Source: a virus
Lineage: Duplodnaviria > Caudoviricetes
Virus record (IMG/VR): IMGVR_UViG_3300030330_003094
Location: 1 to 28,569 of that record
Length of the DNA stretch: 28,569 nucleotides
Strand: one strand, 5' to 3'
The notes beneath the pieces are model-generated. The model was not told the DNA's origin and ran no database searches. It saw only the letters and a program-made list of their open reading frames with translations. Below, piece by piece: positions 1-28,569 of this stretch. Made by a program: the position numbers and the translations under genes. Numbering within the stretch: the first letter of the stretch is position 1; the number at the start of each line of letters is the position of its first letter.

Positions 1-720
1 GCACCTTGTGCTCCATCATCACCTTGTGCACCTTGACCAGCATTAGTTCCTGCTTGACCCTGGTGTCCTTGAGCACCTTGTGCTCCATCATCACCTTGTG
101 CACCTTGACCAGCATTAGTTCCTGCTTGACCCTGGTGTCCTTGAGCACCTTGAGCACCAGTAGCACCTTGGGCACCTTGATCTCCTTGATCGCCTTGATG
201 CCCCTGATGACCTTGTGCTCCCTGAGCACCTTGAGCACCAGTAGCACCTTGATCTCCTTGATCGCCTTGATGTCCCTGATGACCTTGTGCTCCCTGAGCA
301 CCGACAGCACCTTGAGCACCAGTAGCACCTTGATCTCCTTGATCGCCTTGATGCCCCTGATGACCTTGTGCTCCCTGAGCACCCGTATTACCCTGTGCTC
401 CTGTTAGACCTTGATGACCTTGATGACCTTGATGTCCTTGAGCACCTTGTGCTCCATCATCACCTTGTGCACCCTGACCAGCATTAGTTCCTGCTTGACC
501 CTGATGACCCTGATGACCTTGAGAACCTTGTGCACCTGTATTGCCTTGAGCACCTTGTGCACCCGTTAGACCTTGATGACCCTGTGCTCCTTGAGTTCCA
601 ATTGAACCCTGTGCACCATTATCACCTTGAGCACCTGTAGCACCTTGTGCTCCTGAACCAGTTAAACCTTGATGACCTTGAGCACCTGGTGTTCCTACAT
701 TTCCTTGTGCACCTTGAGTT
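1..720. repeat. Collagen-coding tandem repeats, including an exact 72-bp duplication (1-72 / 73-144)
   Basis: Direct inspection. 9-bp periodic gcaccttg(a/t) units, a third related 72-bp-type copy near 442-500, and another unit repeated about three times in 155-385. Confidence 0.9.
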
Positions 721-830
721 TGTATTGGTCCTGCTTTTCTCCAAGATTCTCCATTCCAAAACCATACGTTACCAAAAGCAGTATGCTGTTGGTTAACGTT
801 GGGATTACTTGGAAAATCTATACCTGCCAT
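1..830 (-). CDS. Collagen-like (Gly-X-Y) tail fibre/virion protein; 3' part runs off the window
   Basis: Not in the ORF track. ATG at 828-830 gives MAGIDFPSNPNVNQQHTAFGNVWFWNGESWRKAGPIQTQGAQGNVG..., then long GAQ/GHQ/GDQ triplets to the window edge. Late promoter just upstream. Confidence 0.9.
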   Translation of the reverse strand, partial: MAGIDFPSNPNVNQQHTAFGNVWFWNGESWRKAGPIQTQGAQGNVGTPGAQGHQGLTGSGAQGATGAQGDNGAQGSIGTQGAQGHQGLTGAQGAQGNTGAQGSQGHQGHQGQAGTNAGQGAQGDDGAQGAQGHQGHQGHQGLTGAQGNTGAQGAQGHQGHQGDQGDQGATGAQGAVGAQGAQGHQGHQGDQGDQGATGAQGAQGAQGHQGHQGDQGDQGAQGATGAQGAQGHQGQAGTNAGQGAQGDDGAQGAQGHQGQAGTNAGQGAQGDDGAQG

Positions 831-846
831 TATCTAACTTTTTGAA

Positions 847-852
847 TATTTA
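847..852 (-). promoter_or_regulatory. T4-type late promoter (TAAATA)
   Basis: tattta on + strand, 16 nt upstream of the ATG at 830. Confidence 0.7.
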
Positions 853-2745
853 TTAGGTCTTCATGATATAACAGAGTGCATAATATGGTGGTCTATTTTC
901 GTGTGCCTGATCACTACCAGCATCACTCATACTAAACACAGTGCCTGGATATACACCAGCACCACCATAATTAAATGTTGTTCCACCAGCAGCAGGGAAT
1001 AATTTTGTCCCGTCAACTGTTGTGGTGTGGTTGTGAGAGGGCATCTGTGCTTCAGTAAGAGTTACTGTTTCTGCACCACCAGTGTCACCTACATCATAAT
1101 CTCCATCACCATCATGATATCCGACGACAAATCTACCCCTCAAGTCTGGAGTATTATTCTGACCATTACATAAAACCCAACCTGATGGAATAGCATTTGC
1201 TGCACCAGACCAGAGGAGAATTGCACCAGCTGGAACTGCATATGTTGATAGTCCACCTTGAGCACCAGTAGAACCAGTAGTTCCTTGAGCACCAGTTGAT
1301 CCTGTATTACCCTGAGCACCTGTAGCACCAGTATTTCCCTGATGACCTTGTGCACCTTGAGCACCTGTTGCACCTTGAGCACCAGTAGAACCAGTGGCAC
1401 CTTGGGCACCTGCAAGTCCTTGATCACCCTGTGCTCCAGAACCTGTTGCACCTTGAGCACCAGTAGAACCAGTGGCACCTTGGGCACCAGAACTACCTTG
1501 AGCACCTATAGCACCTTGTGCTCCTGATCCAGTTAAACCTTGGTGTCCTTGAGCACCCTGAGCGCCTGCTGCACCTTGAGCTCCAGCAGGACCAGTTGGT
1601 CCAGAGTTACCTGATGCAGTAACCCATTGGGATGAATTAATATCCTGATAGTAAATTGCTAACTTACCAGTGTCACTGTCCCACCAGAGATCACCAACAT
1701 CAGGAGCAGAGGGAGCAGTTGTGGATATAGCAACAGTTCCTCCGACTCCAGTTAGATTGGAACCATCACCATAAAAACTTGCAGCAGTAACAACACCAGT
1801 AATATTGACATTACCACCAACAAAAAGTTTGTCTGTTGCTAATGTTGTTCCTATCCCAACGTTACCAGCAGTATGGATACCAAGAAAATTTGGTTGCCAA
1901 TAGTTGACCATATTCTGGAGAATACCAGAGTTTGAGTCAACCCACTGTGCACCATCAGCGTCTTGATAATATATTTTAAGTGTTCCAGTATCACTTTCCC
2001 ACCACAGGTCACCATTATTGGGTGAAGGGGGAGCAGTATCAGATATGTTTACAGTATTTGAACCAGACGATGCTTCAACCCATTGGGCAGATGGAATACC
2101 AGAAGCATCATCATAATAAATGAATAGTTCACCAATATCTTCATCCCACCAGAGGTCACCATCATTTGGATTTGATGGTGGATTAGATGATATGGTTACG
2201 TTAGCACCAGTGCCAGATCCACCACCACCTTGTGGACCAGAACTAATACCACTGTTTGCTAAGACCCACTGAGATGAGTTACCGTCATCATAGTAGATAT
2301 TGAGTTCACCCTCGTCACTATCCCACCAGAGGTCACCGTGATTTGAGCCAGCAGGTGCAGCAGTGGATATAGAAACAACTTGAACAGTAACGGTGGAAAT
2401 ACTACCGCTTGCTGTAGCAGTTATCGCTGCACCAACAAAGTTTATCTTTGAAACACTATTTGCAGTTCCGACAAGATTACCCTCGTCAAAAATACTGATA
2501 CCACTGACAAGAGTAGCAGGAGGAATAGCCTGCCAATATCTATCATAAGGACCACCACCGTCAATAGTTACAAGACGATAGTAAGTATTTGAAATGGGTA
2601 TGCTTTTTTCACCTGGATAACCAAGGTTAGGTTCTACTTCACCAGGATGAACATATAGATGGCGGTCAGTATGGAGTCCTGCGAAGGATGTAACCTTCGT
2701 TCTACCACTTAAATATCGCTGCGTCGGTTTTCTTTGTTCTGCCAT
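853..2745 (-). CDS. Tail fibre protein with four GDLWW repeats, a collagen segment and a C-terminal tail-collar domain
   Basis: 4x GDLWWxxDxGxLxIYYxD...QWV; GAQ collagen run; collar motif [11 protein letters not shown]...[10 protein letters not shown]...[11 protein letters not shown]...[15 protein letters not shown]. Confidence 0.88.
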
Positions 2746-2751
2746 CTATCA

Positions 2752-3720
2752 TTACGCCGTCGTATTTTCGAGGATGCTCGCAATGAATTCCATTTGTAAA
2801 GGTGCAACCAAACCACCACTAGGAGAGACTCCTACATTCACTGTCAATGTATCAGCGGTGAATGCAGTGATAGCGGTTTGAATACCAGCAACAGGGTCTG
2901 TCGCTCTAGGATACTTTTTCTTAGATGCATTATTGTCTTGAGAACAGGTAAATGTCAATGACTCGGTAGCAATGCTAACTGTGTTGCTATTATTTAACCC
3001 ATGAGAAGGAATGGTTAAAACGAGTTCACCTGTTCTTCCATCATATGATGCAGCAGTTGGTGTGTGAGTTGTTGCATTATTATCTGTTACAGCATCATTA
3101 GCAGAACGAATGAAGTAATGAATGGCAGGATTATAAACGTGTCTGTAACCTTTTGATCGACCGATGAAGGATGTAAATGTTCTAGATACACCTACATTTC
3201 CAGTGATGCTATCAACTTCGTAAGACTGTTGAGGATCTGGAAATATCGTTGTCGTAATACCTGTGTTACCAAAACAAGTAAAGGCAATACCTGCCATTGT
3301 TACTTGCTGTCCTGCCTCAAAACCATGAGGATCCATCGTGGTGACAGTAGCAACACCAGAAGGTTCATAATATTCTACATTAGTAATAGTTCCTACACCA
3401 GACTGGTTAGCAGTCATAAACAGTCTATCAACTGTTAGGGCAGTTTTTTCTAATACAAGTCTACCGTCAATAAGAATAGCAGCATCATTAGGTGGAATCT
3501 CAATATCTTTAATGACTCTTATATCTCTTAAATTTCCTGTGCTTCTTGACTCTCTTCTATGAATTAATGTAGCAGTTGGATATGTGCCGACCCCAACATT
3601 AGATACTTGTGCATACAACAAAATAGCAGACGTTCCTGTAGGAACCTCATAAAGTTTTTGCTCTCCTGGTGCAACAGGGACAGCAATTGTAAGAAACTTA
3701 TTGACTGGTGCGACTGCCAT
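2752..3720 (-). CDS. Virion structural protein (baseplate/tail associated, cyanophage type)
   Basis: 322-aa Thr/Gly-rich, beta-type protein with TMDPHGF and IPSHGL motifs, inside the structural operon. Confidence 0.65.
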   Translation of the reverse strand: MAVAPVNKFLTIAVPVAPGEQKLYEVPTGTSAILLYAQVSNVGVGTYPTATLIHRRESRSTGNLRDIRVIKDIEIPPNDAAILIDGRLVLEKTALTVDRLFMTANQSGVGTITNVEYYEPSGVATVTTMDPHGFEAGQQVTMAGIAFTCFGNTGITTTIFPDPQQSYEVDSITGNVGVSRTFTSFIGRSKGYRHVYNPAIHYFIRSANDAVTDNNATTHTPTAASYDGRTGELVLTIPSHGLNNSNTVSIATESLTFTCSQDNNASKKKYPRATDPVAGIQTAITAFTADTLTVNVGVSPSGGLVAPLQMEFIASILENTTA

Positions 3721-3729
3721 CTTATCTTA

Positions 3730-6700
3730 TTATCCTCCCAGGGCAAGTATCAATGGTGTAAGGTTAGCTTGTATCGCTCTATTGAAATCTCTTCCAGAAA
3801 TTGTTGAGGTTGTTTGGTCAATGACAAGTCCCTGACCGATTCTAAAGTTTCCTTTTTGGTCAGTGCTGGTGAACGGAACTTGTCCACCATTGATCGCAAT
3901 GATCTCATTCTCAGGAATAGGAATACCGCCCTGGAAGGGGTTTGCTCTATTTATGTCTGTACCCGCACCAACATATTCAAAGGAATGAGAACTTGTAATG
4001 ATGCGACTCAACCTTCTCATTTCAATATCTGTTCCAGCGGATACGGAATATGGAATGAACTCATTGAATGTAACTGTGGTCAATCCAGCAGTTGTTGGTT
4101 CTGTTGCAGTATCAACAGTAAAGAGGATAGGATCAGTAACAGCAATAGCAACAGCAGAACCTTCAGAGAAGGTGATATTCATTGGTTGGTTGGGGAGGAA
4201 GTTTCTACCACTTGCAATAATGTCCACAGAACTGATGGTTCCAGCAGCACTTACGTTAGCAGATAGTTCTGCAACAATTGATTCTGGACCTTGTGGAGTA
4301 TCAATAAGAACATTAGGTGGAGCTCCAACAGTATATCCAGAACCACCATTTGTTATCTCAACTCTACGAAGAGTTCTCATTGGTTGTGTAACAATACCTG
4401 TAGCACCACCAACATCATTGTAGTCTGCAAGGTCTATCTTAAAGAAGCAACCCTGACCATCAAATGGTTTTCTAGGATTATTGAACTCATCTCTTACATC
4501 ATCAAACTCAAAGGTATCAACTCCAGCGATGACTGAGGTGGTTGTGACTCCAGTAAACTCTGCATTACTGGTGCCGTCAGCCATCAGACCAACATTACCA
4601 AATGATGAGTTGGAGTTTGTAAGGTCACATTGTCCACCAGAAGCACAGAAGATAGCAATATCGCAGTTGATAGTGAAGATAGAAACCAACTGAGCGTATC
4701 CTTTATTGGTGATAGAAACACCAATACCTGCCTCATTGTATTGAGTGAATGAGTCACAAACCATACTACGAAGGTCTTGACCTAAGTTATTTGTTCCTGT
4801 GTAATTGGCGATAGCAAAGTTACCATCAATTCTCATACCAACACTACCAGTGATGAAGTTGGTGCAGTTTCTTACATAAGGCGATCTCCACCTTCCACTT
4901 GGTCCTTCGTTGATAGGTCCAAGTCCAATATATCCACTTCTAGCACTAGTAACACCAGCAAGAACACCTTCTGATGTTGGTGGGAATGCAACACAACCAC
5001 CTGGTGCGTGGTCAACACCAAAGGTTTCAGCAGCAAAGTTCAAGTTCTCAACCAGACATCCTCTTCTTACGTGGAAGATATCATCTCCTGGATTGCGTGG
5101 AACGACGGTAACAAGTCTAAGATCCTGACCAGTGATAGAAACGTCAGTTCTCATTCCAACAGGATTGTTCTCAAAATACACACCTGGTCTTACATAGATG
5201 GTATCACCATCTTGTGCTGCTTCACAAGCACCTCCGATAGTTGCTTTAGCATCACCTTCAAGTAAACCTGTATTATTGTCGCTACCATCTTTAGTAACAT
5301 AAAGAATATTCTTTGTCTGAACACCAGGTGGTCTCCAAGATACACCAGTGCCTACAGTCGCTAAGCGATAGTCAGTCTTACCAACACCCGCACTATCATT
5401 GATATCAAATACAGGACCATCAAGGTCTACAGATCCAGAGAATGTGGATGCTGCACTTACAGTCAGTGTGTTGGTTGTTGTGGCGGCACCAACTTCAAGA
5501 CCACCATCTATCTCTACAGAATTTCTAGATGAGTTGTATCTAATACCAGGGTCAACTCTTAATATCTCACCATCTGTGCTTGTAGAGTTTTCAACAAATG
5601 GTAAGAAGAAGAACTGATCACTGGTAGTTTGAATTGTTCTGATATTCAGAGCAGTTGTTCCAATACCAGCAGTTCTTGCGAACGTAGAGATACCAGCAGT
5701 AAGAGCGAAACCAGCAGTGGTTGCAAATGTAGCAATGCCAGCAGTCTGAGCAAATCCTGCACGGTTAGCAAACGTAGCGATACCAGCAGTCTGAGCGAAC
5801 CCAGCACTTGTGGATAGACCAGAGAATGTAGAATATCCTGCTATCTCTGCAAAGGTAACAATGCCTGCTTTAATAGCAAAGGTAGAAATACCAGCGGTAA
5901 GAGCAAAACCAGCAGTAGGTGTGAATGTAGCAATACCAGCAGTCTGGGCAAACCCAGCGATGGTAGATATTCCTGCAGTGAGTGCGAAACCAGCAGTTGG
6001 TGTAAAGGTTGCGATACCAGCAGTAAGTGCAAAACCTGCTATTCTAGCAGTAGAAATAGTTCCTGTAGCGAAACCTGATACTATCAGACCACTATCGATG
6101 AATACTTCTCTTTCAAACTCAACTTCTCCCCTAAACAGAGATTGACCATTAACGTCAAGAGGAACAGTGGGGTTGTTGATATTAATACCAACATTGACTG
6201 TGGTATGAATACCAGCGTTTGTCTTTACCCAATGATCGATAATATCAACATCAACCTGTAAAGGATTATTTGGGTTTATGGTAGTATTAACAACATCTCC
6301 ACCAGAGCGTGTGCCGATGAAGTTCATTATGGTGAATGAACCTACACCAACACTAACACCTTCATTCTTTACAAAGAAACCATCAGACAGAGCGTCTGGA
6401 GTAGCTTGAACCCAGCGGATACCATTGATATCTCTTGATAAGAAAAATCCATCTTGACCTGGGCTATTATCAGAGTCATAGATGTTCTGGTCAATCTTAA
6501 TATCACCAGCAACATCAATTAACCTATCGGGTTGTGTGGTGCCGATACCAACGCGACCCTGCCTAGGACCTTCACCAAACATCGAAATGTTTCTGGCAGC
6601 ACCAACATAAAATCTATCTGTTGTTGTGAGAATACCAACCTGAAGGTTATCAAGTGGTTTATCAATAAAAACATCACCTCTAAAGGTAGCGATGCCTGTT

Positions 6701-6897
6701 GAAATAAGATTCCTGAGTGTCGATACACCTGTTACATTCAGGTTGTTTAACTCAGTCTGACCATCAACATCTAGGTCTTCTAGATAAAGATCTCCATAGA
6801 TGTATACATCCTCATAAAATCTTGCATCACTATTGAACCAGGACTCCTGACCTGTAATAACTGGTTCTACATTAGGATCTGGTTCTTGTCTCGGCAT
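3730..6897 (-). CDS. Large virion structural / fibre-like protein with probable beta-helix region
   Basis: 1055 aa; GRVGIGTT motif; TAGFA.TAGI repeats; LYVTKDGSDNNTG...ATI..A...AQDGDTIYVRPGVYFE (pectin-lyase-like N-cap); SPYVRNCT; SSHSFEYVGAG; TSTDQKGNFRIG. Confidence 0.75.
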   Translation of the reverse strand: MPRQEPDPNVEPVITGQESWFNSDARFYEDVYIYGDLYLEDLDVDGQTELNNLNVTGVSTLRNLISTGIATFRGDVFIDKPLDNLQVGILTTTDRFYVGAARNISMFGEGPRQGRVGIGTTQPDRLIDVAGDIKIDQNIYDSDNSPGQDGFFLSRDINGIRWVQATPDALSDGFFVKNEGVSVGVGSFTIMNFIGTRSGGDVVNTTINPNNPLQVDVDIIDHWVKTNAGIHTTVNVGININNPTVPLDVNGQSLFRGEVEFEREVFIDSGLIVSGFATGTISTARIAGFALTAGIATFTPTAGFALTAGISTIAGFAQTAGIATFTPTAGFALTAGISTFAIKAGIVTFAEIAGYSTFSGLSTSAGFAQTAGIATFANRAGFAQTAGIATFATTAGFALTAGISTFARTAGIGTTALNIRTIQTTSDQFFFLPFVENSTSTDGEILRVDPGIRYNSSRNSVEIDGGLEVGAATTTNTLTVSAASTFSGSVDLDGPVFDINDSAGVGKTDYRLATVGTGVSWRPPGVQTKNILYVTKDGSDNNTGLLEGDAKATIGGACEAAQDGDTIYVRPGVYFENNPVGMRTDVSITGQDLRLVTVVPRNPGDDIFHVRRGCLVENLNFAAETFGVDHAPGGCVAFPPTSEGVLAGVTSARSGYIGLGPINEGPSGRWRSPYVRNCTNFITGSVGMRIDGNFAIANYTGTNNLGQDLRSMVCDSFTQYNEAGIGVSITNKGYAQLVSIFTINCDIAIFCASGGQCDLTNSNSSFGNVGLMADGTSNAEFTGVTTTSVIAGVDTFEFDDVRDEFNNPRKPFDGQGCFFKIDLADYNDVGGATGIVTQPMRTLRRVEITNGGSGYTVGAPPNVLIDTPQGPESIVAELSANVSAAGTISSVDIIASGRNFLPNQPMNITFSEGSAVAIAVTDPILFTVDTATEPTTAGLTTVTFNEFIPYSVSAGTDIEMRRLSRIITSSHSFEYVGAGTDINRANPFQGGIPIPENEIIAINGGQVPFTSTDQKGNFRIGQGLVIDQTTSTISGRDFNRAIQANLTPLILALGG
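5655..6075 (-). repeat. Intragenic peptide repeats TAGFA(L/Q)TAGI(A/S)TF
   Basis: About 8-9 imperfect copies visible in the translation of 3730..6897. Confidence 0.85.
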
Positions 6898-6898
6898 A

Positions 6899-7450
6899 TT
6901 AGATTCCTAATGAAAACTTTGCTACTGACTTAACAACAGTTGTTGCTGCTCTGACTTTATCTGTTCCAACAAACGACTTTTCAAATACTCTTGCCATCCA
7001 TTTTACTTCAAATGGAACACCAGTTCCATTATGACCGTCAATGTCTAGGATAGGAGAGTATATCTCCATTCTATTATCTGCGGTAATTTTCATATCATTT
7101 GCTGCGTGCATCGTTAAGTCACCACCAGATGTGATATTAATATCATCACCCTTTATCCAAACTTTTCCATTAGCAGCAAAAAGTTGAAGGTCTCCTTTTT
7201 GTGACTCAATTTTTATATCTACACCTTCATGACCATGAGCAATGCCAGCACTCATTTCAATACTATGACTGCTGTTTATCTGAACTTTTCCAGACTCATT
7301 GTGATTTAATACAAAGGACTGACCCTGTTCAGTTACACTACAGATTGGTGTAGAAGCATTACCACCACCATCACCAATTGCAGAGTTACCTGATTCCTGA
7401 AAGAAGCGAGAACCACATGACTTTTTCCATCTTGAATTTGTCTTTGCCAT
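6899..7450 (-). CDS. gp5 C-terminal-like / spike beta-helix protein
   Basis: Directly downstream of and coupled to gp5. About 8-residue strand periodicity (GDLQLFAA NGKVWIKG DDINITSG GDLTMHAA NDMKITAD NRMEIYSP). Confidence 0.55.
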   Translation of the reverse strand: MAKTNSRWKKSCGSRFFQESGNSAIGDGGGNASTPICSVTEQGQSFVLNHNESGKVQINSSHSIEMSAGIAHGHEGVDIKIESQKGDLQLFAANGKVWIKGDDINITSGGDLTMHAANDMKITADNRMEIYSPILDIDGHNGTGVPFEVKWMARVFEKSFVGTDKVRAATTVVKSVAKFSLGI

Positions 7451-9471
7451 CAGCTAACACAATCGATAACTTGCTTTATTTCTCCTTGTGGTGGTCTCTC
7501 ATCAGTAAGAACTGCAGAGAGTTGTGCACCATCACCAGTTCCTATAATTTCAAAAATAGGAATCTCTGTAATATCAATATTATTTATCGGGGTAACACGA
7601 ACTATGCTGCCGTTAAACACTTCAACATCATATTCATTATCAAACTGATCTGTGACAAAAGTATTGTCACCATATCCCGTTCCAGGGTTAACAATAATAA
7701 CTTTGTCAATTACTAATGGTGAGTCATCCTCTACTGGATATCCTTCACCCTCAGTGACAATGTAAATTGAATCCACTTTTCCATCTTTGAGTATTGCTTG
7801 TGCATGAGCACCATATCCTTTATTACAGTTATCAGTAACTTCAACAAATGGTGGATACAAATAACCACTACCACCATCAGCAACCTTGATACTTATAACA
7901 CTACCAGTTCTTGACGAACCTTCACCAACAAAGTTACCCATAAGTGCCAGTGCATTTGCCCCTGAACCTCTCCCACCAAATATGTTAATCTTAGGTCCTC
8001 CACAAATAGTGGGCAAACCACTATAACAAGATCCAAGAGCACTCTTGAAACCAGGGACTTTCATATTTGGATCAAACATATCAAGAGCACCAACAACGTC
8101 TTGAACACCATCTAGTGGGAATCCTGTTGCTTTAGCAGCAACCTTAGCAGCGTTTGCTACATTGGCATTGCCAAGAATTCTACCCATATCAACATCATTA
8201 CCACTTACTTCACCAATACCATTAATATACTTACAAGTTCCTCTGTTAACAACCTTTCTCTTATTACAAGAAGCAAAACCAACCAGTCCAGACAAGAGGT
8301 CTAAACTATTTCTAATCATATTATCAACACTGAAGTTAGAGAAGAATGTTAATATCTTGGACACACCACCCAAAACTCCAGTCATCATTCCAGAAATTCT
8401 ATCAATGACGCCGTTTAGAATACCACCAACAAATTGATCGACCATACAGTCAGCAAAGTTGGCAACATTATCAACTATAGAGTTGAGCATACCCTCAACC
8501 ATGTCTGCAACTCCATTCAAGACCTGACCAACAATACACTTGTAAAGATCTTGAACTGCCTTTACTGGTCCAACCATAGCCTCTTGTGCCTTAACACCTG
8601 CTCTGTGGGCAGCTTGGGTGCTTCCTGTAGCAGCAAGAACAATACCATAAACTGTTTTGTATAACATATCAAGTCCACCCTGAAGAATAGGGACAAGACC
8701 TTCATATGTTCCTGCTACAGTTGGTCCTACAATACCACCAGACCAGTTTCTAATGTGTTCTGTTACACCAGCAATTTCTTCTTTGACAAGATCTCTATAG
8801 TATTCAGTGCCCTCATCAAACTGTGCTTTGAATGTTCTTATGTCTTTTACAAAGTTTTCAATGGATGCTGATATTTCATTAACAGAGTTTGCTATGGAAC
8901 TTTCTTTACAAGGTACAGTGCTTACTTTACCTTGGTCTGGTATAAGTGGTTTAGTTCCGTTCTGTTCTGTCTCTTCTCTTGGTCTACTTTCTGGAGATGG
9001 TTGAGACTCATCAGAGCTATCATTTACTTCATTCTTGATAGTATACCTTGAAGGTTTTACAGTTTTACTATATCCACTAAAAACCTTAAACGGACTTGGT
9101 ATATCACTATCTTCAGATCTAAACTTAGAGTTACCAAACATTCCCATGATGATAGGAACCTGCCCATCATCACCATCAAGGAAGAAACCTATTACAACAT
9201 CTCCCTGGTTGAAATGGATTGACTCTGCCCATTGACCACTTCCGGTTCCTGAACCAGGTGGAAGCATGACATGTGCGAATGGTAGATCATCATCAGATAA
9301 CAAAGAGGTATTATATGGGTGATAACCCATTATCCTAACTTTATATCTGTAACCAAATCCACCACCAGTTACCTGTTTCTCGTAGGACTTTTCATCAGCA
9401 ATCTGACCGATCCACCAAACGAATCCGTCTCTTCCTACAAAATTACTCTTAAAAAAATTATTCTCTTCCAT
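7450..9471 (-). CDS. gp5: Baseplate hub subunit gp5-like (N-terminal OB fold; no recognisable lysozyme domain)
   Basis: GRDGFVWWIGQI...RYKVRIMGYH...DDLPFAHVMLP...GDVVIGFFLDGDDGQVPIIMG matches the gp5 OB-fold pattern. Confidence 0.85.
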   Translation of the reverse strand: MEENNFFKSNFVGRDGFVWWIGQIADEKSYEKQVTGGGFGYRYKVRIMGYHPYNTSLLSDDDLPFAHVMLPPGSGTGSGQWAESIHFNQGDVVIGFFLDGDDGQVPIIMGMFGNSKFRSEDSDIPSPFKVFSGYSKTVKPSRYTIKNEVNDSSDESQPSPESRPREETEQNGTKPLIPDQGKVSTVPCKESSIANSVNEISASIENFVKDIRTFKAQFDEGTEYYRDLVKEEIAGVTEHIRNWSGGIVGPTVAGTYEGLVPILQGGLDMLYKTVYGIVLAATGSTQAAHRAGVKAQEAMVGPVKAVQDLYKCIVGQVLNGVADMVEGMLNSIVDNVANFADCMVDQFVGGILNGVIDRISGMMTGVLGGVSKILTFFSNFSVDNMIRNSLDLLSGLVGFASCNKRKVVNRGTCKYINGIGEVSGNDVDMGRILGNANVANAAKVAAKATGFPLDGVQDVVGALDMFDPNMKVPGFKSALGSCYSGLPTICGGPKINIFGGRGSGANALALMGNFVGEGSSRTGSVISIKVADGGSGYLYPPFVEVTDNCNKGYGAHAQAILKDGKVDSIYIVTEGEGYPVEDDSPLVIDKVIIVNPGTGYGDNTFVTDQFDNEYDVEVFNGSIVRVTPINNIDITEIPIFEIIGTGDGAQLSAVLTDERPPQGEIKQVIDCVS

Positions 9472-10820
9472 CAGTCTGTACTGTATGAACCGTAGGTATC
9501 CCTTACAAGTTTCAAGGTTGTTAACGATCTCGTAGCGTCAAATGAATGGCACAACTCTTTTATCATATATAGACCACTTTGTTCACGGTCATAATCAGCA
9601 CCTTCAGAGGTATTTACCAAATGAATATTCAAACAGTCACCCACTGCCAAATTAGTATTTGAAGGGACTGTCATGTTAACAACTTGATTGAAAAGTAGGT
9701 TGTATCTTAGTAATGACTCTCTCTGAAACTCACTAGGTATTGCATTGACCTCTGGACTGATACCACCCGATTCAATTACGCCACTATCTTTTACTGAAGA
9801 GAAAATACGACTTGGCATTTCAGAGATATTTAAACCCTCATCATTAACAATATTTGGAGGTTCTGGTGTTGTTCCTAGTGTTCTTATTTTTCCATACTTT
9901 AATATTTGATTTACCATACTAAAAGATCCCTGACTTAGAGGAGTGAAACTCATGGTTGCAGGATCGAATTCTACATGAAATGATGAATACATTCCATATC
10001 TCATTTTTCTTAAGAGATCATTATTTTTACTTACAGAATAGTTCAATATATTCCTGTCAGTGTTCTCCCCATAAGTTTGAACCTCCATAGACTCATAATC
10101 ATATGCATTTTTGTTATCTTTTACTCTCTGTATACCTTCATTAATTAATTCATCAATAGGCTTGAAGTGATATCCTCTTGCTGTTTCATAAAAGAAAAAT
10201 CCGGCAAGACCACCACCATCAGGTGAAGGAGGTTTTCCTTTTGACGCTAACCACACTAATGTTGTAAATGGTTTTTTGAAATTGCCTATAAAACCATAGT
10301 TAAGTTTTGATGGTCGTTTGAATGGTGAGACTATTAGTGGTTTTTTACTATTCAAGTATGTTCTAAGAATATTTTCTACAATATCTTCCGGTGGTTGCTT
10401 TTTATACTTTTGATGTATTCTTGATGTCTCATTAGTGATAGACTCTCTAGTAGTCAATGCTATTGTGAATATTTCTTTTCTAGAGTCTCTAATAACTGCC
10501 TTAATGCTTGAAACATAAAGAGCTGTATCTGGTGTTGAAAAATCTAACCCAGGGTTAGTTTCATTATTTCCGTTTATTTTGATAAAAACTCTCTCACCAC
10601 CTCTTAATGGAAGTCCACTATAAATGGACATAAACTTACCACCTTCACCTTCAATAGTTCCACCAGTGTTGACGATTTCCATCACAGCAGTTATGGTTGG
10701 TGAAAACAAATCCTCATAATATAGAAAATTTGTCACACCAAGTTTTACATCAACAGACTGAGAACCATCTGCTGCTTCAATAATTATACTTTCATATAAA
10801 GAAGGATCTATCGCCGCCAT
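9471..10820 (-). CDS. Baseplate hub protein (gp27-like)
   Basis: YYEDLFSPTITA, FFFYETARGYHFKPID and SGLYMIKELCHSF...TTLKLVRD hub-type motifs; lies just upstream of gp5. Confidence 0.7.
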   Translation of the reverse strand: MAAIDPSLYESIIIEAADGSQSVDVKLGVTNFLYYEDLFSPTITAVMEIVNTGGTIEGEGGKFMSIYSGLPLRGGERVFIKINGNNETNPGLDFSTPDTALYVSSIKAVIRDSRKEIFTIALTTRESITNETSRIHQKYKKQPPEDIVENILRTYLNSKKPLIVSPFKRPSKLNYGFIGNFKKPFTTLVWLASKGKPPSPDGGGLAGFFFYETARGYHFKPIDELINEGIQRVKDNKNAYDYESMEVQTYGENTDRNILNYSVSKNNDLLRKMRYGMYSSFHVEFDPATMSFTPLSQGSFSMVNQILKYGKIRTLGTTPEPPNIVNDEGLNISEMPSRIFSSVKDSGVIESGGISPEVNAIPSEFQRESLLRYNLLFNQVVNMTVPSNTNLAVGDCLNIHLVNTSEGADYDREQSGLYMIKELCHSFDATRSLTTLKLVRDTYGSYSTD

Positions 10821-12193
10821 TACGTTAATGCTGGTGAGTTAAGTTGAACATCATTTAATGTACTATTTAACCTACCAGCGGAAGGCATCATACTTCTAGG
10901 TGCAGTTTTTTGAACTGGTGGTGCGCTCGCAACAACTGGATAAGGGACATTAATTGTCTTTGATTGTTTTTGAGGTAATCCTAAGTTATATGGGTTATTT
11001 TTCTTGATAAAATCTAAAACGTCAAATCCACCTTGTGGTTCTGGTTCTGCTGGTGCTACTTTTGTTAATGGTTCTGGTGGTGGTGTTTTTGTCTTAGGAG
11101 GTTCTAAGGGAACTGTTACTTTAGTTGGATCAAAGTCAAAGTGAGTAGAATCTGGTTTATATCCATTGTATATGAAACCATACTTAGCACCATTTTTTTG
11201 TATCCATTCATCACCAGGACCAGTGTTGAGCATATTGATATCAATAGCATTACCTGTCAAGTGCTTTGAACCTCTAACACCTCCTACGTTTTCATTCTTT
11301 TCTTCTGACCTAAAATGACTTGTAATATAAGAACCAAGATTAGGAATACCTTCTGCTTCAGCATCCTTAACCATTTTTATGAATGCTTTGGCAGCCTGAG
11401 GAGACAACTTAATAGGTCTACCTTTAAAGTCTTTATATCCCGTATCAACAGAACCTGTGTTTACTTCTCTCTGTTCTCCTTGAGGTTCAGTTTGTTGAGA
11501 TATTGATTGGGAAGTAAACTGTCTTGCTTGTCTTGCTTGTATTTCTTCTTCCTCTGCCTCTTCTGGTAGTTCAAAATCTTTTTCAGTAACTCCTAAGAGT
11601 TCTGACATTGGTCTTGAAAGAATTTGGAATGCACGGTCAACACTCAACTGCATTCGTGTGAATCCAAGTTGAACTCTTTGAGCAGCAGTTTGAATAGAAT
11701 CACCCATCTGCTTGAAATCAAAGTTTGCTGCTGCACCAACAACTTCCAAAATACCAACAGTTGTCGCTGTTATTATATCACCAATACCTTTGACAAACTC
11801 CTCCATATTACGAACGAAGAGTTGACCTCTCTTCATTACATCTTCAGCACTCCCTATAATTCTTGGAAGAGTTGTAACTGCCCATCCAATAAGCAAAGTC
11901 CCCACGAAGTCCATTATCCTTCCAAGGAAACTCTTATTACTCTTTTGAATTACTTTACCAGTCCTTTTTAAAGAACCTGTCACAGTTGATGCTTCTAACT
12001 GATCTTCTCTTTCTTGTCTAAGAATATTATTACGTCTTTGTCTGAACAGTTTAGCATCATTCGCAGTGTTCTTTCTCTTTGCAGCATTATCTTTTTTCAC
12101 AGACTTGATGATACCTTCAGCAGTAGAAACTGAACTTGCGACAGATTCCCTCAAAGAAGTTAAGTTTTTAGTAACACCTCTTAGAATAGACAT
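10820..12193 (-). CDS. Tape-measure-like helical protein with a peptidase M15 (VanY/D-Ala-D-Ala carboxypeptidase-like) domain
   Basis: Helical N-terminal half, then LSPQAAKAFIKM...SHFRS...GSKHLTGNAIDI...WIQKNGAKYGF...THFDF (H-x6-D plus distal H zinc ligands). Confidence 0.75.
   Translation of the reverse strand: MSILRGVTKNLTSLRESVASSVSTAEGIIKSVKKDNAAKRKNTANDAKLFRQRRNNILRQEREDQLEASTVTGSLKRTGKVIQKSNKSFLGRIMDFVGTLLIGWAVTTLPRIIGSAEDVMKRGQLFVRNMEEFVKGIGDIITATTVGILEVVGAAANFDFKQMGDSIQTAAQRVQLGFTRMQLSVDRAFQILSRPMSELLGVTEKDFELPEEAEEEEIQARQARQFTSQSISQQTEPQGEQREVNTGSVDTGYKDFKGRPIKLSPQAAKAFIKMVKDAEAEGIPNLGSYITSHFRSEEKNENVGGVRGSKHLTGNAIDINMLNTGPGDEWIQKNGAKYGFIYNGYKPDSTHFDFDPTKVTVPLEPPKTKTPPPEPLTKVAPAEPEPQGGFDVLDFIKKNNPYNLGLPQKQSKTINVPYPVVASAPPVQKTAPRSMMPSAGRLNSTLNDVQLNSPALT
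10864..10869 (-). promoter_or_regulatory. Putative late promoter TAAATA
   Basis: tattta on + strand, about 45 nt upstream of the hub gene start at 10820. Confidence 0.5.
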
Positions 12194-13458
12194 TAGTTAG
12201 GTTGGATATTATACTGAATCATAGAGTACATCAAATAGAAGTTATCACTATTTGTTGTATTAAAAAGTGGGATATCGTTTGCGACTCCATCTACTGCACC
12301 TATTTCTTGAGACCCTCCGGTATTTGCTGGAATAAGATTGATATTTACATTGTCTTGTTGTTCTTGAAGTCGGAGTTGTGTGGTAGATGCTAAATTACCC
12401 TCAGTTTGTATCAAGTCACCAACAAGACCACCACCTTGCATCAATCCATAAGTTATGGCAGCAGTGTCACGAAGACCTAAATTTGCCAACCTCAATCCTG
12501 GAATGAAGGAAGCAACTATAGGCAAAACTATAGGCAACGCACCTCCAATGAACTGTCCCGCTTGACCCATTTCAGTTTGAGGTTTGTATATTGAGAAATT
12601 ATCCGAAGCAAACGCACCCAAATTATATCCGAAGAAACTGCCAGCACCAGTACGTTGTCTACCTGTATTACCTTGAGTTCTTCCTTGGTTACTTGGTGCG
12701 GGACCAGGCGGTCTATTGTTGCCCGCAGGTCCAGGTAATCTATTTCTTGCACTGTTCAAAAGACTGCCTGCTGCAAGACTCGACATTCTTAACAAGTAAG
12801 AAATAGGTCTCATCAGCAAGTTTCTGAATGCACTACCTGCTATTCTGAATCCAAGTCTTACAAGACTTCGCGTTATAATACCAAGAGTTCCTGTTAGTGT
12901 TAAGAATATTGGTATGATAAACTTCAGGTTCCTAAGTAATGTATCTCTTACTTCTTTTAAGGCATTTTCATTACCTGTTATCAAACCACCAATAAATTTA
13001 AGTGTTTGACCACCTAAGAATCCTGCTAATAGAATAGTAAAGAACCTTCCAAGTCTTCCCAAGACACCCTGTGCCTTTTGACCTATTTTTTGTAATGGTT
13101 TAGCGAGAGCACTCTGAACTTTTCTCTCAATACCACTTTCTTTATTATCTCTTACTGCTTGCTCTGCTAATATTCTTTCTCTCTTCTGTTTTTCTTGTTC
13201 TCTTATTTGATCAAGTAAAGCAGAACCTCTTACCTGAGTTGAAATATCTACAAGAGTTTTATTTAATAATGCTATCTGACCACCAATGTTTGCTAATGAT
13301 CCATTGATAGTTTGAATGGCAGCGGTGTTCTGTCTAATGGCATTAGCATTCAAATCAATACCTTGCCCCATAGCAGCATTCTGCTGTGATGGTGGGGTTA
13401 AGAAAGAATATCTAGATATTCTAAATCTAGGTCTGTTAATAATAGGTGCGTTAGCCAT
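12193..13458 (-). CDS. Tape-measure/baseplate-hub-like helical protein with hydrophobic segments
   Basis: Coiled-coil N-terminus and amphipathic/hydrophobic helices; follows gp26-gp51; similar layout to the next gene. Confidence 0.55.
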   Translation of the reverse strand: MANAPIINRPRFRISRYSFLTPPSQQNAAMGQGIDLNANAIRQNTAAIQTINGSLANIGGQIALLNKTLVDISTQVRGSALLDQIREQEKQKRERILAEQAVRDNKESGIERKVQSALAKPLQKIGQKAQGVLGRLGRFFTILLAGFLGGQTLKFIGGLITGNENALKEVRDTLLRNLKFIIPIFLTLTGTLGIITRSLVRLGFRIAGSAFRNLLMRPISYLLRMSSLAAGSLLNSARNRLPGPAGNNRPPGPAPSNQGRTQGNTGRQRTGAGSFFGYNLGAFASDNFSIYKPQTEMGQAGQFIGGALPIVLPIVASFIPGLRLANLGLRDTAAITYGLMQGGGLVGDLIQTEGNLASTTQLRLQEQQDNVNINLIPANTGGSQEIGAVDGVANDIPLFNTTNSDNFYLMYSMIQYNIQPN

Positions 13459-13633
13459 TCATTTCCGCTTGTTTTGCTTTCAGATTCTCTTCCTCAATAT
13501 ATTGATGGAGGAAAGTGAGATACACTTCACGCTCCCAAGGAATCATATTTTCAAGCTCTGTTAATGAGTATTTATGATGCTGCATCAAGGCAAAATTAAC
13601 CCTAAAGTATGACTCAAGATCTTCATGAGCCAT
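13451..13633 (-). CDS. gp51: Baseplate hub assembly catalyst (gp51-like)
   Basis: NFALMQHHKYSLTELENMIPWEREVY signature. Confidence 0.85.
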   Translation of the reverse strand: MAHEDLESYFRVNFALMQHHKYSLTELENMIPWEREVYLTFLHQYIEEENLKAKQAEMNG

Positions 13634-13635
13634 AC

Positions 13636-14352
13636 CTACCCGAAAAAAGCAGTTAAACCCTCCAGTACAATTTTGTTTTCTTTGCCAGTCTTAGGGTTCA
13701 CAACTTTGATAGTATGTGATAACTTTGGCATCGTTTGGAAAAACTTTTCAATCTCTCCAAACTGTTTTGAACTTAACTGCTCCAAGAACTCTTTCAACTC
13801 CTTTTTAGTGCAGTCTGATGATGACCAAGACTCCTCCTCATTGAAGACCTGATCAATACAAGTAGAGATAAGTTCAAAGGTATCATCAACTGTCATAGCA
13901 TCTTCGGAGAAGTTACTTTTAACAAACTCATCAATGGAAGGGTACTTCATCCTTAAGACAAGTTCATCATCAAGTTTGATATCTCTCTTGTGTCCTCTTC
14001 CTTTAATGACCTTAATATCATCAAGGTTGATGACAGCAGGAACTTGAGTCTCACCATCATCAGGACAAGTGACCATCACCTCAACTTCCTCACCAACAGA
14101 CTTACCTCTGATATTAAGGAAAAGAAATTCAATATCAAAAGTTGAAAGTTCTTCTATCTTGAACCCTCTGGACAAGACACAACTTTTGATAACATCTTTG
14201 ACTGCATTAGCAATCTGCTTCTCATCTTCACTTTCCATAGCGATGATGAGAACTTTTTCTTCTTTTACAAGAAATGGTCTGTATCTAATTTTCTTTTTAT
14301 TAGAAGGCAATTCCAACTCATAAGTTGGAGTAGCAATTTTTGGTAAAGGCAT
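13636..14352 (-). CDS. gp26: Baseplate hub subunit gp26
   Basis: MPLPKIATPTYELELPS...YRPFLVKEEK...FDIEFLFLNIRGKSVGE...LEGLTAFF. Confidence 0.92.
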   Translation of the reverse strand: MPLPKIATPTYELELPSNKKKIRYRPFLVKEEKVLIIAMESEDEKQIANAVKDVIKSCVLSRGFKIEELSTFDIEFLFLNIRGKSVGEEVEVMVTCPDDGETQVPAVINLDDIKVIKGRGHKRDIKLDDELVLRMKYPSIDEFVKSNFSEDAMTVDDTFELISTCIDQVFNEEESWSSSDCTKKELKEFLEQLSSKQFGEIEKFFQTMPKLSHTIKVVNPKTGKENKIVLEGLTAFFG

Positions 14353-14373
14353 AATACTGTCAAGTCATGTTTT

Positions 14374-14379
14374 TATTTA
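14374..14379 (-). promoter_or_regulatory. Late promoter TAAATA upstream of gp26
   Basis: tattta on + strand, 21 nt upstream of the ATG. Confidence 0.7.
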
Positions 14380-15156
14380 GAGGGCACGTCCCTCACTTAT
14401 AATAGAACCAAGAAGATCTTCTCTACTCTGATATGGACCTATTGCTGATTCAACTGCTGCTCCAAGCGGTGTAGTGTTGTCCTCAAGTCTACCAGGAAGA
14501 CCATTAGCGGTTTCCGTTGCAGTTCCCTCTTTATTATTTGAAGTTCCTCTATGCACGGAGTAACTATCAAACTTACCACACACATATCTATCATAATAAA
14601 ATGAACACGTTGCTTTCAATATATCAGAGGACTGATATGCAACTTGAGTGCTTACCAAATCATAAGGGAATAAACCATAGAAAGTATATTCTAACTCATA
14701 TTGATAGTCTCTATCAAATTTTGTTATTTTAGTCTGATAGGTTTTGTAATCATTTGGATATTCCATTCTATGATAATATCCTGCTTGTGACTGAGTTTCA
14801 CCAGAACCATTTGCAATAAACTCTATCCAGTGCTCAAGAAACTTCATAGTTTTATATTCATTATCAACATAAAACTCTAACTGAAGAGGACTGAATATTC
14901 TTGAGTGTGCCATGTTTTCACTAACTCCCATGAAGTTACCAACTACTGCCCGAGTTCCAAGTCTGCTACCAGGAAGAGATGCTTTATTGCACAGTAATCC
15001 AGAAGTTTCAGTCAGAAACCTATAGTCTATACCTCTCACATTCAAGTGCTTTCTAAGCAGAGTTGGCAGACCACCAAACTGTACTTGATAGTGTGAGGTT
15101 TGTGCTAGATTTGTGAGTCTCGGTTTAAAGTCGGATATCCTTCTGGGTCTTACCAC
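14377..15156 (-). CDS. Tail-tube-fold protein (gp54/gp19-like tube initiator)
   Basis: LCNKASLPG, FYVD...FLEHWIEFI, YPNDYK and YTFYGLFP motifs of the tube fold; GTG start; divergent from gp4. Confidence 0.7.
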   Translation of the reverse strand: MVRPRRISDFKPRLTNLAQTSHYQVQFGGLPTLLRKHLNVRGIDYRFLTETSGLLCNKASLPGSRLGTRAVVGNFMGVSENMAHSRIFSPLQLEFYVDNEYKTMKFLEHWIEFIANGSGETQSQAGYYHRMEYPNDYKTYQTKITKFDRDYQYELEYTFYGLFPYDLVSTQVAYQSSDILKATCSFYYDRYVCGKFDSYSVHRGTSNNKEGTATETANGLPGRLEDNTTPLGAAVESAIGPYQSREDLLGSIISEGRAL

Positions 15157-15158
15157 TC

Positions 15159-15192
15159 TAAATACCTAATATGGTTTCGTTATTATTATTTA
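15159..15192. promoter_or_regulatory. Pair of opposed late promoters: TAAATA (+, 15159-15164) and TAAATA (-, 15187-15192)
   Basis: Both are preceded by C (CTAAATA), lie in the 37-bp gap between divergent genes, and are about 30 nt from their start codons. Confidence 0.75.
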
Positions 15193-15193
15193 G

Positions 15194-15631
15194 ATGGCAT
15201 ATAAGGGAAAATATCAACCGTCACATCCTAGGAAGTATAAAGGTAACCCATCAAACATTATATACCGTTCTCTCTGGGAGCGTAAGTTTATGGTTTACTG
15301 TGATTTAAACGAAAACATTCTTGAGTGGGGAAGTGAAGAGATCATTATCCCATATCGTTCACCAGTTGATGGTAAAGTTCATCGTTACTTCCCAGACTTC
15401 TACATCAAAGTAAGAGAGTCAACAGGATACACGAAAAAATATATTATTGAGATCAAACCAAAGAAACAAACAGCACCACCTAAAAAACCAAAACGTCAAA
15501 CCTCTGGTTATCTTCGTGAGGCGTATGAGTATGCTAAGAACCAAGCAAAATGGGAAGCAGCATCAGAGTGGTGTAAAGATAGGAGTTACATTTTCAAAGT
15601 ATTCACTGAGAAAGAACTCGGCATCAAATGA
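15194..15631 (+). CDS. gp4: Head completion nuclease gp4 (TnsA-like PD-(D/E)XK fold)
   Basis: KYKGNPSNIIYRSLWERKFM...WGSEE...YFPDF...IEIKPKKQT...NQAKWEAA. Confidence 0.93.
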   Translation: MAYKGKYQPSHPRKYKGNPSNIIYRSLWERKFMVYCDLNENILEWGSEEIIIPYRSPVDGKVHRYFPDFYIKVRESTGYTKKYIIEIKPKKQTAPPKKPKRQTSGYLREAYEYAKNQAKWEAASEWCKDRSYIFKVFTEKELGIK

Positions 15632-15975
15632 ACAGAGTTAGGCAAGTCGTAGACAACTTAAATGTAGGTGAGCGCATTCATCCTGATGATGTAATGCAAG
15701 ACTTGCTTGAAGTTCTTGAAGAGGGTGCATCACCTACTATAGGTGGCATCTATACTTTTATCTACTTTGCTAAGACTCCTGCATTACGTTATGACCAACA
15801 TCCTCTAGTTCGTATGGAGGAAGTATTCCAATGGGGTTTCAAGGCTTTTAGTTTCCATTGGCGTGAAATGAGACAATATACTTGGCAAGAAATGGTTGGT
15901 GGTCTCTACGAAATCTATCCAAGTGAACTCGCTGACGCTATGGAACTCCCAACTGCATACTATCGTACTAAATAA
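15628..15975 (+). CDS. DNA end protector gp2-like (short form)
   Basis: GGIYTFIYFAKTP..YDQHPLV resembles the gp2 core; adjacent to gp4. Confidence 0.6.
   Translation: MNRVRQVVDNLNVGERIHPDDVMQDLLEVLEEGASPTIGGIYTFIYFAKTPALRYDQHPLVRMEEVFQWGFKAFSFHWREMRQYTWQEMVGGLYEIYPSELADAMELPTAYYRTK
15969..15974 (+). promoter_or_regulatory. Late promoter TAAATA upstream of gp48
   Basis: CTAAATA ending 27 nt before the ATG at 16002. Confidence 0.7.
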
Positions 15976-16001
15976 CTAAAATTGTCCCCTTCAAAGACAG
16001 A

Positions 16002-17117
16002 ATGAGAAGACAAGAAGAAATAGAAAGGAGACGTGCTGCGGCAAGAGCAAGAAGAAGGGAAACAACTTCTAGAGAAACTCCGCCGGAGAATAGAGGTGCA
16101 GAGAGGACTAACAGTACTAGTTCAGTTCCTTTAAGATATCCTAATGCCATGCTTGACAACATGGACTTTTTGAGGATAGAAGTTTATAAGTATGAAAAGA
16201 CAAATTTGCCACAATTATTTGGAGATGCTACAACTATTGACCGGTTAACTCCAGAACAAAAAGAAAATTTAGCAAATAAAAGTGGTGCAACAAGAGCAAC
16301 TGTTGGTGAAGGAGATAATGCAAAAAATGAATTTGCCCTTGCAAAGGGTTCATTAAGAATTCCTAGAGCAAGAAAAAGATTAAAGTCTATCTTAAAAACT
16401 ATTTTCTTACCAATTCCAAGACAAGTTGGAGATGTAACAAGTATAAATTGGGGAAATGGAAGTTCTCTAAATGCACTTGAAGCATTTGGTTTGCAGTTTG
16501 GTACTAATTTTCTTGAAGACCCTAGCAAAGCATTTAACTTTCTACAAAATACTTTAGGGACACAACTTCAAGATTTTGGATCCACAAGCACACAAGATAT
16601 TTTCAGAAGTGCTATAAGTGGTGCTGCTGTTCAAGCAGTAGGTGGTAATGTTACACCGAGTTCTATTGTAGCAAGAGCGACTGGTCAGATATTTAACCCA
16701 AACCTTGAACTTCTTTTCTCTGGTGTAAACCTTAGAGCATTTCCATTTGAGTTTGAGTTCTTTCCAAGAGATGCTGATGAAAGTAAAAAAGTTCTTGAGA
16801 TTATTCGTTGTTTTAAATATTATGCAGCACCACAGTTAGGTTCTGAGGAAGGTTTTGCTGGTGCTTTCATATCATCACCCGATGTATTCCAGTTGACATA
16901 CATGAGTGGTAAGGGCAAACCACATCCTTTCTTAAATAACTTTATGCCTATGGCACTTGTTGAGACGAAAGTAAACTACTCTGGTTCAGGAACTTTCTCC
17001 ACATTTCATGATGGGACACCAACACATATAAAATTGAGTTTAACCTTCAAAGAACTCAACCCTGTCTATAGAGAGGATTATGATGAGGGTATCGGTAAAA
17101 ACGGAGTCGGTTACTAA
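16002..17117 (+). CDS. gp48: Baseplate tail-tube cap gp48
   Basis: LRYP, IFLPIP, NPNLELLFSGVNLRAFPFEFEFFPRDADES, GTPTHIKLSLTFKEL. Confidence 0.88.
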   Translation: MRRQEEIERRRAAARARRRETTSRETPPENRGAERTNSTSSVPLRYPNAMLDNMDFLRIEVYKYEKTNLPQLFGDATTIDRLTPEQKENLANKSGATRATVGEGDNAKNEFALAKGSLRIPRARKRLKSILKTIFLPIPRQVGDVTSINWGNGSSLNALEAFGLQFGTNFLEDPSKAFNFLQNTLGTQLQDFGSTSTQDIFRSAISGAAVQAVGGNVTPSSIVARATGQIFNPNLELLFSGVNLRAFPFEFEFFPRDADESKKVLEIIRCFKYYAAPQLGSEEGFAGAFISSPDVFQLTYMSGKGKPHPFLNNFMPMALVETKVNYSGSGTFSTFHDGTPTHIKLSLTFKELNPVYREDYDEGIGKNGVGY

Positions 17118-17767
17118 TGTCTTACTTTAGAGAACTACCTGATATTTTATATCAGTCACCATTCAAAGAAAGAAACTCTTCTACGGAGTACATAAGAATC
17201 AAGAACCTTTTTAGAAGGGTTAAACTTCGTGATGACTTGAAAGATGCTTTCACTTTATTTGATCAGTATCAAATAAGAGATGGTGATAGACCAGAGCAAG
17301 TTGCGAAAGAACTTTATAACAGTGTTGAATTTGACTGGGTGGTTATAACAGGTGCTGGTATTACAAACTTAAGAAATGACTGGCCAATATCGGATAAAGA
17401 CTTATATACGTATGCTGAAAATAAGTATGGTGTTCATTTGAATGCTATCAGACACTATGAGACAATTGAAGTCAAAGATGCTGAAGGAAGACTCATCTTA
17501 CCAAAGGGAAAAATTGTTGACCAGGGTTTCACCATTCCAAAACCAAATGACCCTACAGCAACTATAAACCCAACTGGTGGAGTCACAAACTTTGAACATG
17601 AAACTAGAATAAACAATAAAAAAAGAGGGATTTATGTGCTAAAACCCTCTTATCTTGGTATGTATGTTGAAGACATGAGACGTATCATGCAGTATGAAAG
17701 ATCATCTCAGTTTGTTGATAGAAAAACTGTTATAACTGAAAATACAAGAAACACATCACCACAGTAG
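17117..17767 (+). CDS. gp53: Baseplate wedge subunit gp53
   Basis: YFRELPDILY...KNLFRR...YQIRDGDRPEQVAKELY...DWVV...DWP...HYET. Confidence 0.9.
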   Translation: MSYFRELPDILYQSPFKERNSSTEYIRIKNLFRRVKLRDDLKDAFTLFDQYQIRDGDRPEQVAKELYNSVEFDWVVITGAGITNLRNDWPISDKDLYTYAENKYGVHLNAIRHYETIEVKDAEGRLILPKGKIVDQGFTIPKPNDPTATINPTGGVTNFEHETRINNKKRGIYVLKPSYLGMYVEDMRRIMQYERSSQFVDRKTVITENTRNTSPQ

Positions 17768-18343
17768 TTCTAAGTTTTTATCAAATATCATTACATATCT
17801 GTGTTTCCTTGAGCGGTCTCTCCATTCACCCTCAGCACCTTTGACACTGCCTCTAGAGTGTTTAGTTCCATCTGCAAAGTAGAAATCTTTCTTTGGTTCT
17901 GATAAACCGCAGTACCGAAAGTTACAAGCACGATAAATTGTGCCAGCATGATGGTCACTATCAGCGTATGAAATAATCCCCCTGACTTTGGTTTCTTTTC
18001 TAAAGCGTCTAATCGCTTTTGATACGAACCAAGAAGTGATATTATACTCGCTCTGCTGAGTAGTCGGGTGGATGCAGAGTCTTGAAAGTTCAAAGAGTCC
18101 ATCTTGTTCATGACGTTGTAAACCAAAAGCGCCCTTTGCTATCTCAGGGACAGGGAGACCTGTAAATATACAGACTCCCTTTACACCACCAATGTTTAGT
18201 GGACAAAACTCATTCTTTTCATAAAGACCGTAGTTATATCCAGACTTGAAAGTTTTTGATATGTCCTTCAAATAATGAAACCGCAGAAGTAACTCTGCGG
18301 CTTCAGACTTAGATATACGATCTATGTAGAAGTCAGACTTCAC
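17756..18343 (-). CDS. Mom-like GNAT-fold DNA modification protein
   Basis: FHYL, ELSRLCIHP, SWFVSKAIR, IISYADSDHHAGTIYRACNFRYCG and KHRYV motifs typical of the Mu Mom family. Confidence 0.75.
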   Translation of the reverse strand: MKSDFYIDRISKSEAAELLLRFHYLKDISKTFKSGYNYGLYEKNEFCPLNIGGVKGVCIFTGLPVPEIAKGAFGLQRHEQDGLFELSRLCIHPTTQQSEYNITSWFVSKAIRRFRKETKVRGIISYADSDHHAGTIYRACNFRYCGLSEPKKDFYFADGTKHSRGSVKGAEGEWRDRSRKHRYVMIFDKNLELLW

Positions 18344-19284
18344 TCAGCCAGTTTGGCAAAATAAGAGAGTGCGTCGTCATCATCATTGGAAGATGGGGTG
18401 ATGTCAGGGTCATTGAAACCACCACTGCTACTAGACAGAGCGTCCAGTTCTTCCTTCATGGACTGTGGAACAGGGGTTCCACGGTTAGCAGCGCGGAACT
18501 CTTCTTCCTCTTCAACAGACTCTTGGTCTTGGAAGCGGGGAGTGCCCTTGTTGCCCAGAACATAGTCAAGACGCTTCTTCAGCGCATCATAGTCTTTGAA
18601 CTGGTCAGATGCAACGATCTCAGCGAGTGAGTATTGCTTCTTCCAGATGGCTTCCATGGCATCATCGTCATCCAGCAGAGCAGACTGAGCAGCGAACTCA
18701 GAAGAGTCATAGTTGCGGTAACCAGCAACATTCTTCGCTTTCAGTTTGAAGTTGGCACCCTGCCAGAAGTCAAACGGATCGATTGCTTCCTCATCTTCAA
18801 ACTCAGGTTGCATAGCAGCAGTGAGTTTGTCGAAGATCTTCTTACCATACTTGAACAGCATAACCTTACCTTCGTTGGCAGGGTTAGCAGGATCCTTCAC
18901 AACATAGATGTTGCTGTAGTAGGTCAGTTTGCGCTTCTGTTTACGTGCAGCTTCTTTGCCAGCATCAGTGCCGTTGTTCCACAGCATAGTGTTGTACTCG
19001 GACACAGGGTCTTTCTGACCCAGGGTGGTCAGAGAGTTCTCAATGTACCAACCACCAGGACCTTGGAAGGCGTGGGAGTACAGTTTCACAAAGGGCAGGT
19101 CTTCACCGTTGGGTGCAGGCAGAAAGCGGATAACGGCATAACCGTTACCACTCTTGTCACACTCCAGTTTCCATACACGTTCGTCACCAGAACCGCCAGT
19201 GTTATTCATTTTCTCGACTTCCTTCACCAGTTTCTGGGTCAGGGAACCAAGTTTGGACTGCTTTTTAAGGTCAGCAAAAGACAT
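18340..19284 (-). CDS. gp32: Single-stranded DNA-binding protein gp32
   Basis: GNGYAVIRFLPA...HAFQGPGGWYIENSLTTLG...KYGKKIFDK...PFDFWQGANFKLK; acidic tail ending DDALSYFAKLAE. Confidence 0.97.
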   Translation of the reverse strand: MSFADLKKQSKLGSLTQKLVKEVEKMNNTGGSGDERVWKLECDKSGNGYAVIRFLPAPNGEDLPFVKLYSHAFQGPGGWYIENSLTTLGQKDPVSEYNTMLWNNGTDAGKEAARKQKRKLTYYSNIYVVKDPANPANEGKVMLFKYGKKIFDKLTAAMQPEFEDEEAIDPFDFWQGANFKLKAKNVAGYRNYDSSEFAAQSALLDDDDAMEAIWKKQYSLAEIVASDQFKDYDALKKRLDYVLGNKGTPRFQDQESVEEEEEFRAANRGTPVPQSMKEELDALSSSSGGFNDPDITPSSNDDDDALSYFAKLAE

Positions 19285-19327
19285 TTTAGATACCTCGGAT
19301 GTTTGGATTTTTTGGATTTACTCGGAT

Positions 19328-19356
19328 AGTATAACGACGTAACCCTCAAGTGTCAA
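19328..19356 (-). promoter_or_regulatory. Sigma70-type early promoter for gp32
   Basis: TTGACA (19351-19356) - N17 - TATACT (19328-19333) on the minus strand. Confidence 0.85.
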
Positions 19357-19678
19357 GATATTCCTTGAGGGAATCTATTGTAGCATTCATACTATTGAAT
19401 AAATTGTTGATGTCGGTTTCTTTTGGAAACCCCATCAGAGCGACGGACTTAACCAGGTTCTCTTTCATCTCAACCGCTTTGGGGTCGTCCGAAAGAGATA
19501 ACCTAGTATACATCACTTTTTGCTTATCTAGCAACTCGCTTAGCATATCAATGTGTTCCAGTTTGTCTTCCTTGCTCATCATGCCGAAGGACAAAACACT
19601 CCCATAGATCGATTCCTGAAGACGGTTGATTTCTTGCAACTCTTCTTGGATGATATCGGAATCGAAAAAACTCATCAA
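19346..19678 (-). CDS. DUF1825-like conserved cyanobacterial/cyanophage protein
   Basis: FFDSDIIQEEL...KQKVMYTRLSLSDDPKAVEMK pattern. Confidence 0.75.
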   Translation of the reverse strand: MMSFFDSDIIQEELQEINRLQESIYGSVLSFGMMSKEDKLEHIDMLSELLDKQKVMYTRLSLSDDPKAVEMKENLVKSVALMGFPKETDINNLFNSMNATIDSLKEYLDT

Positions 19679-19872
19679 CCCTCTACAACTTCGGTTTCAG
19701 CAGTTTCTGCTTCACCTTCTTCTTCGGGGTTATTTGCTTCTTCGATCTGGGACAGAACATCAATTGCTCCATCAAGTTTCAGTACGGTAGCACGCAGTTG
19801 CTCAAGTTGCTTAACTGTCTCTTCCCGTTGCTTGGTCAGGTTCTCCAGAACTTCTTTGTTTTCAAGTGCCAT
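19675..19872 (-). CDS. Small coiled-coil hypothetical protein
   Basis: MALENKEVLENL...LKLDGAIDVL; packed between gp59 and the DUF1825-like gene. Confidence 0.75.
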   Translation of the reverse strand: MALENKEVLENLTKQREETVKQLEQLRATVLKLDGAIDVLSQIEEANNPEEEGEAETAETEVVEG

Positions 19873-20464
19873 TTTCAATGATCTCCTTTAGAATTGTTTT
19901 GAATTGAAACACATCAATATTTAGAAAGGGTAAATATTTTTTAATTTTCAAACTTACGGTTTCCCACACTGGGTCCGTAAGTTTCTTGTCAAACCGCTTT
20001 CTGAACTCAAATATTCTATCATAAATGACGAAATTTTCAAGTGTCAGTTTTCCGCCCAAATATGCTTTTAAGATTGGGGGATGTCCTTTCGTGCAATCGA
20101 ATAAACTGTCCAATTCGTTGTTCGATAGCAATTCGTTGCTTTGTTCTTTGAACAAGTAAGTCAAACTCTGTTTCCTTCGCATCCAGTCTGCGTAGGTCCT
20201 TTCTCCAGAATTGATAATCTCTCCAATCCATAGACTCTGTGGGTTATCTGCGGAAACAAAATTAGATACCAGAAAGTCAACAACCTCTCGGTCATTATAC
20301 TTTCTAGAAGTTTTCTCAAACCAATACTTATCTTTCCTCTTATTAAAAGACGTTACGGTAGCCCGTGTTCGAGCACCGTAACGAAAGAAGTCGTATTTGG
20401 GGTTTGTGAAGTGGTTTTTGAGTGACAAATAATGTTGATAAGTTTCAAAGGGTGTCACGGTCAT
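19862..20464 (-). CDS. gp59: Helicase loader gp59
   Basis: YLSLKNHFTNPKYDFFRY...FNKRKDKYWFEK...KIKKYLPFL. Confidence 0.92.
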   Translation of the reverse strand: MTVTPFETYQHYLSLKNHFTNPKYDFFRYGARTRATVTSFNKRKDKYWFEKTSRKYNDREVVDFLVSNFVSADNPQSLWIGEIINSGERTYADWMRRKQSLTYLFKEQSNELLSNNELDSLFDCTKGHPPILKAYLGGKLTLENFVIYDRIFEFRKRFDKKLTDPVWETVSLKIKKYLPFLNIDVFQFKTILKEIIENGT

Positions 20465-20721
20465 ATTGGGAGTTTTGCTCTCGATGTTTTCTTCATGAAG
20501 TTAAGACGAATAGCATCCCACTTCAGACGCTCCTTCAAAGGTTTTGAAATGAGCTTCGTGATTGATTCTACATCAAGTTCGTTAGTTTCGCAATAGAAAC
20601 AGATGGCATCAATATAATTCATCTTTTCTTTGGCGACAATACCTTCTATCTCCAAAGCAAACTTGGTTGGAGTAAGAAATTTGTTTTCGATTGCCTGTTC
20701 TAGTTCTTTATTAGGTTCCAT
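20461..20721 (-). CDS. gp33: Late transcription co-activator gp33 (start reassigned to MEPNK)
   Basis: FALEIEGIV...NYIDAICFYCE...LISKPLKERLKWDAIRLNF. The longer start would overlap the exonuclease gene by more than 100 nt. Confidence 0.9.
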   Translation of the reverse strand: MEPNKELEQAIENKFLTPTKFALEIEGIVAKEKMNYIDAICFYCETNELDVESITKLISKPLKERLKWDAIRLNFMKKTSRAKLPI

Positions 20722-21391
20722 AGAGTTCCAGTTTATCTCCAACAAACTTTCTAATGTACTCGGTGAGGAGTTTGATGTATTTTGATTTGTCTCGCTCTTC
20801 ATAGACGACGCATTCTCCATTTTCACAAGCCATGATGATTACAAGTTTTTCGACTGAAATACCAGTCAGTTCATAAAGCATACATCCATATGCCATGCAC
20901 TGAACAAAGTAGTGTTCAATCCAGTCTCTGGGTTTTGGTTTTTTAGACGTTTTAAAGTCAATTATTGCTAACTCGCCGTCATATTCAGCGATACAGTCAA
21001 CAGTGCCCGCAATCCCTAATACCTTACTATATAGGGAACCCTCAAGGGCGTAAATATTATTTATACGATTTAGATTTCCTTTAGAGATTTTGAACAGGAA
21101 GTCTGAGATAGGTTGAACCGTTGGAAGTTCTTCATTCTTCAGATAATGTTCGGTAAGAGTGTGCATGTCTGTACCACGACTAGTTGCCTTTTTCGTGATA
21201 CGGTCTGCTTCCTCAGTACCAACTCTCTTCCTCCATTTTACAAAGATCTCCTTATTAAAATGACTGGTCACCGAAGTAATGGAGACCAGTCGGAGAAGTT
21301 CTTCATCATCAGGCACTTTATAATATCTTACCCCATCAATAGTTTCCCTATCGAGTTTGGGTAAGTCAACTTCAACATGTTTAAACATCAA
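20711..21391 (-). CDS. PD-(D/E)XK exonuclease (RecB/Cas4-like fold)
   Basis: SITSV, RGTDMH, AGTVDCIAEYDGELAIIDFKTS, YFVQCMAY. Confidence 0.9.
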   Translation of the reverse strand: MMFKHVEVDLPKLDRETIDGVRYYKVPDDEELLRLVSITSVTSHFNKEIFVKWRKRVGTEEADRITKKATSRGTDMHTLTEHYLKNEELPTVQPISDFLFKISKGNLNRINNIYALEGSLYSKVLGIAGTVDCIAEYDGELAIIDFKTSKKPKPRDWIEHYFVQCMAYGCMLYELTGISVEKLVIIMACENGECVVYEERDKSKYIKLLTEYIRKFVGDKLELYGT

Positions 21392-22146
21392 AAACCAGCT
21401 TCCATTTTGGCGAGAATGTATTCTTTAACAAGACCAGAGCGGACAATATCGTCTACTCCAAACTCGATTATATCAAATGATGTCATTTTACGCAAGACAT
21501 TCATAAAGTCAACGATACCATTACGCTCATTTGATTTTTGAAGGTCAGACTGACGAGCATCTCCACAGAAACAGATCTTTGTATTTTCACCCACACGAGT
21601 GATAATACTATCAAGTTCGTGGAAGTTCAGGTTCTGAAACTCATCAACAATAACGATAGAATTATCAAGTGTAGTTCCACGCAAGAATGAAGTAGACCAG
21701 AACTTGATAGTTTCTTGTGACTTCAAATTACCATACAACATCTCAAAGTCAGCATCACTAGGCATCTGGAACATGTATTTGACCATGTTCTTATATGGGA
21801 TCTGGTAGATGTCCGCCTTATCCTCATGAGAACCAGGAAGAAAACCAATCTCCCTGGTTGCTACCAAAGAGCGTACAAGGTAAATACGCTCATACGGAGT
21901 ATTCTCATTCAGAACGTCACGAAGTGCATTGTAGAGAGTAATAAAGGTTTTACCTGTACCTGCACAACCATAAGCAACGATGTGTTTACCTTCATCATAT
22001 GAGTCAAACAGACGTTTTTGATTGTCTGAGAGAGGATCGATATCAACCAGATACTCTTGACTCAATGGTTTCTTACGCTTCATCTGCTTTGCAGTGAGTC
22101 CAACCCCAATGGGTTGCTCTGCAGATGCTCTTTTTCTTCTAGCCAT
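21388..22146 (-). CDS. phoH: PhoH-family ATPase
   Basis: Walker A GCAGTGKT; IGFLPG; FLRGTTLDN; DEFQN; TRVGENTKICFCGD; DIVRSGLV. Confidence 0.96.
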   Translation of the reverse strand: MARRKRASAEQPIGVGLTAKQMKRKKPLSQEYLVDIDPLSDNQKRLFDSYDEGKHIVAYGCAGTGKTFITLYNALRDVLNENTPYERIYLVRSLVATREIGFLPGSHEDKADIYQIPYKNMVKYMFQMPSDADFEMLYGNLKSQETIKFWSTSFLRGTTLDNSIVIVDEFQNLNFHELDSIITRVGENTKICFCGDARQSDLQKSNERNGIVDFMNVLRKMTSFDIIEFGVDDIVRSGLVKEYILAKMEAGF

Positions 22147-22148
22147 AC

Positions 22149-22394
22149 TTAAAGTTTCTTAATTCGTGAACCAGGCATTTTTTGAGCCCTGTGGAGAACA
22201 TCATTCCAACCAGGCTTCGACTTGCGAAGTTTGTCCTTCCACTCCCCAACTTCACCAACACCTGGTGCGTTGTCTGGTGTGTAGTATCTTTCCCAGTCGG
22301 GATTATCTTCTCTCCACTGATCCCAAGCATGAACGCTCATAACAACGTCTTTCGTCTCACCAGTTTCTTTATTTCTTACTGGATATGTAGCCAT
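22149..22394 (-). CDS. Conserved small cyanophage protein (FmdB-like N-terminus, no Cys)
   Basis: MATYPVRNKETGE...PGWNDVL...PGS; lies between thyX and phoH. Confidence 0.75.
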   Translation of the reverse strand: MATYPVRNKETGETKDVVMSVHAWDQWREDNPDWERYYTPDNAPGVGEVGEWKDKLRKSKPGWNDVLHRAQKMPGSRIKKL

Positions 22395-22415
22395 AGTTAT
22401 AAATTCAATGTGATG

Positions 22416-22421
22416 TATTTA
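22416..22421 (-). promoter_or_regulatory. Late promoter TAAATA overlapping the thyX stop codon
   Basis: tattta on + strand, 21 nt upstream of the ATG at 22394. Confidence 0.65.
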
Positions 22422-23054
22422 GACCCACTCAAGTGCTTCTGCACAGGTGGGGAACTGTTCGATAAAGACCTTCTTACAACCCTCTGCAAGGTCCATATGC
22501 TCCTTCTGAGTGCCGTTAGCGGTCCTCAGGTTGATGTAATGAATCCAGGAGCGGCAAGAACCAGACATGTAGATGCGGGTAGGAGTTGCCAAAGGAAGCA
22601 CAAAACGGGCACATTCCTTTGCGATTCCAGAGTCTAGCATGGACTGATACAGAACCATTGCTTCGTCAAAGTGACGACGAATCTTGATTTCAAACTCTTG
22701 CTTCACAAACGGGTCAATATCGTCAATAGAGTTCTGACGGTTCTTAGTATCTTGACGACGGAGGTCAAACATAGGAACTTGATCTGCCAACATAGAACTA
22801 TCAGCGTACCGTTGTGAAAATTCTTGATATGTAAACGAACGGTGCCGGAGCACTTGAGCTGCTACACCTCTGGTAGTTTCCAGTTCGAGAGTCATAAATG
22901 CCTGCTCAAACACAGACCAGTGGTTGTGCTTAATGCAGTAACCCAACAGTTTTGCATAGTTGGGGTTTTCCTGGTTATTGGGGTTTGACACACGAGCAAC
23001 GTATGCCATCATCTTCTCCGCATCGGGAGTTACACTAATCAGTTTTACACTCAT
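22419..23054 (-). CDS. thyX: Flavin-dependent thymidylate synthase
   Basis: HWSVFE; ThyX motif QVLRHRSFTYQEFSQRY; AKECARFVLP; RSWIHYINLR. Confidence 0.97.
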   Translation of the reverse strand: MSVKLISVTPDAEKMMAYVARVSNPNNQENPNYAKLLGYCIKHNHWSVFEQAFMTLELETTRGVAAQVLRHRSFTYQEFSQRYADSSMLADQVPMFDLRRQDTKNRQNSIDDIDPFVKQEFEIKIRRHFDEAMVLYQSMLDSGIAKECARFVLPLATPTRIYMSGSCRSWIHYINLRTANGTQKEHMDLAEGCKKVFIEQFPTCAEALEWV

Positions 23055-23212
23055 TTGAAACCTTTCTTGTCCAATTCATCTAGTTCAGTTAATTGCTCTT
23101 TGAGAGAGCGAAGTTGCTTTTTCATCTTTATCAACTGTTCACTTGTATAAAGATGTTCTTGTTTGATCAAACGTTCAAGCATTTTGACCAACTTTTTGCC
23201 TCTACTTGTCAT
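23051..23212 (-). CDS. 53-aa coiled-coil hypothetical protein
   Basis: Hand-translated MTSRGKKLVKMLERLIKQEHLYTSEQLIKMKKQLRSLKEQLTELDELDKKGFK; ATGA overlap with thyX and TAATG overlap with the upstream gene. Confidence 0.8.
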   Translation of the reverse strand: MTSRGKKLVKMLERLIKQEHLYTSEQLIKMKKQLRSLKEQLTELDELDKKGFK

Positions 23213-23382
23213 TAGTCTGGATAACCATCGTCGTCGTCAAAGATCTCATCATAGTCACCAATCAAAAGATCACTCTTTTCCGTTGTCTTGTAGGCTTTCG
23301 GATCAGAATAGACTTCTGCCTTGATACTATCAACCAACAACTCAAGGTTCCTAACCATAAGTTTTAGTTTTTCTCTGTCCAT
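23212..23382 (-). CDS. Small acidic-tailed hypothetical protein
   Basis: MDREKLKLMVRNLELLVDSIKAEVYSD...DDDDGYPD; start chosen downstream of the promoter. Confidence 0.8.
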   Translation of the reverse strand: MDREKLKLMVRNLELLVDSIKAEVYSDPKAYKTTEKSDLLIGDYDEIFDDDDGYPD

Positions 23383-23403
23383 AATACTATGCACACTCTG
23401 TTC

Positions 23404-23432
23404 ATTATAGCACAAAAAAAGGAGGGTGTTAA
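23404..23432 (-). promoter_or_regulatory. Sigma70-type promoter TTAACA-N17-TATAAT
   Basis: -35 at 23427-23432, -10 at 23404-23409. Confidence 0.7.
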
Positions 23433-23438
23433 CCCTCC
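23414..23438 (-). terminator. Rho-independent terminator ending the DUF4278-like operon
   Basis: GGAGGG-TTAACA-CCCTCC followed by T7 on the minus strand. Confidence 0.85.
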
Positions 23439-23587
23439 AGTTTCCAACTTTTTTTGCCTCTGGATTTTAAATCAACCCATTTAGCGTAGTGTATGCCACG
23501 ATACGTTAAAAACCCAAAAGTTTTGTCTGGATCGTGTTTTACGGGGTCATATGCTGGAAGATCATTATGTAAGTTGACCTTCAGCAT
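23429..23587 (-). CDS. DUF4278-like small protein (LTYRG motif)
   Basis: MLKVNLHNDLPAYDP...FLTYRGIHYAKW; GAGGTGAG Shine-Dalgarno upstream. Confidence 0.7.
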   Translation of the reverse strand: MLKVNLHNDLPAYDPVKHDPDKTFGFLTYRGIHYAKWVDLKSRGKKSWKLEG

Positions 23588-23591
23588 ATTC

Positions 23592-23687
23592 TCACCTCTT
23601 TTGTAAAAGTGTGAGTTCCCCGTAAAGTAAACCAAGAAATGCAATACTAAAAATAGAACCTAATGATGCTACTTGTAATGCTTGCAT
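23592..23687 (-). CDS. 31-aa single-TM peptide
   Basis: MQALQVASLGSIFSIAFLGLLYGELTLLQKR; GAGG Shine-Dalgarno; fills the gap between two YRG genes. Confidence 0.65.
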   Translation of the reverse strand: MQALQVASLGSIFSIAFLGLLYGELTLLQKR

Positions 23688-23694
23688 GATTGCC

Positions 23695-23859
23695 TCACTT
23701 GTTGTAAGTGTGACCACGATAGCAGAAAGTACCATGTACTTCGTCAACACCTTGCTTGCACTCAAATTTAACGCCACGATAGGTGGTCATTGCGATTTGA
23801 GCGTCGTGAAGTGCTGCTGCCTTCTCGATTTGCTTCTTGATGAGAGTTAGTGTGTTCAT
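23695..23859 (-). CDS. DUF4278-like small protein with two YRG motifs
   Basis: Hand-translated MNTLTLIKKQIEKAAALHDAQIAMTTYRGVKFECKQGVDEVHGTFCYRGHTYNK; AGGT Shine-Dalgarno. Confidence 0.8.
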   Translation of the reverse strand: MNTLTLIKKQIEKAAALHDAQIAMTTYRGVKFECKQGVDEVHGTFCYRGHTYNK

Positions 23860-23901
23860 TTGTCGTTACCTGAAATACTAGGGATTTTTAGCCCCGTTCC
23901 T

Positions 23902-24066
23902 TCAGTCGTTTGCGTCCCAGTAACACTCAGGTTCGGTTGCTTCCCTTACGGTCTCAACCAACTCAACCTTTACCTTGGGAGGTAAGGATTCATGTTTAGC
24001 AATTCTAAGCATAATAGCATCAGAATCCTGACAACTGAGTGTAGAGTATAGAAGTAATTCTAACAT
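23902..24066 (-). CDS. 54-aa small protein inside aptamer 2 (C-x35-C)
   Basis: Hand-translated MLELLLYSTLSCQDSDAIMLRIAKHESLPPKVKVELVETVREATEPECYWDAND; the last codons are aptamer nucleotides. Confidence 0.75.
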   Translation of the reverse strand: MLELLLYSTLSCQDSDAIMLRIAKHESLPPKVKVELVETVREATEPECYWDAND

Positions 24067-24101
24067 GGGATGAACGCTCCGTTCCGCGACTTACTTGCGT
24101 C

Positions 24102-24302
24102 CTATGTATACACGCCGTTACATTCACCTGGTACTTTTGACTTAAGATAAGCGATCAGACTCAACTTTGACCGAAGGTCAAGGTTTGGATCTAACCGAAT
24201 TTCCGTAGATCGTTGTAACCACCTTTCACAAGACATATGCCAGTCGTAAGGATTGGCGTCATTATGATGGGCAAGGGTGAATGCCAGCAGCAGTGCTAAC
24301 AT
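24102..24302 (-). CDS. 66-aa small, possibly secreted protein inside aptamer 1 (C-x35-C)
   Basis: MLALLLAFTLAHH...MSCERW...VPGECNGVYT; hydrophobic N-terminus; spans exactly the P2 loop. Confidence 0.75.
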   Translation of the reverse strand: MLALLLAFTLAHHNDANPYDWHMSCERWLQRSTEIRLDPNLDLRSKLSLIAYLKSKVPGECNGVYT

Positions 24303-24321
24303 TGGATGAACGTACTAGAGT

Positions 24322-24350
24322 ATTATAACTCTTATACTTTATTTAGTCAA
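24322..24350 (-). promoter_or_regulatory. Sigma70 promoter TTGACT-N17-TATAAT with an embedded late promoter TAAATA (24340-24345)
   Basis: -35 at 24345-24350, -10 at 24322-24327; predicted start site near 24315, a few nt before aptamer 1. Confidence 0.85.
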
Positions 24351-24355
24351 GTGCT

Positions 24356-24390
24356 TGTATCAACCACTACAAAAAGTTCGGTTTGATACA
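24356..24390. promoter_or_regulatory. NtcA-type boxes: perfect TGTA-N8-TACA (24356-24371) and imperfect GTT-N8-TACA (24376-24390)
   Basis: TGTATCAACCACTACA matches the GTA-N8-TAC consensus and lies just upstream of the -35 element. Confidence 0.65.
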
Positions 24391-24456
24391 ACTCTTTTTC
24401 TGAGAGACCCTACAGACCAAAATTTTTGCCGGGATTTTTTCCCCCGATTTTGGAAA

Positions 24457-24720
24457 TCACTTCCTCTTTTTGGTTTCGGGTGCCTTTACACCATAGAGTT
24501 TAGGGTTGATCCTACCCTCCGTTTGATTCATAGTCACGAAGTCTTTCTTGTACTTGTCGTAGTAATGATCAAAGATTTCAGACTGCTTTGCTGCAGCAGC
24601 GATGTCGTAGTGAGAGACATCATCTACTTTATACTCAACTAAAAATGAGTTGTTTGGAAGACTACGGTCTTCTGCTGGTTCTTGACCGCAGTCTTCAAAA
24701 AGAATTTTCATAATTTTCAA
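24457..24720 (-). CDS. Conserved hypothetical cyanophage protein
   Basis: LPNNSFLVEY...YDI...IFDHYYDKY...GRINPKLYG; coupled to the upstream gene. Confidence 0.8.
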   Translation of the reverse strand: MKIMKILFEDCGQEPAEDRSLPNNSFLVEYKVDDVSHYDIAAAAKQSEIFDHYYDKYKKDFVTMNQTEGRINPKLYGVKAPETKKRK

Positions 24721-25325
24721 GAGCGATTACCCCATTGAATGTCTGGATACGCTTGAGCAACTTGCTCCTTCGTAATTTTGTATTTGTCGGAAAGGCACTT
24801 GTCTTTCACAAGACATAAAATTTCTGCCTCCAGTGGATGCAGACCTTGGAGAAGGTTGATGAACATTGACTCACGACGAATACCATTCATAGCATCGTTA
24901 CCACCTTTGATAAAGTGATAAAAGTTCTTACACTCACGACGAATGGTAGTGCGACCTTGTTGGTCTGATGTGCCGATAGAGAATGAACCCGTCTCATACA
25001 TTTTACGGGTTGCAAGGTCAATCTTCTTACTCAGTGTTCCACTTGAAGAAGTTTGCTCCTCATAAGATGAGAAAGGAACTTCACCAGGAGGAAGAACACT
25101 AACGACACTCTCATCAAAGTTCCAGATGAAAAGCATCTTCAGTGATACATGTTCATGCTTCTTTAGTGCTTCAACTTTTTTTGCTGCTGAGCGTTGCTTA
25201 CTAACAAGATCGAGAACCTCAAAAGCAAGGGGGTTATTAGGAAGCTCTAAAGAAGCAGTTTGCCTAGGTTTGGCAGTAGTGGGTTTTTTAGCCTTCGTCG
25301 TCGTGGCCTTCTTCGTTGTCGTCAT
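24717..25325 (-). CDS. Conserved hypothetical T4-like phage protein (start reassigned to MTTTKK)
   Basis: IWNFDESV...LPPGEVP...RRESMFINLLQGLHPLEAEILCLVKDK. Confidence 0.8.
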   Translation of the reverse strand: MTTTKKATTTKAKKPTTAKPRQTASLELPNNPLAFEVLDLVSKQRSAAKKVEALKKHEHVSLKMLFIWNFDESVVSVLPPGEVPFSSYEEQTSSSGTLSKKIDLATRKMYETGSFSIGTSDQQGRTTIRRECKNFYHFIKGGNDAMNGIRRESMFINLLQGLHPLEAEILCLVKDKCLSDKYKITKEQVAQAYPDIQWGNRS

Positions 25326-25518
25326 AATAGTTTTCAAAGTTGAATGCAATAACCTCATCAGGAATCAGGTTACCCTGATTATCAAACATTTCGGGGTGAG
25401 GTCTTGGTACTTCCCGATAGTTCATCATGTATTCTCTTGCAACCCATCCACCTATTAATCCCACAACTAGAAACAATACGGTCAAAAATGAACCGAAAAC
25501 TAAACTTACTGCTAACAT
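25288..25518 (-). CDS. Small membrane protein (DUF2973-like HPEM motif)
   Basis: N-terminal TM MLAVSLVFGSFLTVLFLVVGLIGGW, then PHPEMFDNQGNLIPDEV; GAGG Shine-Dalgarno. Confidence 0.7.
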   Translation of the reverse strand: MLAVSLVFGSFLTVLFLVVGLIGGWVAREYMMNYREVPRPHPEMFDNQGNLIPDEVIAFNFENYYDDNEEGHDDEG

Positions 25519-25535
25519 TTGCCTTACCTCGGGAA

Positions 25536-25781
25536 CTAACGTTTTTTCCTTATACTCAAGGAAAATTCTAACTTGATGGTTACTTCCCGCTTGAAAAAGC
25601 AAACCATCTTATCAAAAAGAATGTGAATGTTTTTGGGTTGCTTTTTTACACCTCCATAAAGAATAAAATCAACTCCACGGTTAGCGTGGATCTTGTTTTT
25701 ATTTATGTTAGGACTTGATGACTTGTTTTTGTCTGAGGAATTTGATCGTGTCAACACAACCTCCAAGTTTTTCTTCGCCAT
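25536..25781 (-). CDS. Small basic hypothetical protein; start uncertain
   Basis: Open frame filling the gap below glutaredoxin. The nearest in-frame upstream ATG (MAKKN) overlaps glutaredoxin. ATAAATA late-promoter motif at 25700-25706. Confidence 0.45.
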   Translation of the reverse strand: MAKKNLEVVLTRSNSSDKNKSSSPNINKNKIHANRGVDFILYGGVKKQPKNIHILFDKMVCFFKREVTIKLEFSLSIRKKR

Positions 25782-25953
25782 GTAGGACTTGAGGGAAAGT
25801 TGATCCCTGTCCAAACATATCATAAAATTCGTTTCTGGTAAAATCTTCATCCAAGGTAAAAACCTCAAACTCTGCACCAGTCAACTCCATTACTTGCTTC
25901 ACTTTATAGCAGTATGGACAGTTTTCTTTAGAGTAGATTTTATAGTTCATCAA
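25708..25953 (-). CDS. nrdC: Glutaredoxin (NrdC-like)
   Basis: CPYC active site, TFPQV, LGGCVD. Confidence 0.93.
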   Translation of the reverse strand: MMNYKIYSKENCPYCYKVKQVMELTGAEFEVFTLDEDFTRNEFYDMFGQGSTFPQVLHGEEKLGGCVDTIKFLRQKQVIKS

Positions 25954-26528
25954 TCAAAAAAGAATATGTGAAATAAACGTGAATCTTCAATAGTCTGTCC
26001 AAAATATTTAGATGCAGCATGGATATTTTGAGCATCAAAAATAAACAGTCTATTGAAAACGTTACCAATGCTATCTATCAGGTCGAACTTGGTGGAATCA
26101 TAAAACCCACCATCAAATGCGGTTCCTATATTAGCATCAGATGATTTCCTAGCACCATTCTTACTAGCAAATAGTGATGTGCCACAGTCGTATGGCGCAT
26201 CAGGCGTCAAGTATATCATAGCAGCCCAGGTTTGTCCATCATGATGATAGACAAGACTATCCTGAGCAGTGCAATATTGAAACTTACCACACATACCATG
26301 AGATTCCCACTCACAGATCTGTATACCCATTATCTTTTCAAATGCTTCCTTGGTTCCAGGCAAAAAATATTGATGTTTAGTCCTACAACCTTTATAATAG
26401 TCCTTTTCCTCAACAAACTCTTGTTTTAAGGCAAAGTTTCTTACCGCCATTGGGTCTGCATAAAAGTTATCCACAACCCAGGTGGTCATCTGTGGTTTTC
26501 TATTCAGTTTTAATGGAACAAATCTCAT
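25950..26528 (-). CDS. 2OG-Fe(II) oxygenase-like protein
   Basis: VVDNFYADP, HxD (HHD), WAAMIYLTP, GTSLF, FNRLFIFD...H, RL..IFF: double-stranded beta-helix motifs. Confidence 0.75.
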   Translation of the reverse strand: MRFVPLKLNRKPQMTTWVVDNFYADPMAVRNFALKQEFVEEKDYYKGCRTKHQYFLPGTKEAFEKIMGIQICEWESHGMCGKFQYCTAQDSLVYHHDGQTWAAMIYLTPDAPYDCGTSLFASKNGARKSSDANIGTAFDGGFYDSTKFDLIDSIGNVFNRLFIFDAQNIHAASKYFGQTIEDSRLFHIFFFD

Positions 26529-27625
26529 GAGTTTTCACAGGCAATACTATGCAGATACTTACCATATCCACCAGAGTCAATGTAGAAGTTTGTATTGACC
26601 AAGAAGTAAAGATCAGGGAATGGAATGGTTCTTTCTGGATCAACAAGACGTTCTGTCTGCATCTTCATCATCTCATAGTCACCAAGTTCATTATAACACT
26701 CAGCAAGTCCTACGATACTTTCATTGCGACGTGGGCACCAGTCTTCTGCCTCAATAAAGAATGAAATGGCTTTCTCAAACTCTTGACTCTTACGATACAT
26801 CTCACCAATACAATAGAGACTCATATAAATCATCTCATTGACGAATGGTTCTTCAATATTCTTGTAGTTGTGCACCCTATCAAGATAGTTTTCAAAATAA
26901 AAGATAGAGCGTCTAGCATATTCTTTGGTATGAGTCATCCCAAGAGGATAATCACCCAGGTTTACTGCATCATAATAACTCTTACCAATATACCAAAAGT
27001 GATATGGGTCTTCCAAAAGTTTACCACCAGCAACTTGAGTCTTCTCAAGTTCTACAGCGTCCACAAGAAACTTATTCGGGTCTTCCCAGGTAACACCATC
27101 ATTGGTAATAACGTGTCTGAACCCAGGAGCTAGGTTAAATGCATTATGTTGAGCACCACTACGAAGATGAACAGTCTCGTGACGACGATCATGTTCAAAA
27201 TACCAGTCTAACTTAGCATTCCAGAACCAAGTCCTGTAGTAGATAGAACCAGCACTTCTTGCAGTGATATTGAAACACTCAAAGTTTGTATCATTGATAG
27301 GAGACCAGTCAAAGTCATCATCAACTTTTAACTGCTCATCAGCATCCATACGAAGAATCCAGTCACATCCATGCTTAGCGTTAAGAGCAGTCTGTAGTGT
27401 ATGGTCTCTGTTTATTCCAGGATAATCCCATTCATGGTTGTATGTAAACCCAGGAATGTCTTTATCCTTAAAGAAGTCTTCAATAATACTCTGAGTTTTA
27501 TCATTACCATTGCACTGAATGACCCAATAGTCAATGTATTCATAACAAGACTTGAGCATCCGTTCAATACAATGCTCCTCATTCCCAACCATTGCGTTGA
27601 GACATATCTTTGCTTCTTTTTTCAT
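26525..27625 (-). CDS. Glycosyltransferase family 2 with C-terminal TPR repeats
   Basis: ICLNAMVGNEEHCIERML, DWILRMDADE (DxD), RHE, and TPR-like helices. Confidence 0.85.
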   Translation of the reverse strand: MKKEAKICLNAMVGNEEHCIERMLKSCYEYIDYWVIQCNGNDKTQSIIEDFFKDKDIPGFTYNHEWDYPGINRDHTLQTALNAKHGCDWILRMDADEQLKVDDDFDWSPINDTNFECFNITARSAGSIYYRTWFWNAKLDWYFEHDRRHETVHLRSGAQHNAFNLAPGFRHVITNDGVTWEDPNKFLVDAVELEKTQVAGGKLLEDPYHFWYIGKSYYDAVNLGDYPLGMTHTKEYARRSIFYFENYLDRVHNYKNIEEPFVNEMIYMSLYCIGEMYRKSQEFEKAISFFIEAEDWCPRRNESIVGLAECYNELGDYEMMKMQTERLVDPERTIPFPDLYFLVNTNFYIDSGGYGKYLHSIACENS

Positions 27626-28569
27626 ATCGAAAGGATTCCGGGCAAACGAGTTTCATTTTTGATAGCAACTAACCAGGCAGATACAACTGGAATATTGGGT
27701 GCCATCTCCCACGTATCTAGACGATAACTCTGGAAACGAATGTCTTTGTTTCTAATGTATCTTGCTTTGCTTGCGTCTGTGTAATACCAGAAACTATGTT
27801 CGTTCCAGAAACTTACATGAGTGGGGTCTTGCCATGCTCCTCTACCGTCTGTAGAAGGCACCTCAATGAATGCCCAACCACCATGTGCAAGAACACGGTG
27901 TATCTCCCTCATCGTCTTTACAGGGTCTCTCAGGTGCTCAATCACATGACTGGCGTTGAGAACACCTACAGAGTTATCTGGTAGAGGAATACCATCATTC
28001 AAGTCACAGGTGATGTCAGCGTCTTCCTGATCGATGGTGATGTATCCAGGTCTTCCATCAATACCACCACCCATATCGACCATCATGAGGTCACGGTGCT
28101 TAGCATCATACTCAGCTAGAGCAAAAGCATTCTCTCTAAAGATCTCTACCGTCTTGGTCTGTATCTGAGCGTTTCTTTCAAGATAAGTATTATCTCCAGT
28201 GATGCGATACACATACAATGGTTTCTGAATATGATGCATCTTGGTATTCAAGTATGTGCGAACCATCAATTCATGGTCATCACAAATACTTAAGTCTTTA
28301 TGTCCACCCAGTTCACGATAGACTGAAGTTCTCCAAGAACGAACATGGTCTGGAGCATACCAAATGAAACCAATACTATGACTAGTTGGTTCCCAAGTTT
28401 TCATAACCGTAAGGTCTTTACCTTCGTGGTTATATTTGTAATGTTTCCATCCATGCTGAGCATTGTATGGAACAAAGTTGTCATCAAGAATAGCAGAGTC
28501 ACTATATACAAACCCAACCTGTGGATCTTGATATGCTTTGTTCAGTTCCTCAAGACAGTCTGGGGTGAT
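27622..28569 (-). CDS. GT2 glycosyltransferase fused to a class I SAM methyltransferase; 5' end outside the window
   Basis: Frame stays open to the window edge (ITPDCLEEL...VGFVYSD). GT2 motifs YRELGGH, DDHEL, LYVYR; then VDMGGG, LPDNSV, ASHVIEHL, EIHRVL..GG, DPTH. Confidence 0.85.
   Translation of the reverse strand: MTPDCLEELNKAYQDPQVGFVYSDSAILDDNFVPYNAQHGWKHYKYNHEGKDLTVMKTWEPTSHSIGFIWYAPDHVRSWRTSVYRELGGHKDLSICDDHELMVRTYLNTKMHHIQKPLYVYRITGDNTYLERNAQIQTKTVEIFRENAFALAEYDAKHRDLMMVDMGGGIDGRPGYITIDQEDADITCDLNDGIPLPDNSVGVLNASHVIEHLRDPVKTMREIHRVLAHGGWAFIEVPSTDGRGAWQDPTHVSFWNEHSFWYYTDASKARYIRNKDIRFQSYRLDTWEMAPNIPVVSAWLVAIKNETRLPGILSI

Follow-up and report, generated by a model that had tools for sequence, protein, structure and literature searches.

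We found that a stretch of T4-like cyanophage DNA carries a predicted glnA-class glutamine riboswitch whose two aptamers are, in our firm judgement, nested in a single fold around real genes. The window, by which we mean the whole 28,569-nucleotide stretch analyzed, is a 28.6-kb virus record; on its minus strand, two small genes (ORF1 and ORF2) occupy the loops of the two P2 stems (P2a and P2b), and a DUF4278-like gene follows directly downstream. The feature is real and belongs to a known kind of riboswitch, with an architecture for which the literature searched holds no description. As to how it works, we lean towards a nested double glutamine switch in which glutamine would free the ribosome site of the DUF4278-like gene, likely shut ORF2 and possibly also ORF1.

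Layout of the element and its relatives

The best cultured-phage matches to the window are Synechococcus and Prochlorococcus myoviruses, and Syn9 gp196, gp197 and gp198 are homologues of ORF1, ORF2 and the DUF4278-like ORF, respectively. The neighboring ORFs are what we take to be T4-like genes, namely a single-strand binding protein, phoH and thyX. The features of the element are as follows.

24357-24370, minus strand: putative NtcA-type box, a perfect GTA-N8-TAC (consensus from PMC6316151)
24322-24350, minus strand: sigma70-type promoter TTGACT-17-TATAAT, 11/12 consensus matches
24312-24304 and 24076-24068, minus strand: sequence CGTTCATCC
24304-24312, minus strand: outer aptamer 5' strand, comprising the P1 5' strand with ligand-contact C1 and the P2a 5' strand
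24302-24102, minus strand: ORF1, 66 aa, phrog_6471, two cysteines, near-leaderless, in the P2a loop
24102-24095 and 23917-23910, minus strand: sequence GGACGCAA
24087-24102, minus strand: P2a 3' strand, G18/C19 equivalents (24098, 24097), E-loop and P3 5' strand
24095-24092 and 24091-24087, minus strand: E-loop AGUA and P3 5' strand, placed by the Rfam alignment of short-loop relatives
24085-24079 and 23900-23894, minus strand: GGAACGG
24068-24085, minus strand: inner aptamer region with permuted P1, linker, GGAG and P2b 5' strand
24084-24080 with 24076-24072, minus strand: circularly permuted inner P1 with a 2-nt linker, pairing probability 0.8
24080-24077, minus strand: GGAG ribosome site of ORF2
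24066-23902, minus strand: ORF2, 54 aa, phrog_504, in the P2b loop
23894-23919, minus strand: P2b 3' strand, inner G18/C19 (23913, 23912) and P3 3' strand (23908-23904)
23903-23901 and 23896-23894, minus strand: E-loop GAA and outer C39, G40 and G41 equivalents (contacts according to the consulted parts of PMC6698751)
23869-23875, minus strand: predicted expression platform strand over the ribosome site of the DUF4278-like gene
23695-23859, minus strand: DUF4278-like (IF17-like) ORF, 54 aa, phrog_545 (E 3e-32)
23693-23592 and 23587-23429 (phrog_6192), minus strand: two small ORFs
23438-23421, minus strand: intrinsic terminator, the probable end of a presumably co-transcribed unit

A preliminary description of this DNA had pointed to two strand-ORF-strand modules ending in GGAACGG on the minus strand, and every part of them is in place. 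A looser form of the module pattern occurs twice in the window, compared with 0.003 times per window in 300 Markov resamples. The TAG of ORF1 overlaps the P2 3' strand, as had been noted, and ORF2 does run through the junction, where it ends in WDAND with its TGA inside, its last codons and stop being written in aptamer sequence. The start codons had been placed 0-1 nt after the 5' strand; the ATG follows CGTTCATCC by 1 nt in both modules and never by 0. The proposed extension of P2 over the start codons is likewise found, with seven pairs over the AUG and one A.A mismatch for ORF1, and five pairs reaching only the A of the AUG for ORF2.

Relatives were gathered via three proteins and five DNA pattern scans, so that counts from patterns refer to the matches listed; all counts are over related sequences with kinship left in. 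The ligand-contact bases were fixed by the search patterns, and their invariance in the relatives is therefore no evidence. In many relatives a short hairpin replaces one or both loop genes. Two junction scans made without selection for fill state allowed 116 of 120 viral and 110 of 118 metagenome loci to be parsed. Among the matches listed, both slots were filled in 24 of the viral loci, slot 2 only in 56, slot 1 only in 10 and neither in 26, with corresponding metagenome counts of 22, 60, 8 and 20. At least 80% of the 41-nt junction occurs in 424 cultured-phage records, many of which are repeated isolates. A loose pattern scan of bacterial genomes gave 4 loci that fit the junction out of the 121 listed. 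Two small contigs in bacterial genome bins (L484 and L518), one of them from a Prochlorococcus single cell, carry a gene-filled nested element and are probably phage DNA.

The preliminary description had assigned the modules to the glnA class and expected that the inserted genes would defeat standard covariance model searches. The Rfam scan indeed gave no glutamine riboswitch match on the window at the gathering and E-value thresholds, and at the gathering threshold none of 20 gene-filled or half-filled loci matched. Relatives with naturally short loops were used for the loop-removal check, and five of six both-empty loci exceed the RF01739 cut-off of 35 with 38.4-43.6 bits (the sixth, L251, is below), which bears out the class assignment. 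One of these relatives, L234, has the non-loop bases of the window save one linker base; it thus serves as a natural loop-deletion control, and the failure of the window on RF01739 is explained by loop length. Gene-filled and empty forms share identical cores, and the contact bases C1, G18, C39, G40 and C19:G41 (numbered as in the accessible text of PMC6698751) are present at both sites of the window. The 24304-24312 strand matches the 5' core both of RF01739 matches and of glutamine-II RNA. Glutamine-II identity (RF01704) was considered and rejected: its cut-off is reached by one of ten short-loop loci (34 bits), its pseudoknot-closing P2 fails, and covariation backs a shared P3 with an E-loop. 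With the junction present in so many cultured phages, loop insertions may hide riboswitches from covariance model scans more widely.

Topology of the two aptamers

Sequence comparison indicates that the outer aptamer (24312 to 23894) forms a complete three-way junction about 420 nt in length with both genes inside it, and that the inner aptamer is circularly permuted at the far end of P3, where it would close around ORF2 with a P1 linker of 2-5 nt. We read the double fold as nested because the E-loop is split, P3 covaries between the modules and the linchpins cross. The E-loop halves AGUA and GAA sit in separate modules, beside P3 in the outer aptamer only; the inner aptamer has no E-loop. In the Rfam alignment, both-empty loci appear as a single aptamer that begins at the first 5' strand and ends at the last 3' strand, the part in between being an insertion in P3. 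In the P1/P2/P3 junction of the outer aptamer, P2 and P3 covary and P1 is invariant, the predicted partner of the outer 5' strand (23899-23895) being derived from the crossed linchpins. For the P3 strands of the two modules, which occur in 52 distinct combinations, the paired fraction is 0.82; shuffles give 0.74, and none of 2000 was as high. The changes in these strands include A-U/G-C, C-G/U-A and three-way exchanges; in the window, 24091-24087 covaries with 23908-23904.

Linchpin variants were sought deliberately in extra scans, which gave 549 unique loci among the matches listed, leaving out 119 of the 121 bacterial-genome loci (117 chance matches of the loose pattern and two serial tandems). 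Crossed linchpins, in which position 19 of each module pairs with position 41 of the other, fit 548 of these 549 loci, compared with 418 for serial pairing. At the loci that discriminate between the two models, 130 of 130 fit nesting only, with both linchpins broken in the serial model. Linchpins and P3 covary in the gene-filled forms too. The outer linchpin changes seven times on the ORF2 tree, with only two independent pairs on supported branches, below significance. In a nearest-neighbor model without E-loop, tertiary or ligand terms, the energy cost relative to the minimum is 6.2 kcal/mol for the nested state and 8.7 kcal/mol for the serial state. A compensatory C-G linchpin had been proposed within each module; the C and G are present in both, and they pair across the modules rather than within them. 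C-G is also the linchpin state (C19:G41) of the glutamine-II crystal structure in the consulted parts of PMC6698751.

These data also correct the topology of the preliminary description, two independent serial aptamers each with its own P1, linchpin and E-loop/P3, which is practically untenable: the P1 strands are identical in both modules and sequence alone permits it, lone short-loop modules score 25.7-37.2 bits on RF01739 and the accessible part of the 2010 alignment lists such units one by one, but both linchpins would be broken at all 130 discriminating loci, the E-loop halves AGUA and GAA are split between the modules, and P3 links the modules by covariation.

Of 258 well-flanked loci, 12 were not parsed. 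Read by eye, one of them is an ordinary serial tandem, one has another arrangement, and six carry A at inner position 19, the linchpin position, a hint that the inner site is weakened in some lineages. Ordinary serial glnA tandems also exist at L540, L569 and L791. Three symmetric short-loop variants (L864, L883 and L888) have AGUA and GAA halves in both modules and a shared P3; their inner linchpin is mismatched, and they may resemble an ancestral form. In Synechococcus phage Sf-CH5 (L711, 1081-1672), the linker between the modules has grown to 590 nt and contains a homing endonuclease gene (phrog_314, E 8e-9), with both loop genes and all strands intact.

Covariation in both slots, paired changes on a gene tree and folding all agree with the earlier proposal that P2 closes over the ORFs. 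Among the matches listed, the third P2 pair is C-G in 139, U-A in 37 and U-G in 1 of 177 unique slot-1 inserts, and C-G in 316, U-A in 64, U-G in 8 and C-A in 1 of 389 slot-2 inserts, of which 7 have the first pair switched. In the 128 double-filled loci listed, the third pair holds in 128 and 127 when strands are taken within slots and in 100 and 107 when taken across them. The commonest slot-1 ends have leader bases that mirror the paired stop codon (TAG, TGA or TAA). On the ORF1 tree, both sides of the third pair change 16 times, always together; all four of the supported independent P2 pairs agree, which is too few for significance. In a 40-sequence alignment, 94.9% of P2 cells are paired (0 of 500 shuffles as high), and the number of covarying pairs is no higher than in shuffles. 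Unconstrained folding of the window RNA closes P2a (p 0.76) and P2b (p 0.91) without ligand, and according to the consulted text of PMC6698751 the stems of glutamine-II form in the absence of glutamine; any hiding of the AUGs may therefore be independent of ligand. At least two AUG bases are paired in the end duplex in 152 of 176 slot-1 and 290 of 388 slot-2 inserts among the matches listed.

Genes and exchangeable slots in the loops

The loop ORFs are real, conserved genes, as judged by purifying selection and few broken copies. In 565 of 566 inserts among the matches listed the start codon lies 3-10 nt from the aptamer 5' strand, and three ORFs stop very early. The dN/dS ratio is 0.15 in the ORF1 family (58 disjoint pairs) and 0.23 in the ORF2 family (56 pairs), and the four largest loop-ORF families give 0.23, 0.15, 0.16 and 0.26. 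At the other end, 369 of the 389 slot-2 ORFs listed stop 14 or 17 nt beyond the end of the insert, within the P3/E-loop strand. Contigs from RNA libraries span both ORFs and the junction; they show neither strand nor level, nor a start, and DNA may be present, so that we do not count them as support for expression.

At least seven subfamilies occupy the slots, and single linkage unites 563 of 565 proteins at E 1e-3, with cross-family profile matches of up to 1e-7 that are weak for one family. Two cysteines are kept in 562 of the 565 loop proteins, which share a short hydrophobic start, and the predicted model of ORF2 is a two-helix hairpin between the cysteines (Cys-helix-helix-Cys, pLDDT 83). 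The proteins matched no Pfam family, PHROGs gave no function, Foldseek gave no match against PDB, and BFVD and the ESM Atlas returned uncharacterized cyanophage proteins only. A possible likeness to CP12 was dropped, as it has no Pfam support. By sequence, the loops appear to behave as exchangeable slots for one superfamily of two-cysteine proteins. On the tree of slot-2 genes, slot 1 switches between filled and empty 55 times. Each of the loops is empty in many loci (both in 26 of 116), so the switch does not need the loop genes. Free-standing genes may have been captured into the loops and then swapped by recombination between identical flanks. Free-standing members of the superfamily occur just upstream of a riboswitch promoter (L667, 293-500) and in an ordinary operon (L899, 701-874).

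We also looked for a fold special to the inserts. All 54 of those sampled fold better than their synonymous shuffles, with z-scores of -2.6 and -1.8 for the loop ORFs of the window, -3.9, -4.4 and -4.9 for neighboring genes and a mean of -1.5 for controls (n 42). Special selection of the loop ORFs to fold shut was rejected, the neighboring genes folding as much or more. The small genes at 23429-23859 and 24457-24711 (minus strand) have far stabler folds than their synonymous shuffles. Within ORF1, covariation yielded one candidate helix; in a full scan, pairs just as good turned up in many scattered places.

Control of the genes and comparison with known systems

Transcription would start 1-4 nt ahead of the aptamer, the promoter ending 10 nt before the first aptamer strand; the resulting leader of ORF1, predicted at about 11-14 nt, consists of the outer P1/P2 strand. 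Among the matches listed, 338 of 509 relatives have a -10 element of at least 5/6 and a -35 element of at least 4/6. The sequence CTAAATA at 24341-24347 (minus strand) overlaps the -35 hexamer and is similar to late promoters of the T4 type; 223 of the 509 upstream regions listed contain TAAATA. An NtcA box lies 30-90 nt before the aptamer in 361 of 517 unique upstream regions, compared with 18 of 517 in the control, again among the matches listed. It stands upstream of the -35 element, a place that differs both from the canonical position for activation and from the one for repression at the gif genes. In the window, a second, imperfect NtcA-like box (GTA-N8-AAC, 24376-24389, minus strand) lies upstream of the perfect one, and a further perfect box (23504-23491) falls within the last small ORF, with the next promoter about 60 nt further on. 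That cyanophage genomes contain NtcA sites was already known from the consulted part of PMC3037559.

A link to DUF4278 genes had been suggested from known glutamine riboswitches, and a DUF4278-like ORF does lie directly downstream, beginning 35 nt past the last aptamer strand, with a match to Pfam PF14105 (E 0.003, 18.3 bits) that is below the cut-off of 25.3. Downstream ORFs of relatives begin MNTL or M(S/A)xVxY. On sequence grounds this gene is likely the main target of the switch. The phrog_6192 ORF (23429-23587) has a TYRG motif like that of the DUF4278-like ORF, which matches phrog_6192 weakly (E 0.014); the phrog_6192 ORF is possibly a paralogue. In several relatives (L148, L150, L168 and others) an optional extra hairpin of about 28 nt lies just past the outer aptamer, so that the DUF4278 start is about 60 nt away instead of about 33.

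The clearest expression platform, as modeled, acts on this DUF4278-like gene, which the preliminary description had not identified. A predicted ligand-free helix pairs 23905-23900, part of P3 and the E-loop, with 23875-23870 (pairing probability 0.97). Among the matches listed, loci with CUAAA have the partner CUUUAG in 73 of 84 cases and UUCAG in none; loci with CUGAA (n=348) have UUCAG in 149 and UUUAG in 83, about a third having something else, so that the OFF helix with the downstream site is kept in only 232 of these 348. Because this covarying helix hides its ribosome site, glutamine likely turns the DUF4278-like gene on, a direction of control that we hold with good confidence.

The preliminary description had further proposed that the riboswitch regulates the genes inside itself. 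For ORF2 this has indirect support: its GGAG is built from inner G40 and G41 plus the linker. Among the matches listed, slot-2 loci of this P3 lineage have the GGAG in 281 of 293 cases when filled and in 5 of 23 when empty, the corresponding figure for filled loci of the AGCCG lineage being only 3 of 87. As its ribosome site is made of inner-aptamer bases, glutamine likely turns ORF2 off, and we incline to the view that at least one loop gene is repressed in this way. In one relative (L412) the slot-2 gene has its own GGAGG ribosome site within the P2 stem. For ORF1 there is little support, given the predicted ligand-free closure of P2 and the many relatives in which one loop or the other is empty; its repression is plausible and is the least certain of the three.

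Under low glutamine, 23905-23900 would pair with the DUF4278 ribosome site, and ribosomes would load on near-leaderless ORF1 and, via GGAG, on ORF2. Under high glutamine, the nested fold would be stabilized, withdrawing 23905-23900 from the DUF4278 site and burying the GGAG and start region of ORF2. Since neither ORF can be translated unless the aptamers unfold, sensing and translation would compete on each mRNA, and the NtcA box likely adds transcriptional nitrogen control. Extended to most T4-like cyanophages, this becomes a hidden, cooperative two-site switch in which one ligand event turns the enclosed genes off and a glutamine-synthetase-inhibitor-like gene on, with loops as exchangeable gene slots, a generalization that we offer tentatively, judging its chances a little below even. 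If it holds, phage riboswitches are common rather than rare, and a nitrogen-sensing switch operates inside infected ocean cyanobacteria.

The strongest competing reading, which we regard as unlikely though well worth weighing, is that the riboswitch controls the DUF4278-like gene only. Small genes parked in the loops would be tolerated there, profiting from a strong early promoter linked to nitrogen, and glutamine would make no difference to their translation. The occurrence of all four fill states (24/56/10/26 of the 116 viral loci listed), the 55 changes of slot-1 state, the seven or more subfamilies with their free-standing homologues (L667, L899) and the closure of P2 without ligand would all fit such loops, but mere parking would not lead one to expect starts within 3-10 nt of an aptamer strand in 565 of 566 inserts listed, the pairing of at least two AUG bases in most inserts of both slots (152/176 and 290/388 of those listed), or an ORF2 ribosome site that uses inner contact bases and tracks the filled slot.

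Control could also run in reverse, with translation of the loop genes gating the sensor in leader-peptide style. Since the stop codon of ORF2 (23904-23902) is part of the anti-SD strand covering the DUF4278 site, translating ORF2 could expose that site without glutamine; ribosomes at the stop would melt the helix and couple DUF4278 output to ribosome traffic, and glutamine would count on untranslated mRNAs only. The stops of 369 of the 389 slot-2 ORFs listed lie in the same P3/E-loop strand. However, the conserved cysteines (562 of 565) and low dN/dS suggest that the proteins have a function of their own, and empty-loop versions retain the same platform, which leaves this reading improbable. 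A fold kept for mRNA end protection, processing or protein binding, its filled forms no longer binding glutamine, is more improbable still: glutamine binding is a prediction here and some relatives have a mismatched inner linchpin, but filled and empty forms have identical cores, linchpins and P3 covary in the filled forms as well, and the NtcA box and DUF4278-like target point to nitrogen control.

Glutamine riboswitches, their tandems, the DUF4278 link and a few phage copies are already in print. In the literature searched, we found no description of nesting or enclosed genes, and no Syn9 transcript map was found there. As far as the consulted text of PMC6212724 goes, the outer aptamer shares P1, P2, E-loop and P3 with glutamine-I (glnA, RF01739; the Synechocystis gifB/IF17 leader), and the gifB system is alike in its DUF4278-type target, in an NtcA box at the promoter and in the predicted release of the ribosome site of its ON-switch model. 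In contrast to glutamine-I, there is a second aptamer on P3, in circularly permuted form, each P2 loop contains a protein gene of about 150-200 nt, the element is phage-encoded and the linchpin is C-G where the Rfam consensus is G-C; the NtcA box is upstream of -35, whereas those of gifA and gifB lie over the core promoter. Glutamine-II (Downstream-peptide, RF01704; 6QN3) has the same core strings, C19:G41 and all contacts listed in the accessible parts of PMC6698751, where two-piece and strand-exchanged forms can also bind glutamine. Here the pseudoknot-closing P2 helix is replaced by an E-loop/P3 junction and, compared with that strand-exchanged form, the exchange is within one RNA.

The 2010 alignment of tandem glnA RNAs (PMC2864571), in the portion consulted, contains short-loop units with the junction sequences of module 1 and module 2, aligned as separate aptamers without P3 where ours are nested; start-sequence terms found no gene-filled row in it. 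Glutamine riboswitches have been annotated in the phages S-CREM1 (PMC9964418) and Melnitz (PMC9004378), the 99-nt S-CREM1 match equaling the both-empty nested form in length, and a 2017 survey (PMC5473149) lists two glutamine aptamers in cyanophages and considers that phages rarely use riboswitches; in the consulted parts of these three papers, phage riboswitches are regarded as a rarity, and there is no mention of nesting or of genes inside an aptamer.

Riboswitch aptamers are generally described as compact domains without coding sequence, lying beside the genes under their control. In the present case, covariation favors an aptamer of about 420 nt, with two whole genes and a circularly permuted second site inside it. 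Syn9 gp196-198 offer a cultured system for two questions: do cyanophages sense the nitrogen status of their host and act on glutamine synthetase, and how does folding driven by the ligand compete with ribosomes on a single mRNA? In leader-peptide attenuators, a ribosome on a small ORF alters the RNA folding that controls a downstream gene. Unlike the ORFs of such attenuators, those described here encode conserved, folded proteins of 50-75 aa inside a metabolite aptamer.

Follow-up and report, generated by a model that had tools for sequence, protein, structure and literature searches.

The leader of a small transcription unit in a marine cyanophage genome carries two glutamine-I (glnA) cores on the minus strand, and comparison of homologous sequences indicates that these almost certainly pair crosswise, one inside the other, rather than standing in tandem. 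Taken as a whole, the leader is probably a nested glutamine-I pair that likely binds two glutamines, one at each end of a shared P3 helix, and likely acts as an ON switch for a downstream gene encoding a DUF4278-like peptide. The topology is well supported, with both-side changes among homologues at five places (the shared P3, the outer and inner linchpin pairs, and the inner and outer P1); ligand binding and regulation we infer. The arrangement is apparently a widespread, undescribed architecture of a known riboswitch class.

Genomic setting and layout of the element

The window, i.e., the whole analysed stretch of 28,569 nt, is the 28.6-kb virus record IMGVR_UViG_3300030330_003094 and carries T4-like cyanophage genes on the minus strand; the element region is matched best by phages of Synechococcus and Prochlorococcus (423 records). 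An NtcA-type box and a sigma-70-type promoter open the unit, five small ORFs follow, and a terminator-like hairpin closes it (Table 1). The sequence of the unit suggests a transcription start near 24316-24313, and a TAnnnT peak is found 13-14 nt before the element in homologous leaders. The candidate NtcA-type box, defined by the consensus given in PMC6212724, lies about 48 nt ahead of this inferred start, and 211 of the 273 homologous 90-nt leaders contain such a box, compared with a mean of 6.8 and a maximum of 14 after shuffling. Most of the unit is spanned by metatranscriptome contigs from four studies; these contigs derive from relatives, and neither strand nor level is readable from them.

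A short inverted repeat, TGTATCAA ... TTGATACA (minus strand, around 24390-24355, spanning 24386-24390 to 24356), has the NtcA-type box in one of its arms and may represent a second half-site or a hairpin. The upstream part of the window (25950-28569) holds a 2OG-oxygenase-like ORF and glycosyl- or methyltransferase-like ORFs, labelled by eye. The last small ORF of the unit (23587-23429) belongs to phrog_6192 and shares a TYRG motif with ORF3.

Table 1. Coordinates of the nested element and its transcription unit in the window
Feature	Position	Strand	Basis or remark
Candidate NtcA-type box GTA-N8-TAC	24357..24370	-	sequence; 6 nt upstream of the -35 hexamer
Sigma-70-type promoter TTGACT-17-TATAAT	24322..24350	-	11/12 consensus matches
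Outer P1 5' arm CGTTC (C1 = 24312)	24308..24312	-	pairs with 23895-23899
P2a 5' arm	24304..24306	-	pairs with 24100-24102 across ORF1
ORF1, 66 aa, in P2a loop	24102..24302	-	phrog_6471, E 8e-31; stop overlaps P2a 3' arm
P2a 3' arm and outer junction C21-G22-C23-A24	24096..24102	-	C23a = 24097 pairs with G60b = 23894
E-loop 5' half AGTA	24092..24095	-	alignment A1; 24095-24092 with 23903-23901
Shared P3 5' strand AGTCG	24087..24091	-	compensatory variants
Inner permuted P1 hairpin: G54, GAACG, GAG loop, CGTTC	24072..24085	-	G60a = 24079; joint arm changes
P2b 5' arm	24067..24070	-	pairs with 23915-23918 across ORF2
ORF2, 54 aa, in P2b loop	23902..24066	-	phrog_504, E 2e-26
P2b 3' arm and inner junction, without E-loop	23909..23918	-	C23b = 23912 pairs with G60a = 24079
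Shared P3 3' strand CGACT	23904..23908	-	compensatory variants
E-loop 3' half GAA (23901-23903), G54b, outer P1 3' arm GAACG (23895-23899), G60b	23894..23903	-	
Anti-ribosome-site strand, predicted	23905-23900	-	overlaps the E-loop 3' half
Partner of anti-ribosome-site strand, predicted, overlapping ORF3 ribosome site	23870..23875	-	free-state fold
ORF3, 54 aa, DUF4278-like (IF17-like) peptide	23695..23859	-	phrog_545
Two further small ORFs after ORF3	23687-23592, 23587-23429	-	ORF list
Intrinsic-terminator-like hairpin, end of unit	23421..23438	-	sequence

A first-pass annotation of this DNA had proposed two interlocked aptamers with a shared P3. All of the motifs it named (AGTA, AGTCG, GAACG-GAG-CGTTC at 24084-24072, CGACT, GAA and the last GAACG) were found on the minus strand. 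Its span of 23895..24102 encloses the other motifs but ends about 200 nt short of the first CGTTC and the P2a 5' arm (24312-24304). The nested genes and the expression platform described below are additions to that proposal.

Covariation of the shared P3, linchpins and P1 arms

Homologue sampling was pattern-driven, and some motifs are thereby fixed in the search patterns. A first parse resolved 408 of 495 stretches (62 were without a core, 13 without a 3' arm and 12 without a 5' arm) into 294 unique split elements; a larger parse resolved 693 of 877 stretches into 444. Among the 294, a nested ORF is absent from 91, located in P2b in 133, in P2a in 20 and in both loops in 50. Alignment A1 comprises 55 rows, all ORF-free elements (55 of the 91).

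The complementarity of AGTCG and CGACT had been put forward as the basis of the shared helix. A 5-bp complement is weak evidence by itself; that the pairing exceeds chance follows from the homologues, in which P3 pairs 1, 2, 4 and 5 are all intact in 288 of 294 unique elements, compared with a shuffled mean of 242.6 and a maximum of 251. Both-side changes occur at five of eight pairs in A1. In variants among the homologues, G-C is replaced by A-U at pair 5 and A-U by G-C or C-G at pair 1; a longer form with two internal mismatches has G-C instead of U-A at pair 8. The further claim, that a P3 is out of reach for either module alone, is borne out in the window; relatives with a long P3, such as S-PM2, can be drawn with a 2-bp mini-stem, a register that the end-anchored P3 test left unscored.

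The P1 arms of the window are identical, so that P3 alone cannot distinguish nesting from a tandem joined by a loop-loop helix. A simple tandem, in which each core keeps its own P1 and at most a loop-loop helix forms between them, corresponds to the published pseudo-cooperative picture; a single sequence cannot decide against it, and 9 unique elements from phage contigs have P3 hairpins of their own and are true tandems. The decisive comparison comes from the elements in which the two models differ: own-module pairing was found in none of 123 linchpin-informative and none of 63 P1-informative elements, which largely refutes the simple tandem and leaves it scarcely credible for this leader.

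The first of these contrasts concerns the pair between positions 23 and 60, which in glutamine-I (G23-C60) forms upon ligand binding (PMC11477058, PMC5393176) and has C19:G41 as its glutamine-II counterpart (PMC6698751). The outer linchpin, 23a-60b, is Watson-Crick in 439 of 444 unique elements and the inner one, 23b-60a, in 420 (5 broken versus 24), and all four G/C combinations are found. Crosswise pairing accounts for 120 of the 123 informative elements. In A1, the nested model pairs the linchpins in 100% and 92.7% of rows, and the tandem model in 43.6% and 41.8%. The inner pair is swapped from C-G to G-C in 37 unique elements, in several P3 backgrounds. Independent pairs on a tree of the downstream gene agree for the outer linchpin in 6 of 6 cases (p 0.03) and for the inner in 5 of 5 (p 0.06); this tree is based on a 135-nt stretch of an adjacent gene, the independence of the pairs can be overstated through recombination, and five pairs cannot give p 0.05. 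The few apparent outer-linchpin mismatches are explained by partial duplication of the 3' strand (P3 end, E-loop half and P1 arm), as observed in L103, L109 and L518. In L545, L568 and L587 the A6-C21 junction pair appears as G-T, possibly a further covariation.

The P1 arms behave in the same crosswise manner. Pairing of the first CGTTC with the last GAACG, as predicted for the outer P1, is supported by joint C-to-T and G-to-A changes in 9 of 9 unique elements, probably a single lineage. The permuted inner P1 likewise shows the joint CAACG/CGTTG change in 9 of 111 long-enough module-2-anchored loci and a one-sided change in none; overall, 71 unique elements carry it. All 63 P1-informative elements are crosswise, the outer arms not following the inner change in a targeted scan that required both inner changes, so that co-occurrence was tested by the module-2-anchored scan only. 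Across 224 long-enough loci of that scan, 207 have a matching module 1 upstream, 12 a variant module 1 and 4 an inner-loop insertion, with 1 unassigned; module 2 alone was seen in none of the 224. Taken together, these compensatory changes are not explicable by a tandem fold, and they bear out the original picture of an outer P3 capped by a second, permuted junction.

Covariation supports the outer and the inner three-way junction (P1, P2, P3). The P2 arms pair over 140-240 nt, and in ORF-bearing elements the first three pairs are intact in 70 of 70 cases for P2a (shuffled mean 63.1, maximum 67) and in 182 of 183 for P2b (shuffled mean 141.7, maximum 150). The unconstrained minimum-energy fold of the window leader (24316-23890, 427 nt) is the nested one (z -1.92, with 3 of 100 shuffles equally stable); its centroid contains both P1 and both P2 helices, with P3 absent.

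A gene or gene remnant occupies the inner P1 hairpin loop at L131:850-1450 (S-B43), both arms being retained, and similar insertions are present in L565, L588, L645, L669 and L862-L872. We take these inserts to be homing-endonuclease-like genes or their remnants. The inner P1 loop is thus a third RNA loop that accepts gene insertions.

Relation to known glutamine riboswitches

Pocket residues C1, G2, G22, C58 and G59 are present in both cores; the inner ones are invariant in A1, some of them being fixed by the search patterns. The E-loop that the first-pass annotation had split between AGTA and GAA was confirmed at P3 for the outer core, with GAA or AAA in homologues and AGTA invariant in A1, though fixed by the search patterns. 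It does not extend to the inner core, which has no E-loop and instead places an A-rich strand opposite one C. The inner core is therefore not a canonical member of the class, but probably works like glutamine-I.

A search of the window with Rfam returned no match, and the element is missed because each P2 loop holds a whole ORF. Five of eight ORF-free homologues passed RF01739 in the nested parse (39.6-46.4 bits versus 35), and in each of these alignments, which extend from the first 5' arm to the last 3' arm, the second core is treated as an insertion in P3. Single modules of homologues score weakly with RF01704 (up to 28.1 bits, cut-off 33). These scores, together with the overlap of ORF2 with the 3' strand, could speak for glutamine-II-type pseudoknot aptamers or for motifs kept by protein coding only. 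Either is very improbable, considering that all motifs are kept in ORF-free elements and that the linchpin swap alters the encoded residue. A reading of AGTCG/CGACT as the glutamine-II pseudoknot was dropped, since just 4 of 294 elements have a complement of the P3 strand in their 3' tail.

The nested element shares the P1-P2-P3 junction, the AGUA/GAA E-loop (in its outer core), the pocket and the 23-60 linchpin with glutamine-I (RF01739; PDB 5DDP; the Synechocystis gifB leader, PMC6212724); a tentatively DUF4278-like gene downstream and a predicted release of the ribosome site are further resemblances. It differs in that P3 is capped by a second, permuted core instead of a loop, one core drawing its strands from two modules, and in carrying whole genes in the P2 loops on phage DNA. 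Tandem glutamine riboswitches, of which 157 doublets and 4 triplets have been filed as pseudo-cooperative (Sherlock 2022, PMC9481103), also have two cores per leader; theirs are serial, whereas here neither module folds alone. Some of the catalogued doublets may be of the nested form. Glutamine-II (RF01704; PDB 6QN3; PMC6698751) has the same pocket and long-range pair and works without an E-loop; strands are swapped between molecules in its crystal and a two-piece RNA binds, whereas the exchange is fixed here within one chain. Glutamine-II uses a 3'-tail pseudoknot, which the phage element lacks. The c-di-AMP (ydaO) and tandem glycine riboswitches have other ligands, other folds and no genes in their loops, the glycine aptamers being serial. 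They share with the phage element the provision of two ligand pockets per expression platform (PMC9481103).

Binding sites, nested genes and predicted regulation

Judging from its conserved features, the outer site very probably binds glutamine. For the inner site, whose G60 sits in a 3-nt hairpin loop, binding is somewhat less assured yet still probable, as the inner linchpin covaries, the corresponding pair is ligand-dependent in glutamine-I and the pocket residues are conserved. The chief alternative is a nested fold in which only the outer core binds, the inner one being a structural P3 cap or a duplication relic, like a single long-P3 switch. The missing inner E-loop, the more frequent breakage of the inner linchpin, the homing-endonuclease-like insertions in the inner P1 loop and the counting of the element as a single aptamer by Rfam are all compatible with it; the invariance of the inner pocket (with the reservation about search patterns) and the recurrent swaps of a ligand-dependent pair are not readily so, and we regard outer-only binding as rather unlikely.

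ORF1 and ORF2 belong to phage protein families without assigned function and are under purifying selection (pN/pS 0.32 in 29 comparisons and 0.39 in 91, respectively). A paralogous relationship between the two families was supported only weakly (probability 7.5%, E 0.005) and is not claimed. The final codons of ORF2 cross the inner junction and P3, and its stop codon lies within the E-loop strand, a position shared by 168 of 181 ORFs. A ribosome-site-like GGAG, formed by a G and the GAG inner loop, precedes its start by 10 nt; in the window's group, the GAG loop is associated with an ORF in P2b (128/7/1/23, p 1.5e-20), and in the freshwater-type G23a group ORFs are retained with GAT loops.

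Given this linkage of the GGAG loop to the P2b ORF, and the ORF2 stop lying inside the anti-ribosome-site strand, the two sites could bind independently, the outer one switching ORF3 ON and the inner one switching ORF2 OFF, with translational coupling at the ORF2 stop dominating ORF3 output in ORF-bearing elements. This overlaps with our preferred reading and departs from it in denying both the coupling of the sites and sole riboswitch control of ORF3. Both cores are kept in the 91 of 294 elements that have no nested ORF, so the inner site cannot exist for ORF2 alone, and the GAT loops of the freshwater-type group also stand against it; we consider independent action improbable.

Under the nested two-site model, ORF3 is likely the regulated gene. 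Its product matches PF14105 with E 0.003 and 18.3 bits, under the cut-off of 25.3, and the YRG motif is present in 252 of 254 downstream ORFs. In the absence of glutamine, 23905-23894 would pair over the ORF3 ribosome site; the alternative helix over this site covaries (A with T 54:0, G with C or T 54:30, p 6e-17). Once glutamine is bound, 23905-23894 would be captured in the outer core and the site left accessible, a mechanism also postulated for gifB of Synechocystis (PMC6212724). In the bound model the ribosome site is cheaper to open in 198 of 208 cases, a difference that is partly built in, as there was no control constraint. Glutamine probably switches ORF3 ON.

At the inner core, glutamine would tie up the GGAG before ORF2 and reduce ORF2 translation. 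The two pockets are plausibly coupled through P3, and positive cooperativity between them is conceivable, though the balance tips slightly against it. Translation of ORF1 or ORF2 would open up the sensor structure and thereby compete with sensing; as both loops contain translated ORFs, the full fold may form part of the time in vivo. The most elaborate version, a strand-swapped permuted double riboswitch with cooperative head-to-head pockets, the downstream glutamine-synthetase-inhibitor-like gene ON and the nested gene OFF, is a speculative combination that we think unlikely to hold in full. If true, such a switch would provide most T4-like cyanophages with a sharply responding gauge of the nitrogen status of the host.

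Previous descriptions, distribution and possible origin

Parts of the element have been recorded before. The second module of S-PM2 was entered alone as a glnA RNA with a 2-bp P3 (Weinberg 2010, PMC2864571), and the S-CREM1 paper lists a 99-nt glnA match, its two cores unremarked in the accessible text; this match is a compact nested element, the ORF-free one at 164232-164330 of S-CREM1. McCown 2017 (PMC5473149) counts two glutamine aptamers in two cyanophage genomes and calls phage riboswitches rare, and the Melnitz paper describes single phage glutamine riboswitches. The available portion of Sherlock 2022 (PMC9481103) has no wording for a nested or interdigitated arrangement. Within the literature searched, a partial set, no description of nested glutamine cores was found. 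Published alignments, as far as their accessible parts go, treat such cores as separate sensors, and ORF-bearing copies escape standard scans. The fold would represent natural strand swapping and circular permutation, a two-pocket sensor made from a duplicated aptamer, and it suggests that cyanophages monitor the glutamine of their host and control an IF17-like peptide accordingly. In the ORF-free versions of about 85-105 nt, stoichiometry, cooperativity and structure are directly testable.

A scan with the central core gave an estimated ~1000 viral stretches, and the 3' module is estimated to occur in thousands of stretches of viral contigs; parts of the element are matched by 440 records of cultured phages, almost all of them named as cyanophages. 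Of 401 genomes from the order to which the Synechococcus bin belongs, 2 gave matches, one of which also contains a T4-like phage gene and the other of which has phage-like genes at the locus; no host-chromosome copy was shown among these 401. Copies in cellular assemblies (L121, L124-L127 and L497, from Synechococcus, Nonlabens and Euryarchaeota bins) appear to be phage contigs that ended up in cellular bins, and a gene for a T4-like single-strand binding protein occurs in two of these genomes.

The nested form may have arisen by duplication, followed by a symmetric swap and then by loss of the inner E-loop, this order being hypothetical. Such a route fits the ordinary tandems and three elements, L278, L442 and L483, which may be intermediates between the tandem and nested forms: each carries a pair of full E-loops, lacks a P3 of its own and forms 6 of the 8 cross pairs. 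Together with L386 and L494, they are symmetric or near-symmetric, with P3 cross-paired.
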